Below, in pieces: positions 1-64,000 of a stretch of 64,000 nucleotides of DNA. The number at the start of each line of letters is the position of its first letter. Position 1 is the stretch's first letter. This DNA comes from Defluviicoccus sp. (lineage in GTDB: Bacteria > Pseudomonadota > Alphaproteobacteria > MPNO01): contig JAJDVM010000217.1 of NCBI GenBank assembly GCA_022826125.1, positions 313-64,312 on the forward strand, in the 5' to 3' direction. The translations under genes were made by a program, and so were the position numbers. The notes below the pieces were generated by a model that was not told the DNA's origin, ran no database searches, and worked only from the letters and a program-made list of their open reading frames with translations.

Positions 1-115
1 CCCCCGGCATGTCGTGTTCCTTCTCCCGCTCCGCCTTCGGCGGCTGGTAACTCTGATCGGGGAGCGTGATCGTCCGGGGCTTGCGGAGCTTCCCCCGTCT
101 CGCCTTCGCCGTCAT
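1..115 (-). CDS. small hypothetical protein (partial, runs off window start), probable IS1595 accessory ORF
   Basis: ATG at 115 overlaps the TGA of the upstream gene; MTAKARRGKLRKPRTITLPDQSYQPPKAEREKEHDMPG...; not in the supplied ORF track. Confidence 0.6.
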   Translation of the reverse strand, partial: MTAKARRGKLRKPRTITLPDQSYQPPKAEREKEHDMPG

Positions 116-1521
116 TGCGTCGCCCTCCATTCGGCCATGGTCTTCCCGCCCTTGCTCCGGTTGCAGCCGGAGCAAAGCAGTTGAAGGTTGTCGGGATGAT
201 CGGTTCCGCCGCGCGAGCGGGGCAGCATGTGGTCGACGTCCATCACCCGGAACGGGAAATGCGTCTCGCACCCGGCGCACACGCCTTCCTGTTCGCCGTA
301 GAGGCGATGCCGGTGCGTCCGGTAGTTGGGAAGGTCGCCGAGGTCGGTGCGCGCCGGCGGGGCCGTCAGGGCCAGCGCGCCGCCCCACGGCATGGACCCC
401 CGGTCGCCCGCGATCCGGTCATCAACGAGTTTCACCGCCAGCGCGGATAGATCGATTCCGACCCAGCGCCGGGACAGCCGATCCGCCGCCACCAACGCCG
501 TTGCGCAGCCGCAAAACGGGTCCAGAATCATGTCATCCGGTTTCGTGCTGGCGAGGATCACCCGCTCCAACAGCGCCAGCGGCTTTTGCGTAGGAAACCC
601 TGTCCGTTCCTTGGCCTGGGAGTTCACTGGCGGAATGTCGGTCCACACGTCCGGCGGGACCTGGCCGGGATTCGCGTGGAGATACCGCTTCAAGCGCGGC
701 GTGCCGTTCGCCGTGAAAACGATCATGTCGGCGGCATCAAGCATATCGAGCCGCGCGAGGATGCTTTCCTCGGCGAGATAGTCGGGGATGATGTTCTCGG
801 CGATCCAAGCCGCGTAATCGCCGGTTTTCGGCACGCTCCAACACCGCCCTATGTCGGTCGGGTTCCAGCCCCGCCACGGTTGTCCGGCCTCGCCCTCGGT
901 CGTCTTTGGGCCGGTCAAATCCGTGTCCTGATAGCGGCCACGATTGTCGGTTCGGCGATATTTCGCAGCATTCGATTCCGAAAGCGGAACCCTTACCCCC
1001 CCCCGCTCTATGTCGGAGCCGTAGAACAGCAGCCGGTCGCCGGTGCGCCCGAACCGGCCCGCGTCGTTGTGGTTTCCGATCCGTTTCCAGACGATTTCGT
1101 TGCGGAACGCGGCCACGCCGAACACCGCGTCCATCAGCGCCCGGAGCCAATGCCCGGCGGCATCGTCGCAATGCAGATAAATTGAGCCGTCCGCTTTGAG
1201 GACCCGGCGCATTTCCAAGAGCCGGACGGCCATCATGATGAGATAGGACTGCATGGACTTGCCGTGCGCCTGCCGCGCGGCCTCGATCACCGAATAGGCC
1301 GCCGGGTGGCGGTCGGCCAGCTCGCCGTGTTCGTGAACGTCCACGTCCGATAGCGTCCAAGTGTCCTTGAACGCCGCGCCCGCCGCTTCCGAGCCGATGG
1401 GAGCCGCGTAGTCTCGATTGCTGTTGAACGGCGTGAGGTCGATACAGGCATCGTTCATGCCGCGCATGACGGGGAGATTGTCGCCCGTCCAGACCGTGCC
1501 GGACGCGAAATTGGCGCTCAT
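112..1521 (-). CDS. N6/N4 DNA methyltransferase fused to C-terminal HNH endonuclease; catalytic motif IV appears deleted
   Basis: GDNL start, GSIYLHCD, FPTQKPLALLERVI, DPFCGCAT; C-terminal CAGC...DVDHMLPRSRGG.DHPDNLQLLCSGCNRSKG; reads IDLTPFNSN where IDLIYLDPPFNSN is expected; start M27 of track ORF gives an ATGA overlap. Confidence 0.85.
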   Translation of the reverse strand: MSANFASGTVWTGDNLPVMRGMNDACIDLTPFNSNRDYAAPIGSEAAGAAFKDTWTLSDVDVHEHGELADRHPAAYSVIEAARQAHGKSMQSYLIMMAVRLLEMRRVLKADGSIYLHCDDAAGHWLRALMDAVFGVAAFRNEIVWKRIGNHNDAGRFGRTGDRLLFYGSDIERGGVRVPLSESNAAKYRRTDNRGRYQDTDLTGPKTTEGEAGQPWRGWNPTDIGRCWSVPKTGDYAAWIAENIIPDYLAEESILARLDMLDAADMIVFTANGTPRLKRYLHANPGQVPPDVWTDIPPVNSQAKERTGFPTQKPLALLERVILASTKPDDMILDPFCGCATALVAADRLSRRWVGIDLSALAVKLVDDRIAGDRGSMPWGGALALTAPPARTDLGDLPNYRTHRHRLYGEQEGVCAGCETHFPFRVMDVDHMLPRSRGGTDHPDNLQLLCSGCNRSKGGKTMAEWRATQ

Positions 1522-1946
1522 TCGAAGAACAGTTTGCCGAGCGATCCGCGCCGGAGTTCCAGCGTGGAAATGCTCATTTCGTCCAACGTGATCGAGCATC
1601 GGAGTTGATTGTGATCCCAGCCGAGGATGACTTCGCCAATCGGCTGTTCGGAGTAGAGCGCGCGGCCCCCACCGTTCCGATAGTGGAGCGACACGGAAAC
1701 CGACGATTCGCCGCTCGGCTTGAACGACACGAAAGCATCGGCCTCGGTCGCCCCTTTGAGTCGCCGGAACACGCGGAGGAACGCGGCCTCATCCTCGGAC
1801 GAAAGGGAGAACGACTTGTCCGGCTCAAACTGCTTATTGGCCTCGATCACGTCCCGACAGATTTCGGCGCGGAGCTTGCGAAGGAAGCCGGACGGCGTGC
1901 ACTCGGCACGGACCCGAACCCAGTTGTCCTCGGCCGCGCCCGTCAT
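1518..1946 (-). CDS. hypothetical passenger protein (142 aa)
   Basis: ATGA overlaps at both ends (transposase and MTase-HNH); protein-like composition; no family recognised. Confidence 0.7.
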   Translation of the reverse strand: MTGAAEDNWVRVRAECTPSGFLRKLRAEICRDVIEANKQFEPDKSFSLSSEDEAAFLRVFRRLKGATEADAFVSFKPSGESSVSVSLHYRNGGGRALYSEQPIGEVILGWDHNQLRCSITLDEMSISTLELRRGSLGKLFFE

Positions 1947-2938
1947 GACCGGGCTCCGCTCGACAGGCCGTTGTCGGCGATCAGTTCCCGATACCGCAGC
2001 CGCTTGCCCTGCATCCCCGAGACGATCCCGGCCATTTGGTCGACGGTATCGGCTTCGCGGTCATTGTGCCGTCCGGCGAATTCCGTGACATAGCGATCGA
2101 GGTGCTTGGGGCTGAACTTGTGATAGATGCCATGCTGCCCGCGCTTGAACATCGACCACAGTGCCTCAATCCCGTTGGTATGGGCATCGCCGCGGACGTA
2201 TTCGGAAGCCGAGTGATTGACTGATTCGTGATCGAACCATGGATCGAGCGCGTTGTAGACGGCGGCATCGTCGGTATACGCCTTCGCGCCGATCCGGGTT
2301 TTCTCCGCGACGAACCCGGCGACGTGCGGCGTGTCCGTCCGGGTGACATGACGGGCCGCGACCTTGTTCGTCGCGCGGTCTTTCACGCCGACCACGGCTT
2401 CCATGTCCACCGCGCCGCGCCCGGTCGCCGCCTTGCGTTCCGCGTTGCTCTTGTTCTTCCGCTTCCCGCCCACGTAAGTCTCGTCTGCCTCGACTGGCCC
2501 GGCGAACGGCCCGGTCTCGGCTTCCATCGCCAGCCGCAGCCGGTGCAGCATGAACCATGCCGCTTTCTGACTGATCCCCAATTCGCGATGCAGCCGCATG
2601 GACGAGACGCCCTTGATATTCGTCGTGAACAGGTAAATCCCGACCGCCCATGCCCGGTATTTCAGGTTCGACCCTTCCATCACCGTGCCGGTCTTGATCG
2701 AGAACATGGTCTTGCTTTTGCCGGTCATGCAGTCGCGGCAGCGGTGCGTCATCGTCCGATGCTTGATCCCGGACTGGACGTTCACCGATCCGCATTTCGG
2801 GCAATGCGGGCCGTCCGGCCAACGCTGCGACGCGATCCAGTCCCGCGCCGTGTCTTCATCGCGGAACATGTCGGCGACCTCCATGAAGGTCAGTCCCTTG
2901 CGATGCGATTTTCCGGGTGCCTTGCGAGCCATCTTCAA
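1943..2938 (-). CDS. IS1595 family transposase (Zn-ribbon + ISXO2-like DDE)
   Basis: CPKC...CRDC zinc ribbon, VEADETYVGG, YTDD, HTNGIEALWS, YVTEF motifs. Confidence 0.95.
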   Translation of the reverse strand: MKMARKAPGKSHRKGLTFMEVADMFRDEDTARDWIASQRWPDGPHCPKCGSVNVQSGIKHRTMTHRCRDCMTGKSKTMFSIKTGTVMEGSNLKYRAWAVGIYLFTTNIKGVSSMRLHRELGISQKAAWFMLHRLRLAMEAETGPFAGPVEADETYVGGKRKNKSNAERKAATGRGAVDMEAVVGVKDRATNKVAARHVTRTDTPHVAGFVAEKTRIGAKAYTDDAAVYNALDPWFDHESVNHSASEYVRGDAHTNGIEALWSMFKRGQHGIYHKFSPKHLDRYVTEFAGRHNDREADTVDQMAGIVSGMQGKRLRYRELIADNGLSSGARS

Positions 2939-2992
2939 TCCCCTTGTGTGACTATAAGATAGGGATTGCCGGGCCGGAGTTCAAGCGAAAAA

Positions 2993-3015
2993 TGTGACTA
3001 TTCGCTATAATCCCC
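2993..3015 (-). repeat. putative terminal inverted repeat of the IS1595 element
   Basis: GGGGATTATAGCGAATAGTCACA upstream of the transposase; inner motif tgtgactat recurs at 2947-2955. Confidence 0.65.
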
Positions 3016-3016
3016 C

Positions 3017-3172
3017 TTCACCGGCCTCGAGGTCGGCCCGGACGGGACGTTCTCGCGGGGCCAGTCGGGCGCGCGTATCCAGGGCGGCTTCTACGGTCCG
3101 GGCCACGCCGAGGCGGGGGGCATCTTCGAGCAGTCCGACATCGTCGGCGCCTTCGGCGCGAAGAAGCTGTGA
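3017..3172 (+). pseudogene. C-terminal remnant of a TbpB/fHbp-like beta-barrel surface lipoprotein interrupted by the IS
   Basis: Frame from 3017: FTGLEVGPDGTFSRGQSGARIQGGFYGPGHAEAGGIFEQSDIVGAFGAKKL*; GxFYGP..E.GG.F...GAFGAK matches the TbpB-type barrel terminus; no start codon. Confidence 0.65.
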
Positions 3173-3191
3173 GCCAAAGACGGGAGCCCGT

Positions 3192-3431
3192 CTACTTCCG
3201 GAACGGGCTCTCGTCCTTCTTCTGAGCGATCCGCTTCAGCGTCTCGTTGAACCGGCCTTCGTCCTCCTCGCAGTCGAGCTCGCGCGCGACGCTGACTTGG
3301 GTGAGCTTCCGCGCCTTGCGCAGCTCGCGCGGCGCCATCTCCTCGGCGATGAGCTCCGCGGCGCGGTCCTCGATTTTGCGGCGCCTTGCGGGGTTGAGGT
3401 CCGCCATCATGTCCTTCAGGCTCACGGTCAT
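3192..3431 (-). pseudogene. XRE/HigA-like antitoxin N-terminus truncated within the HTH and fused to an unrelated tail
   Basis: RRRKIEDRAAELIAEEM..RELRKARKLTQ..VAREL then switches to DCEEDEGRFNETLKRIA; recognition helix absent. Confidence 0.6.
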
Positions 3432-3504
3432 CGCGACCCTCCTTTCCCGGCGAGCCGGACGAGGTGTCGGTCGAAGCGCTCGTCGGCCTTGCGGATGAGC
3501 GTCC
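3428..3504 (-). pseudogene. C-terminal remnant of a Gp49/RelE-like toxin
   Basis: TLIRKADERFDRHLVRLAGKGGSR* with ATGA overlap into the antitoxin; rest of the toxin missing. Confidence 0.55.
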
Positions 3505-3921
3505 GGTTACAAACACGCTTCGGAATAGACCCGGCTCACGATCTCTGCGTACTGACCAGCGACCCGGAAATCGCAGCGGCCACCCTTGTGCAGCCGGGGG
3601 ACCACACCCGTGTCCATCAGGGTATGTCAGAACTGGACCTCACGACCCGAGTCGCGCAGCCGTTCGACGTCGATCCCCTTGAGGGGAGGGCGGAAGCGAG
3701 CAGGCGTTTGAGGCTGGGGGTCGGGGTTTGTCCGGGAACCAGACATACGTCCCCGCGTGGCGTTCAGGACCGGTCAAGGCTGCGGTGACCCAGCGCACTC
3801 TCACCGCGTATCGGACCCACGCTTCACCTGCGATTTTCCGACGGTATCGTTCAGCCGCTTCTTTACTCCTACTCCACGTCGCCGAAACTCCAGTTTCCGG
3901 CAATTTAGCTCGAACGACCGC

Positions 3922-5010
3922 TCAGAATATACTGGCGGTTCGGTTGTCCGTTTCTCTTCCCGCGTCGGTTTCGGTCCGACGTATGAGAGCAGGCCGCCGC
4001 CTGCCGCCGTCTTCGGGAAGCGGCGCGGACTTGCGCTCGTCGCTGCCGTTCCAGAGCAAGCCGGGATGTGCAACACGGTAATACCCTTCATCTCTCTTCG
4101 ACGTTCTTGGTTTCGGCGGCTCCCTTTCCGTCTCGAACCGTCCCTTCGCGCCTTGGAGGTATTTCTCGACGAGCTCTACGCATATCCACTTGCGGCCGAG
4201 ACGCTCGGCAACCTCGCCGGTGACGCAACTCCCGCCGAAGGGGTCGAAAACCATGTCTTCCGGGTCGGTCAGCATACGGATGAAATACTCAGGCAAGGCG
4301 GCGGGGAAGCGGGCCGGATGTGCCTTGATACCTTTCTCCTTGCAGTAGCGCAGGTAACCGCTGTTGCTCTCCGTATTGGGTATGGCGATCAGGTTCGGAG
4401 GAATGGAGGCCCCGTTATCGATGGCGAACTTCTCGCTGATGTCATGCCCCGACGGCCTTAGCTTCGCCCTGTAGCCATTGCTCAGGAGCGTCTTCATGCT
4501 CTCGCTGTAGGGTTGAAGGACGCGTCGGTTGCTCGCGCGTGGCCACGGCGTTTTGGATAACCACCACACGGTGTTGATTCCGTCCTTCACGCGGATGCGA
4601 CGGATGTTCACCCATTCGGCCGGTGCCGGCAGTTTCGACGGATTCCACCAGTAGAATTCCTGGGCGAGGTGAAAGCCGTATTCCTCGCACAACATGATCA
4701 GGAGCTTAAAGTGATAGAGGCTGCGTTCCGGAAGGCCCGGCTTCCATGCGCCGCCGAGGTCGATCACGAGGCTGCCGTCGTCTTTCAGGATGCGGTGGAA
4801 CTGCTCCGCGAAATCCCTGAACCATTCGAGATAGGCGTCTTCCTGTTCATTCCCATAGTCCTTCTTGCGTGTCAGCGCGAAAGGAGGACTCGTCATGATG
4901 AGGTCGACGGACGCCGTTCCGGTCCGCTCCATCACGTCCAAGCTGTCAGCGTGGTGGATGCACCCGAGAGGGGTTCGGTGATAAACGGTCGGCAGTTGGC
5001 CGTTCGTCAT
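3922..5010 (-). CDS. site-specific DNA methyltransferase, beta class N4-cytosine type (M.PvuII-like)
   Basis: TSPPFAL.RKK.YGN, NPSKLP.P.EWVN, RPSGHDI, HPARFP, DPFGGS motifs as recalled for M.PvuII. Confidence 0.92.
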   Translation of the reverse strand: MTNGQLPTVYHRTPLGCIHHADSLDVMERTGTASVDLIMTSPPFALTRKKDYGNEQEDAYLEWFRDFAEQFHRILKDDGSLVIDLGGAWKPGLPERSLYHFKLLIMLCEEYGFHLAQEFYWWNPSKLPAPAEWVNIRRIRVKDGINTVWWLSKTPWPRASNRRVLQPYSESMKTLLSNGYRAKLRPSGHDISEKFAIDNGASIPPNLIAIPNTESNSGYLRYCKEKGIKAHPARFPAALPEYFIRMLTDPEDMVFDPFGGSCVTGEVAERLGRKWICVELVEKYLQGAKGRFETEREPPKPRTSKRDEGYYRVAHPGLLWNGSDERKSAPLPEDGGRRRPALIRRTETDAGRETDNRTASIF

Positions 5011-5023
5011 TGTCCTGTCTTCC

Positions 5024-6421
5024 CTAGAGTTCGAGCTTCTTGAGTTTCATCGCGTGACGGGCCTCGCGGTCGAAGGCACGCAAAATCGCGGCGGGACGCT
5101 CGCCGATGGATTTCAGGTCGCTCCCATCGAGCATGATCACGGCCAGGTTTGAATCCGCCATGATCCTATTGGCGTAGCGGCGCGCTTCGCTGCCGATCTG
5201 GCCAGTTGTGACGACGACAATGACGTTGCTTTTCAGGACATGCGTCAGCCCCACTTCCTTTGCCACGTCGTCGAGCGAGACGCGGGCGGTATTCTTGCAC
5301 TGCACCTGCCAGCGGGAGAAAACAAGGCGGGCATTCTCGAAAATCAGGTCGACCTCCGCGCCTCCCGTCTGATTCGCCCGCAATCGGGTTGCGATGAAGG
5401 TCATGTCGAGTAGGCGCATGATCTTGAAGGCGAGGGCTTCGAGCGCCAGTCCCGCCTTGTGGCGATCCTTGCTCTTCATTTCTTTCAGGATGGCGGAAAG
5501 CGGCGTGCGCAACAGTGCCAGAAGCTTGGGATCCGTCTGTCCTTTGAGTTGCTCGATGAGGGGATCGACCACATCGGCGACCAGCTTGGACGTCGGGGAA
5601 ACCAGGAAAGGTTTGGCACCGCGACCCGAGGTGGTCTTTGTGGCGGTGATATAGCCGGCGTCTTGCAGAGCGTGGAGCACAAGCTTCGGCAGGCTCTTTT
5701 CGGGGAACCTCACGCCATAGGTCGCTGCGGCGAGCCTGGCAATTTCGTTTGTGGGCTGGGGCTTCGTCGTCCCCGTGTTGGCGAGCGCTCGCAGGAACGC
5801 GCGTTGCTCCGGCGTAAAGTCGGCCAGCACCTCGAACTCGTCAGGACCGAGCCCGAGAATGTCTTCGATTTTGTGAGGATCGACCTGCCAGCGCTTGCCG
5901 ACGAAGACGCCTGCCTTGGCAAGCCAGAGGCGCATCATGCTCGGGTGTTTCCCGCCCGACGGGTAGTGGACGCCGCGTGCGGCGAGCCCCTCGCGCAGCG
6001 TGGTAAGATTGACCCGCTCGCCTGCTGCCGCCATGTCCTGGATGCAGCGCACTAGTGTCATGCCGTGCAGGTTCAGGAGAATGTGCTTTGCAAGCTGGCG
6101 GTAAAGGGTGGCTTCGTCGTCCTTCGAAGCAAGAAGTTCTCGTCCGAAGTCGGTAAGGGCGGCGTCGCGGTCGATGATGCCGTAGGCGATCATCCCCAGC
6201 TTCGTGTTGTTGGCGAGTTTGTTCCGGTTGTAATCGTCGGTCTCGTGTTTCTCGAAAAAACCGGCCCGCACGGCTTGCTCGAAAGCGTGCCAGTCGCCGC
6301 CGTGAGTGTCGGCCAATTCCAAAACCGCCGTAAGCTCGATCTGCGAGGGCGAAAACTCGCTGCCGAAGGGAAGGTCGCTCTTCTTGCTCACTCTTTTCCC
6401 ATCCAACGGTTCGTTCGACAC
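5024..6421 (-). CDS. restriction endonuclease with C-terminal Mrr-like PD-(D/E)XK domain
   Basis: GLALEALA...GGAEVDL...WQVQCKN...IVVVTTG..A..YA...LDG; directly upstream of the MTase; lower GC than backbone; start may be GTG at 6391. Confidence 0.85.
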   Translation of the reverse strand: MSNEPLDGKRVSKKSDLPFGSEFSPSQIELTAVLELADTHGGDWHAFEQAVRAGFFEKHETDDYNRNKLANNTKLGMIAYGIIDRDAALTDFGRELLASKDDEATLYRQLAKHILLNLHGMTLVRCIQDMAAAGERVNLTTLREGLAARGVHYPSGGKHPSMMRLWLAKAGVFVGKRWQVDPHKIEDILGLGPDEFEVLADFTPEQRAFLRALANTGTTKPQPTNEIARLAAATYGVRFPEKSLPKLVLHALQDAGYITATKTTSGRGAKPFLVSPTSKLVADVVDPLIEQLKGQTDPKLLALLRTPLSAILKEMKSKDRHKAGLALEALAFKIMRLLDMTFIATRLRANQTGGAEVDLIFENARLVFSRWQVQCKNTARVSLDDVAKEVGLTHVLKSNVIVVVTTGQIGSEARRYANRIMADSNLAVIMLDGSDLKSIGERPAAILRAFDREARHAMKLKKLEL

Positions 6422-6509
6422 GTGGAGCGTTAGCCTTGGCGTGCCCCGCTACAGGTCCCAAGGCGGCGCTCATCCACCCTATAGCCGGTTCTCACCACAA
6501 CCCGAACGA

Positions 6510-6553
6510 GAACATTTAGGGAACATTCTGCCGCTTTGCGTCTCTACTGTAAA
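6510..6553 (-). promoter_or_regulatory. sigma70-type promoter followed by an alphaproteobacterial LexA (SOS) box
   Basis: Minus strand TTTACA (6553-6548)-N17-CAGAAT (6530-6525), then immediately GTTC-CCTAAAT-GTTC (6524-6510). Confidence 0.7.
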
Positions 6554-6608
6554 CCCTGTTTTCTTCAACCGATTCGCTTGTCTTGCCGGTCACATCGCTA
6601 GCAGGCCT

Positions 6609-8924
6609 CTACGCCTTCCCCGCCCGCTTCAGGATCGCCCGCAGCCGTTCCGGCGTGACCGGCAGGCGGTCGATGGCGCCGGGGATGCCGATGGCGGCGT
6701 CGATGGCGGAGGCGATGGCCGCGCCGACCGCGTTGATCCCGCCTTCGCCGGCGCCCTTCACGCCGAGCCCGTTATAGGGGCTCGGCGCGTCCTCGGTGAG
6801 CAGCAGGTCGATGGGCGGGGTCTCGGCCAGCGTCGGCATCAGATAGTCGGCGAAGGTGACCGAGAGCGGCGCGCCGGTCTCGTCGTAGCGGAACTCCTCA
6901 AGGAGCGCGCCGCCGAGCCCCTGCACGCAGCCGCCGGTGAGCTGGCCGTCGACCAGCATCGGGTTCACCGCGCGGCCGACATCGTAGGCGACCAGGAACC
7001 GCTCGACCTCGACCGCGCCGGTGCCCGGGTCGACGCGGACCTGGGCGATGTGGACGCCGTAGGGGTAGGCCATCAGGTCGGTGCGGTGCCAGCCTTCCGC
7101 CGAGAGGCCGGGATCGCGCCCCGCCAGCAGCGGCGAGCCCGGCGCCAGCCGGCGGGCGATCTCGCCGAGCTCGATCTCCGCGCCGCCCTCGCGGTCGGTC
7201 CGCGCGACCTTTCCGCCGGCGACGTCGAGCGCGTCGGCGGGCGCCTGGAGCAGTTCCGCCGCCGCCTCGACGGCCCTGGCGCGCAGCTTCTCGCTCGCGA
7301 TCCGGACCGCCTCGCCGGTCATCACCGTGGCGCGCGAGGAATGCGCGCCGAAGCCGTAATCGATCAGGTCGGTGCGGCCGTGGACGACGCGGACCCGGCG
7401 GTAATCGACCCCGAGCGTCTCGGCGCAGATCTGGGCCATGACGGTCTCGAACCCCTGGCCGAGCGAGGCGCCGCCGGTCAGCAGCTCGACCGCGCCCGTC
7501 GTGTCGACCCGGATACGCACCCCATCGGCCGGGCCGGGGCCGCTCTTCTCGACGAACAGCGCGAGCCCGGCGCCGGCCAGCTCGCCGTTCGCGCGGCGAG
7601 TCGACATTCCGGCCTGCATGTCGTCCCAGCCGGCGCGCGCCAGCGCCTTGTCGAGCAGCCTCGCGTAGTCGCCCGAATCGTAGACCACCTCGTGGTCGAT
7701 CGTGTCGATGCCGCCCGCGAACGGCATTTCGTCCGACGCGATCAGATTGCGGCGCCTTATGTCGACCGGGTCGGCATTCAGATATGCCGCCACGGCATCG
7801 AGCAGGCGTTCGCGGACGAATGTCGCCTCGTAGCGCCCGGGCGAGCGGTAGGTCGCGGCCGGCGTCTTGTTGGTCAGCCGCACATGGCCGCGCGACCGGT
7901 AGGCCGGGAACCGGTAGGGGCCCGGCATCATGCCGGCCGTCATGTCGGGCACGCGCACCCCGTGGGTGCGGATATAGGCGCCCTGGTCGTGCAGGAAAAT
8001 GTCGTCGACACCGCGCACGATGCCGTCGGCATCCACCGCCGCGCGGATCCGGTGGGTCTGCTCGCGCGAATGGTTGGTCGCCTGCAAATGCTCCCAGCGA
8101 TCCTCGATCCACTTGACCGGCCGGGCGAGGCGGAGCGCGGCGGCGCAGACCAGATATTCCTCCGGGTACAGCTCGCCGCGCACGCCGAACCCGCCGCCGA
8201 TCTGCCCCTCGTAGAACTGGACAGAGGAGGGCGGGCGGCCGAGCGCCGCCGCCATCTGGTCGCGGTTGAAATGCGGCCGCTTGGTCGCGCCGTGGAGCTC
8301 CAGCACGTCGCGCCCGGCATCGTGGACCGCCACCGCGCCCCTGGTCTCCATCGGCACCGCGGAGTGGCGTCCGACCGAGACCTCGATCCTGACCGTCGCG
8401 TGGGCGGCCTCGAACGCCGCCTCGACGTCGCCGCGCGCCTTCTCCAGCACATGCGCCTCGGTCGAGCGCTCGGCGTCGAACGGTCCCGGCTCGTCCTCCG
8501 CCGAGAGGATCGGCGGCAGGTCGCGATAGGACGCCGCGACCAGCTCGGCCGCGTCCTCCGCGCGGTACGGGCTGTCGGCGAACACCGCCGCGACCGGCTC
8601 GCCGACATAGCGCACCTTGCCGCGCGCGAGGATGTGCTGCCGGTAGGGCTCCAGCCCCTTCACCCGGGTCGCGCGGAACGCGATCGGGCCGATATCGGCG
8701 ACGTCTTCGGCGGTCCATACCGCGGCGACGCCCGGCGCCGCGCGGGCCTCGTCGGCGTCGACGGAGAGCAGTTCGGCGTGCGCGCGGTCCGAGCGCACGA
8801 TGCGCATGTGGAGCTGGCGCGGAAAGGATATGTCGCCGACGAACCGGCCCGCGCCGCCGATCAGCGGCGGGTCTTCGAGACGCGCGACGCGCTTGCCGAT
8901 CCACGCCTCGCGGCGCGCCGTCAT
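6609..8924 (-). CDS. xanthine dehydrogenase/CoxL family molybdopterin-binding subunit
   Basis: R.EDP.LI.G.G.FVGDI, IGGGFG, TYRSPGR loop, GQG.ET..AQ, GVKGAGEGG; ATGA overlap with 2Fe-2S subunit. Confidence 0.92.
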   Translation of the reverse strand: MTARREAWIGKRVARLEDPPLIGGAGRFVGDISFPRQLHMRIVRSDRAHAELLSVDADEARAAPGVAAVWTAEDVADIGPIAFRATRVKGLEPYRQHILARGKVRYVGEPVAAVFADSPYRAEDAAELVAASYRDLPPILSAEDEPGPFDAERSTEAHVLEKARGDVEAAFEAAHATVRIEVSVGRHSAVPMETRGAVAVHDAGRDVLELHGATKRPHFNRDQMAAALGRPPSSVQFYEGQIGGGFGVRGELYPEEYLVCAAALRLARPVKWIEDRWEHLQATNHSREQTHRIRAAVDADGIVRGVDDIFLHDQGAYIRTHGVRVPDMTAGMMPGPYRFPAYRSRGHVRLTNKTPAATYRSPGRYEATFVRERLLDAVAAYLNADPVDIRRRNLIASDEMPFAGGIDTIDHEVVYDSGDYARLLDKALARAGWDDMQAGMSTRRANGELAGAGLALFVEKSGPGPADGVRIRVDTTGAVELLTGGASLGQGFETVMAQICAETLGVDYRRVRVVHGRTDLIDYGFGAHSSRATVMTGEAVRIASEKLRARAVEAAAELLQAPADALDVAGGKVARTDREGGAEIELGEIARRLAPGSPLLAGRDPGLSAEGWHRTDLMAYPYGVHIAQVRVDPGTGAVEVERFLVAYDVGRAVNPMLVDGQLTGGCVQGLGGALLEEFRYDETGAPLSVTFADYLMPTLAETPPIDLLLTEDAPSPYNGLGVKGAGEGGINAVGAAIASAIDAAIGIPGAIDRLPVTPERLRAILKRAGKA

Positions 8925-9406
8925 CCGCCCCCGGCCTTCATCGCGGCCCGGGCGTCCTTCACCGCGTCGAGAATGTTGAGATAGCCGGTGCAGCGGCAGA
9001 GGTTGGACGCCAGAGCCTCGCGCAGCCCCGCCTCGTCGATATCGGGCTCGCGCTCCAGCACGCCCAGGGCCAGCATCAGGAATCCCGGGGTGCAGAACCC
9101 GCATTGCAGCGCGTGACGGTCGATGAAGGCCCGTTGCAGCGGGTGCAGCTTATCGCCGTCGGCGAGCCCCTCGACGGTGCGGATCTCCGCGCCCTCCGCC
9201 TGGCCCGCGAACATCAGGCAGCTCCTGACCGGCGCGCCGTCAAGCAGGATCGTGCAGGCGCCGCACACCCCGTGCTCGCAGCCGAGATGGGTGCCGGTCA
9301 GCCCGCAATCCTCGCGGATCGTGTCGGCCAGCGTCTTGCGCGGCTCGACGCGGACGGTATGCGCCTCGCCGTTGACCGTGAACGAGACTTCGCGCGGCGC
9401 CGTCAT
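8921..9406 (-). CDS. (2Fe-2S)-binding subunit (CoxS-like)
   Basis: GCEHGVCGAC, QCGFCTPG, NLCRCTGY. Confidence 0.95.
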   Translation of the reverse strand: MTAPREVSFTVNGEAHTVRVEPRKTLADTIREDCGLTGTHLGCEHGVCGACTILLDGAPVRSCLMFAGQAEGAEIRTVEGLADGDKLHPLQRAFIDRHALQCGFCTPGFLMLALGVLEREPDIDEAGLREALASNLCRCTGYLNILDAVKDARAAMKAGGG

Positions 9407-10260
9407 CGGGCGGCGTCCGCCAGCGCGCGCTCGACCATGACGGCGGCGATCTCGCTCCGGTAGCCCGCGCTCGCGTGGGAATCCGCCATCGCGTCCACGG
9501 CTTCCGAAACGGCCGCGCCGGCCTCGCGGAACAGGTCCGGGCCCGGCGCGCGGCCGGCCAGCACCGCCTCGCCCTCCGGGATCCGGCGCGGACGGGCCTC
9601 GACCCCGCCGAGCCCCACCCTCGGCTCGACGATCGCCCCGTCCTCGACCCGGTAGAGGACGAGCGCCATCGCCAGCGCGAAATCGCCGGCGCGGCGGGCG
9701 AACTCGCAAAACCCCCAGCGTGTGTCCGGCGCGGGGCGGGGGAGCTCGGCGCGGACCAGCAGCTCGTCTTCGGCGAGCGCGGTCGTCATCGCCCATTCGA
9801 AGAAATCGGCCGCCGCGATCTCCCGCTCGCCGCGCACGCTCCGCGCTGTCAGCCTTGCGTCCAGCGTCGCCGCGGCGAGGCACCACTCCGATGCCGGGTC
9901 GGCATGCGCGAGGCTGCCGCAGAACGTGCCCCGCATGCGGATCGGGTAGTGCCCGATATGACGGACCATGGCGGCCAGAAGCGCGCCGAGCGGCCCGTCC
10001 TCGACCGGGCGGTGGAAGTCGCAATGCCTGGCGAGCGCGCCGATCGACATCGAGTCGGCATTTGCCGCGATCCCCTCGAGGCCGGAAATGCCGTTTATGT
10101 CGACCAGGTGCGCGGGACGCGCGAGCCGGAACGCCATCGTCGGCACCAGGCTCTGCCCGCCCGCCAGAATCCGCGCGTCCTCGCCGGCATGGGCGGCAAG
10201 GAGCGCCGCCGCCTCGTCGACCGTCCCCGGCAAATGATGGGTGAACGGCGCCGGCTTCAT
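9403..10260 (-). CDS. FAD-binding subunit (CoxM-like)
   Basis: MKPAPF, LAGGQSLVP, IR.RGT.CGSLAHADPASE, RRAGDFA. Confidence 0.93.
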   Translation of the reverse strand: MKPAPFTHHLPGTVDEAAALLAAHAGEDARILAGGQSLVPTMAFRLARPAHLVDINGISGLEGIAANADSMSIGALARHCDFHRPVEDGPLGALLAAMVRHIGHYPIRMRGTFCGSLAHADPASEWCLAAATLDARLTARSVRGEREIAAADFFEWAMTTALAEDELLVRAELPRPAPDTRWGFCEFARRAGDFALAMALVLYRVEDGAIVEPRVGLGGVEARPRRIPEGEAVLAGRAPGPDLFREAGAAVSEAVDAMADSHASAGYRSEIAAVMVERALADAAR

Positions 10261-10350
10261 CGGGGTCTCGGCATGTCGGACGTCGCCGCGATCGGCTGCA
10301 TGTCCGGAACACTTATAGAAGCGTATGCATCCTGCCTAGAGCGGAGCCCC
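10203..10350. repeat. 148-bp direct repeat copy 1 (coxM-like upstream region + first codons)
   Basis: Aligns ungapped with 10860-11007 at offset 657 with a few substitutions. Confidence 0.92.
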
Positions 10351-10450
10351 GGCGGCCGGTACTGAGCAACCGGATAAAAGGGTAGCACTACGGACCGATT
10401 GGATGGGTAACAGTGTTCCGGGTTCGTTCGGCTTCCGCCGGTCCAACGGA

Positions 10451-10690
10451 TCAGAGCGCCATCGAATACGAAAGAACCTCCGGCTTTTCGTCGACGATTT
10501 TCTGGGCGATGAAGTTTTCCGGGCCGAAGCGTTCGTTGCCGACATAGACGGCGCGCTCCATGCTGTCGAAGAAGTCGACGACTTCCCCGTTGTAAATCAC
10601 CGCCACGTGGCCTTCGTGCGTCTTCAGGAGCTCGGGCAGTTGCCCGAGGAAAGCCTCGTAGTTCTCTTCTAGCGTTGTCTCTCTTGCCAT
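10451..10690 (-). CDS. small hypothetical protein (DUF5678-like)
   Basis: MARETTLEENYEAFLGQLPELLKTHEGHVAVIYNGEVVDFFDS..RA...G.ERFG; GGAGG RBS. Confidence 0.7.
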   Translation of the reverse strand: MARETTLEENYEAFLGQLPELLKTHEGHVAVIYNGEVVDFFDSMERAVYVGNERFGPENFIAQKIVDEKPEVLSYSMAL

Positions 10691-10917
10691 TGCTCGCCCT
10701 CCACGACGAAAGTGAGCGAAAGTCCACCTTCGGGTCTTCTGATGAGGAAGGTGTTTCCCTTCCCGATGATGTCCATGCCGATCAGGATGTCGTTCCCACC
10801 CAGTTGCCCATCGTCTTCCAACCCGGCGATCTCGGTGAAGTAAAGCGTAGGACCGTCCGGCGCCGTCGCCTCGTCGACCGTCCCCGGCAAATGATGGGTA
10901 AACGGGGCCAGCTTCAT
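10669..10917 (-). pseudogene. chimera: duplicated CoxM-like N-terminus fused to C-terminal fragment of a retropepsin-like aspartyl protease
   Basis: MKLAPFTHHLPGTVDEA (repeat copy) then DILIGMDIIGKG; no DTG catalytic motif. Confidence 0.6.
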
Positions 10918-11007
10918 CGGGGTCTCGGCATGTCGGGCGTCGCCGCGATCGGCTGCATGCCCCGAACACTTATAGAAGCGTATGCATCCTGCCTAGAGCG
11001 GAGCCCC
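10860..11007. repeat. 148-bp direct repeat copy 2
   Basis: Near-identical to 10203-10350. Confidence 0.92.
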
Positions 11008-11141
11008 CGTTCGCCGCCCTACCCCGACCCCTCCCGCCTTTCCCGCTCTTCGCCCGCGCGGGTATGTCTGCTATCGTGCCGGCGGCGGCGCGATCCGCTT
11101 GAGTTCGCACGGTCGGGGCGCCGCTCGGGGCGAGAGGGTGA

Positions 11142-12257
11142 ATGGACCCGGATAGATCCAGCATCGTCAGGTTCGACCGCGTCCAGAAGAGCTACGACGG
11201 CGAGACGCTGGTCATCAAGGACCTCAACCTCGACATCGAGGAGGGGGAGTTCCTGACCATGCTGGGGCCGTCCGGGTCGGGCAAGACGACCTGCCTGATG
11301 ATGCTCGCCGGGTTCGAGCCGGCGACCCACGGCGAGATCTATCTCAACGACCGGCCGATCAACCATGTCGCGCCGCACCGGCGCGGCATCGGCATGGTGT
11401 TCCAGAACTACGCTCTGTTCCCCCACATGACGGTGGCGGAGAACCTCGCCTTTCCGCTGCAGGTCCGGCGCCTGCCCAGGGCCGATATCGGGGCCAGGGT
11501 CGAACGGGTGCTCGACATGGTCCGGCTGTCCGGGTTCGGGAACCGCCGGCCCGCGCAGCTTTCCGGCGGCCAGCAGCAGCGCGTGGCGGTGGCGCGGGCG
11601 CTGGTGTTCGAGCCGGCGCTGGTGCTGATGGACGAACCGCTCGGCGCGCTCGACAAGAACCTGCGCGAGGAGATGCAGTACGAGATCAAGCATATCCACG
11701 AGACGCTCGGCGTGACGGTGATCTACGTCACCCACGACCAGTCCGAGGCGCTGACGATGTCGAGCCGGATCGCGGTCTTCAACGACGGCGTCATCCAGCA
11801 GCTAGCGACGCCGAGCGTGCTCTACGAGGAGCCCGAAAACTGCTTCGTCGCGCAGTTCATCGGCGAGAACAACCGCTTGCACGGCACCGTGGAGTCGGTT
11901 CACGGGGAGTTCTGCGAGGTGGCGCTCGACGACGGGGCGACGATCCGCGCGCTCAAGGTGAACGTGGACGGCGACCGGGAGCCGACGACCCTCTCGCTCC
12001 GCCCCGAGCGCGTCGCGATCGAGCCCAACGGGGAGGCGGCGGACAATGTCGTCAGCGGCCGCGTCGAGGAGCTGATCTATCTCGGCGACCATATCCGCGC
12101 CCGCCTCACCGTCGCCGGCAACGACGAGTTCATCGTCAAGGTCCCCAACGCCAACCGGCATGCCTCGCTCAGCGAGGGTGCACAGGTTCGCCTCGGCTGG
12201 GCGGCGGAGGATTGCCGGGCGCTCGACGCGGCGGGAACGATGTCCGCGCCCGGATAG
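11142..12257 (+). CDS. polyamine-type ABC transporter ATP-binding protein (PotA-like)
   Basis: GPSGSGKT, LSGGQQQR, LMDEPLGALD, C-terminal TOBE region. Confidence 0.92.
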   Translation: MDPDRSSIVRFDRVQKSYDGETLVIKDLNLDIEEGEFLTMLGPSGSGKTTCLMMLAGFEPATHGEIYLNDRPINHVAPHRRGIGMVFQNYALFPHMTVAENLAFPLQVRRLPRADIGARVERVLDMVRLSGFGNRRPAQLSGGQQQRVAVARALVFEPALVLMDEPLGALDKNLREEMQYEIKHIHETLGVTVIYVTHDQSEALTMSSRIAVFNDGVIQQLATPSVLYEEPENCFVAQFIGENNRLHGTVESVHGEFCEVALDDGATIRALKVNVDGDREPTTLSLRPERVAIEPNGEAADNVVSGRVEELIYLGDHIRARLTVAGNDEFIVKVPNANRHASLSEGAQVRLGWAAEDCRALDAAGTMSAPG

Positions 12258-12320
12258 CGCGGCAAGTGCGTGCGGACCGGACGGTCCGGTCGATTCGGTC
12301 AAGCAAAAGGGAGAGTCCCG

Positions 12321-13424
12321 ATGAAATACAAGATGAAATCCGCAGCGGCCGCGGCCGCCCTTGCCCTGTGCGCCGGCGGCGTCCACGCGACGGACCTGAC
12401 CATCGTGTCGTGGGGCGGCGCCTACACGGCGAGCCAGCAGAAGGCCTATCACGACCCCTACATGGCGGCGAACCCGGGGGTGAAGATCGTCAACGACGAT
12501 TCGGCCGCCGAGGGGCTGGCGAAGCTGAGGGCCCAGGTCGAGTCGGGCAAGGTGACCTGGGACATCGTCGACATGGTCGCCGCCGACGCGATCGTCGCCT
12601 GCGACGAGGGGCTGCTCGAACAGGTCGACCCCGACAGCTGGCTGGCGGCGGCGCCCGACGGCACCCCCGCGTCGAAGGACTTCTTCGCCGGCACGCTGAC
12701 GATCGGCGGGACCAATTGCTTCATCCCGCAGATCGTCTACTCGACGACGTTCGGCTACCGCACCGACGCCTTCAAGGGCAGGCAGCCGTCGACCATCGCC
12801 GACGTGTTCGACCTCAAGACGTTCCCCGGCAAGCGCGGGCTGGAAAAGAAGCCGATCGCGAACCTGGAATGGGCGCTGATCGCCGACGGCGTTCCGGGCA
12901 AGGACGTCTACAAGGCGCTGAGCACGCCCGCGGGCGTGGACCGGGCGTTCGCCAAGCTCGACACCATCAAGGATCAGGTGATCTGGTGGACCAAGGGCGC
13001 CCAGCCGCCCCAGCTCCTGGCGGACGGCGAGGTGGCGATCTCCTCGGCCTATAACGGGCGTCTGTTCTCGGCCATCGTCGAGAAGAAGCAGCCGATCGCG
13101 ATGCTGTGGGACTGGCAGGCCTTCGACCTGGATGGCTGGGTGGTGCCCAAGGGAGTCAAGGACCTCAAGGCGGTCAAGAAGTACCTGCGCTACGCCACCG
13201 ACACGCAGCGGCTGGCCGACCAGGCGAAGTACATCTCCTACGGCCCGGCGCGGTACTCGTCCGCTCCCAGGGTCGGCAAGCACGCCGACCTCGGTATCGA
13301 CATGAAGCCGCACATGCCGACCAGCCCGGAGAACGCGAAGACCATCCTGATCTTCGACTATGTCTGGTGGGCGGATCATCGGGCCGAGCTCGACGAGCGG
13401 TTCAACGCCTGGCTCGCCAAGTAG
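12321..13424 (+). CDS. ABC transporter periplasmic binding protein (PotD/PotF family)
   Basis: Signal peptide, SWGGAY..SQ, LEWALIADG, YNGR; GGGAG RBS. Confidence 0.9.
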   Translation: MKYKMKSAAAAAALALCAGGVHATDLTIVSWGGAYTASQQKAYHDPYMAANPGVKIVNDDSAAEGLAKLRAQVESGKVTWDIVDMVAADAIVACDEGLLEQVDPDSWLAAAPDGTPASKDFFAGTLTIGGTNCFIPQIVYSTTFGYRTDAFKGRQPSTIADVFDLKTFPGKRGLEKKPIANLEWALIADGVPGKDVYKALSTPAGVDRAFAKLDTIKDQVIWWTKGAQPPQLLADGEVAISSAYNGRLFSAIVEKKQPIAMLWDWQAFDLDGWVVPKGVKDLKAVKKYLRYATDTQRLADQAKYISYGPARYSSAPRVGKHADLGIDMKPHMPTSPENAKTILIFDYVWWADHRAELDERFNAWLAK

Positions 13425-13434
13425 CGGCGTTCGC

Positions 13435-13472
13435 CCGGGCGGACGCGATCGGAGCGTCCGCCCGGCGCTTTT
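13435..13472 (+). terminator. intercistronic hairpin / rho-independent terminator
   Basis: ccgggcggacgc-loop-gcgtccgcccgg (12-bp stem) followed by a T-run. Confidence 0.6.
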
Positions 13473-13502
13473 CTCCGCCCCGCCGGACGACCGGTACCGC
13501 CC

Positions 13503-14765
13503 ATGTCCACGGCGCCGGATGACGTGATGCGAACGGCGGACGGCGTGCCGCTGAAGATCAGCCTCCGGCGGGCGCAGGTGCGCGGCCGGATCCGCGCGCT
13601 GCTGCTGGTGCTCCCGCTGCTGGGCTTTCTGCTCGTCGCCTTCCTGCTGCCGATCGGCGACATGCTGTTCCGGGGCGTCGACAACCGGATCGTCGCGTCG
13701 GTCCTGCCGGGCACCGCCGCCGCCATCCAGGACTGGAACCCCAACGGCGCCGAACTGCCGGACGACGCCGTTTTCCACGCCCTGGTCCTCGACATTCGGG
13801 CGGCCTTCGAGGAAAGGACGCTGGGCCGCGTGGGCCGCCGGCTGAACTACGAAAAGCCCGGCATGTCGAGCCTGTTCCGGAAAACCGGGAGACGCGCCGC
13901 GCGGATAGCCGGGCCGCCCTGGCGCGACCGGCTCGTCGCGGTCGACAGGCGCTGGGCCGACATCGACATCTGGCGCCTGATCCATCGGGAATCGGGCGCG
14001 TTGACGGGCAGCTACTTCCTCGCCTCGGTCGACTTGCGGCTGAACGACCGGGGCGAGGTCGTCAGGCAGCCGGAGCCGCGTCGCATTTACCTGACGCTGT
14101 TCGTGCGCACGCTCTGGATGAGCGGGGCGATCACCCTCTTGTGCCTGCTGCTCGCCTATCCGGTTTCCTACCTGATGGCGACCCTGCCGCTCAGGATCAG
14201 CAATTTGCTGATGATCTGCGTGCTGCTGCCGTTCTGGACGTCGCTGCTGGTGCGGACGACGTCGTGGATCGCGCTGCTGCAGACCGAAGGGGTGCTGAAC
14301 GATTTGCTGGTCTTCGCCGGGCTGATCCCGGAAGACGGCCGGCTGCAGATGATCCACAACAAGTTCGGCACGTTCGTGGCGATGGTCCACATCCTGCTGC
14401 CGTTCATGATCCTGCCGCTTTATTCGGTGATGAAGACGATTCCGCCGTCGCTGATGCGCGCCGCCCGCTCGCTCGGGGCGACGCCGTTCACCGCCTTCGT
14501 CAGGGTCTACATGCCGAACACGGTCTCCGGCGTGGGCGCCGGCTGCATCATGGTGTTCATCCTGTCGATCGGCTACTACATCACCCCGGCCCTGGTCGGC
14601 GGCCGGACCGGCACCTTCATCTCGAACTTCATCGCGATCCATGTCAGCGAGACCCTGAACTGGGGTCTCGCGGCGGCGCTCGGCGCGTTGCTGCTCGGCC
14701 TCGTGCTCGCGCTCTATCTGCTCTACGACCGGATCGTCGGCATCGACAACATGAAGCTGGGTTGA
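13503..14765 (+). CDS. ABC transporter permease (PotB-like)
   Basis: LLPFWTSLLVRT, LPFMILPLY, AARSLGA. Confidence 0.9.
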   Translation: MSTAPDDVMRTADGVPLKISLRRAQVRGRIRALLLVLPLLGFLLVAFLLPIGDMLFRGVDNRIVASVLPGTAAAIQDWNPNGAELPDDAVFHALVLDIRAAFEERTLGRVGRRLNYEKPGMSSLFRKTGRRAARIAGPPWRDRLVAVDRRWADIDIWRLIHRESGALTGSYFLASVDLRLNDRGEVVRQPEPRRIYLTLFVRTLWMSGAITLLCLLLAYPVSYLMATLPLRISNLLMICVLLPFWTSLLVRTTSWIALLQTEGVLNDLLVFAGLIPEDGRLQMIHNKFGTFVAMVHILLPFMILPLYSVMKTIPPSLMRAARSLGATPFTAFVRVYMPNTVSGVGAGCIMVFILSIGYYITPALVGGRTGTFISNFIAIHVSETLNWGLAAALGALLLGLVLALYLLYDRIVGIDNMKLG

Positions 14766-14772
14766 GACGGCG

Positions 14773-15624
14773 ATGGCGCTGCCGGTCTACACCACCCCGA
14801 CGGAGAAGGCCTGGCACTACGCCTACCGGACGATATGCGCCGCGATCTTCGTGTTCCCGATCGTGCCGATCTTCGTGATCGTCCCGCTGAGCTTCAACGA
14901 GCTGCCCTATTTCACTTTCACCCCGGAAATGCTGGCGCTCGATCCGGCGGGCTACAGCACCAGATGGTACCGCGAGTTCTTCACCGAGGATTCGTGGCAG
15001 GACGCGGTCCGGAACAGCCTCGTCATCGCGATTTTCGCGACGCTGATCTCGACCGTCCTCGGGACGCTGGCCGCCCTCGGCCTCAGCCGGTCGGAGATGC
15101 CGTTCAAGACCGGCCTCATGGCGCTCCTGATCTCGCCGATGGTGGTTCCGCTGATCATCTCCGCCACCGGCATGTATTTCTTCTACACCCGGATCGGGAT
15201 CTCCTCGACGCATCTGGGCGTCATCGTCGCCCACGCCGCCCTCGGCACCCCGTTCGTGCTGATCACCGTCACGGCGACGCTGGTGGGTTTCGACCGTTCG
15301 CTGACCCGCGCGGCGGCGAGCCTCGGCGCCAACCCGGTCCAGACCTTCTTCAGGGTCGTCATGCCGCTGATCCTGCCGGGGGTCGTCGCCGGCGCGCTGT
15401 TCGCCTTCATCACCTCGTTCGACGAGGTCGTGGTGGTGCTGTTCGTGGGCTCGGTGGAACAGCGCACCATCCCGTGGAAGATGTTCTCCGGCATCAGGGA
15501 GGAGATCCGCCCGACCATCCTCGCGGTGGCGACGCTGCTGGTCTGCGTCTCGATCCTGCTCCTGACCACGCTGGAGCTGCTGCGCCGGCGCGGCGAGCGC
15601 CTGCGCGGAATCCGGCCCGGCTGA
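14773..15624 (+). CDS. ABC transporter permease (PotC-like)
   Basis: AAASLGA, FITSFDEVVV. Confidence 0.9.
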   Translation: MALPVYTTPTEKAWHYAYRTICAAIFVFPIVPIFVIVPLSFNELPYFTFTPEMLALDPAGYSTRWYREFFTEDSWQDAVRNSLVIAIFATLISTVLGTLAALGLSRSEMPFKTGLMALLISPMVVPLIISATGMYFFYTRIGISSTHLGVIVAHAALGTPFVLITVTATLVGFDRSLTRAAASLGANPVQTFFRVVMPLILPGVVAGALFAFITSFDEVVVVLFVGSVEQRTIPWKMFSGIREEIRPTILAVATLLVCVSILLLTTLELLRRRGERLRGIRPG

Positions 15625-15677
15625 CGCGGGGGGCAGGACGGGAAACGGTCCCAATCGACACCGGCAAAGGCGCGACC

Positions 15678-15751
15678 TGGCTGGGGGACCTGGATTCGAA
15701 CCAGGACTGCTCGGGTCAGAGCCGAGAGTTCTACCGTTAAACTATCCCCCA
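15678..15751 (-). tRNA. tRNA-Gln (CTG)
   Basis: TGGGGGATAGTTTAACGGTAGAA-CTCGG-CTCTGAC-CCGAG...GGTTCGAATCC...CCCCCAGCCA; cloverleaf with CCA end. Confidence 0.95.
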
Positions 15752-15904
15752 GCGGATCGGGAACGGCAGAGAATAGCGTCATTCGATGCCCGATCAAGAC
15801 GCTCCCCGAGCGCGTGTCCCGGCGGCAATTGTTCGATATCTAACGTTGCCTGTAGAATTTCCCGGCGGGACTGTCCGATCGACGACCCGGGAGAGGCGGA
15901 GGAC

Positions 15905-16945
15905 GTGCGAGACCGGCCGACACAGCGGCACCGATCTGCGAGGACGGCGGCGGGCGGACGCCGCCGGGGCCGCACGATCGCCGCCCTCGATCTCGGCACC
16001 AACAACTGCCGGCTGCTGATCGCGCGGCCGAGCGCGGACGGGTTCAGGGTGATCGACGGGTTCTCGCGGATCGTGCGGCTGGGCCAGGGGCTCGAAGCCA
16101 CCGGGGAGCTCTGCGAGACGGCGATCGAGCGCACCGTCGCCGCGCTCGCGGTCTGCGCCGACAAGGTGCGCCGGCACCGGGTCGCCCGCGCCCGCTACGT
16201 CGCCACCGAGGCGGCGCGACGGGCGGCGAATTGCTCCGGGTTCCTCGCGCGGGTGGCGGAGGAGACCGGCATCGAGCTCGACATCATCTCGTCGCGCGAG
16301 GAAGCGAGGCTCACCCTCCAGGGCTGCCTGCCGCTGTTCGATCCGGCGGTGCCCTATGGGCTGATCTTCGATGTCGGCGGCGGCAGCGCCGAGATCGTCT
16401 GGCTCCGGCTCTCGGGCGACGGCGGGCAGGAAATCCTCGGTTGGGTCTCGCTCCCGGTCGGCGTGGTGACGCTGACCGAGCGGCACGGGCCCAACGACTT
16501 TTCCGCCGAGGAGTACGAGGCGACGGTCCGCGAGGTCGCCGCCATGTTGGCGCCGTTCGATACCGAGCACGGCATCCGGCGCCGGATAGACCGGGGCCGC
16601 GTCCAGATGCTGGGGACCGCCGGGACGGTGACCACCATCGCGGGCGTCAGCCTCGGGCTCAAGCGATACGACCGCGCCGTCGTCGACGGCTCCTATCTCG
16701 GCTTCGACGAGATCCGCCGGATCAGCGGCCTGTTGTCGCGCTCGAGCTATGCCGAACGCGCGGCCCATCCGTCGATCGGCAACGGACGGGCGGACCTCGT
16801 GGTCGCCGGCTGCGCGATACTCGAAGCGATCTGCCGCACCTGGCCGGCGGGCCGGCTTCGGGTCGCCGACCGCGGCGTCCGGGAGGGCATCCTGCTCCAG
16901 CTGGCCGCCGAGCTCGGCGGCGGGTCCGCCCGTGGCCGCGCGTGA
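15905..16945 (+). CDS. ppx: Ppx/GppA family exopolyphosphatase
   Basis: AALDLGTNNCRLL, VRLGQG, DVGGGS.E, GVREG. Confidence 0.9.
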   Translation: MRDRPTQRHRSARTAAGGRRRGRTIAALDLGTNNCRLLIARPSADGFRVIDGFSRIVRLGQGLEATGELCETAIERTVAALAVCADKVRRHRVARARYVATEAARRAANCSGFLARVAEETGIELDIISSREEARLTLQGCLPLFDPAVPYGLIFDVGGGSAEIVWLRLSGDGGQEILGWVSLPVGVVTLTERHGPNDFSAEEYEATVREVAAMLAPFDTEHGIRRRIDRGRVQMLGTAGTVTTIAGVSLGLKRYDRAVVDGSYLGFDEIRRISGLLSRSSYAERAAHPSIGNGRADLVVAGCAILEAICRTWPAGRLRVADRGVREGILLQLAAELGGGSARGRA

Positions 16946-17642
16946 CGGGAAACGGGGCGGCAAGCGCGGCAAGCGGGTCGGGCGACGGGGGCCGACCGTC
17001 CGGGTGAAGACGGCCCGGGGGCGCAAGCCCTCGTCCACGCGGTGGCTGCAACGCCAGCTCAACGATCCCTATGTTGCCGCCGCAGCCAGGCACGGCTACC
17101 GCTCGCGTGCCGCCTGGAAGCTGATCGAGATCGACGACAGGTTCGGCCTGCTCGGCGGCGGCGCCGCGGTTCTCGATCTCGGCGCCGCGCCGGGCGGATG
17201 GACCCAGGTCGCCGTGGAGCGCGCCCCGGGAGGCCGCATCGTCGCCCTCGACCGCGTCGAAATGGAGCCGGTCGACGGCGCCGAGATCCGCACCGTCGAT
17301 CTCGACGACGACGCGGCGGCCGACGTGCTGATCGGCGAGCTGGCGGGCGGTATCGACCTCGTCCTGTCCGACATGGCGATCTCCGCCACCGGCCACCGCG
17401 GCACCGACCAGGTGCGCAACCGGCGGCTCGCGGAGCTCGCCTTCGACGTCGCGCGCCGCGTGCTGAAGCCGGGCGGCGAGTTCGTGGTCAAGGCGTTCCA
17501 CGGCGGCGGCGACGCAAGCTTCGTAGCCGGGCTCAAGCGCGCCTTCCGCGAGGTCCGCAGCGTCAAGCCTACCGCCTCGCGCCCCGAGTCCGCCGAGCTC
17601 TACCTCGTCGCCCGCGGGTTCCGGGGCGGGGAGGCGGGCTGA
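16932..17642 (+). CDS. rlmE: 23S rRNA Um2552 methyltransferase RlmE
   Basis: WLQRQLNDPY, GYRSRAAWKL, DLGAAPGGW, VLSDM, SR.ESAE.Y; GTG start inferred. Confidence 0.93.
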   Translation: MAARDGKRGGKRGKRVGRRGPTVRVKTARGRKPSSTRWLQRQLNDPYVAAAARHGYRSRAAWKLIEIDDRFGLLGGGAAVLDLGAAPGGWTQVAVERAPGGRIVALDRVEMEPVDGAEIRTVDLDDDAAADVLIGELAGGIDLVLSDMAISATGHRGTDQVRNRRLAELAFDVARRVLKPGGEFVVKAFHGGGDASFVAGLKRAFREVRSVKPTASRPESAELYLVARGFRGGEAG

Positions 17643-17674
17643 GGTGTTGGAGGGTTCTTCGACTCCGTTTTCTT

Positions 17675-17708
17675 TTGCCACATTGTAACTTATGTTTTAG
17701 TGTTACAA
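17675..17708 (+). promoter_or_regulatory. sigma70 promoter overlapped by palindromic operator TTGTAAC-N12-GTTACAA
   Basis: TTGCCA (17675-17680)-N17-TAGTGT (17698-17703); inverted repeat at 17683-17689 and 17702-17708 in an AT-rich patch. Confidence 0.55.
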
Positions 17709-17746
17709 ACGACGCCCGCATGGGCTCGGGCGAACGAGGCGATGTG

Positions 17747-18248
17747 ATGCCTACGATCCGCATTTCGGACGACTCGATGCGCCGACTGAAGGCATGGGCC
17801 GAGCCGCTGGAAGACACCGCGAACTCGGCGCTTGAGAAGGCTTTGGACGCCGCTGAACGCTATGTTGCGCAAGGTGGGGCGGGAGGGCCCGATCCGGTCC
17901 GGCGATCGCGGCCGGCCGCCAAACGCTTTCTCAAACTTCCGGAGGATGAGTTTTTCGTCCCTCTCCTGGAGACGATCCATGAAATGGGTGGCGCGGCGCA
18001 CGTGCGGGATATACGGCCGGCCATGAAGGAGCGTCTGAAGGCGCGAATGCTTCCGCACGACTTCGAGCGCGTTCCGTCGGGCGAGGAACGGTGGTGGAAC
18101 ACCGCCCACGCGGCGCGGTTCCGCCTGGTCCGGGACGGTCTTCTCCGGAAGGATTCGGGACACGGCGTCTGGGCCTTGTCCGAAGAGGGACGCGGCTTCG
18201 TGGAGGCCCGGCTCGCGAAATCCGGCTCCGGCGAAGGGAATGCACCGG

Positions 18249-18256
<8 letters not shown>
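17747..18256 (+). CDS. Mrr N-terminal (winged-helix) domain protein lacking a nuclease domain
   Basis: [13 protein letters not shown]...RWWNT...[11 protein letters not shown]...GVWALSEEG. Confidence 0.75.
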
Positions 18257-21294
<3,038 letters not shown>

Positions 21295-21301
21295 GGGCGG
21301 C

Positions 21302-21841
21302 GTGACGGAAACGCTCAGACCCGCCCGGCCGAGCGACGCCCCGGCGATCGCGCGGATCTACGTCGCCGGCTGGCAGGACGCCTATCCCGGCCTGCTGCCC
21401 GATCGTCTGCTGGTCGGCATGCGCCGGACGGACGGGCGCGCCGAGCGTTGGGCGGGGACGATCCGCCATCCCGCGCGCGGCGAGAGAATCATGGTCGCGG
21501 AGGCCGGGGACGGGACCGTGATCGGGTTCGCCGGCGGCGGCCCCGCCCGGGCGCGCGGCTTCGCCTACGACGCCGAAATCTACACGCTCTATGTCGACGG
21601 CGATCATCAGGAAGGCGGCGTCGGACGGCGGCTGTTTTCCGGCCTCGCTCTCGATCTCGCCCGCGGGCTGGGGCCGTCCTTGATCGTGTGGGTGCTCGCC
21701 GGCAACCCGGCGCGCTATTTCTACGAGGCGCTGGGCGGTCGCAATGTCGGCCGCCGGGCGGGTTCGCTGGGCGGCGCGGCGATCGAGGAGCTCGCCTTCG
21801 GCTGGCCCGACGCCGCGGTGCTCGCCGCGCCGCACGGCTAG
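21302..21841 (+). CDS. GNAT family N-acetyltransferase
   Basis: EIYTLYV...QEGGVGRRL, WVL..NPARYFYEALGG. Confidence 0.88.
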   Translation: MTETLRPARPSDAPAIARIYVAGWQDAYPGLLPDRLLVGMRRTDGRAERWAGTIRHPARGERIMVAEAGDGTVIGFAGGGPARARGFAYDAEIYTLYVDGDHQEGGVGRRLFSGLALDLARGLGPSLIVWVLAGNPARYFYEALGGRNVGRRAGSLGGAAIEELAFGWPDAAVLAAPHG

Positions 21842-21856
21842 GGGCCGAGGCCCCGA

Positions 21857-23413
21857 ATGGAGCGTTCCGGCGACGCCGTCCTGATCCTCGATTTCGGCTC
21901 CCAGGTCACCCAGCTGATCGCGCGCCGGATCCGCGAGAACGGCGTCTATTGCGAGATCCACCCGTATTTCCACGACGAGGCCGCCATCCGGGAGTTCGGG
22001 CCCAGGGCCGTCGTGCTCTCCGGCGGGCCGGACTCGATCACCCGGACGGATTCGCCCCGGGTTCCCGATATCGTGTTCGATCTCGGGGTGCCGGTTCTCG
22101 GCATCTGTTACGGCCAGCAGGCGATGTGCGCGGCGCTCGGCGGGGCGGTCGACAGCGGCGAGGAGCGCGAGTTCGGCCGCGCGGATCTCACCGTGACGCA
22201 AGAGTGCGCGCTGTTCGACGGCGTCTGGCGTCCGGGCGACAACGCGCAAGTCTGGATGAGCCACGGCGACCGGGTGACCCGGCTGCCCGAGGGATTCGCC
22301 CCCGCGGCGGTCAGCGAAGGCGCGCCCTACGCGGCGATCGCCGACGACGCCCGCGGATATTACGGCGTCCAGTTCCACCCCGAGGTCGTCCACACCCCCG
22401 ACGGCGCGGCGCTGCTCCGGAGCTTTACCCACCGCATCGCCGGCTGCGGCGGGGACTGGACCATGGCCGCCTATCGCGACCGGGCGATCGAGCGGGTGCG
22501 CGCCCAGGTCGGCGACGGCCGCGTCGTCTGCGGGCTCTCCGGCGGCGTCGACAGCGCGGTGACCGCCGTCCTGCTGCACGAGGCGTTGGGAGAGCGGTTC
22601 TTCTGCGTCTACGTCGATACCGGGCTGATGCGCGCCGGCGAGAGCGAGGCGGTGGTCGACCTCTTCCGCGGCCACTACAACATCCCGCTCCGCGCCGTCG
22701 ACGCGCGGGAGCGCTTCCTCGCGGAGCTCGCCAGCGTGACCGACCCGGAGGAGAAGCGCAAGCGCATCGGGTCGGCGTTCATCGACGTCTTCGCGGCCGA
22801 GGCCGAGGCCGCCGGCGGCGCCGAGTTCCTCGCTCAGGGCACGCTCTATCCCGACGTGATCGAGTCGGTCTCCGTGACCGGCGGGCCGAGCGTGGTGATC
22901 AAGTCGCACCACAATGTCGGCGGTCTCCCCGAGCGCATGGACATGGCGCTGGTCGAGCCGCTGCGCGAGCTCTTCAAGGACGAGGTGCGCGAGCTCGGGC
23001 GCACGCTCGGCCTGCCCGAGACGATGATCGGGCGGCATCCGTTCCCGGGTCCCGGTCTCGCGATCCGCATCCCGGGCGAGGTAACCGGGGAAAGTCTCGA
23101 TATTCTCCGCCGCGCCGACGCGATCTATCTCGAGGAGCTGCGGGCGGCCGGGCTCTACGACGAGATCTGGCAGGCCTTCGCGGTTCTCCTGCCGGTCCGC
23201 ACCGTCGGCGTGATGGGCGACGAGCGCAGCTACGACCGGGTCTGCGCGCTCCGCGCCGTGGTCTCCACCGACGGCATGACGGCCGAGAGCTACCCGTTCG
23301 ACCACGCCACGATCGCGCGGATCGGCACCCGGATCGTCAACGAGGTCCGGGGCATCAACCGCGTGGTCTACGACGTGACCTCGAAGCCTCCCGGCACCAT
23401 CGAGTGGGAGTAG
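21857..23413 (+). CDS. guaA: GMP synthase (glutamine-hydrolysing)
   Basis: [36 protein letters not shown]. Confidence 0.97.
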
Positions 23414-23484
23414 AGGTGTTCCGGACCGGGACAGAACCGGGAAAGCCGGTGGACTGCGTGTAGGCGGGCTGCTAGATTCAACCG

Positions 23485-23916
23485 GTGATGGATCCGGGTC
23501 TCGCCGTTTTCACCGCTTCCGCTACGCTGTTCGTGGCCTTGGCCACGCTGATGCTCGGCCTGTTCGCATGGCTGCGCGCCGACATGCGCCATATGGAGGA
23601 ACGCATGGAAGCCCGCATGAACGAGCGGTTCGACCGGATGAACGGGCGGCTCGAAGGGATGAACGGGCGGCTCGACGGGATGAACGGGCGGCTCGACGGG
23701 ATGGACGAGCGGTTCGACCGGATGGACCAGCGGCTCGACCGGATGGACGAGCGGTTCGATCGAATGGACGAGCGGTTCGATCGAATGGACGAGCGGTTCG
23801 ACCGGATCGAGACACGGCTAGCCGCGGTGGAGCACGGCGAGGCTAAGCTCGAAGGGCTGCTCGAGGGCCTGCGGGAGGCGATTGCCGGACGGGTCCCCCG
23901 CGACGCCGTCCAATAG
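23485..23916 (+). CDS. membrane-anchored heptad-repeat coiled-coil protein
   Basis: N-terminal hydrophobic helix followed by repeats of M(D/N)(E/G/Q)R(F/L)(D/E)(R/G). Confidence 0.75.
   Translation: MMDPGLAVFTASATLFVALATLMLGLFAWLRADMRHMEERMEARMNERFDRMNGRLEGMNGRLDGMNGRLDGMDERFDRMDQRLDRMDERFDRMDERFDRMDERFDRIETRLAAVEHGEAKLEGLLEGLREAIAGRVPRDAVQ
23617..23805 (+). repeat. 21-bp tandem repeat, 9 units (plus one degenerate)
   Basis: Units such as atggacgagcggttcgaccgg and atgaacgggcggctcgacggg. Confidence 0.9.
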
Positions 23917-23939
23917 GCCGGTCGGACGGCCCCGGCGCC

Positions 23940-23982
23940 GCGAGTCCCCCTCCCTCGCCGGGAAGGGGGACGGGGTGAGGGG
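23940..23982. repeat. REP-like palindromic element
   Basis: tccccctccctcgccgggaagggggacggggtgagggg; resembles common alphaproteobacterial intergenic repeats. Confidence 0.45.
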
Positions 23983-24062
23983 CGTCGGCGGGCAGCTCTC
24001 AGCACACGACCGAGACCGTGGCATGCTATAGTCCGGGCAAACCCGATCTGGAGGCCCGAAAG

Positions 24063-24872
24063 ATGATCGTGCAAAGCGCACCCCCGGAAGAGCCGCGTTT
24101 CGTCATCACGATGGCCCAGCACACGACCTTCGCCGGGCGCCTCGCCCGCGCCTTCGGCAACGAGGACTTCGAGTCCGTCGAGCCGCGCGACGTCGTTCTC
24201 TACATCGTCGACCACCACGATGCCGGCTGGGCCGACCTCGACGGGGAAGGGCGGATCGATCCGGCCACCGGCCTGCCCTACAACCTCGTCCAGACGCCGT
24301 TCTCGGAGATCGTCAAGACTTCCGCCGCCTCGCCCGAGTTCAACAGCCGCCGCCACGCCTATTGCGGGCTGTTGTCGAGCATGCACAGCTGGGGCCTCTA
24401 TAACGGCCGCTACGGCATGTCGGACCATGTCCTGCTCGACAAGCTGGCCGCGGAAAACCGCGTGACGGCGGAGGGCATGCTGAACGGCGAGCTCGAACGC
24501 CAGGCCCGCCTCAAGCATGCGCTGGCGGAGAATCCCGACACCGCGGAATGGGTGGACGAGGCGCAGGTGATGCAGAACTACAAGCAGCTGCAGTTCTTCG
24601 ACACCATGGCGCTCTACTTCAACTGCAACGGCGCGGCCGACCGCAAGCCCGAGACCTTCACCCACGTGCCCAAGTCGAGGGACGAGGACGCCACCGTCGC
24701 GCTTACGCCGCGGGACGATATGACCTACGCGCTCGATCCCTACCCGTTCGCCGAGGACGGGCTCGAAGTGTCGTTCGCCGGGCGCTACCTGGCGCCCCTG
24801 CGGGACGCGGCGAATGTCGACCTCGAGGCGATCGACGCGGAGTGGCAGACGGTGCGTCTGGTCGCCGGCTGA
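24063..24872 (+). CDS. DUF3891-like protein (HD-type motif)
   Basis: QH...AG.LA..FGN..F, HHDAGW...D, Y.GLL.SMH; GGAGG RBS. Confidence 0.7.
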   Translation: MIVQSAPPEEPRFVITMAQHTTFAGRLARAFGNEDFESVEPRDVVLYIVDHHDAGWADLDGEGRIDPATGLPYNLVQTPFSEIVKTSAASPEFNSRRHAYCGLLSSMHSWGLYNGRYGMSDHVLLDKLAAENRVTAEGMLNGELERQARLKHALAENPDTAEWVDEAQVMQNYKQLQFFDTMALYFNCNGAADRKPETFTHVPKSRDEDATVALTPRDDMTYALDPYPFAEDGLEVSFAGRYLAPLRDAANVDLEAIDAEWQTVRLVAG

Positions 24873-24878
24873 GGCGCG

Positions 24879-25982
24879 ATGAGCGGCGACATCGAGGCCC
24901 GCAAGAGGCAGCATATCGATACCGTCCTGGGGGAGGACGTCTCCGCCAAGGGGATATCGACGGGCTTCGAGCGGTTCTTCTTCGAGCACGCCGCGCTGCC
25001 GGAGATCGATCTCGACGCGGTCGACCTGTCGACGCGGCTGTTCGGGCGCTCCCTCAGGGCGCCGCTGCTGATCGCGAGCATGACCGGCGGGACCGCCCGG
25101 GCGCGTGACATCAACCGGAACCTCGCCGCCGCCGCCGAGGCTCTGGGCATCGCGATGGGCGTGGGCTCGCAGCGCGCGATGATCGAAGACCCGGCCCTGG
25201 CCGGGTCCTACCGCGTGCGCGACGTCGCTCCGAACATCCTCCTTTTCGCCAATTTCGGCGCCGTTCAGCTCAACGACGGTTACGGCGCCGACGAGGCGCG
25301 GCGCGCCGTCGAGACGATCGGCGCGGACGCGCTGTTCCTCCATTTCAACCCCTTGCAGGAAGCGGTGCAGCCGGGCGGGGATCGCGACTGGTCCGGGCTT
25401 TATCGCAAGGTCGAAGAGCTTGCCGAGTCGCTCGACGTTCCGATCGTCGGCAAGGAGGTCGGCAACGGCATCGGGGCCGAGGCCGCCGCGCGGCTGATCG
25501 GTTGCGGTCTGGCGGCGGTCGACGTGTCGGGCGCCGGGGGCACCAGCTGGAGCGAGGTGGAGGCCTACCGCCAGCCCGATCCCGAGGTCCGGGCCGTGGC
25601 GCACAGCTTCGCCGGGTGGGGGATACCGACCGCGGCCGCCCTGATCGACGTGGTGCGCGCGATTCCCGATAGTCCGGTGTTCGCGAGCGGCGGAATCCGC
25701 GACGGTATCGATGCCGCCAAGGCGATCCGGCTCGGGGCTTCGCTGGCGGGGACCGCGGCCCCGATGCTGGAACACGGCGACGATGCGGCCGAAGCGGCAG
25801 GCAGGCGGATGGGGCGGATGATCGAGGAGCTCAGGATCGCCGCTTTCTGCGTCGGCGCCCGCGATATCGGGGCGCTTCGCCGCGCGGTGCTGCGCAGGAC
25901 CTCGGACTGGGAGCCCGTGCCGGAGATACCGTCCGCCATTTCCGGGGCGGCCGCCATCCCCCGCCGCGCGCTGCGCCGATGA
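24879..25982 (+). CDS. fni: type 2 isopentenyl-diphosphate delta-isomerase (FMN-dependent)
   Basis: RK.QHI, SMTGG, GVGSQR, NPLQEAVQP.GD, KEVG.G, G.GGTSW, SGGIR. Confidence 0.95.
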   Translation: MSGDIEARKRQHIDTVLGEDVSAKGISTGFERFFFEHAALPEIDLDAVDLSTRLFGRSLRAPLLIASMTGGTARARDINRNLAAAAEALGIAMGVGSQRAMIEDPALAGSYRVRDVAPNILLFANFGAVQLNDGYGADEARRAVETIGADALFLHFNPLQEAVQPGGDRDWSGLYRKVEELAESLDVPIVGKEVGNGIGAEAAARLIGCGLAAVDVSGAGGTSWSEVEAYRQPDPEVRAVAHSFAGWGIPTAAALIDVVRAIPDSPVFASGGIRDGIDAAKAIRLGASLAGTAAPMLEHGDDAAEAAGRRMGRMIEELRIAAFCVGARDIGALRRAVLRRTSDWEPVPEIPSAISGAAAIPRRALRR

Positions 25983-26689
25983 ATTCCTCTCCCCCTCCGC
26001 CGCCGGTCCGCGCGCCCGGCGACCCTCTCGCGCGGCCGCGCGACGCGGCGACGCTGATCGTCTACCGGGAGAACGCCGGCGTTCTGGAGGTGCTGATGGG
26101 CGAGCGGCATTCTAGGCACCGGTTCATGCCCAACCGGTTCGTGTTTCCCGGCGGGCGGATCGACGCCCGGGACTCGAGAGTGCGCTGCGCCACCCCCCTC
26201 GCGCCCGGGACGTCGGCGCGGCTGGGTCGGCGGCTCGCCCCCGCGCGGGCGCGCGCGATGGCGGTGGCCGCGATCCGCGAGACCTTCGAAGAGACCGGGC
26301 TGATCATCGGCGGGCCCGATCCCGATCCCCGCCGGCCGCCGCCGCGCGGCTGGGAAGGGTTTTTCGGCGCCGGTTTCGCGCCGGCGCTGGGCGCGCTCTC
26401 CTATGTCGCGCGCGCCGTGACTCCGCCGATCCGCCCGGTCCGGTTCAACGCCCGGTTCTTCGTCGTCGCCCACGACCGCGTGACCGGGGAAGCGCGGGAT
26501 TCCCGCGAGCTCCTGGGGCTGAAATGGTTCACCGTCGAGGAGGCGTTGACGCTGGAGCTCGCCCAGATCACCCGGCGGGTGCTGACCCATTTCGGCGCTT
26601 CCTTCGGGGATGTCGCGGGAACCGAGGACGACGGTCCGGTGCCCTACTTCAAATGGACGCCGACCGGCCACGTCCTGATCGACGAGTGA
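25979..26689 (+). CDS. NUDIX hydrolase
   Basis: RPRDAATL, FVFPGG, AAIRETFEETGL, RF.ARFF. Confidence 0.88.
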   Translation: MNSSPPPPPVRAPGDPLARPRDAATLIVYRENAGVLEVLMGERHSRHRFMPNRFVFPGGRIDARDSRVRCATPLAPGTSARLGRRLAPARARAMAVAAIRETFEETGLIIGGPDPDPRRPPPRGWEGFFGAGFAPALGALSYVARAVTPPIRPVRFNARFFVVAHDRVTGEARDSRELLGLKWFTVEEALTLELAQITRRVLTHFGASFGDVAGTEDDGPVPYFKWTPTGHVLIDE

Positions 26690-26707
26690 GGCGCGCCGCG
26701 CTCCCGG

Positions 26708-27040
26708 TCAGACCAGCCGGAGCGTCGGCTCGAAGAGGTCGAGCACCGCGCCCAGGGACGTACCCCGCCGAAGCCGCCGCGAACCGTCATAGACCATGTA
26801 TTCGGGCTCGCCCCGGTCGCCCGCCGCCACCTTGACGACGGTATAGGCGGGCCGGTCGGAGGCGCGGCGGAAGACCGAGAACATGGCCATTCCGTCGCCC
26901 GCGCCCAGGGCGTAGTCCTTCCATTCGCCCATGGTGACGCGGCTGCTGTAGAGAGTCAGGAGGCGGTTGAGGTCGTGGCGGTCGAAAAAGACAGGGTCGG
27001 GTTTCTGCCGGTAGGCACGAAGGTCGAATAACGTCGCCAT
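26708..27040 (-). CDS. DUF2794-like protein
   Basis: FFDR..L..LL.LY...V..GEWKDYA, A.FSVFRRASD.P.Y. Confidence 0.8.
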   Translation of the reverse strand: MATLFDLRAYRQKPDPVFFDRHDLNRLLTLYSSRVTMGEWKDYALGAGDGMAMFSVFRRASDRPAYTVVKVAAGDRGEPEYMVYDGSRRLRRGTSLGAVLDLFEPTLRLV

Positions 27041-27251
27041 TCTTCCGCCGTCACGCTCCCTCGGGATGACAATTTTGTGACCCTATCTATATCGCTCATT
27101 CGGGCGGTGGCGTCCAGAGCGGGCCGGCGGGATTCGGGCGGCCGGCGCCGCGAATGTTGCGGTTTCCGCCGCGAGGCTGTAATCCCATTGCCCGGCGGAC
27201 CGTGGGCGGTGCCGGCCGCCGATACTGACCGGACCTGGCGGAGGGCCGAGC

Positions 27252-27905
27252 GTGGCCGACATCTTTCGCGAAATCGACGAGGAGTTGCGCCAGGAACGGG
27301 CGGAAAGGCTCTGGCGGCGCTACGGCAAATATGCCATCGGCGGCGCCGTGGCGGTGGTGGTGGCGATTGCCGCCTATACCGGTTGGCAGGAATACCGGAC
27401 CGACCGGCAGCTCGAGGCGGGGGCGAAGTTCGCCGCCGCCAAGGCGCTCGCCGAAGAGGGCAAGACCGGCGACGCGGAAGCCCTGTTCGCCGCGCTCGGG
27501 GCCGAGTCCGGTACCGCCTACGGGGTTCTGGCCCGGTTCCACGCGGCCGCCCTGCGCGCCTCGTCCGGCGACCGGGCGGGCGCGGCGCTCGCCTTTCGCC
27601 AACTTGCCGGGGACGACTCGCTGGACCGGCCGATGCGCGATCTCGCGACCCTGCTCGCGGCGCAGAACGCGCTCGATGCGCCGGGCGCCGACGGGCAGGG
27701 AATCGCCGCCGACATCGAGCCGCTGACCAGGCCGGGCGGCGCGTGGCGTCACCTGGCGCTCGAGACCCTGGGCCTGATCGCGCGAAATGCGGGGGATCCC
27801 GAACGGGCGAAGACATATTTCCAGCAGATCGTCGACGATCCCGGCGCGCCGCCGAACGTTCGCCTGCGCGCCTCCCACCTGCTGAAACTGGTGACCGGCG
27901 CATGA
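27252..27905 (+). CDS. YfgM-like TPR membrane protein
   Basis: DIFREIDEELRQER...LW.RYG plus TM helix; usual position before bamB-der. Confidence 0.85.
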   Translation: MADIFREIDEELRQERAERLWRRYGKYAIGGAVAVVVAIAAYTGWQEYRTDRQLEAGAKFAAAKALAEEGKTGDAEALFAALGAESGTAYGVLARFHAAALRASSGDRAGAALAFRQLAGDDSLDRPMRDLATLLAAQNALDAPGADGQGIAADIEPLTRPGGAWRHLALETLGLIARNAGDPERAKTYFQQIVDDPGAPPNVRLRASHLLKLVTGA

Positions 27906-27925
27906 GGCCGACGGGCGGGGCGCGC

Positions 27926-29248
27926 ATGCGTATGATCCGGCGTCTCGCGGCGGTCGGCGCGCTGCTGCTGACCGCCGGCTGCGGAGGCGGTTTCTTCGGC
28001 GAAGCGGAAGATCCCCCGCTTCCCGGCGAGCGGCTTCCGGTCATCGGCCTCGAAGAGACCCTCGTCCCCGATCCCCGGATCGCCGGTTTGCGCGTGGAGC
28101 TGCCGCCGCCGACGGTCAACGCGAACTGGCCGCAGGCGGGAGGACTCCCGAACCATGCGATGCATCACCTGGCCGCGCCCGGTGAGCTCGACCTCCGCTG
28201 GCGCGTCGACATAGGGCGCGGTTCCGACGGCGACGGACAGCTTCTCGCGCAGCCCGTCGTCGCCAGGGGGCGGGTCTACACGCTCGACGTCGACGCCGAG
28301 CTCCGGGCCTTCGATCTCGACGACGGATCCTTCCTGTGGAATCGCGAGCTCGGGGACGAGACCCGCGAAGAGGGAACGCTCGGGGGCGGCCTCGCGGTGG
28401 GCGAGGGCCGGATCTACGTCACCACCGGGTTCGCCTACGTATTCGCTCTCGACGTCGACACCGGGGAGGAGTTGTGGCGGCGCAGGCTGTCCAACCCGAT
28501 CCGCGCCGCGCCGACCGTCCGCGACGGCCGGGTGTTCGTCGTCACCCTGTCCAACGAGCTCTTCGCGCTCGACGCCGAGTCGGGTCGGGTTCTCTGGTCG
28601 CACGACGAGATCGTCGAGCCGGCGGGGCTGGCCGGCGGCGCATCCCCCGCCGTCGACGGCGGGATCGTCGTGGCGCCGTTCTCTTCCGGGGCGATCGTCG
28701 CCCTGCGCGCGGCCAACGGTAGGGTCGTGTGGTCCGACCGGCTGGTGGCGCTTCGGCGAACCGATCCCGTCTCCAGCCTCGCTCACGTGCGCGGCTTGCC
28801 GGTGATCGACCGCGGCCTCGCGATCGGCGTGAGCAACAGCGGCCGGACGGTGGCGATCGACCTCAGGACGGGGCGCCGGCTGTGGGAGCAGCGGATCGGA
28901 GGAACCAACACCGCCTGGGTGGCGGGCGAGTTCGTCTATCTGGTGTCCAACGACAATCAACTCGCCTGCCTGTCGCGCCGCGACGGAAGGGTGCGCTGGG
29001 TCCGCTCGCTGCCGCGGTTCGAGGACGAGGAGGACAAGACCGGACCCATCGGCTGGTCCGGGCCGGTGCTGGCGAGCGACCGGCTTCTGATCGCCGCCAG
29101 CACCGGCGAAGTACGGTCGGTCTCGCCCTATACCGGGGAGCCGCTCGGCCGCGTCGAAGTGCCGGACGCGGTGTTCATCCCGCCCGCGGTCGCCGGGGAG
29201 ACCGTGTTCCTGCTGACCGAGGACGCGGAACTACTCGCGCTCAGGTGA
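27926..29248 (+). CDS. bamB: BamB-like PQQ-repeat beta-propeller lipoprotein
   Basis: Lipobox LTAGC, LPGER, repeated ALD..TG...W blades; start uncertain (27902/27926/27932). Confidence 0.8.
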
Positions 29249-30597
29249 TGCCGTTCACCGTCGCCATCGTCGGGCGGCCCAATGTCGGCAAGTCGACCCT
29301 GTTCAACCGCCTCGTCGGCCGCCGCCAGGCCCTGGTGCACCCGGCGCCCGGCGTGACCCGCGACCGCCGCGAGGGCGAGGGGAGCCTCCTGGGCCTGTCC
29401 TTCAAGGCGATCGACACCGCGGGGCTCGAGGACGAGCGCGGGGAGACGCTGGCCGGCCGCATGCAGGTCCAGACCGCACGCGCCATCGACGAGGCCGACG
29501 TGCTGCTGATGCTGATCGACGCCCGCGCCGGGGTCACGCCTCTCGACTCCCACTTCGCCGACATGCTGAGGCGGGTCTCGAAGCCGGTCGTGCTGGCTGC
29601 GAACAAGTGCGAGGGCGGCGCCGGCGCGGCCGGCCTGATCGAGGCCTACGGGCTCGGCCTCGGCGAGCCGGTGCCGATCTCCGCCGAGCACGGGGAGGGG
29701 CTCTCCGCGCTCTACGACGTCATCGCGCCGCACGCCGAAGCGGCCGGCCCGGGCGAGGACGGGGACGCGGACGCCGAGGGCGGACCGCTCAACCTCGCGA
29801 TCGTCGGGCGGCCCAATGTCGGCAAGTCCACGCTGGTCAACCGGTTGCTGGACGACGAGCGGGTCCTCACCGGCCCCGAGCCCGGCGTGACCCGGGACTC
29901 GATCTGGGTCGACTGGTCGTGGCGCGGGCGCGACATAAGGCTGATCGACACCGCCGGGCTCCGCCGCAAGGCGCGGGTCAGCGAGCGCCTGGAGCGTCTG
30001 ACCGCCGCCGACACCGCGAACGCGATACGCTTCGCGCATGTCGCGGTGCTGCTGGTCGACGGGCTCGAGGGGCTGGAGAAGAGCGACCTCGCCATCGCGC
30101 GGCAGATCGCCGAGGAGGGCCGCGCGATGGTGCTGGCGGTCAACAAGTGGGACGCGGTCGAGGACAGGAGCGGCCGCATGAGCCGGATCGGCGACCGGCT
30201 GGAGCGGTCGCTGCCGCAGGTCCGGGGACTCCCGGTTCTCACCCTGTCCGCCCTGACCGGGCGCGGCGTGAACGGGCTGTTGCCGAAGGCGTTCGAGATC
30301 TACGAGGTGTGGAACCGCCGGGTCGACACGGGACCGCTCAACCGCTGGTTCGCCGATGCGGTCGACCGCCACCCGCCGCCCATCGTCGACGGACGCCGGC
30401 TGAGGCTGCGCTACATCACCCAGGTCAAGGCGCGCCCCCCGACCTTCGCGCTCTTCACCACGCGCCCGTCGGCGGTACCCGAATCCTATCTGCGCTATCT
30501 GACCAACGGGTTGCGCGACGATTTCGGTCTGCCGGGCGTGCCGATCCGGATCGCGCTCCGCAAGGGCCGGAATCCCTACGTGGCGGAACGGGGATGA
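29248..30597 (+). CDS. der: ribosome biogenesis GTPase Der
   Basis: Two GRPNVGKS motifs, DTAGL, NKWD, C-terminal KH-like domain. Confidence 0.97.
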
Positions 30598-30612
30598 TCG
30601 CCGGAGGCCGGT

Positions 30613-31335
30613 TCAGTAGGCGCGCACGATTTCGCCATGCCGCGTGCAGTCGGCGGCGGCGAGTTCGACGAAGATGTCGCCCAGCGCGTCCGGCGGCTTG
30701 AGCGTTTCGGGGTCCTCGCCGGGATAGGCCGCGGCGCGCATCGCGGTTCGCGTGCCGCCCGGATCGACGACGTTGACCCGCAGCCGCGTCCTCGCGGTCT
30801 CCGCCGCCCAGGAGAGCGCCATCGTCTCCAGCCCCGCCTTGGAGACCGCGTAGCTCCCCCAATAAGGGTGTCCGCCCCGCGCCGCGCCGGAGCCGACGAA
30901 GACCGCGCGGCCCGCCTCGACCGCGCGCAGGATCGGATCGAAGGCGCGGATCAGGCGGAAATTGGCGCCGAGATTGACGGCGAGCACCCGGTTCCATTCC
31001 TTCGGGTCGATCTGGTGCATCGGTCCCAGCGTCCCCAGCATCCCGGCGTTCGCCACCAGGATGTCGAGCCGGCCGAAACGCTCGGAGATCGCCGCCGCCA
31101 GCCGGTCCGCGGCGCCGGCATCGGCGAGGTCGATCTCCACCAGGGTGGCCGACCGTGCCCCGTTCGAAGCGGCCCGAATCTCGTCGTCGACCTCCTCCAA
31201 CCCGCCCACGCTGCGCGCCGCCAGCACCGGTCTCGCCCCCTCGGCGGCGAAGCGGCGCGCGACCGCGGCCCCGATCCCGCGCGACGCGCCCGTGATCAGG
31301 GCGACGCGCCCGTCGAGCCGGGGCGCCGCCGCCAT
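30613..31335 (-). CDS. SDR family oxidoreductase
   Basis: TGASRGIG, NAG, YAVSK. Confidence 0.9.
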   Translation of the reverse strand: MAAAPRLDGRVALITGASRGIGAAVARRFAAEGARPVLAARSVGGLEEVDDEIRAASNGARSATLVEIDLADAGAADRLAAAISERFGRLDILVANAGMLGTLGPMHQIDPKEWNRVLAVNLGANFRLIRAFDPILRAVEAGRAVFVGSGAARGGHPYWGSYAVSKAGLETMALSWAAETARTRLRVNVVDPGGTRTAMRAAAYPGEDPETLKPPDALGDIFVELAAADCTRHGEIVRAY

Positions 31336-32790
31336 TCAGTGCGTCTCCGCGAGCAGCGAGAGCTGGCCGTCGGTGTCTCCTTCGTAACGGTCGACGAGGG
31401 GGATGGGATAGCTGCCCGAAAAACAGGCATCGCAGAACCGCGGCGCCGTCTCGTCGCGGCCCGGCTCTCCCAGCGCGCGATAGAGCCCGTCGAGGGAGAG
31501 ATAGGCGAGGCTGTCGACGCCGATGAGCCGCATCATCTCCTCGACATTGTGGCGTGCCGCGAGGAGCTCGCTCCGTTCCGGCGTGTCCACGCCGTAGAAG
31601 CAGGAATGGGTGGTCGGAGGCGAGGCGATCCGCATGTGGACTTCCGCCGCGCCTGCGTTGCGCACCATCTCGACGATCTTGGTCGATGTCGTGCCGCGGA
31701 CGATGCTGTCGTCGACCAGGATCACCCGCTTGCCGCGGATCAGGTTGCGGTTCGCGTTGTGCTTGAGCTTGACGCCGAGATGGCGGATGCGGTCGGTGGG
31801 TTCGATGAAGGTGCGCCCGACATAGTGGTTGCGGATGATGCCGATCTCGTAGGGGATCGCGGCCTCGCGGGCGTAGCCGAGCGCCGCCGGCACGCCGGAG
31901 TCGGGGATCGGGATCACCAGGTCGGCCTCGACCGGTTGCTCGCGGGCGAGCTCCTCGCCGATGCGCCGGCGCGCCTCGTACACGTTGACCGAATCGACCG
32001 TCGAGTCGGGCCGCGAAAAGTAGATGTATTCGAACACGCAGAACCGCCTCGGGCGGGGCGCGAACGGGGCGAAGCTCTCCACCCCCGCCGCGCCGATCGT
32101 CACGATCTCGCCCGGCTCGACGTCGCGCACATACTCCGCGCCGATGATGTCGAGCGCGCAGGTCTCCGAGGCGAGGATCCAGCCCTCCCCGATGCGCCCC
32201 AGCACCAGGGGCCGCACGCCGAGCGGGTCCCGGACGCCGATCAGCGCCGTGTCGGTCATCGCCACGAGGGAATAGGCGCCGACGATCTGTTCCAGCGCGT
32301 CCACCAGCCGGTCGACCAGCGCATCCTTCGACGAGGTCGCGATCAGATGGACGATGACCTCGGTGTCGGTGGTGGAATGGAACAGGCATCCGCGCTCCAC
32401 CAGCGCGCGGCGGATGCGCCGCGCGTTGGTGAGGTTGCCGTTATGCCCGATCGCGAAACCGCCCGACGAAAGGTCCGCGAACAAAGGCTGGATGTTGCGC
32501 AGCACCGCCTCGCCGGTGGTCGAATAGCGGTTGTGGCCCATCGCCCGGTCGCCGGGGAGGCGCCGGATCACCTCTTCGTCGCTGAAATTCTCGCCCACCT
32601 CGCCGGGCGCGTGGTGGCTGTGGAACCGCGCGCCGTCGAAGGAGACGATCCCGGCCGCTTCCTGTCCGCGATGCTGGAGCGCGTGCAGGCCGAGCGCGGT
32701 CAGCGCGGCGGCGTCGGCGTGATTCCACACGCCGAATACGCCGCACTCCTCGCGCGGCTTGTCGTCGGTCTCGCCGGTCGAAAAGGCCAT
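31336..32790 (-). CDS. purF: amidophosphoribosyltransferase
   Basis: EECGVFG, LQHRGQE, HNRYST, LVDDSIVRGTT. Confidence 0.97.
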   Translation of the reverse strand: MAFSTGETDDKPREECGVFGVWNHADAAALTALGLHALQHRGQEAAGIVSFDGARFHSHHAPGEVGENFSDEEVIRRLPGDRAMGHNRYSTTGEAVLRNIQPLFADLSSGGFAIGHNGNLTNARRIRRALVERGCLFHSTTDTEVIVHLIATSSKDALVDRLVDALEQIVGAYSLVAMTDTALIGVRDPLGVRPLVLGRIGEGWILASETCALDIIGAEYVRDVEPGEIVTIGAAGVESFAPFAPRPRRFCVFEYIYFSRPDSTVDSVNVYEARRRIGEELAREQPVEADLVIPIPDSGVPAALGYAREAAIPYEIGIIRNHYVGRTFIEPTDRIRHLGVKLKHNANRNLIRGKRVILVDDSIVRGTTSTKIVEMVRNAGAAEVHMRIASPPTTHSCFYGVDTPERSELLAARHNVEEMMRLIGVDSLAYLSLDGLYRALGEPGRDETAPRFCDACFSGSYPIPLVDRYEGDTDGQLSLLAETH

Positions 32791-32801
32791 GCGCGCCCCG
32801 C

Positions 32802-33458
32802 TCACTGGTTGGCGTTGAAGAGGCGGTCCATCTCGCGCCGTTCGTCCTTGCTGTAGCCGGATTTCTCCTGCGGTTCCGGCTTCTCGGGAACGGGTGTCAT
32901 CAACCGTTTGGCGTCCTCGCCCGCATCGGCCGGCACGGCCGGGGAGACCTCTTCGGCGCCGCTGGCCCTGCGCCATTCTTCCGGCAGCCAGGACAGAAGC
33001 GAGCGCGCGGTCCATCCCAGCAGCGGCGCGGTCCGGGACCCCTGCAGCCATTCCGGCCGCTCGCTTTCCCGGGACGGGATTTCGAGCAGGCGTTCGGCCA
33101 CCAGGTAGGCGCCCGAGGTTATCACGATACCGAGCGCGAGCCCGGCCACCAGGCCGAGCGAGCGGTCGACCGCGCCCAGCGCGGTTCCCCGCACCCTCTC
33201 CGCGATCATATGCGTCAGCACGGTAAAGAGCACCAGCCCGACGACAAAGATCGACCCGCCCGCCGCGAGGTCGGCGAGGAGGGGGCTCTCGATCCAGTCC
33301 CGCGCGGTGGGTCGAAGGAGCGGCAAACCGTAAACGGTCAGAATCGCCGCGCCGATCCAGCTGCCGATCCCCAGCAGCACCCGCACCACGCCGAGCCACA
33401 GCCCGAGCAGCGCGGCCAGCACCACGAGCGCGATTACCGCGAGGTCGAGCGGAGACAC
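32802..33458 (-). CDS. cvpA: CvpA family protein
   Basis: Multi-TM protein with DRSLG; upstream of purF. Confidence 0.85.
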   Translation of the reverse strand: MSPLDLAVIALVVLAALLGLWLGVVRVLLGIGSWIGAAILTVYGLPLLRPTARDWIESPLLADLAAGGSIFVVGLVLFTVLTHMIAERVRGTALGAVDRSLGLVAGLALGIVITSGAYLVAERLLEIPSRESERPEWLQGSRTAPLLGWTARSLLSWLPEEWRRASGAEEVSPAVPADAGEDAKRLMTPVPEKPEPQEKSGYSKDERREMDRLFNANQ

Positions 33459-33459
33459 G

Positions 33460-34866
33460 TCAGGCCTCCTGCCGCCGCGGCCAGCCCGCGTCCCGCGCCG
33501 GTCGGGGCGGTCCGAACATCGCGACGAGATCGTTCAGGTGGTCGATCGCCGTCACCTCGATTTCCGCGTTCGGCGCCTGTTCGCCGCCGCTGCGGGTCGG
33601 CGCCACGGCGCGCGAGAAGCCGAGCTTGGCCGCTTCGCGCAGCCTGAGCGCCGGCCGGCCGACGCCCCGGACCTCTCCGCCGAGACCGATTTCGCCGAAC
33701 ATGACGGCATCCGCCGGGGCGGGCCGGTCCGATACCGCCGACAGCACCGCGCCGGCCACGGCGAGGTCGGCGGCGGGCTCGGCGATCCGCATCCCGCCCG
33801 CGACGTTGAGATAGACGTCGCGGCCGGCGAGGCCGATCCCGCAGCGCGTCTCGAGCACCGCGAGCACCATCGCGAGCCGGGCGGAGTCCCAGCCGACGAC
33901 CGCGCGCCGGGGCGTGGCGAGCGGCGAGGGGGATACCAGCGCCTGGATCTCGACCAGCACCGGGCGGGTCCCTTCCATGCCGGCGAACACGGCGGCGCCC
34001 GGGACGTCGTCCTGGCGCTCGGCGAGAAACAGCGCCGAGGGGTTGGAGACCTCGATCAGGCCGCGGCCGGTCATCTCGAACACGCCGATCTCGTCGGTCG
34101 GGCCGAACCTGTTCTTCAGGCCGCGCAGCAGGCGGAATTCATGGCCGCTCTTGCCTTCGAAATAGAACACGCCATCGACCATGTGTTCGAGCACACGCGG
34201 ACCCGCGATGGAACCGTCCTTGGTGACGTGTCCGACCAGCAGGAGGCAAAACCCGCGGCGCTTCGCGAGCTGGATCAACTCCTGCGCGCTGGCGCGAACC
34301 TGGCCGACCGTACCGGGCGCCGACTCCAGCGTGTCCACATACATGGTCTGGATCGAATCGACCACTACCGCCCGCGGCGGCTCGCCGCTCTCCAGGGTGG
34401 CGACGATGTCGCGGACGCTGGTCGCGGCGGCGAGCCCCACCGGGGCCTCGCCGAGCCCGAGCCGCCGGGCGCGCAATCGAATCTGGTCCGTCGCCTCCTC
34501 GCCCGAGATGTAGACCACCGGCGCCGTCGCGGCGAGCGCCCCGGCAACCTGCAGCAGCATGGTCGACTTGCCGATGCCGGGATCGCCCCCGATCAGCAGC
34601 GCCGAGCCGTCGACCATCCCGCCTCCGGTGACCCGGTCGAACTCGGCGATGCCGCACGCCAGACGCGGCGGATCGGAGTCGCTGCCGGCGAGGGAGACCA
34701 GCTCGATCGTCTTCCCCCGGCCCGCCCCCAGCCCGCGCGGAGCGGCGGGGCGCGCCTCTTCCTCGACGATCGCGTTCCATGCGCCGCACGCGTCGCACCT
34801 GCCGCTCCACTTGGGAAAGACGGCGCCGCATTCCTGGCAGACATACCGGCTGGCCTGACGGGCCAT
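33460..34866 (-). CDS. radA: DNA repair protein RadA
   Basis: C4 zinc finger, GGDPGIGKST, KNRFG. Confidence 0.97.
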   Translation of the reverse strand: MARQASRYVCQECGAVFPKWSGRCDACGAWNAIVEEEARPAAPRGLGAGRGKTIELVSLAGSDSDPPRLACGIAEFDRVTGGGMVDGSALLIGGDPGIGKSTMLLQVAGALAATAPVVYISGEEATDQIRLRARRLGLGEAPVGLAAATSVRDIVATLESGEPPRAVVVDSIQTMYVDTLESAPGTVGQVRASAQELIQLAKRRGFCLLLVGHVTKDGSIAGPRVLEHMVDGVFYFEGKSGHEFRLLRGLKNRFGPTDEIGVFEMTGRGLIEVSNPSALFLAERQDDVPGAAVFAGMEGTRPVLVEIQALVSPSPLATPRRAVVGWDSARLAMVLAVLETRCGIGLAGRDVYLNVAGGMRIAEPAADLAVAGAVLSAVSDRPAPADAVMFGEIGLGGEVRGVGRPALRLREAAKLGFSRAVAPTRSGGEQAPNAEIEVTAIDHLNDLVAMFGPPRPARDAGWPRRQEA

Positions 34867-34905
34867 TCTCGACGTCTCCCGCGGCGGGTTACGCGTCTCC
34901 GCCGC

Positions 34906-35706
34906 TCAGGCCGCGTGGACGGCCGTGCGGATCGGGCCTTCCGTCCGGCCGTGGATGAACTGATCGACCGCTTCGTTGCCGCTCTCGTCGACATCCCCGG
35001 CGGGACCGGCCCATATGATCCTGCCTTCGTGGATCATCGCGATCCGGTCCGCGATCTTGCGCGCGCTCGCCATGTCGTGGGTGATGGTGAGCGCCGTCGC
35101 GCCCAGGCTCCGCACGCATTCCACGATCAGGTCGTTGATGATCTCGCCCATGATCGGACCCAGCCCGGTCGTGGGTTCGTCGAAGAACAGGGTTTGCGGC
35201 TCGGCCGCGATCGCGCGCGCGAGACCGACCCGCTTTTGCATGCCGGTCGAGAGCTCCTCCGGGTAGCGGTCCGCCTGGGCGGGGCCGAGCCCTACCAGCG
35301 CCAGCTTGACGATCGCCGCCTCGCGCGCCTCGTCCCGGGGCAAGCCGCGGTTGTGGATCAGCCCGAACGCCACATTTTCCCATACCGGCATGCTGTCGAA
35401 CAGCGCCGCGCCCTGAAACAGCACCCCGAAGCCGGCGAGGATCCTGTCGCGCGCCGCTCCCGCGAGTCCCACCGTCTCCTTGCCGTCGATCTCGATGCTG
35501 CCCGCGTCCGGCCGCATGAGGCCGACGATGTTCTTGACCAGGACCGATTTGCCGGTCCCCGACCTGCCGATCACCGCCAGGGACTCGCCGCGCGCGATAT
35601 CGAGATCGAGCCCGTCGAGCACGCGGTTGGTCCCGAAGGCCTTGCAAAGGCCCCGCACGCGGATCGTCGGGACGGCGGCGTCGGTCGGGGTTCCGGTTGC
35701 GGTCAT
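34906..35706 (-). CDS. mlaF: MlaF-like ABC ATPase
   Basis: GRSGTGKS, FQGAALFDS, LSTGMQKRV, FDEPTTGL. Confidence 0.85.
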   Translation of the reverse strand: MTATGTPTDAAVPTIRVRGLCKAFGTNRVLDGLDLDIARGESLAVIGRSGTGKSVLVKNIVGLMRPDAGSIEIDGKETVGLAGAARDRILAGFGVLFQGAALFDSMPVWENVAFGLIHNRGLPRDEAREAAIVKLALVGLGPAQADRYPEELSTGMQKRVGLARAIAAEPQTLFFDEPTTGLGPIMGEIINDLIVECVRSLGATALTITHDMASARKIADRIAMIHEGRIIWAGPAGDVDESGNEAVDQFIHGRTEGPIRTAVHAA

Positions 35707-36476
35707 CGCGTGAAGAACGCCTCGGTGATCAGGTAGTTGAACGCGAGGATGAGCACGGACGCGGACACCACCGCGTTCGTCGTCGCCGCGCCGACGCCCT
35801 GCGCCCCGCCCCGCGAGTAGTAGCCGTGGTAGCAGCCCATCAGGGCGATCAGGAAGCCGAAGACCGCGGCCTTGACCAGCCCGGAGACCACGTCGAGCAC
35901 TTCGAGATACTGATAGGTGCTCTGGAGATACGCCGCCGTGTTGAAGCCGAGCTTGTTGATCGCCACCAGATAGCCGCCGAAGACGCCGATGACGTCGGCC
36001 GCGAGCACGCAAAGCGGCAGGGTGAGGGTGCCGGCGATGAGGCGCGGCGCGACCAGGTACTTGAAGGGGTTGGTCGAAAGCGCCGTCAGCGCGTCGATCT
36101 GCTCGGTGACCCGCATGGTGCCGATCTCGGCCGCCATCGCCGCGCCGATCCGGCCGGCCACCATCAGCCCGGCGAGGACCGGGGCCAGCTCGCGGGTGAT
36201 CGACAGCACGACGATCACCGCGACCGCGCTCTCGGCGTTGAACCGCGAGAATCCGCTGTAGCTCTGCAGCGCCAGCACCATCCCGGTGAAGAGCGCCGTC
36301 AGGCCGACCACCGGCAGGGAGTAATACCCCACCTCGATCATCTGGCGGCCGATCAGGCGGAAGTGGAACGGCGGGCGGACGCAATGCATCGCTCCGGTGC
36401 CGGCAAACAGCGTCAGGCGACCGGCGGCGGCCAGGAAGTTGAGCGTCGCGCGCCCGACCGAGGCAACGGCGTTCAT
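35703..36476 (-). CDS. mlaE: MlaE family ABC permease
   Basis: RELAPV, AEIGTMRVTEQIDAL, GAQGVG.ATT. Confidence 0.9.
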   Translation of the reverse strand: MNAVASVGRATLNFLAAAGRLTLFAGTGAMHCVRPPFHFRLIGRQMIEVGYYSLPVVGLTALFTGMVLALQSYSGFSRFNAESAVAVIVVLSITRELAPVLAGLMVAGRIGAAMAAEIGTMRVTEQIDALTALSTNPFKYLVAPRLIAGTLTLPLCVLAADVIGVFGGYLVAINKLGFNTAAYLQSTYQYLEVLDVVSGLVKAAVFGFLIALMGCYHGYYSRGGAQGVGAATTNAVVSASVLILAFNYLITEAFFTR

Positions 36477-37564
36477 TCGCGGGTCCCGTTCCCGCCGCCG
36501 CGATAGACGCGCCGGACGCGCCCCCCGATCCGCGCGAGAATCTCGTAGCCGATCGTGCCGGCCTCCGCGGCGAGGGCGTCGGCGTCGTGGCCGTCGCCGA
36601 TCAGATCGACGGCCCGGCCCGGGCGCACGAGGTCGGGTGCAATTCCGGTTACGTCAAGGGTGGCGAGATCCATGGAAACCCGTCCGACGAGCGGCACCGG
36701 CCTGCCTGCGATGCGCCCGCTGCCGCTGTCGCCCAGCGCGCGCGGCAGCCCGTCAGCGTAGCCCATCGCGATGGTCGCGAGCGTGGAACCGGCGGCGATC
36801 AGGCGGTCGGCACCGTATCCAACGGGTGTTTCGGAGTCAACGAAACGCGTCTGGAGGATCCTCGCCTGCAACCGGACGACGCGCCTCATCCCGTTCCTCC
36901 GTCCGGAGACGACGGAGAGCCCGTAGAGCGCGGCGCCCGGGCGAACCGTGCCGTAATGGAAGTCCGGTCCGAGAAAGATCCCCGCGGAGTTGGCGAACGA
37001 CGCGGGCGCGGCGGGAAGACGCGCCCGCATGTCGTCGAAGGCCGCCTTCTGGCGCGCGTTGAGCGGGTGGGCCGGCGTGTCGGCGCAGGCGAGATGGCTC
37101 ATCGCATAAGCGAGGTCGATCGCCGACAGGCGATCCGGTTCGGCGGAGAGCGTCGCCGTGTCGGACGCGCCGAGGCCGAGCCGGGTCATGCCGGTATCCA
37201 GCATCAGCGCCGCCCGCCGCCCGCCGCGATCGCGGGCGTGCCGGGACCAGATCGCCACGCCTTCGAGCGTGCCCAGAACCGGCGTGAGCGCATGGCGGTC
37301 GTAGCGCTCCGACTCGCCCTCCACTTCGCCGTCCAGCACGAGGATTTCCGCCGGCGCCTCCCCGAGCGACTGCCTGAGCTCGATGCCCTCCCGCGGGCTG
37401 GCGACAAAGAAAACCCTGCATCCCGCCCGGCTCAGCGCCGGGCCGACCTCGGAGGCGCCGAGCCCGTAGGCGTCCGCCTTCACCACCGCCGCGCATTCCG
37501 CGCCGGGCGCATGGCGGGCGAGCGTGCGCCAGTTCTCCGCGACCGCGTCGAGGTCGACGGTCAT
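36473..37564 (-). CDS. alr: alanine racemase
   Basis: AVVKADAYGLG, DTGM.RLG, SHLACAD, GYADG, GRVSMD; start may be CTG at 37594. Confidence 0.95.
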   Translation of the reverse strand: MTVDLDAVAENWRTLARHAPGAECAAVVKADAYGLGASEVGPALSRAGCRVFFVASPREGIELRQSLGEAPAEILVLDGEVEGESERYDRHALTPVLGTLEGVAIWSRHARDRGGRRAALMLDTGMTRLGLGASDTATLSAEPDRLSAIDLAYAMSHLACADTPAHPLNARQKAAFDDMRARLPAAPASFANSAGIFLGPDFHYGTVRPGAALYGLSVVSGRRNGMRRVVRLQARILQTRFVDSETPVGYGADRLIAAGSTLATIAMGYADGLPRALGDSGSGRIAGRPVPLVGRVSMDLATLDVTGIAPDLVRPGRAVDLIGDGHDADALAAEAGTIGYEILARIGGRVRRVYRGGGNGTRE

Positions 37565-37590
37565 CCACGCGCGCTCGGAGGGGCCGGCGT

Positions 37591-39081
37591 TCAGTAGTGC
37601 CCGTCCTCGGGATCTTCCAGATTGTCGAACTTCGTCACCTCGGCAAAGAAGCGGAGCATGATCCGCCCCGTCGGGCCGTGTCGCTGCTTGGCGACGATGA
37701 CTTCGGCGAGGCCGGACGCCTTGTTGCGGCGCTCTTCCCACTGCTGCTGACGCTCGGCGAACTTGGTCCCGTCCTCGTCCGCCCGCGGCGACGGTTGCTG
37801 CCGGTCGAGATAGTATTCCTCGCGGTAGATGAACATGACGACGTCGGCGTCCTGCTCGATCGTCCCCGATTCGCGAAGGTCGGCCAGCTGCGGGCGCTTG
37901 TCCTCGCGGTTCTCTACCGCGCGGGAGAGCTGGGAGAGCGCGAGCACCGGAACGTCGAGCTCCTTCGCCAGCGTCTTCAGGCCGCGGGTGATCTCCGAAA
38001 TCTCCTGGACCCGGCTCTCGTTGCGCGCGTTCCGCGAGCCCGAGACGAGCTGCAGGTAATCGACCACCAGCAGCGCCAGCCCGTGCTGGCGCTTGAGGCG
38101 TCGCGCCCGCGTCCGCAGCGCCGAAACGGTGAGCGCGGGCGTATCGTCGATATAGAAGGACAGGCCCTCGAGTTCCCCGCTGGCCCGCACCAGCTTTTCA
38201 AACTGGGGCTCGTTCAGCTCGCCGCGGCGAATCTTGTCGGAGGCGATCTGCGTCTGTTCGGCGACCATCCGGTTCGCCAGCTGCTCGGCCGACATCTCCA
38301 GCGAATAGAAGCCGACCACCGGGGCGCCCGCGCCCGGGTCCTTGGTCTCGGCGTCGACCGCGCGGGCGACGTTGAAGGCGATGTTGGTGGCAAGCGCCGT
38401 CTTGCCCATCGACGGGCGCCCCGCCAGCACGATCAGGTCCGACTTGTGCAGCCCGCCGAGCATCAGGTCGATCTGGGTGAAACCGCTCGGCACGCCCACG
38501 GTCTTGCCGTCGCGCTTGAACGCGGCCTGGGCCATGTTCACCGCTTCGGTGACCGCGTCTTTCAGGGACCGGAAACCGCCTTCGTAGTTGCCCGTGGTCG
38601 CGAGGTCGTAGAGGCTCTGTTCGGCGGTCTCGATCTGGTCGACGGCGGTCACCTCCAGATCGCCCGAGAACGCGTCGTTGACGACGTCGGTCCCGAGCTC
38701 GATCAGCTCGCGCCGAAGGTAGAGGTCGTGAATCAGCCGGCCGTAATCGGCGGCGTTGATGACCGTGGTCGCGTTGGCCGCGAGCCTCGCGACATAGGGC
38801 GCGCCGCCGATCGCGCGATAGACCTCGTCGGACTCGAAGAAATGGCGGAGCGTGGTCGGATCCGCCTTCTGGCCGCGTTCGATCAGCGTCTTGCAGGCGC
38901 TGTAGATGCGGCGGTGGAACTCTTCGCTGAAATGCTCGGCGGCGAGAAATTCCGAAACCCGCTCGAACGCCCGGTTGTTGATCAGGATCGCGCCGAGCAG
39001 CCCCATCTCCGCCTCGACGTTGGCGGGCGGGCTGCGATGCTCCTCGCGTTCGCTCTCGATGATGGAAACGGTTTCGGCCAC
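37591..39081 (-). CDS. dnaB: replicative DNA helicase
   Basis: AGRPSMGKT, VDYLQL, LSQLSR, DLRESGTIEQDAD, KQRHGP; GGGGAG RBS; no intein apparent. Confidence 0.97.
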   Translation of the reverse strand: MAETVSIIESEREEHRSPPANVEAEMGLLGAILINNRAFERVSEFLAAEHFSEEFHRRIYSACKTLIERGQKADPTTLRHFFESDEVYRAIGGAPYVARLAANATTVINAADYGRLIHDLYLRRELIELGTDVVNDAFSGDLEVTAVDQIETAEQSLYDLATTGNYEGGFRSLKDAVTEAVNMAQAAFKRDGKTVGVPSGFTQIDLMLGGLHKSDLIVLAGRPSMGKTALATNIAFNVARAVDAETKDPGAGAPVVGFYSLEMSAEQLANRMVAEQTQIASDKIRRGELNEPQFEKLVRASGELEGLSFYIDDTPALTVSALRTRARRLKRQHGLALLVVDYLQLVSGSRNARNESRVQEISEITRGLKTLAKELDVPVLALSQLSRAVENREDKRPQLADLRESGTIEQDADVVMFIYREEYYLDRQQPSPRADEDGTKFAERQQQWEERRNKASGLAEVIVAKQRHGPTGRIMLRFFAEVTKFDNLEDPEDGHY

Positions 39082-39177
39082 GCGCCACTCCCCCGGGTGC
39101 GGCAAGGACGGTAATCGAGCGCGGTCCGAATCGGTAGCGCCGCGGCCGCCGGGCCGCGTCTTTATTGGGGGCGAAAC

Positions 39178-39186
39178 TTATCCACA
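39178..39186 (+). promoter_or_regulatory. perfect DnaA box upstream of dnaB
   Basis: TTATCCACA; weaker inverted boxes at 39254-39262 and 40695-40703. Confidence 0.65.
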
Positions 39187-39264
39187 CGGCCCAAATCGCG
39201 GGGACATTGCGCCCGCCCGTCCGCCCAGCAAGGCCGGCCGGGGCGGCGCGGCGTGTGGATGGAC

Positions 39265-40506
39265 TCAGGCGGCGATATCGTCCCGGCGATCTTCCGCGCC
39301 GGCGAGCTGCGCGCGCTCCCAGTCGGTGATGTAGTCGCGGGTAAGCGGCACGGCGTCCTGGTTGCGGGCGATCTGCATCTGGAACACCATCTGGTTCCAG
39401 TACTTGAACGCCATTTCGCAGCCCTTCAGGTAAAACTCCCACATCCGGCAGAAACGCTCGTCGTAGAGGTCGGCGATCTGGGCGCGGTTGGCCTGGAACC
39501 GCTGGTGCCAGTGGGACAGCGTCTTGGCGTAGTGGAGCCGCAATATCTCGATGTCCGTGACGTAGAGCTTTTCCCGCTCCAGGGCGGCCAGCACCTCCGA
39601 CATCGCCGGCGTATAGCCGCCCGGGAAGATGTACTTCCTGAGCCACGCGCTGGTGGTGCCCGGAGGCTCCATGCGGCCGATGGAATGGAGCAGGGCGACG
39701 CCGTCGTCGGGCAGCAGCTCGCGCAGCTTCGCGAAGAACTCGCGGAAATGCCGGGCGCCGACATGCTCGAACATGCCGACCGAGACGATGCGGTCGTACT
39801 GGCCGGTGCGGCGGCGGTAGTCCTCGAGCAGGAAGCGCACCCGTCCCGACAGGCCGGCCTCGGCGGCGCGGCGCTCCGCGACCCTGTGCTGTTCCTCCGA
39901 CAGGGTCACGCCGGTGACGTCGACATCCGCGACGTCCGCGAGATAGAGCGCGAGCCCGCCCCATCCCGAGCCGATGTCCAGCACCCGCTGGCCCGGCGCG
40001 AGCCGGAGCTTCGCTGCGAGGTGACGTTTCTTGTTGTTCTGCGCCTCTTCCAGCGTGTTGTCGTCGTCGGTGAAGTAGGCGCAGGAATATTGCCGGTCCT
40101 TGTCGAGGAACAGGTCGTAGAGCGTGTCGGACAGGTCGTAATGATGGGCGACGTTGCGCCGCGCGCGGCCGATCGGGTTGTGCTGCTGCAGCCAGCGGGT
40201 CCGGCGGTTCAGCCATTCCGACAGCTTGAAGACCGGATTGTCTTCCGCCTCGCTCGAATTGATGCAGCAATACTCGATAAAATCGCCCAGCGTCCCTTCC
40301 TCGATGGTCAGCGTGCCGTCCATATAGGCCTCGCCGACCCGGAGCCACGGGTTGGTGACCAGCTGGAGGTGCAGCCGCCGGTCGTGGAGCCGCACCGTGC
40401 ATTCCGGCCCGGGCGATCCTTCGATCCGGTGGGTGCGTCCGTTCGCGTCGATCAGCGTCAGGCTTCCGGTGGACGCCACCTTGCCCAACGCCCAGTTGAG
40501 CAGCAT
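39265..40506 (-). CDS. cfa: cyclopropane-fatty-acyl-phospholipid synthase family methyltransferase
   Basis: HHYDL, YSCAYF, LDIGSGWGG, SVGMFEHVG, YIFPGG. Confidence 0.9.
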   Translation of the reverse strand: MLLNWALGKVASTGSLTLIDANGRTHRIEGSPGPECTVRLHDRRLHLQLVTNPWLRVGEAYMDGTLTIEEGTLGDFIEYCCINSSEAEDNPVFKLSEWLNRRTRWLQQHNPIGRARRNVAHHYDLSDTLYDLFLDKDRQYSCAYFTDDDNTLEEAQNNKKRHLAAKLRLAPGQRVLDIGSGWGGLALYLADVADVDVTGVTLSEEQHRVAERRAAEAGLSGRVRFLLEDYRRRTGQYDRIVSVGMFEHVGARHFREFFAKLRELLPDDGVALLHSIGRMEPPGTTSAWLRKYIFPGGYTPAMSEVLAALEREKLYVTDIEILRLHYAKTLSHWHQRFQANRAQIADLYDERFCRMWEFYLKGCEMAFKYWNQMVFQMQIARNQDAVPLTRDYITDWERAQLAGAEDRRDDIAA

Positions 40507-40838
40507 CGAAACAGCCCCCCGCAGTTGCGCCGGTTCCGGCAACCGGCCGGCAGGTCCGGAGCGTGCCGCAAAATTTTAACGCCGCGTTTCCCTCGCTCCA
40601 ACGGTCAATTCACGCGATGCGAACCGGCCCGTCGTCGTCTTTCCGCCCGACTTCCGCGGAGCCGGCGCCTGCTTTCCGCTCCTTGCCGAGTCGTTGTGGA
40701 TAGTGGCGCCAATCGCCCCGATACTGTAGGTTCGTCCGGGTAACCGCCATTGACCCCGAAGGGTTCACGGGCTAACCCTAGCCGCGGCGAAACGCACCGG
40801 ACAGCAAACCGCTTCCGACCGACGGAGGAGATACGAGA

Positions 40839-41123
40839 ATGAAGATTTTGAAGACCTGCGCGCTCGTCGCGCTGCCCGCGATGTTCCTCGCGGCCTGCGA
40901 CACGGTGCAGATGAGCCGGTTCGAGGCCACGGAAGCGACCGCGAAGCAGGCCGCCGACGCGGCCGCTGCGGCGGGCGCCAAGGCCGATGCCGCCGGCAAG
41001 CGTGCCGAAGATGCGGCCCGCGCCGCCGAACGCGCCGCCGCCGCCGCCGAGCGCGCCGCCAGTCAGGCCGCCGAAGCGATCGAGAAGGCGAACCGCATGA
41101 TGCAAGCCAAGATGCGCAAGTAA
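40839..41123 (+). CDS. Lpp/OprI-like alanine-zipper lipoprotein
   Basis: Lipobox LAAC, Ala-rich coiled coil, ends KANRMMQAKMRK; GGAGGAG RBS. Confidence 0.8.
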   Translation: MKILKTCALVALPAMFLAACDTVQMSRFEATEATAKQAADAAAAAGAKADAAGKRAEDAARAAERAAAAAERAASQAAEAIEKANRMMQAKMRK

Positions 41124-41145
41124 CGGTTTCTCCGGTATGGGGCCG

Positions 41146-41177
41146 GGCGATCCCGGACGCGAACGTCCGGGATCGCC
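41146..41177. terminator. hairpin between convergent genes
   Basis: ggcgatcccggacg-cgaa-cgtccgggatcgcc (14-bp perfect stem). Confidence 0.75.
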
Positions 41178-41189
41178 TGTCTCCGGAAG

Positions 41190-42227
41190 TCAGCCCGCGG
41201 CGTCGGCGGGCTTCAGTACGCTAACCGGGAGACCGCTCCGCCGCCGAAGGGTCCGGCGGATCGTGGGCCAGTCGAGTCGGCCCGCCTCGGTGCGCGCGGC
41301 GTAAATCAGCCGGTACGCGACCTCCGGGGCGCTTGCCCGCGTCATCAGATCCCCGGCTTCCACCTCGTCCGCCTGAGCCTGGGTCGGATGCGCCTCCAGC
41401 ATCAGCTCACGACCCACCCAGGCGATCTTGACCGGCTGGTCGACCACGGTGACCGGGGTGCCCACCGGGATTTCCCCGAACAGCCGCGCGATGTCCTCCG
41501 GATAGAGCCGCACGCAGCCATGCGAGGCGCGCCGCCCGATTCCGTACGGCATGTTGGTCCCGTGCAGCAGGTAGGCGTTCCAGCCGAGATAGAGGGCGTG
41601 CGAGCCGAGCGGGTTGTCGGGGCCGGGCGGAACCGCTTTCGGGAGGTACGGACGCTCGGCCCGGATCGACTTCGGCACGTACCAGGTCGGCCGCTTCTTC
41701 TTGCGCACGATCTTCGTGCGCCCGGTGGGAGTCCACCAGCCTTCCCGGCCGATTCCCACCGGGAACGAGACCACGGTTCTGCCGTCCGGCTTGAAATGAT
41801 AGAGCCGCTGATCCCCCAGGTTGAGCACGAGCCCCTTCTTGCCGGCCTCCGGCACGATATGAGCGGTCGGGATCAGGATCTCGGTGCCGGCGCCGGGCAG
41901 CCACGGATCGACGTGCCGATTGGCCGCCAGCAGCTCGGTGTAGCCCAGGTTGAATCGGCGCGGAAGGTCGATCAGCGTGTCTTCGTACTTCGCCCGGTAG
42001 CGGATCGTCTGGCCGATCATCGTCGGGTAGGCGGACGCGCCGGGCGCGGGCGTCCGGGCCGCGCCGGCGGCGTCCTCCGCCGCGCCCGCCGGAGCGGCGG
42101 CCAGCAACGCCGCGATGCCGAGCGCTAGCGCGGAAACGGGCGAAAGGCCCGCACCGGCGCGCCGGCGGTCGCGCTTCGATATACGGTCCCCGTTTCCGAT
42201 CGCGTGCGGTCGGCCCTGCCAGCGCAT
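41190..42227 (-). CDS. L,D-transpeptidase (ErfK/YcfS/YnhG type with LysM-like region)
   Basis: AN..VDPWLP..G, FPVGIG, PPGPDNPLG, HGTN...GIG...SHGCVRL; start uncertain. Confidence 0.9.
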   Translation of the reverse strand: MRWQGRPHAIGNGDRISKRDRRRAGAGLSPVSALALGIAALLAAAPAGAAEDAAGAARTPAPGASAYPTMIGQTIRYRAKYEDTLIDLPRRFNLGYTELLAANRHVDPWLPGAGTEILIPTAHIVPEAGKKGLVLNLGDQRLYHFKPDGRTVVSFPVGIGREGWWTPTGRTKIVRKKKRPTWYVPKSIRAERPYLPKAVPPGPDNPLGSHALYLGWNAYLLHGTNMPYGIGRRASHGCVRLYPEDIARLFGEIPVGTPVTVVDQPVKIAWVGRELMLEAHPTQAQADEVEAGDLMTRASAPEVAYRLIYAARTEAGRLDWPTIRRTLRRRSGLPVSVLKPADAAG

Positions 42228-42308
42228 CACGGCGTCCTTTTCGCGAAGTGCCTCATTCGCTAGATTGGCGCCGCCATTATAACAGACCGCGTCGTTGGAG
42301 GGTTGTCC

Positions 42309-42932
42309 ATGGACCGCATCATTGTCGGGATCACCGGCGCCACCGGCACGATCTACGGCGTGCGGCTGATGGAGATGCTGCGCCAGACGAACGCGTACGA
42401 AATCCATCTCGTGATGAGCCGGTCGGCCAAGCTGACGCTCAAGATGGAGCACGACGTCGACATCGCCCATATCAACGCGCTCGCCCACGAGGTGCACGAG
42501 GTCGGCAATATCGGGGCGTCGATCTCGTCCGGATCCTTCCATTCGAGGGGCATGATCATCGCGCCCTGCTCGATCAAGACGATGTCCAACGTCGCCATGG
42601 GCAATACCGGCGACCTGATCAGCCGCGCCGCCGATGTCGTGCTCAAGGAGCGGCGCACGCTGCTGGTGGCGATTCGCGAGACGCCGCTCCATTCCGGCCA
42701 TCTCGACAACCTGGTTCGGCTGAGCAGGCTCGGGGCGGTCATATTTCCGCCGGTCCCCGCGTTCTACAACCGGCCCGTGACGCTGCAGGACATCGTCGAC
42801 CAGAGCTGCATGAGGATGCTCGACCAGTTCGACATCCACATCGAATCCGCGCCCCGCTGGGGCGAGGAGGGCGGCGTGCCCGCGGTCGGCCAGAAGATCG
42901 TCGGCGGCAAGGCGGTCGCGGCGGAGGACTAG
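42309..42932 (+). CDS. ubiX: flavin prenyltransferase UbiX
   Basis: VGITGATG, ISSGS, APCSIKT, RAADV.LKERR, RETPL, PPVPAFY. Confidence 0.93.
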   Translation: MDRIIVGITGATGTIYGVRLMEMLRQTNAYEIHLVMSRSAKLTLKMEHDVDIAHINALAHEVHEVGNIGASISSGSFHSRGMIIAPCSIKTMSNVAMGNTGDLISRAADVVLKERRTLLVAIRETPLHSGHLDNLVRLSRLGAVIFPPVPAFYNRPVTLQDIVDQSCMRMLDQFDIHIESAPRWGEEGGVPAVGQKIVGGKAVAAED

Positions 42933-43068
42933 GACCTAGCCGGTTCCCTGGCCGGACACCGGCCTCGGCTAATTCCAACCGACGGTAGTGCTGTTCGATC
43001 GGCGCTCCTCTTGATTCGTCCGACTTGCGCCCGCTATATTTGCCCAGAGCAGGCGACGGAATTGGACC

Positions 43069-43260
43069 ATGATCACCCGGGCCGACGCCCCTGAAGACGC
43101 TTTCGGTCAACGGCTGGCGAGGATCGAATCTTTCATGGAGCACGTTGCCACCCGCGAGGATGTGCTCAACCTCAAGGCGTGGATTTTGCTCAGGGCCTTA
43201 GGCGCCATCGCGGGCGGAGCCATGCTCGCGATCGCGGTCGTCCAGTTGTTCGTCAGGTAA
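43069..43260 (+). CDS. small coiled-coil protein with C-terminal TM helix
   Basis: RLARIES...VATREDV..LK.WI then hydrophobic tail; upstream TTGATT-N18-TATATT (43011-43040). Confidence 0.6.
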   Translation: MITRADAPEDAFGQRLARIESFMEHVATREDVLNLKAWILLRALGAIAGGAMLAIAVVQLFVR

Positions 43261-43267
43261 CGGATCG

Positions 43268-44059
43268 TCAGTCCAGCCTGACTTCGGCCGTCCCCAGCCC
43301 TTCGATCTCGACCCGCGCCGTCGCGGGGAAGCGCTCCAGCCAGACCGTCTTCACGAGGGAACCCGTCATCGCCAAATCGCCCGCGCGGAGGATCGCGCCG
43401 CTCCGGCCGAGCGCCCCGGCGAGCCAGGCAACCGCGTCGAGAGGGTGACCCAGCACGTCGGCGCCGTTGCCCCGGCCGGTCTCGGCCCCGTCGATCAGGG
43501 TCCGGCCCGCGACGGTATCGAGCGCCATGGGATCGCAACCCGTTGCCGGGGATCCGAGGACGCAGGCCGCCTGGAAGAAATCGTCCGCGATCAGGGTCGG
43601 GGTGCCGAGAGCGGTCCAGTCGCCGTAGCGGTTGTCCACGATCTCGATCGCCGGCATGACTTCGGCGATCGCCGCCGCCGCGTCCTCGCGGGTGGGAAGC
43701 CGGCCGCGCGCGTCGAGATCGGCGCCGAGCCGGACCGCGATCTCGCACTCGACGCCGGGCGCGATGAAACCGGACGATGGCATTGCGGTCCCGCTTCGAT
43801 GGACATCGCCCGCGCGAACGCCGCCATGGACCGGCGCGTCGACCCCCAGCATCGCCTGCATGACGGGGGTCGTGCAGCCGAGCTTGTAGCCCGCCGGCGG
43901 CGGATCGCCCCGTTCGGAGAACCACGCGCGCAGCGCCCGCTGGATACGGTAGCCGCCCGTCTCGTCCGCCGGCCGCACCGATTCCGGGAGCGCGTCCACC
44001 GGCGCGCTGGTCAGACGCGCCTCGCCGAGCAGCGCCGCCGCGGTCTCCTCGGAGGTCAC
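43268..44059 (-). CDS. 2-keto-4-pentenoate hydratase / FAH family protein
   Basis: GYKLG.T, VECEIA, PAIEIVD, LIAD, GHPL.AV.WL, TGS; GTGA overlap. Confidence 0.85.
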   Translation of the reverse strand: MTSEETAAALLGEARLTSAPVDALPESVRPADETGGYRIQRALRAWFSERGDPPPAGYKLGCTTPVMQAMLGVDAPVHGGVRAGDVHRSGTAMPSSGFIAPGVECEIAVRLGADLDARGRLPTREDAAAAIAEVMPAIEIVDNRYGDWTALGTPTLIADDFFQAACVLGSPATGCDPMALDTVAGRTLIDGAETGRGNGADVLGHPLDAVAWLAGALGRSGAILRAGDLAMTGSLVKTVWLERFPATARVEIEGLGTAEVRLD

Positions 44060-44775
44060 ACCACCGGCCGTTCGTCCTCGAAGCGGGCGGCCTTCCGGGC
44101 CGCGTTCCTCGCCCGCTCGGCGGCGCAATCCTCGAACAGCGTATCGGGGTAGAGGTCGCGGAAATCCCCGATCACCCGGTCGAAGTCGAAATCCGACCAG
44201 ACGCCGTGGTCCCTGATGTATTCCATGTGGCGCCGGCCCCGGCCGTCGAACTCCTGGAACAGCGCGTGTTCCGTGCCGTCGAACTCGGTCGGCAGCACGT
44301 CGAACTTCTCGCAGAGCTCGAGATTGAAGGTCGCCGCCGCCTTGATCCAGCGCCCCTCCAGATGGAGCACCGCGTAGCCGTGGTGGATGAACAGGTTGCT
44401 GCCCCCCATCAGCCTCAGCAGGCGCTCGGTGCAGAGATGGTTGGTCACGTCCGACAGCCCGAGCCCGGCAGGGATGCCGAGGGCTCGCGCGCAGGCGACG
44501 AGGAGGTTGCCCTTCGGCACGCAGAAGGCCGCTCCCGCCTCCAGCACGCGGCTCGCCCGATAGTCCGCGCGGTCGTCGGAGATGGTGTAGGGGTCGTAGC
44601 GGATCTCGTCGCGGATCGCGTAGAACAGCGCCACGGCCCTGGCGACCGGGGTATCGGCGCCGGCGGTCTTGGCAAGCGCGAACTCCCCGACGGCGGGCGT
44701 GTCGTGGTCGAAATACCAGGTGGGCTCCAGGTAAAGCGCGCCCGGCTCCGGAAAGCCCCCTTCGACATGCTCCAT
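44056..44775 (-). CDS. transglutaminase-like family protein
   Basis: RDEIRYDPY, FCVPK..LL.A..RALGIPA, NHL, HGY...LEGRW. Confidence 0.85.
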   Translation of the reverse strand: MEHVEGGFPEPGALYLEPTWYFDHDTPAVGEFALAKTAGADTPVARAVALFYAIRDEIRYDPYTISDDRADYRASRVLEAGAAFCVPKGNLLVACARALGIPAGLGLSDVTNHLCTERLLRLMGGSNLFIHHGYAVLHLEGRWIKAAATFNLELCEKFDVLPTEFDGTEHALFQEFDGRGRRHMEYIRDHGVWSDFDFDRVIGDFRDLYPDTLFEDCAAERARNAARKAARFEDERPVV

Positions 44776-44890
44776 CGCGATTTCTCCCCCCGCGCCCGCG
44801 GCCGGCGGCACCATAGGTACCCGCCCTCCGCGCTGCAACTTCGGGAAATGTTGGTATGATGCGCGCCGTTCGAGAGGAGAGGGTGCCCGG

Positions 44891-46387
44891 ATGCCGAAGG
44901 ACGGAGCCAAGCACAGGGAGAGCCTGAGAGACGGGCGCGAGGTCTATCTCGACGGCGTCCGCGTCGGCGACGTCACCGTTCATCCGGCCTATCGGAACGC
45001 GGTCGATTCCGCCTGCGCGCTCTACGATTTCCAGTGCCGCCCCGAGAATCTCGACCTGATGACGTTCGAATCGCCGACGAGCGGCGGGCGGGTCAACCGC
45101 GCCTGGCAGCTCACCAAGTCCTATGACGAGCTGGTCCAGCGCCGCAAGGCGATCGTCGCCTGGATGCGGCTCTCCGGGGGCTGGCTCGGCCGGTCGCCCG
45201 ACCACATCGCCTCCTCGATGGCGGGGCAGGTGATGGGCATCCATCTGTTCCGCCGGCACAGCGAGGAGCGCGCCCAGGCGCTGCTCGATTACTACGCCTG
45301 GGCCCGGGACAACGACATCTACATGACCTACGTCATCATCAACCCGCAGGCCGACCGGTCGAAGGACACCGGCGAGCAGGGCGACGAGTTCCTGACCTGC
45401 GGGGTGGTCGACGAGGACCCGGAAGGCATCACGGTGCGCGGCGCGAAGATGCTGGGCACCGGCTCGATCATGGCGAACGAGGTGCTGTGCGCGAACATCC
45501 AGCCGCTCAAGCCGGGCGAGGAGAAATACGCGATCTCCTTCGCCGTGCCGATGGCTCAGAAGGGCGTCAAGGTGATGTCCCGGCGCTCCTACGAGGGCTC
45601 GGTGACGACCGAGTACGACTATCCGCTGTCGACCCATTTCGACGAGAACGACGCGCTGATCTATTTCGACGATGTGAAGGTCCCCTGGGAGCGGGTGTTC
45701 GTCTATCGCGACACCGACATGGCGCGGGCCCAGTTCTCCGACACCTACGCGCATTACATGCAGAACTACCAGGCCCAGACCCGCCTGATGGTGAAGATGC
45801 AGTTTCTCGTCGGCGTCGCGCACAAGATCACCGAGACCATCGGCACCGCGACCATCCCCTCGGTCCGCGAGCAGCTCGGCCACCTCGCCGCGCAGACCGC
45901 GATGGTCAAAGGGCTGGTCTACGGCATGGAGGCGGGCGGCGGCGAATATCACGGCTACTACGTTCCCGACCGCAACCTGATGTACACCTCCCAGGTCCTG
46001 ACCCAGGAGCTCTACCCCAACTTCATCACCAAGCTCCGCGAGCTCGCGGGTGGCGCGCTGATCATGCTGCCGTCCTCGGCGAAGGACTTCGCCAACCCGG
46101 CGCTCGCCGACTATATCGAGCGCACCCAGCAATCGCCGGTGTCGGACCCCGAATCCCGGGTGAAGTTCCTGAAGCTCGCCTGGGACGCGATCGGCTCCGA
46201 GTTCGCCTCGCGCCACGCCCAGTACGAGATGTTCTATGCCGGCGCGCAGTTCGTCACCCGGAACCACGCCTACCGCACCTACGACTGGCAGGCGGCGACC
46301 GGCCTCGTCGACGAGATGCTCGCCCGCTACGACCTCGCCGCCTCGATGGGCCCGGCCACAGGCGAAGCGAGCGAGGCGGCGGAGTAG
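44891..46387 (+). CDS. 4-hydroxyphenylacetate 3-hydroxylase family oxygenase component (HpaB-like)
   Basis: SLRDGREVY.DG, GRSPDH, VRGAK, FDENDA..YFDDV.VPWERVF, GSEF.SRH.QYE.FY. Confidence 0.9.
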   Translation: MPKDGAKHRESLRDGREVYLDGVRVGDVTVHPAYRNAVDSACALYDFQCRPENLDLMTFESPTSGGRVNRAWQLTKSYDELVQRRKAIVAWMRLSGGWLGRSPDHIASSMAGQVMGIHLFRRHSEERAQALLDYYAWARDNDIYMTYVIINPQADRSKDTGEQGDEFLTCGVVDEDPEGITVRGAKMLGTGSIMANEVLCANIQPLKPGEEKYAISFAVPMAQKGVKVMSRRSYEGSVTTEYDYPLSTHFDENDALIYFDDVKVPWERVFVYRDTDMARAQFSDTYAHYMQNYQAQTRLMVKMQFLVGVAHKITETIGTATIPSVREQLGHLAAQTAMVKGLVYGMEAGGGEYHGYYVPDRNLMYTSQVLTQELYPNFITKLRELAGGALIMLPSSAKDFANPALADYIERTQQSPVSDPESRVKFLKLAWDAIGSEFASRHAQYEMFYAGAQFVTRNHAYRTYDWQAATGLVDEMLARYDLAASMGPATGEASEAAE

Positions 46388-46424
46388 GGGAGGGCGGTCG
46401 CCCGCGGTCCGGCGGAACCGCCTC

Positions 46425-46757
46425 TCAGCTCTCCACGTGAGAGGTTATGCGCGGCGTGCCCTTGAATGGAGCGACCTCGATCTCTCCGGCCCGGCTGCGG
46501 GTCCGGGCGATGTCGTAGCTGTTCTGCATCCTCATAAGCGTGTCCATCGACACGCCGAACGCCTTCTCGATCCTCAGCGCCATCTCCGGCGAGAGGCGGG
46601 CGCGCCGGTTGAGAACGGCCGACAGCGCGGCGCGTGTCACGCCCAACGCCCGGGCCGCCTCCGTAACCGAGAGGCCGAGGGCTTCGATAATCTCGTGCTT
46701 CACGAAACCGCCGGGATGGACGGGCTCCTTCATGCGGATGCCTTGCGTTGAATTCAT
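46425..46757 (-). CDS. higA: HigA family antitoxin
   Basis: PVHPG, LSVTEAA.ALGVTR.ALS, LSPEMALRIEKAFG. Confidence 0.9.
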   Translation of the reverse strand: MNSTQGIRMKEPVHPGGFVKHEIIEALGLSVTEAARALGVTRAALSAVLNRRARLSPEMALRIEKAFGVSMDTLMRMQNSYDIARTRSRAGEIEVAPFKGTPRITSHVES

Positions 46758-46766
46758 TTCCGGCCC

Positions 46767-46802
46767 TCAGTGGCAGTCCTCATAATCGAGCACGACCCTC
46801 AC
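46767..46802 (-). pseudogene. 11-codon fusion scar: PIN toxin start joined to HigB toxin end
   Basis: GTG AGG GTC GTG CTC GAT TAT GAG GAC TGC CAC TGA = MRVVLD|YEDCH*; GTGA overlap with the AbrB gene. Confidence 0.7.
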
Positions 46803-47092
46803 GTTCGGCCGTCACGACGCGCCCTGCGGGCTTCGGCGATGTCGGCGAGAATCTCTTCCATCATTTCGTCCTCGGAGCGTCCGGCATCGTCGGGCGAAGG
46901 CTCGGACCGCGCCAGAATGGATGCGATCCGGTCGGCGGACGCTCCGCGGTCCACCACGTCCTTGGGACGCAGGAGGATGCCGTCGCCGACGAGGGTCGCC
47001 TCCATGAGGTCGCCTTCGCGCAAATCGAGCCCCTTGCGGAGTTTCGCGGGGATGGTGACCTGGAACTTCGGCTTCACGGTGACCAGGGGCAT
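46799..47092 (-). CDS. AbrB/MazE/SpoVT family antitoxin
   Basis: VK.KFQVTIPA.LRK.L.LREGD......GILLRP. Confidence 0.88.
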   Translation of the reverse strand: MPLVTVKPKFQVTIPAKLRKGLDLREGDLMEATLVGDGILLRPKDVVDRGASADRIASILARSEPSPDDAGRSEDEMMEEILADIAEARRARRDGRT

Positions 47093-47281
47093 CGCGGGCC
47101 TCGTATGACATCGGTTGGAAATTCATACTTTCGTACCACACGATACCGCAAACCGGAATACGCAGAATCGACGGCCACGCCCCCGCCCTAGCCGTCCTCC
47201 GCCGAATCCGCCTATAACCGGCGTCAACGGGGTCCCTCGATTGCCGCGCCTGTCCGGGGGGTTGCCGGGCACGGGGGTCCC

Positions 47282-48544
47282 TTGGCCGCAGGACGATCGA
47301 CCGACATCGACGCGCGCTCGACCGGCAGGGGCTGGGTCGTCGTCGGCGCGCTGTTCCTGATGCTCGGCATCGTGATCACCGCGCGCAATTCCATCGGGTT
47401 ATTGATGCCCTACCTCAAGGAGGATCTGGGCTGGAGCTACGGCTTCGTCTCGTCCGCGGGCGCGGTCATGCTGGCCACGATGGCGCTGGTCGCGCCCGCC
47501 GCCGGGATGGCGATCGACCGGCACGGCCCGCGGCCGGTCTACGCCCTCGGCATGTCGCTCGCCGCGATCGCGATCGGGCTCGCATCCGTCATGTCCGAGC
47601 CATGGCAACTGGTGCTGTTCATCGGCATCGTCGGCGGCATCGGCTTTGCCGCGATCTCCCCCTCGCTGGTGTCGACCACCGTCGCGGCCCATTTCGACCG
47701 CGGTCTCGGCCTCGCCACCGGGGTGGCGGTATCGGGCAGCACCGCGGGCCAGATCGCGCTCATGCCGTTGCTGGCCCTGCTGATCGGGCTGTTCGGATGG
47801 CGTTCCAGCCTGGCGATCGCGGCCGCCGCCATCGTTGCCACCGCGATCGCGGTCAATCTTCTGATCGGGCGGCGCGATGCGACCGCCGGCGCGGCCCCGG
47901 CCATGCCGGCTCGCGGCTCGCGCCCGCGTTTTCGCGCCGTGATGTCCGGGCTCGCCCGCCAGCGGACGTTCTGGCTGCTCGCCGGCGGCTTCGCGATCTG
48001 CGGCTTCACCACCGGGGGCGTGATCAAGATTCACCTGATCCCCTATGCCGTCGCCTGCGGCTTCCCCCCGCTCGAAAGCGCCACCGCCTATGGGGTGATG
48101 TCCGCGTTCAGCCTCGCCGGCATGATCGCGTTCGGCCATCTTTCGGACCGTTTCCACCGTCCGGCGCTGCTCGCCTCCATCTACTTCATGCGGGCGCTCA
48201 CCTTCCTCGTTCTCCTGCAGATTCCCGGAAGCTCGACGCTCCTCTTCGCCTTCGCGATCCTGTTCGGCATGTTCGATTACGCAACCTTCCCGATCGTCGC
48301 CAGCCTCGTGGCGAGCCACATGGGAAGGCACATCATGGGCTTCACGATGGGACTCATCTTCGCCGCGCATTCGCTCGGCGCGGCGGCGGGCTCCTTCCTC
48401 GGGGGCCACCTGTTCGAGCTTTTCGCGCGTTACGACTGGGTGTGGATCGTGTCCTTCGCGCTCGCGCTCGCGGCCGCGCTGCTTTCGATCCTGATCCGCG
48501 AGAACCGCGACCGAAGTCCCGCCCTCGCGCCCGCCGGGGCCTGA
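47282..48544 (+). CDS. MFS transporter
   Basis: About 12 hydrophobic helices, DRHGPR and GHLSDRF motifs. Confidence 0.88.
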   Translation: MAAGRSTDIDARSTGRGWVVVGALFLMLGIVITARNSIGLLMPYLKEDLGWSYGFVSSAGAVMLATMALVAPAAGMAIDRHGPRPVYALGMSLAAIAIGLASVMSEPWQLVLFIGIVGGIGFAAISPSLVSTTVAAHFDRGLGLATGVAVSGSTAGQIALMPLLALLIGLFGWRSSLAIAAAAIVATAIAVNLLIGRRDATAGAAPAMPARGSRPRFRAVMSGLARQRTFWLLAGGFAICGFTTGGVIKIHLIPYAVACGFPPLESATAYGVMSAFSLAGMIAFGHLSDRFHRPALLASIYFMRALTFLVLLQIPGSSTLLFAFAILFGMFDYATFPIVASLVASHMGRHIMGFTMGLIFAAHSLGAAAGSFLGGHLFELFARYDWVWIVSFALALAAALLSILIRENRDRSPALAPAGA

Positions 48545-49867
48545 ATGAACGGCCGTTCGATCGCCGCCCGGCTGCCGTTCTATTACGGCTGGGTGGTGGT
48601 GGGGATCGCCTTCGTGACGATGTCCGTCGGCGTCAGCGCCAGAACGTCGTTCTCGCTCTTCTTCCCCCCCATCCTCGACGAGTTCGGCTGGGAGCGGGGC
48701 GTGACGGCGGCCGCGTTCTCGCTCGGGTTCGCGGCGTCCATCATGCTGGTGCCGACGCTCGGGTTCGTCATGACGCGGTTCGGGCCGCGCCTGATCGTCC
48801 CGGCCGGCGCGACGATCACCGCGACCGGGCTGGTATGCGCGACCCTGGCGACGACGCCGGTCGAATTCTATCTCACCCTCGGCGTCATGACGGTGACCTT
48901 CGCGGTCTCGATGAGCTATGCCGGCCACGCGATGTTCCTCCCGGTCTGGTTCGTGCGCCGCCGTGGGCTGGCGACCGGGATCGCGTTCTCCGGCGTCGGC
49001 GTCGGCGCGATCGTCATCCTGCCGTGGATCCAGCGCGTCATCGAAACCGACGGCTGGCGCGACGCCTGCGTGTCGCTCGCCGTGCTGCTCGTGGCGGTCA
49101 TCGTGCCGCTCAACGTCATCGCCCAGCGCAAGGACCCGGCCTCGGTCGGCCTCGAGCCCGACGGGCTCGACCGGAGCGGGGGCGACGCGGCCGCCCGCGC
49201 GCCCGACACCGTGGTGGACCGGCTCTGGGTCGCCACCGACTGGACGCTCGCCCGCGCGTTGCGGACCTCCCGTTTCTGGTGGGTCACGTTCGGATATTTC
49301 ACCGGGCTTTTCGCCTGGTACGCGGTTCAGGTCCACCAGACCCGGTATCTGCTGGATCTAGGCTTCGCGCCCGATTTCGCCGCGCTCGCCCTCGGCCTGG
49401 TCGGGTTCTGCGGCATCTTCGGGCAGATCGGCGTCGGCGGGCTGTCGGACCGTATCGGGCGGGAGTGGGGCTGGACGATCGCGCTGTCCGGTTTCGCGCT
49501 CTGCTATGTCCTGTTGCTCGTGCTGCCGGGCGCGCCCTCGCCGTTGCTGGTCTATGCGATCGTCGCCTGCCAGGGCCTGTTCGGCTACGGGCTCGGCGCG
49601 CTCTACGGCACCATCGCCGCCGACATCTATTCCGGCCCGCGCTTCGCCGTGGTGTTCGGCTTCATCAGCGTCGGCGGCAATCTGGGCGCCGGCGCCGGCC
49701 CGTGGGTCACCGGGGTGATTTTCGACCGCGCCGGCACCTACGGGCCCGCCTTCACGCTCTGCGTCGCGCTGGCGCTGGTCTCGATCTTCTGCATCTGGAT
49801 GGCGGCGCCGCGCGGGGTCCGGCTCGCCGCCGGCGTCGCCCTCAGCCGGGCGCGGCGGGCCTCCTGA
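48545..49867 (+). CDS. MFS transporter
   Basis: YYGWVVV, WFVRRRGLA, GGLSDRIGR. Confidence 0.88.
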   Translation: MNGRSIAARLPFYYGWVVVGIAFVTMSVGVSARTSFSLFFPPILDEFGWERGVTAAAFSLGFAASIMLVPTLGFVMTRFGPRLIVPAGATITATGLVCATLATTPVEFYLTLGVMTVTFAVSMSYAGHAMFLPVWFVRRRGLATGIAFSGVGVGAIVILPWIQRVIETDGWRDACVSLAVLLVAVIVPLNVIAQRKDPASVGLEPDGLDRSGGDAAARAPDTVVDRLWVATDWTLARALRTSRFWWVTFGYFTGLFAWYAVQVHQTRYLLDLGFAPDFAALALGLVGFCGIFGQIGVGGLSDRIGREWGWTIALSGFALCYVLLLVLPGAPSPLLVYAIVACQGLFGYGLGALYGTIAADIYSGPRFAVVFGFISVGGNLGAGAGPWVTGVIFDRAGTYGPAFTLCVALALVSIFCIWMAAPRGVRLAAGVALSRARRAS

Positions 49868-50942
49868 GCCCCATTCTCTCGAGCCGCGGCAAAACCTCGT
49901 CGCGGAAATAGGGGAAGTGCTTGAGATAGTTGGGGAAACCCAGCGCGAGCGCGGTCACCCCGCCCTCCGAAAGCCGGCGCATGGTCTCGGCGACGCCGTC
50001 GGGATCGCCGACGATCGGGAAGCCGCTGTTCCCCCCCGCCGCGCGCAGGCGGAACAGCCGCCGGCGCTCCTCCGGGATGCCCGGCCGGTCCCAGCCGCGT
50101 TCGACGACCATCGTTTCCACCGCCTCGGTGTCGCGATGCTCGACGGCATAATGATGATGGTAGTCATCCGCCTCGTCCCGGGTCGGCCGGCAGACGACAT
50201 AGGCGTTGGTGAAAATGCCGACCTCGCGGCCCTGCGCCCGCGCTTCGCCGCGGATCTTTGCCGCCTGAGTCGGCAAATCGTCGAGGTCCCAGACCACGGT
50301 AAACAGCATGTCGGCATTTCTGAGCGCGAACGCGCGCCCGGTGGGCGACATCGCGGCCGAGACCAGCATCGGCCGGCGACGGTCCAGCGGCTTGGGTTCG
50401 AGCACGGTGGACCTGAGGGTGAAGAACTCGCCGTCGAAATCGAACGGCTCTTTCTCGGTCCACACCCGGTTGACGATGTCGAGCCATTCCTGGCCGAGGT
50501 CGTAGCGGCGGTCGTGGGCGCCGAGATCGACGCCCAGCATGTCGAACTCCTTCTGGTACCAGCCGCAGACGATGTTGAGCCCGAACCGTCCGCCGCCGAT
50601 ATGGTGGCAGGTGACCATCTGCTTGGCGGCGAAGACCGGGTTGATCAGCGTCACGTGCAGCGTGCCGAATGCCATGATGCGCCTGGTGGCGGCGAGAATG
50701 CCCGCGGCCCAGGTCAGGGTCTCGAAATTGGAGCCGTTATGGTTGGTCTCGCCGCCGTAGCCGATCCAGCGTCCCAGCGGCAGCATGAAGTCCATGCCGG
50801 CATCGTCCGCCATGCGGGCCAGCGCGAGGTTGTTCTCCCAACTCGCGTCCCAGCGGTCGGGAAAGGTCGACGTGGCCAGCCCGCCGGAACAGTTGGCGCC
50901 GAACAGGCCGAGGCTGAGCGTGTTGCGGTGGAGGCCGGTCAT
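49842..50942 (-). CDS. LLM class flavin-dependent oxidoreductase
   Basis: GLFGANCSGG, RWIGYGG, FETLTWA, GRFGLNIVCGW. Confidence 0.9.
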   Translation of the reverse strand: MTGLHRNTLSLGLFGANCSGGLATSTFPDRWDASWENNLALARMADDAGMDFMLPLGRWIGYGGETNHNGSNFETLTWAAGILAATRRIMAFGTLHVTLINPVFAAKQMVTCHHIGGGRFGLNIVCGWYQKEFDMLGVDLGAHDRRYDLGQEWLDIVNRVWTEKEPFDFDGEFFTLRSTVLEPKPLDRRRPMLVSAAMSPTGRAFALRNADMLFTVVWDLDDLPTQAAKIRGEARAQGREVGIFTNAYVVCRPTRDEADDYHHHYAVEHRDTEAVETMVVERGWDRPGIPEERRRLFRLRAAGGNSGFPIVGDPDGVAETMRRLSEGGVTALALGFPNYLKHFPYFRDEVLPRLERMGLRRPAAPG

Positions 50943-51044
50943 CGCGGCGCGAGCATAGGAAGTCCGGACCCGCCTGACGAGGGGCTCGGTTGTCCCGGGG
51001 CGGTTGGCGGCGTATATGCCCTTGGTCGAAGGCAGGGGGCGGCA

Positions 51045-52451
51045 TTGAAGTATCTGAGCACGCGGGGCGACGCCCCGCCTGTCGATTTCGAGGATGTGCT
51101 GCTGAGCGGGCTTGCTCCCGACGGCGGCCTCTACCTGCCCGAAACCTGGCCGAGTTTCGACGCAGGCACGCTGGCGGGGTTCGCGTCGCTCCCCTATCAC
51201 GAGGTCGCGGCCCGCGTGATGGCGCCGTTCACCGGGCCCGAAATCGAGGAGTCGACGCTCGTCGAAATCGCCTCCGCGGTTTACGACGGGTTCGAGCATC
51301 CTGTGGTCGCGCCGCTGGTCCAGCTCGACTCCAACGACTGGCTTCTGGAGCTGTTTCACGGGCCGACGCTGGCCTTCAAGGACTATGCCCTCCAGATCGT
51401 GGGCCGCCTGTTCGACCACGTGCTCGCGAAGCGCGGCGAGACGGTGACGATCGTCGCGGCGACGTCCGGCGATACCGGCTCGGCGGCCATCGAAGCCTGC
51501 CGCGACCGGGCCGGCATCGAGATCTTCGTGCTGCACCCCAGGGGCCGGGTATCCGAGGTCCAGCGCCGCCAGATGACGACGGTCGATGCCGCCAACGTCC
51601 ACAACATCGCCGTGGAAGGGACGTTCGACGATTGCCAGGCGCTGGTTAAGGCGATGTTCGGCGACGCCCGGTTCCGCGCCGAAAGCCGGCTGACCGCCGT
51701 CAACTCGATCAACTGGGCGCGCATCGCCGCGCAGGCGGTCTACTACGTGACCGCCGGGGTCGCGCTCGGCGCGCCCCACAGGCCCGTCGCGTTCTCGGTG
51801 CCCACCGGCAATTTCGGCAACGTGTTCGCGGGCTACGTCGCGCGGTGCATGGGCCTGCCGGTGGACCAGCTGATCGTGGCGACCAATCGAAACGACATTC
51901 TCGCCCGCTTCCTCGAGACCGGCGCGATGGAGATCGGCGAGGTCGTGCCGACGATCAGCCCCAGCATGGACATCCAGGTGTCGAGCAATTTCGAACGCCT
52001 GCTCTACGACTATGTCCGCCGCGATCCCGCCGCGGTGCGCCGGGCGATGGAGCGCTTCCGCCAGTCCGGGCGGATGACCGTCGCGGCGGTGACGATGGCC
52101 GGCATGCGCGGCCTGTTCTCGGCCGGCCGCCGCGACGACGACGAGACCCGCCGGACAATCGCGGAGGTCTTCCGGCGCTCGGGCAATCTCCTCGATCCTC
52201 ACACCGCCGTCGGGTACGGGGTCGGGCGGGAGCAGAGGCGCGACCCGGACATTCCGCTGGTCGCGCTGGCGACCGCGCACCCCGCGAAGTTCCCGGACGC
52301 GGTCGAGGCGGCGACCGGCGCGCGGCCGGACCTGCCCGCCCGGCTCGAGTCGCTGATGACGCTCCCGGAGCGCGTCGAGACCTTCGCCAACGACCCGGCG
52401 GCCATCAAGGCCTTCGTCCGCGACCGGATCGGCCGGAGGGGGGCCGCATGA
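51045..52451 (+). CDS. thrC: threonine synthase
   Basis: YLSTRG, GLAPDGGLYLP, ELFHGPTLAFKD, VNSINWAR, VPTGNFGN; TTG start. Confidence 0.96.
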   Translation: MKYLSTRGDAPPVDFEDVLLSGLAPDGGLYLPETWPSFDAGTLAGFASLPYHEVAARVMAPFTGPEIEESTLVEIASAVYDGFEHPVVAPLVQLDSNDWLLELFHGPTLAFKDYALQIVGRLFDHVLAKRGETVTIVAATSGDTGSAAIEACRDRAGIEIFVLHPRGRVSEVQRRQMTTVDAANVHNIAVEGTFDDCQALVKAMFGDARFRAESRLTAVNSINWARIAAQAVYYVTAGVALGAPHRPVAFSVPTGNFGNVFAGYVARCMGLPVDQLIVATNRNDILARFLETGAMEIGEVVPTISPSMDIQVSSNFERLLYDYVRRDPAAVRRAMERFRQSGRMTVAAVTMAGMRGLFSAGRRDDDETRRTIAEVFRRSGNLLDPHTAVGYGVGREQRRDPDIPLVALATAHPAKFPDAVEAATGARPDLPARLESLMTLPERVETFANDPAAIKAFVRDRIGRRGAA

Positions 52452-53704
52452 CCGTCCGTTCGACGCGGCTTCCGAGCGGGCTCCGGGTTGTCACCCACCG
52501 TATGGCGACGGTGGAGACGGTTTCGCTCGGCGCGTGGATCGATGTCGGCACCCGGCACGAGCGCGCCGAGGTCAACGGAATCGCCCATCTGGTCGAGCAC
52601 ATGGCCTTCAAGGGCACCCGCCGGCGCTCGGCCCGGGCGATCGCGGAGGAGATCGAGTCGGTCGGCGGGCACCTGAACGCCTACACCTCGCGCGAGTTCA
52701 CCGCCTTCCATGCCACCGTCCTCGCCGGCGACGAGGGGCTCGGCCTCGACATCGTCGCCGACATCCTGCAGCACGCCGTGCTCGACGCCGAAGAGCTCGA
52801 ACGCGAGCGGGCGGTCATCCTGCGCGAGATCGGCCAGAGCAACGACACGCCGGAAGACGTCGTGTTCGACCGCTATCAGGAGACCGCGTTCCCCGACCAG
52901 CCCGTCGGCCGGCCGACGCTCGGCACGCCGCAACTGGTCGGCGCGATCGAGCGCGGAGACATGGTCGATTACATCGCCCGCCACTACACGGCCGACCGGA
53001 TCGTCGTCGCGGCGGCGGGAAAGGTCGACCATGACGATTTCGTCCGCCGCGCCGGCGATGCCTTCGGCTCGACGGAGGGCGCGGCGGGCTTCGCGCCCGA
53101 GCCGGCCGTCTACGCGGGCGGGGACAGCCGGGAGGTCCGGACGCAGGAACAGTTGCATCTGCTCGTGGGCCTCGAAGGCATCCCCCACGCCGATCCCGAC
53201 TATTACGCGCTGGCGGTGTTTTCGGCGGCGCTCGGCGGCGGCCTGTCGTCGCGCCTGTTCCAGGACATCCGCGAGGAGCGGGGGCTGGTCTATTCGATCT
53301 ACAGCTTCAATTCGAGCTACGCCGACAGCGGTCTGTTCGGCGTCTACGCGGGCACCGGAGCGGAAAGCGCCTCCGAAGTGGTCGAGCGCGTCTGCGCCAA
53401 TCTGACGACGCTGGCCGACGACATCTCGGAGGCCGAGTTGCAGCGCGCGAAGGCCCAGCTCAAGGCGGGGATCCTGATGTCGCTCGAAAGCACCGCGGCG
53501 CGGGCGGAGCAGATCGCGCGCCACACGCTGATCTTCGGCCGGGTGCTGCCGACCGAGGAGGTCGCCGAAGCGGTGGACGCGGTCGGCCGGGAGTCGGTCC
53601 TGCGCATTTCGGGGCGCCTGCGGGCCGGCCGGCCGACGGTCGCGATCCTCGGGCCTGAGGCAGCGATTCCTGCTTACGAAGAGATCGCCGCGGCGCTCAA
53701 CTGA
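52448..53704 (+). CDS. M16 family (pitrilysin-like) peptidase
   Basis: HLVEH inverted zincin motif, NAYTSRE, SSRLFQ.IRE.RGL.Y. Confidence 0.92.
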   Translation: MTVRSTRLPSGLRVVTHRMATVETVSLGAWIDVGTRHERAEVNGIAHLVEHMAFKGTRRRSARAIAEEIESVGGHLNAYTSREFTAFHATVLAGDEGLGLDIVADILQHAVLDAEELERERAVILREIGQSNDTPEDVVFDRYQETAFPDQPVGRPTLGTPQLVGAIERGDMVDYIARHYTADRIVVAAAGKVDHDDFVRRAGDAFGSTEGAAGFAPEPAVYAGGDSREVRTQEQLHLLVGLEGIPHADPDYYALAVFSAALGGGLSSRLFQDIREERGLVYSIYSFNSSYADSGLFGVYAGTGAESASEVVERVCANLTTLADDISEAELQRAKAQLKAGILMSLESTAARAEQIARHTLIFGRVLPTEEVAEAVDAVGRESVLRISGRLRAGRPTVAILGPEAAIPAYEEIAAALN

Positions 53705-53735
53705 CGCGGCAACGGGGGCACGTCCCGCGCCCCGT

Positions 53736-53764
53736 TGTCACCCGGAACAAGTCCGGGGTGACAG
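53736..53764. repeat. REP-like palindrome (related copies at 54007-54027 and 57013-57055)
   Basis: tgtcacccggaacaagtccggggtgaca; ggaacRagtccggggtgacag repeated at 54007. Confidence 0.6.
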
Positions 53765-53782
53765 CCTTGGGGTGGGGTCCAA

Positions 53783-53798
53783 TGTTTCACGTGAAACA
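53783..53798. other. parS: parS centromere-like site
   Basis: Perfect consensus palindrome TGTTTCACGTGAAACA. Confidence 0.88.
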
Positions 53799-54098
53799 AA
53801 GGTCAACAATGCTGACGTATCCGTGACGTGAAGAACTTGCCCTAAGCCGTTAATGCGGTCCCGCGTGGCCCGGACGGGCGGGGGAAGAGCGGCGGCAGTC
53901 CGGCCCGCCGCGTCCCCGGGGGACGCGAATCGCCCGAAACGCCCCGCCGGCGGGGGCATCGCCCGCCAATATTCGCTACCCATCGGTAGTGAATTACGCC
54001 CCCGACGGAACGAGTCCGGGGTGACAGTCTCGGGGTCGGCAACGGCGCGGGCTTTCCGCCGGCTGTCGGTGGGAAATGCGGGTTAGAGCCTCGCCGGC

Positions 54099-54674
54099 TC
54101 AGGCGCGGCCGGCGGCGCCGGACAGCATGCCGGCGTCGATGCCGAGCTTGGCGATGGCGCGCTCCCAGCGGTCGTCGAGCCCCTCGCCGAAGATGAGGCC
54201 GTCGTCCGCCGGGACCGACAGCCACCCGTTGCGCTGGAGCTCGTCGTCGAGCTGGCCCGGCCCCCAGCCGGCATAGCCGAGCGCGAGCAGGCTGAATTTC
54301 GGGCCCTTGCCGGTGGCGATCGCCTTCAGGATGTCGATCGTGGCGGTCAGCGCCACGGTGTCGTCGATCACCAGCGTCGCGTCCTGAACGTAGTCGGCGG
54401 AGTGCAGTACGAAGCCCCGCCCGGTTTCCACCGGGCCGCCGAAATGGACGTTGACGCCGTCCGGCGCCTCGGCTCCCGCGAGGTTCAGCTGGTCCAGCAG
54501 GTCGGGGAAGCTGATATTGTCCATCAGCTTGTTTATCACCAGCCCCATCGCGCCCTCGGCGGTATGGGCGCACATGTAGATGACCGACCTGACGAAGCGC
54601 GAATCCTCCATCTGGGGCATCGCCACCAGAAGCTGACCCGTCAGATAGCCTTCGCTGTCGTCCCCGGCACTCAT
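54099..54674 (-). CDS. YqgE/AlgH family protein
   Basis: LLVAMP...D.RF.RSVIY, GGPVE..RGFVLH, GYAGW..GQL. Confidence 0.9.
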
Positions 54675-54853
54675 GCCACGTTCTCCCGACAGGTCCGAAC
54701 CGCGGGGCGAAACCGGCTCGGAAAGTCCCGGCGCACACGACGATTTGAATTTTCGACGCGCGCCGCCGATCTATATACCCGGTACGCTGGCCACACCGGC
54801 CTTCGTTCGAAGTATAGCCCAGGATCGGCAAGAACGATATTGGTGCAACCGAC

Positions 54854-56995
54854 GTGATTCGCAACGCGACAACCGTTGTGGCCGCTTTCCTCGGCCTCGC
54901 CGCGCTGGCGCTGCCCGCGGCCTGGCCGGGCGAGGCGCGCGCGGCGGCGTCCCAGTGGTGGACCAACGAACACGGCGCGGTGCGCCTGATCGCCGCGTCG
55001 GATGCCGTCGGCGACCGCCGGACGCTCCGCCTCGGCATCCATTTCCGGATGAACGACAACTGGAAGATCTACTGGCGTTCGCCGGGCGACGCCGGGTTCC
55101 CGCCGCAACCGGACTGGTCGGGCTCGCGGAACCTCGACAAGGCGGCGCTGTCCTGGCCCGCGCCGGAGCGTTTTTCGGTCATCGGCCTGGAGACGCTGGG
55201 CTACAGCGGCGAGGTCGTTCTTCCGGTCGACGCGACGCTCGTCGAGCCCGGCAGCCCGCTCGTCCTCAGGGCAAAGATCCCCTATTTGACCTGCGACGAC
55301 GTCTGCGTTCCCTATGTGGCGGATCTCGCGCTTCGGCTGCCGGGCGGGGCGGCGACGTCGTCGGTCGAGACGGCGCTGATCGAGCGATTCGACGCGCTCG
55401 TCCCGCGCAGCGGCCCGGGCCTGCCGATCCGCGTCGCGTCGGTGGCCGCGGTCGGCGGAGACGTAACCCGGGCGCTGGAGATCTCCATCGCGGCGGACGC
55501 GCCGCTGTCGCGGCCGGACATCTACGTGGAGGGGCCGGACGGCTGGGCCTTCGGCGCGCCCGATTACCGGATCGGCTCTGACGGCAAGACCGCCTTCGCG
55601 CGCGTCGCCGCTCTCGCGCCGCCCCGGGGCGGCGGTAGCCTGGCCGGCCGCGAGATGCGCTTCACCGTGGTCGACGGCGTCCGGGCCGCCGAGCAGGCGC
55701 TGACGCCGGCAGCCGCGCGGACCGCTTCTCCGGCCGCGGCGCCGCCGGCGGAAAGAGGGCTGTGGCTGGTCCTCCTTCTGGCCGTGGCGGGCGGGCTCAT
55801 CCTCAACCTGATGCCCTGCGTGCTCCCGGTTCTCTCGCTGAAGCTGGTTTCCGCCATGGGACACGGCGGGGGCGACCGGCGCGACGTGCGGACCGGCTTT
55901 CTCGCCTCGGCGGCAGGCATCCTCGTGTCCTTCCTCGTGCTCGCCAGCGGCGTCGCCGGGCTGCGTCTCGCCGGCGAGTCCGTGGGCTGGGGTGTCCAGT
56001 TCCAGCAACCCGTCTTCCTCGCCTTCATGGCGGTCGTCGTAACGCTCTTTTCCGCCAATCTCTTCGGCCTGTTCGAGGTCCGCCTTCCCGGCAGGGTGTC
56101 CGACATGGCCGTGGGCGCAAGCGGCCACGGGAAGAAGGGGATGGTGGGCCACTTCCTGACCGGCGTCTTCGCGACGCTCCTGGCGACGCCGTGCTCGGCT
56201 CCGTTCCTCGGCACGGCGGTCAGCTTCGCGCTCTCGCGCGGCAGCGCGGAAATCTATGCCGTATTCCTGTGCCTCGGGATCGGTTTGGCGCTCCCCTATC
56301 TGGCGGGCGCCGCCTTCCCCGGCATCGCGACCCGGATGCCGCGCCCCGGGCAATGGATGGTGACGCTCCGGCGCGGTCTCGGGATCCTGCTGCTGGGGAC
56401 CGCCGTCTGGCTGGTGACGGTGCTGGCGGTCCAGCTCGGCACCTGGCCGGCGGTCGCGGTCGCCGCGGCGCTCGGGATGCTGCTCGTCGGGCTCGCGTTC
56501 GCGCGCCCCGGGGCCGAACGGACGCCGCGGTTCGGGCGCGGCGTTGCCGGGGTTGCAGGCGCGGCGGCGCTGGCGATCGCGGTCTGGTCGGGCTCCGCGC
56601 CGGACGGCGCAAGGACCGCCGCCGCGCACTGGATGCCATTCGACCGGCAGGCGATAGCATCCGCCGTGGCGTCCGGCGCGGTGGTGTTCGTCGACGTGAC
56701 CGCGGACTGGTGCATAACCTGCCAGGTCAACAAGGCGCTGGTCCTCAACAACGACCCCGTGCGGGGCCGGCTCGCCGGGGACGGGGTGGTGGCGATGATC
56801 GCCGACTGGACCCGGCCCAGCGACGAGATCGGCGCCTATCTCGAGTCATTCGGCCGCTTCGGGATACCGTTCAACGCGGTGTACGGTCCGGCGCGCCCCA
56901 ACGGCGAGCCGCTGCCCGAACTCCTCACCGAGGCGGCGGTGCTCGAAGCCATGGACCGGGCCGCCGGCAAGCCTCCCCGGATCGCCGAACGCTGA
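54854..56995 (+). CDS. dsbD: protein-disulfide reductase DsbD family
   Basis: WKIYWRSPGDAG, LNLMPCVLPV, ATPCSAP, TADWCITC. Confidence 0.88.
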   Translation: MIRNATTVVAAFLGLAALALPAAWPGEARAAASQWWTNEHGAVRLIAASDAVGDRRTLRLGIHFRMNDNWKIYWRSPGDAGFPPQPDWSGSRNLDKAALSWPAPERFSVIGLETLGYSGEVVLPVDATLVEPGSPLVLRAKIPYLTCDDVCVPYVADLALRLPGGAATSSVETALIERFDALVPRSGPGLPIRVASVAAVGGDVTRALEISIAADAPLSRPDIYVEGPDGWAFGAPDYRIGSDGKTAFARVAALAPPRGGGSLAGREMRFTVVDGVRAAEQALTPAAARTASPAAAPPAERGLWLVLLLAVAGGLILNLMPCVLPVLSLKLVSAMGHGGGDRRDVRTGFLASAAGILVSFLVLASGVAGLRLAGESVGWGVQFQQPVFLAFMAVVVTLFSANLFGLFEVRLPGRVSDMAVGASGHGKKGMVGHFLTGVFATLLATPCSAPFLGTAVSFALSRGSAEIYAVFLCLGIGLALPYLAGAAFPGIATRMPRPGQWMVTLRRGLGILLLGTAVWLVTVLAVQLGTWPAVAVAAALGMLLVGLAFARPGAERTPRFGRGVAGVAGAAALAIAVWSGSAPDGARTAAAHWMPFDRQAIASAVASGAVVFVDVTADWCITCQVNKALVLNNDPVRGRLAGDGVVAMIADWTRPSDEIGAYLESFGRFGIPFNAVYGPARPNGEPLPELLTEAAVLEAMDRAAGKPPRIAER

Positions 56996-57080
56996 GCCGA
57001 AAAAGAGCGTCCGTCCGGGGTGACAAGCAGGCGCCCATCGCCTATGTCACCCGGATCGACACACCAGCGAGGGGCATGAC

Positions 57081-57563
57081 ATGACAATCCAGGTCGGCGA
57101 CAAGATTCCTTCCGCAACCCTGACGGCAATGGGCGCGGACGGTCCGGCGGCGGTCGAGACCGGCGATTTGTTCTCCGGCAAGAAGGTCGTTCTCTTCGCG
57201 GTTCCCGGGGCGTTCACCCCGACCTGCTCCGCCAAGCACCTGCCCGGCTTCGTCGAGCAGGCCGACGCGATCAAGGCCAAGGGCGTCGACACCGTCGCCT
57301 GCGTCGCGGTCAACGACGTTTTCGTGATGGATGCCTGGGGCAAGAGCCAAAGCGTCGGCGACAAGGTGCAGATGCTGGCGGACGGCAGCGCCGATTTCGC
57401 CCGGGCGCTCGATGTCGAGCTCGATCTCGTCGGCCGGGGCCTCGGGGTACGGTCGCGCCGCTACTCCATGATCGTCGAGGACGGCACCGTGACCCAGCTC
57501 AATCTCGAAGAGGGCGGCGGGTACGAGGTGAGCGACGCGGGCACCATCCTCAGCCAGCTCTGA
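57081..57563 (+). CDS. peroxiredoxin (Prx5 type)
   Basis: [26 protein letters not shown]. Confidence 0.93.
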
Positions 57564-57578
57564 CCCCGAAAGAACGGA

Positions 57579-58025
57579 TTACGCATCGGCCTCGCGCGCC
57601 TGCGCGAGGCCCTTGCGCGCCAGCGCGTCGGCGCGCTCGTTGTCGGGGTGGCCGGCATGGCCCTTGACCCAGCGCCACTCGATTTCGTGCCCCGCCGCGG
57701 CGGCGTCGAGACGTTGCCACAGGTCGACGTTCTTCACCGGTTTCTTCGCCGCGGTCTTCCAGCCATTGGCCTTCCAGCCGCCGATCCAGCGCGTGATCCC
57801 GTCCCTCAGATAGGTGCTGTCGGTATGGAGCCGCACCGTGGACGGGCGCTTCAGGGCCTCGATCGCCCGGATCGCGGCCAGCAGTTCCATCCGGTTGTTG
57901 GTGGTCGCGTCCTCGCCGCCGCAGATCTCCTTTTCGGTGTCGCCGTAGCGCAGCAGCGCGCCCCAGCCGCCCGGGCCGGGATTTCCGCTGCAAGCGCCGT
58001 CGGTGAAGATGTCGACCGCAATCAT
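57579..58025 (-). CDS. rnhA: ribonuclease HI
   Basis: [31 protein letters not shown]. Confidence 0.96.
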
Positions 58026-58987
58026 GTTTCGAGTCCGTACGCTCCGGGGTCCGTCACGCGCTGGTGAAAGCGCAGCTTGTGAAGATACTCCAGGGGGTCC
58101 TTCCGACCCACGAGCACGCCTTCCGGCGGAAACAGCGCGTCGTGGAGGCGGGTCAGGAAAAACCGCAGCGCGGCTCCCCGGGCGAGCACGGGAAGGGCCG
58201 CTATCTCCCGGTCCTCCAGGGCGCGCACCGAACGGTATCCCGCGATCAGCCGCCGGGCCTTGGTGACGTTGAAGCTGAGATCCGCCTCGAAACACCAGGC
58301 GTTGAGGCAGATCGCGAGCTCGTAGGCGTAGAGGTCGTTGCAGGCGAAATAGAAGTCGATGATCCCCGACAGCCGGTCGCCGAGGAAGAAGACGTTGTCC
58401 GGGAACAGGTCCGCGTGGATCACGCCGGCGGCGGCGTCCCCCGGCCAATGCGCGTCGAGAAAGTCCAGCTCCTCGTCGATCTCGCGGCGGACGCCCGGGG
58501 CTATCCCGTCGGCCGAATCGCGGCATGTCGCGAACAGGGGTCGCCAGCCCGGCAAACCCAGCGCGTTCTCGCGCCCCGGGGGGAAATCCTCTCCCGCGCG
58601 GTGCATTTCGGCGGTCGCGCGGCCCAGCGCGGCGCAATGCTCCGCGCCGGCTCTCCTGACGCACATCCCGTTGAGGAAGGTGACGATGGCCGCGGGACGG
58701 CCGCAGAGCTCGCGCAACGCCTCGCCGTCGCGGCCCGGCACCGGGGTGGGGCAGGCGATGCCGCGCCCGGCCAGATGCTCCATCAATCCGAGAAAGAAGG
58801 GCAGGTCTTCCGGCGCGACCCGGCGTTCGTAGAGGGTGAGAATGAACGTGCCCCGCTCGGTCTGCAGCAGGTAGTTGGAGTTTTCGATCCCTTCGGCGAT
58901 GCCCTTGCAGGCGAGGACGCCGCCGATGTCGTAAGCGCCGACGAACGCGTTGAGCGCGTCGTCCGGGACGTCCGTGTAGACCGCCAT
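58022..58987 (-). CDS. thrB: homoserine kinase (type II)
   Basis: [29 protein letters not shown]. Confidence 0.94.
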
Positions 58988-59006
58988 TTCAGGGTTGGCG
59001 ACCGGG

Positions 59007-59951
59007 TCAGGCCGTGAGCGCCCGCGGCAGGCTGAACTCGACCGACTCCTCGATCAGCGAGACCTCTTCGACCGTGACGTCGAACAGCGTCCGGCAACGA
59101 TCGATCAACTCCTGAACCAGGATCTCGGGCGCGGACGCGCCGGCGGTCAGGCCCAGCGTGCCGACGCCGTCCAGCCAGGCCGGATCGATTTCGCGCGCGC
59201 GCTGGATCAGGACCGCCTTTTCGCACCCCGCGTCTTTCGCCACCTCGGCCAGCCGCTTGGAGTTGGACGAATAGGGCGCGCCGATCACCGCAAGCGCGTC
59301 GCAGCGCTCCGCGATCGCCTTGACCGCGGCCTGGCGGTTGGTGGTCGCGTAGCAGATGTCTTCCTTGCGCGGCGGCTCGATGGCGGGAAAGCGCTCCATC
59401 AGGACCTCGACGATCGCTTCGGTCTCGTCGACCGAGAGCGTGGTCTGGGTGACATAGGAAAGCCGTTCCGGATCCGCGACCTCGACGGTTCTCGCCTGTT
59501 CCACGGTTTCGACGAGGATCATGCCGCCCTCGGGAAGCTGGCCCATGGTGCCGATCACCTCGGGATGGCCCGCGTGGCCGATCAGGATGACCTGGCGGCC
59601 CTCGCTCTCGTGCCGGCGCGCGTCGACATGGACCTTGGTGACCAGCGGGCAGGTGGCGTCGAGATAGAACAGCTCGCGCTCGTCGGCTTCGGAGAATACC
59701 GCCCTGGCGACGCCGTGGGCGCTGAAGACGACCGGAACGCCGTCCGGAATCTCTTCCAGCTCTTCGACGAAGACCGCGCCCTTTTCCTCCAGCGCCTCGA
59801 CCACGAAGCGGTTGTGGACGATCTCGTGGCGGACATAGACCGGCGCGCCGTATTTCTCGAGCGCCAGCTCGACGATCTTGATCGCGCGGTCCACGCCCGC
59901 GCAGAAACCGCGCGGCCCGGCGAGCAGAATTTTGAGCGGAGGCTTTTGCAT
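59007..59951 (-). CDS. ispH: 4-hydroxy-3-methylbut-2-enyl diphosphate reductase
   Basis: [35 protein letters not shown]. Confidence 0.96.
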
Positions 59952-60053
59952 CGGCTCCTGACTCCGTCCCGATCCCCGCCTTGAGGATCGGTGGGCGGAA
60001 CACTAGAGTGCCGGATCAGATAGCACAGCGGCTTTCGGATAGGAACCTTGGTC

Positions 60054-60293
60054 ATGGCGGAACCGGTCATCGCGCAGAAGGAGCCCTACGGCGTCGAGGT
60101 CGAGACGGGCAAGGAATATTGGTGGTGCGCCTGCGGGCGCAGCCAGTCCCAGCCGTTCTGCGACGGCTCTCACAAGGGTACCGGCCTCGCGCCCATGCAG
60201 TACGAGGCGAAGGCGGACCGGACGATCTGGTTCTGCGGCTGCAAGAGCACGTCCAACAGCCCGGTCTGCGACGGCACCCACAACGACCTCTAG
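60054..60293 (+). CDS. CDGSH iron-sulfur domain protein (two motifs)
   Basis: [14 protein letters not shown] and CGCK....PVCDGTH. Confidence 0.92.
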
Positions 60294-60299
60294 CCCGGG

Positions 60300-60857
60300 A
60301 TGGCGCGTCCCCGGGGCTGCCCCGCCTTGCCGGCCCGCCGCAGGATCGCCGTCGCGCTGGCCGCGGCGTCGATACCGTTGCTGCTCTATGCCTGCGGCGG
60401 CGGGGACAGGTTCTCCCAAAGGATCTGCCCCCGGGTCCAGATCCTCGAATATGCCGACAGGCTGACCGAATTCGCCCAAGGGTCGGGGCGGGACCTCACC
60501 GATGTCGTGCTGAATGGCCGGCTGGTCAATTTCGACGGGGAATGCAACGTCGAGGACGACAGGGTCGAGCTGGACCTCGCGGTCGAGTTCGTTCTCGAGC
60601 GCGGGCCGGCGAACCGCGGCCGCGAGGGGCGTTTCGCCTATTTCGTCGCGATCCCCGAGTTCCACCCCGCCGAGCGCGGCAAACGGGTATTTCCCGTCGA
60701 GATGAAATTCGAGAGCGGCGCCAACCGGGTGCGCTATCGCGACGAGATCTCCATCGCGATACCGGTGACCGGACAGCGCGGCGCATCGGACTTCAACGTC
60801 TTCCTGGGTTTTCAACTGAGCCGAGACCAGCTCCGCTTCAACCGGTCCGGCGGTTGA
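60300..60857 (+). CDS. conserved hypothetical lipoprotein
   Basis: Lipobox LYAC, CP.V.IL..A..LT.F, RGPA, GFQL...QL.FNR. Confidence 0.75.
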
Positions 60858-60920
60858 CGCGGATATACCGGCCCATTAGATAAGACCTGTCCGGCCCCGG
60901 GCCGGACGCTGCGCTACACA

Positions 60921-61118
60921 GACGACGCCTGCGGGAGAGTCCGGTTCATCACCGGCGCCGAAGGAGCAAGGGCCCCGGAAACTCTCAGGCAAACGGACCG
61001 CAGGTCGATGTGTCTCTGGAAAGCGGGCCGCTTCGCGGATAGGGGAGCGGCTCCACCGAAGGGGTAAGCGGAACCGCCAGGTTTCGTGAATCTCTCAGGT
61101 CCACGGACAGAGGGGGCG
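60921..61118 (+). ncRNA. tandem glycine riboswitch
   Basis: Two aptamers GGAGAG...CGAAGG...CTCTCAGG and GGAAAG...CCGAAGG...CTCTCAGG...GGACAGAG directly upstream of gcvT. Confidence 0.93.
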
Positions 61119-61158
61119 CGCGGCGCACTACGCGCGCGTGCTGTCCGTGGAGATTCCG

Positions 61159-62280
61159 ATGAACGAGCCCGAAGCCGCGGCGGCGAAAACGACCCCGCTG
61201 ACCGGTCTGCACCGGGAGCTCGGCGCCAGGATGGCGCCGTTCGCCGGCTACGACATGCCAATCCAATACGCCGGCGGCATCGTCGAAGAGCATTTGCATA
61301 CGCGAAGCGCCGCTTCGCTGTTCGACGTTTCGCATATGGGACAGCTCGTAATCCGGGGCGACGACCGGGTACGGGCGCTGGAGGCGCTGGTGCCGGGCGA
61401 CATCGCGGGGCTCTCGCCCGGCGGCATGCGCTACACGATGCTGACCGACGATTCCGGCGGCATTCTCGACGACCTCATCGTCACCGATGTCGGCACCTAT
61501 TTGTTCGTCGTCGCCAACGCGGCCTGCAAGGAGGACGACATCGCGCACATCCGCGCGGCGCTGCCGACGGGATGCGTGCTGGAGGAGCTCGACCGCGGGC
61601 TGGTGGCGCTCCAGGGTCCGAAGGCGGCCGCGGCGCTGACGGCTCTGGCGCCGGGCGCGGACGCGCTTCCCTTCATGACCGCGGCGCCCTTCGAGATCGA
61701 CGGCGTCAAGCTCGCCATTACTCGGTCCGGCTATACCGGCGAGGACGGGTTCGAGATCTCGATCCCCGCCGGGGACACCGAGCGGGTCGCCCGCATGCTG
61801 CTCGACCTGCCGGAAGTCCGGCCCGCCGGGCTCGGCGCGCGCGACACGCTGAGGCTGGAGGCCGGGCTCTGCCTCTATGGGCAGGATATCGACCGGACCA
61901 CCACGCCGGTCGAGGCGGGGCTCGCCTGGACCGTCGGCAAGCGGAGGCGGGCGGAGGGCGGCTTTCCCGGCGCCGGCGTCATCCTCGATCAGATAGCCTC
62001 GGGTCCGCCGCGCCGCCGCGTCGGTATCCGTCCGGACGGCCGGGCGCCGGCCCGCGCCCACACGACGGTGCGGGACGTCGGGGGCGAGGCCGTCGGGGAG
62101 ATCACCAGCGGCGGCTTCGGGCCGAGCGTCGGCGGTCCGGTGGCGATGGGCTACGTCGCCGCCGGGGCGAGCGAGGCGGGCCGGCCGGTCGAGGTCGTCG
62201 TCCGCGACAAGCCGCTTCCGGCGCGGATCGCGAAGCTGCCGTTCGTTCCGCACCGCTATTTCAAGGACAGGGGAGGGTAG
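61159..62280 (+). CDS. gcvT: glycine cleavage system T protein
   Basis: FAGYDMP, LFDVSHMG, RSGYTGEDGFE, GLGARDTLRLEAG. Confidence 0.96.
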   Translation: MNEPEAAAAKTTPLTGLHRELGARMAPFAGYDMPIQYAGGIVEEHLHTRSAASLFDVSHMGQLVIRGDDRVRALEALVPGDIAGLSPGGMRYTMLTDDSGGILDDLIVTDVGTYLFVVANAACKEDDIAHIRAALPTGCVLEELDRGLVALQGPKAAAALTALAPGADALPFMTAAPFEIDGVKLAITRSGYTGEDGFEISIPAGDTERVARMLLDLPEVRPAGLGARDTLRLEAGLCLYGQDIDRTTTPVEAGLAWTVGKRRRAEGGFPGAGVILDQIASGPPRRRVGIRPDGRAPARAHTTVRDVGGEAVGEITSGGFGPSVGGPVAMGYVAAGASEAGRPVEVVVRDKPLPARIAKLPFVPHRYFKDRGG

Positions 62281-62284
62281 GGCG

Positions 62285-62659
62285 ATGGCCGAACTCAGAT
62301 ACAGCGAGGAGCACGAGTGGGTGCGCGTGGAGGGCGATATCGCCGTGATCGGGATATCGGACTATGCGCAGGATCAGCTCGGCGACGTGGTGTTCGTCGA
62401 GCTCCCCGAACCCGGCCGCGCGGTGGCGAAGGGCGAGGAGGCCGCCGTCGTCGAATCGGTGAAGGCGGCGAGCGAGGTCTATGCCCCGGTGACCGGAGAG
62501 GTGGTGGAGGTCAACGAGCCCCTGGCCGACGACCCGGGCCTGGTCAACCGGGAACCCACCGCCGGCGGCTGGTTCATGAAGGTGCGGATGGCCGATCCGG
62601 GGGAGGTCGAGGCGTTGCTGGACGAAGCCGCCTACGACAGCTTCGTCTCCGCCCTCTGA
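62285..62659 (+). CDS. gcvH: glycine cleavage system H protein
   Basis: [23 protein letters not shown] lipoyl lysine. Confidence 0.97.
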
Positions 62660-62679
62660 AGCATCCGGGAGGCCGAGCG

Positions 62680-64000
62680 ATGCGCTATCTGCCGCTGACC
62701 GATGCCGACCGCCGGGCGATGCTCGCCTCGATCGGCGCGCCGTCCGTCGACAGCCTGTTCCGGGACGTGCCCGAAGTGGCCCGCGATCCGGTTTTCGATC
62801 TGCCCGATCACGCCGGGGAGATCGAGGTCGAGCGCGATCTCGGTGCGCTCGCCGCACGGAACGTCGCCGCCGGATCGGTCCCGTTCTTCCTCGGCGCCGG
62901 CGCCTACCGCCACCACGTTCCGGCAAGCGTGGACGCGCTGATCCAGCGGGGCGAATTCCTCACCTCCTACACGCCCTATCAGCCCGAGATTTCCCAGGGG
63001 ACGCTGCAGGCGCTGTTCGAATTCCAGACCCAGGTCGCGCTGATCGCGGGGCTCGATGTCGCCAATGCCTCGATGTACGACGGCGCGACCTCGTGCCTCG
63101 AGGCCGTCAGCATGGCGCTCCGGGTGACAAGGCGGCCGGGCGTGGTCCTGTCCGGCGCGCTCCATCCGCAATACCGCGAGGTGACGGAGACCGGTCTCAG
63201 GTACCTTTCCGCCGAGCTCGACTGCCCGCCGCCGGACTTCGACGGCACCGAGTCGCTCGTCGACCGGATCGACGCCGGGACCGCCTGCGTCGTCGTCCAG
63301 TATCCCGATTTCTTCGGCCGGGTGCGCGATCTGGCGCCGCTCGCCGAGGCGTGCCACGACGCCGGCGCGCTGCTCATCGTTGCGGTGACCGAGGTCGTGG
63401 CGCTCGGCGCGCTGAAATCGCCCGGGGAGATGGGCGCCGACATCGTCGCCGCCGAGGGCAAGTCGATCGGCAATCCGCTCACTTTCGGCGGACCCTATGT
63501 CGGCCTGTTCGCCTGCCGCGAGCGTCACGTCCGGCAGATGCCGGGGCGTCTGGCGGGAGAGGCGCTCGATGCCGACGGGAAGCGCGGCTGGGTGCTGACG
63601 CTGGCGACGCGCGAGCAGCACATCCGGCGCGAGAAATCGACCAGCAACATCTGCACCAACTCGGGCCTCTGCGCGCTCGCCTTCACCATCCATCTGAGCC
63701 TGCTCGGCGAAGAAGGGTTTTCCCGGCTTGCGCGCCTGAACCATGCGAGAGCCGCGATGCTCGCCGACCGGCTCGACGCGATCCCCGGGGCGGAAGTGGC
63801 GAACGACAGCTTCTTCAACGAGTTCACGCTGCGCCTCGACCGGCCCGCGGCCGAGGTGGTGGACGAGCTCGCCGGTCGCGGGGTGCTCGCCGGCGTCCCG
63901 GTTTCCCGACTCCTGCCCGGCGAGCCGGAAGCGGCGCCGTTCCTGCTGGTCGCCGCGACCGAGACTGTGGACGAAGGGGATATCGCGGCCCTCGAAGCCG
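62680..64000 (+). CDS. gcvPA: glycine dehydrogenase subunit 1 (partial, runs off window end)
   Basis: [52 protein letters not shown]. Confidence 0.95.

Follow-up and report, generated by a model that had tools for sequence, protein, structure and literature searches.

Control of Type II restriction-modification (R-M) systems is usually described as self-contained, exerted by C proteins, methylase autoregulation or antisense RNA. LexA control of an R-M system has one reported precedent: the cglIM-cglIR(-cglIIR) genes of Corynebacterium glutamicum, which Jochmann et al. are said to have placed in the LexA regulon in 2009. The SOS box of this Gram-positive bacterium is palindromic. DNase colicins and their immunity genes also form LexA-repressed operons, in which a nuclease is joined to its antidote.

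In C. glutamicum, ciprofloxacin raised cglIM (M-value 3.41) and cglIR (1.38) (PMC5055667, Table 1). SOS-regulated toxin-antitoxin (TA) modules include symE, tisB, yafNO and dinJ-yafQ, and the accessible sections of the review that describes them name LexA for TA genes only, not for R-M (PMC3874152); in a second review the term 'LexA' does not occur (PMC12707154). Our literature search, with subscription journals and supplements outside its range, found no published LexA-controlled R-M system besides the C. glutamicum lead. In Caulobacter, the available portions of two reports describe BapE, a DNA endonuclease whose induction comes late in the SOS response, and state that most of the induced genes listed alongside it carry a LexA box (PMC12700426, PMC12907096); the first of them gives GTTCN7GTTC as the Caulobacter LexA motif (PMC12700426).

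The 64,000-nucleotide stretch of DNA analyzed here (the window) contains an R-M pair that, from its sequence, is probably a LexA-repressed, SOS-inducible Type II operon. The pair itself is of an ordinary kind, and its regulation is the unusual part. The endonuclease gene (5024..6391, minus strand) encodes a 455-aa protein whose N-terminal part is helical/winged-helix and whose C-terminal domain is Mrr_cat, of the PD-(D/E)XK type (40.4 bits, residues 316-427). Its catalytic D348, Q364 and K366 show no variation across 27 sequences; we take their D...QxK arrangement to be the Mrr-type variant of the PD-(D/E)XK core. The PADLOC, NCBIfam and PDB sequence libraries held no match to this protein, and the best fold matches of its structural model were FokI and Nt.BspD6I (E 1e-4 to 1e-3). 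The methylase gene (3922..5010, minus strand) starts 13 nt past the endonuclease stop and encodes a 362-aa M.PvuII-like DNA methyltransferase of the N4-cytosine class (N6_N4_Mtase, 138.5 bits; PADLOC MTase_II, E 8.6e-122; PDB 1boo, M.PvuII itself, E 1.2e-107). A methylase homologue lies beside the endonuclease on the same strand at 76 of 80 loci, downstream in 71 and upstream in five, and one of the remaining four loci ends at a contig edge; a solitary Type IV (Mrr-like) endonuclease was discarded on account of this pairing. The genes thus form a conserved adjacent pair with a predicted SAM-dependent methylase and an apparently intact PD-(D/E)XK core, the marks of a Type II R-M system, and an earlier suggestion, made from the letters of this DNA, that they might represent a new system is rejected.

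Compared with PvuII-type C-protein systems, the operon is likewise a two-enzyme module in which endonuclease expression needs transcriptional restraint, and its methylase is close to M.PvuII. It differs in that its island carries no C gene or other small regulator gene, its endonuclease (Mrr_cat, with a FokI-like modular fold) is unrelated to R.PvuII, its relatives use an RHH (CopG-type) gene rather than an HTH C protein, and a host LexA-type box occupies the operator position. In the modeled endonuclease, as in the Type IIS enzymes FokI and Nt.BspD6I, a C-terminal PD-(D/E)XK cleavage domain comes after helical recognition domains, but TM-scores are only about 0.2 and sequence identities 9-13%; that the focal pair has just one methylase, an M.PvuII-like enzyme, points to a symmetric site rather than a IIS site. 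The C. glutamicum genes resemble the operon as R-M genes that rise on DNA damage, a rise that is predicted here, but belong to a Gram-positive host and include a 5mC methylase. Colicin and TA operons similarly put a DNA- or RNA-damaging protein and its neutralizer behind a promoter overlapped by a LexA operator (again a prediction for our locus), but they are bacteriocins or TA pairs with palindromic gammaproteobacterial-type operators, and they protect the cell through a binding protein or an antisense RNA and not through DNA methylation. BapE, compared by its published description, offers an alphaproteobacterial parallel as an SOS-induced DNA endonuclease if the predicted induction holds, but it lacks a companion methylase, and the role described for it is to promote damage-induced cell death.

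The sequence-only reading had placed a promoter, TTTACA-N17-CAGAAT, directly before GTTC-N7-GTTC on the minus strand, about 90 bp from the endonuclease gene. The arrangement was confirmed letter by letter: TTTACA (6553-6548), a 17-nt spacer and CAGAAT (6530-6525) are followed at once by GTTC-CCTAAAT-GTTC (6524-6510). The distance is right for the first in-frame GTG (6421) but becomes 118 nt for the GTG at 6391, which is the likely start because relatives are 454-455 aa long and begin M-(S/K)-KKSDLPFG. The sigma70-like promoter (6525..6553, minus strand) points at the endonuclease gene, has a weak -10 and matches 9 of 12 positions; a promoter scan found it to be the sole such site on either strand of 3600-6800 (mean in shuffled sequence, 0.6). 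The candidate LexA (SOS) box, GTTCCCTAAATGTTC (6510..6524, minus strand), has a perfect core, begins at the base right after the -10 hexamer and covers the predicted transcription start. Contigs of about 94-98% identity (X2 record 2, X3 record 13, X4 record 15) span the promoter.

Between box and gene lies a 5' leader of about 118 nt (6392..6509, minus strand), with no RHH or C gene, no Rfam match and no significant fold (z = -0.30). No RHH match or RHH remnant was detected at E≤10 in the 450 nt upstream of the endonuclease, and the small ORFs of the island had no Pfam match. The statement that no C gene is visible was therefore correct, and the HTH C protein or RHH regulator gene that would mark a C-protein-controlled system does not precede this endonuclease gene. 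The lack of a controller gene, together with a strong LexA-type site at the promoter, makes it probable that the SOS response boosts this defence. No terminator-like site was found in the promoter/terminator scan between the operon and the upstream gene, so LexA may control only part of the transcription.

The bare 8-base core is present in 151 copies in the 5.87-Mb genome (assembly contamination estimated at 8.2%), which is about chance level, and in eight copies in the window versus 1.79 expected; the other seven have spacers with 5-7 G+C and lack any sign of function. Sites were scored with a 23-nt profile built from nine host sites, the R-M box being left out; its seeds were perfect cores chosen for their AT-richness, two of which (on contigs C194 and C285) precede genes of unknown function. 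The R-M box scored 28.9 bits on this profile, ranked ninth genome-wide and was the only site of at least 18 bits on its contig. The expected number of sites scoring at least 28.9 bits is 1e-5 (genome composition) to 1.4e-3 (uniform composition) per 64 kb, or 7.8e-3 at 40% G+C; per genome it is at most 0.12 (uniform) or 0.71 (40% G+C), and in the 213-bp upstream region it is 4e-7 to 3e-5.

Comparison with the host's own lexA and recA boxes bore out the assumption that the host LexA recognizes GTTC-N7-GTTC: lexA has GAACTTTACTAGAAC within its own promoter (29.2 bits), and recA has two imperfect boxes (25.1 and 20.8 bits). The score of the R-M box is comparable with the former and exceeds the latter. 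High-scoring host sites also precede imuA, SRAP, PA0069-type rSAM, GIY-YIG and DUF5131 genes, and the flanks and A+T-rich spacer of the R-M box resemble those at lexA, imuA, SRAP and rSAM. Two of the genome's best-scoring sites precede mraZ genes; at one of these (contig C76) the GAAC units are joined, at 11-nt spacing, by a third unit that is imperfect (GAGAC). GcrA is present in the host genome, as in Caulobacter.

The operon occupies a 2.9-kb island (3721..6603) that holds only the promoter, the box and the two genes. The island has a G+C content of about 0.58-0.64 versus 0.68-0.76 in the right flank, and it is not found in any of the 11 same-genus genomes that share its flanks (6604/6609 onward in all 11; about 3275-3720 in six). 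Homology ends at the upstream gene's stop codon in every one of these congeners, and each has different DNA at what is a hypervariable insertion site. The island has no terminal repeats. By these comparisons the R-M pair is, as far as sequence can tell, small, mobile and horizontally acquired. The box sits 80-95 nt within DNA specific to the island, and in the 1.5 kb beyond the shared flanking gene no site in any of the 11 congeners exceeds 12.4 bits. The box is therefore not a native element conserved at the insertion site; a relic of a native SOS gene was rejected on the same congener evidence. A copy of a dispersed SOS promoter module was also rejected: a BLAST search of 6392-6620 against the genome returned that region alone, and its sole match among the fetched loci covers 20 nt at the C194 box (19 of 20 positions).

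A subset of the cassette's relatives, of which there are 164 in genomes and 290 in metagenomes, was examined for the same box. Nine perfect cores fall within -400..+20 of the endonuclease start in 8 of 31 alphaproteobacterial loci, where 0.37 sites would be expected (Poisson 6e-9); two of the eight loci come from an independent genome sample. None occurs in 46 non-alphaproteobacterial loci or in six loci of unknown class, and control regions yielded 10 cores in 351,268 bp. The scan for a conserved box upstream of homologous operons shows enrichment within the Alphaproteobacteria rather than a general feature: a perfect box is missing from 23 of the 31 alphaproteobacterial relatives. Among named relatives the closest (L004, L005, L008 and L192; 83-84% identical) carry an RHH gene but are without a box, so LexA control would be scattered across lineages and is no family trait; two further relatives, P0001 and P0002, are 94% and 87% identical.

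Three of the ten boxed loci examined have a promoter-like site beside the box, aimed at the operon and unrelated in sequence to the focal promoter: TTGCCT-N17-TATAAT over the box in L015, TTGAGA-N16-TATAAT around it in L193, and TTGACT-N16-TACAGT beginning 11 nt after it in L194. In the L009/L044 pair the sequence around the box has diverged but the box itself is conserved, and by eye the L035/L115 pair shows the same. All five hosts checked (those of L193, L015, L009, L194 and L035) have GAAC-N7-GAAC right after TTGAC at lexA. Limited searches of -300..+3, by regular expression only, for the SOS motifs of other clades found GAAC-N4-GTTC at none of 80 loci and CTG-N10-CAG 10 times at nine loci, with no full CTGT-N8-ACAG among these matches. 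Metagenome loci were left out of the enrichment count because their taxonomy is unknown; 70 of 80 were scanned, the others having a truncated match or no upstream DNA, and the best site was that of L115 (22.2 bits). Viral contigs seldom carry the family (10 loci), and the exact box had no match in them; one of the nine viral loci scanned (L198) has a box, beside a divergent ORF, and L202 was dropped for want of upstream DNA.

Some of the boxes counted in relatives are doubtful: that of L050 lies inside the RHH gene (9.2 bits), the second one of L009 scores 6.3 bits, that of L034 lies outside the cassette homology (L033 is without it) and adjoins a divergent ORF, and at L015 there are both a further box and a small minus-strand ORF close by.

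In 35 of 80 relatives an RHH (CopG-type) gene, or what is left of one, stands before the endonuclease gene. RHH loss set against box presence gave 5/10 versus 3/21, which is not significant (Fisher p = 0.074; p = 0.15 with two Rhizomicrobium loci merged), and substitution of the box for RHH across relatives is suggested as a trend only. At the focal locus, the host repressor appears to take the role that a small cassette-encoded RHH protein has in many relatives.

Several other explanations of the box have to be weighed. A chance match in an AT-richer intergenic stretch is hardly credible: the bare core does occur at chance frequency and the window contains seven other copies of no evident function, but the expectation for a site of this strength in the upstream region is minute, stays below one per genome even at 40% G+C, and the recurrence in relatives also speaks against chance. 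Binding of the repeat by a protein other than LexA, either an MraZ-like factor for spaced direct repeats or a protein encoded by the cassette, also seems very unlikely. The mraZ-adjacent sites, one of them with a third GAAC-like unit, do indicate that sites of such shape need not all be LexA's, but the R-M box has the flank preferences of the lexA, imuA, SRAP and rSAM sites, and boxes occur only in hosts with the same motif at the lexA promoter (five hosts checked); this confinement, with the 0/46 count outside the Alphaproteobacteria, argues against a cassette-encoded binder.

Unlikely, though deserving more weight than either of these, is the possibility that the box is a genuine LexA-type site that recombined in from the SOS promoter of another gene or mobile element, with no selected role in R-M and maybe little effect on expression. 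Such an origin would suit an insertion site with different DNA in 11 of 11 congeners, the 19/20 match to another SOS-type promoter box of the host on C194, the divergent ORFs that abut the boxes of L034 and L198, the two boxes around a small ORF in L015, and the fact that most relatives manage without a box. It fits less well with a box that lies within island DNA at the operator position of the sole promoter-like site, facing the operon, and whose promoter region has no second copy in the genome; and enrichment of 8/31 versus 0/46, in unrelated promoter contexts, is hard to reconcile with repeated accidents.

We therefore favor repression by the host LexA, and infer LexA binding, repression, induction and a benefit of induction from the sequence. 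As a regulatory proposal, the LexA/SOS control put forward in the sequence-only reading stood up to the sequence tests run, the box being enriched but not general among alphaproteobacterial relatives; LexA binding and an effect on expression are predictions. The endonuclease and then the methylase would be expressed on one transcript of a mobile operon whose promoter is repressed by LexA. In unstressed cells, LexA on the direct repeat at the transcription start would hold expression low, and leaky initiation, perhaps with read-through from the upstream gene, could supply enough methylase to protect the chromosome. DNA damage or another source of single-stranded DNA would activate RecA and cause LexA to cleave itself, opening the promoter so that both enzymes rise together. 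Raised restriction capacity would then coincide with prophage induction and with abundant foreign or newly synthesized DNA. As R and M would rise together, the benefit of induction is not obvious, and the suggestion of SOS-triggered defence or abortive infection is an unsupported guess.

A broader version of this proposal, which we regard as rather doubtful, is that cassettes in the Alphaproteobacteria repeatedly drop their RHH controller and capture a host LexA operator, which would turn restriction into a true SOS function, and that the resulting endonuclease surge sharpens defence against induced prophages or, like BapE, kills the damaged cell. The trigger would be damage or phage-triggered RecA activation, and killing would arise when the endonuclease outruns methylation of freshly synthesized DNA.

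If a widespread, mobile R-M family does plug repeatedly into the SOS repressor, and only in hosts with the matching motif, the strength of restriction would vary with DNA damage, and the regulation of selfish modules would be adapting to each host. The number of defence systems linked to DNA-damage signals is growing, and the present finding adds a candidate.

A similar layout is present at an unrelated Eco57I-like methylase gene of the same genome, where TTGACG-N18-TAGAAC is followed directly by GTTCCCGATGTGTTC. In the four relatives of this methylase a small ORF lies upstream instead, and no box is close to the gene; the box in the host scores 23.8 bits and ranks 14th genome-wide.

The promoter and adjoining box described in the sequence-only reading are both in place: the minus strand at 6553-6510 reads TTTACA, 17 nt, CAGAAT and then GTTC-CCTAAAT-GTTC. 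A consensus scan of both strands of 3600-6800 returned a single sigma70-like site, the one at the box, and two co-directional genes lie downstream. The box had been placed about 90 bp from the endonuclease start; the leader is instead ~118 nt long, because relatives, 454-455 aa long, start at what is GTG 6391 here. The endonuclease ORF thus spans 5024-6391 (minus strand) from this homology-supported GTG, as against 5024-6421 from the first GTG used earlier.

The methylase gene (3922-5010, minus strand) starts 13 nt past the endonuclease stop, and its product is closely homologous to the N4-cytosine methylase M.PvuII (E 1.2e-107). Of 80 related loci, 76 have a methylase homologue next to the endonuclease, so the genes form a restriction-modification (R-M) pair; the endonuclease is no lone Mrr. 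The endonuclease has an Mrr_cat domain at its C-terminal end (40.4 bits), with D348, Q364 and K366 invariant among 27 sequences; the best fold matches of its model (mean pLDDT 84.7) are FokI and Nt.BspD6I, both weak, and it has no match among PADLOC, NCBIfam or PDB sequences. The family, unusual in its degree of conservation, is a large one with members in many phyla: of 8000 candidates scored, 2509 proteins reached E≤0.001, and the best 120 show 76-94% identity. The pair belongs to an ordinary class of R-M system, its endonuclease family being uncharacterised; the regulation, not the enzymes, is the unusual part. On an 18.8-kb Roseivivax marinus plasmid (L192), the R-M pair adjoins parA and repA, and an HNH endonuclease gene (5465-6484) lies 3' of the methylase gene.

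GTTC-N7-GTTC was borne out as the host motif. The lexA promoter (contig C364) contains GAACTTTACTAGAAC, and perfect cores with A+T-rich spacers precede PA0069-type radical-SAM, SRAP (tandem boxes), imuA, GIY-YIG and DUF5131 genes. At recA the host has imperfect boxes only. PMC12700426 gives GTTCN7GTTC as the Caulobacter LexA consensus, and one host site with an A+T-rich spacer is letter-for-letter identical to a Caulobacter box printed there; GcrA is present in the host, as in Caulobacter. Perfect cores number 151 in the host genome, roughly the chance level. On a 23-nt profile of nine hand-picked host sites (two of which precede genes of unknown function; the R-M box and two mraZ sites were left out), the R-M box scores 28.9 bits, ranks 9 in the genome and is the sole site of ≥18 bits on its contig.

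G+C is ~0.58-0.64 across 3501-6500 and rises to 0.68-0.76 in the flank that starts at 6501. Each of the 11 same-genus genomes is homologous to the window from 6604-6609 onward, the stop of a molybdenum-hydroxylase gene; window ~3275-3720 is matched in six of them, in five within 0.4-0.9 kb of the hydroxylase gene. The R-M pair was found in none of the 11, and one of 77 other genomes of the order has a fragment only. Since the DNA that follows the hydroxylase gene (window 6604; L181-L191) differs in each of the 11 congeners, this position appears to be an insertion hot spot. None of them has a site above 12.4 bits after that gene, which, together with the homology break, puts the promoter and box 80-95 nt into the 2.9-kb island; neither is a native element conserved at this position. 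The relic of a deleted native SOS gene that had been put forward as a refuting alternative was thus not seen. Terminal repeats of the island were not found; an IS1595-family transposase gene (DDE_Tnp_IS1595 plus zinc ribbon; 1943-2938) lies ~0.8-1 kb past its left edge, and a left-flank piece (~3609-3720) recurs on host contig C113.

Many relatives carry a CopG-type RHH gene (~65-85 aa; RHH_1 above the Pfam cut-off in 3/3 tested) directly upstream of the endonuclease. A profile search detected it or a remnant in 35 of 80 genome loci (L004-L083) and, with the same profile, in 16 of 70 metagenome loci (among L098-L177); it was also recognized by eye on the Roseivivax plasmid. It looks like a counterpart of HTH controller (C) proteins; the accessible part of one review names RHH regulators for toxin-antitoxin systems only. 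Upstream of the window's endonuclease the profile had no match even at E≤10, in keeping with the earlier remark that no controller gene is visible. In two betaproteobacterial loci the upstream ORF (428-438 aa; L023, -1348..-32; L048, -1289..-3 from the endonuclease start) opens with residues resembling the N-terminus of the RHH protein (MARPK...) and may represent an extended or fused form of a regulator.

We counted perfect cores at -400..+20 of the endonuclease start in relatives, leaving the window out. Among Alphaproteobacteria, assigned by record title, 6/28 loci had a box (7 sites in 11,715 bp), compared with 0/6 loci of unknown class (0 sites in 2,520 bp) and 0/46 from other phyla and classes (0 sites in 19,025 bp); as controls, 351,268 bp taken from coding and far-upstream parts of these loci held 10 sites. 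Three more loci came from an independently drawn set of 400 alphaproteobacterial genomes, two with a box and no RHH gene and one with the reverse. Alphaproteobacteria thus total 31 loci, 8 of them boxed, with 9 sites versus 0.37 expected, a figure inflated by kinship (L009 and L044 are congeners). The box is enriched in alphaproteobacterial loci but not general there, a perfect core being absent from the other 23. The L050 box, inside an RHH gene, and the second L009 box are probably chance.

Box contexts in relatives have no homology to the window. TTGCCT-N17-TATAAT lies over the box in L015 and TTGAGA-N16-TATAAT around it in L193; the box stands 11 nt ahead of TTGACT-N16-TACAGT in L194, and 7-8 nt ahead of a TTGAC that itself precedes the RHH gene in L035 and L115. 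L009 and L044 have kept the box while the rest of the upstream region diverged. At lexA, GAAC-N7-GAAC comes right after TTGAC in 5/5 hosts checked. Boxes were more frequent where RHH is absent (5/10 versus 3/21), a trend that is not significant (p = 0.074). In L015 a second perfect box, GTTC-ATATAAT-GTTC (3425-3445), lies another 400 nt upstream, with a minus-strand ORF of 61 aa (3498-3683) between the two boxes; a separate small SOS gene may reside in this region.

The window's promoter-box layout recurs on host contig C70 (~6385-6450; 2386-2450 in the fetched locus, L097). There TTGACG-N18-TAGAAC is directly followed by GTTCCCGATGTGTTC, a perfect GTTC-N7-GTTC (23.8 bits, rank 14 in the genome) 17 nt ahead of the ATG of an Eco57I-like N6 methylase gene (551 aa) unrelated to the window's methylase. 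Four relatives of this methylase from the 400 alphaproteobacterial genomes have a 62-68-aa ORF, weakly RHH-like in one, in place of the box, and no proximal box was found at these four.

Together, the sequence evidence supports LexA control of the R-M pair well without proving it. A chance match is highly improbable: at the score of the box, exact tail probabilities give from 1e-5 (genome composition) to 1.4e-3 (uniform composition) expected sites per 64 kb. Binding by a protein other than LexA, suggested by similar repeats before two mraZ genes, is also very unlikely. Those repeats lie upstream of mraZ-mraW on contigs C43 (~13569; 31.6 bits) and C76 (~220; 27.1 bits), the latter with a third, imperfect unit following at 11-nt spacing, and may be sites for MraZ and not LexA. 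The presence of two mraZ copies is also consistent with the assembly's estimated contamination of 8%. A genuine LexA site that merely hitch-hiked is the least improbable of these alternatives, although still unlikely: the insertion site is hypervariable, the 20 nt around the box match an SOS-type box on contig C194 at 19/20 positions, and the boxes of some relatives abut other genes.

Under LexA control, LexA at the start site would repress the R-M transcript and RecA-stimulated self-cleavage would free it; with both genes on one transcript, induction would raise both enzymes. Basal expression would have to keep the chromosome methylated, supplied by leaky initiation and perhaps by read-through from the upstream gene, given that a scan found no terminator-like site between that gene and the operon. 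The favoured benefit would be stronger restriction during periods of prophage and foreign-DNA activity; less probable are self-killing triggered by damage and a role in which methylation protects DNA synthesised during repair. Colicins, LexA-repressed nuclease/antidote operons, are a close analogy. So too are SOS-regulated toxin-antitoxin genes and Caulobacter BapE. Literature searches and the accessible parts of two reviews yielded no LexA-controlled Type II R-M system; the sole lead is C. glutamicum cglIM-cglIR, alike in being damage-induced R-M genes, which Table 1 of PMC5055667 lists as induced by ciprofloxacin.

Elsewhere in the window, a 76-nt element (10362-10438) that includes one of the GC-rich GTTC-N7-GTTC cores recurs, 80-92% identical, on eight or more other contigs; ARAGORN called no tRNA in it and it matched no Rfam family. 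Direct repeats of 148 nt (10203-10350 and 10860-11007; 95% identical) enclose ~0.5 kb of low G+C with small minus-strand ORFs, possibly a small insertion whose target or flank was duplicated.
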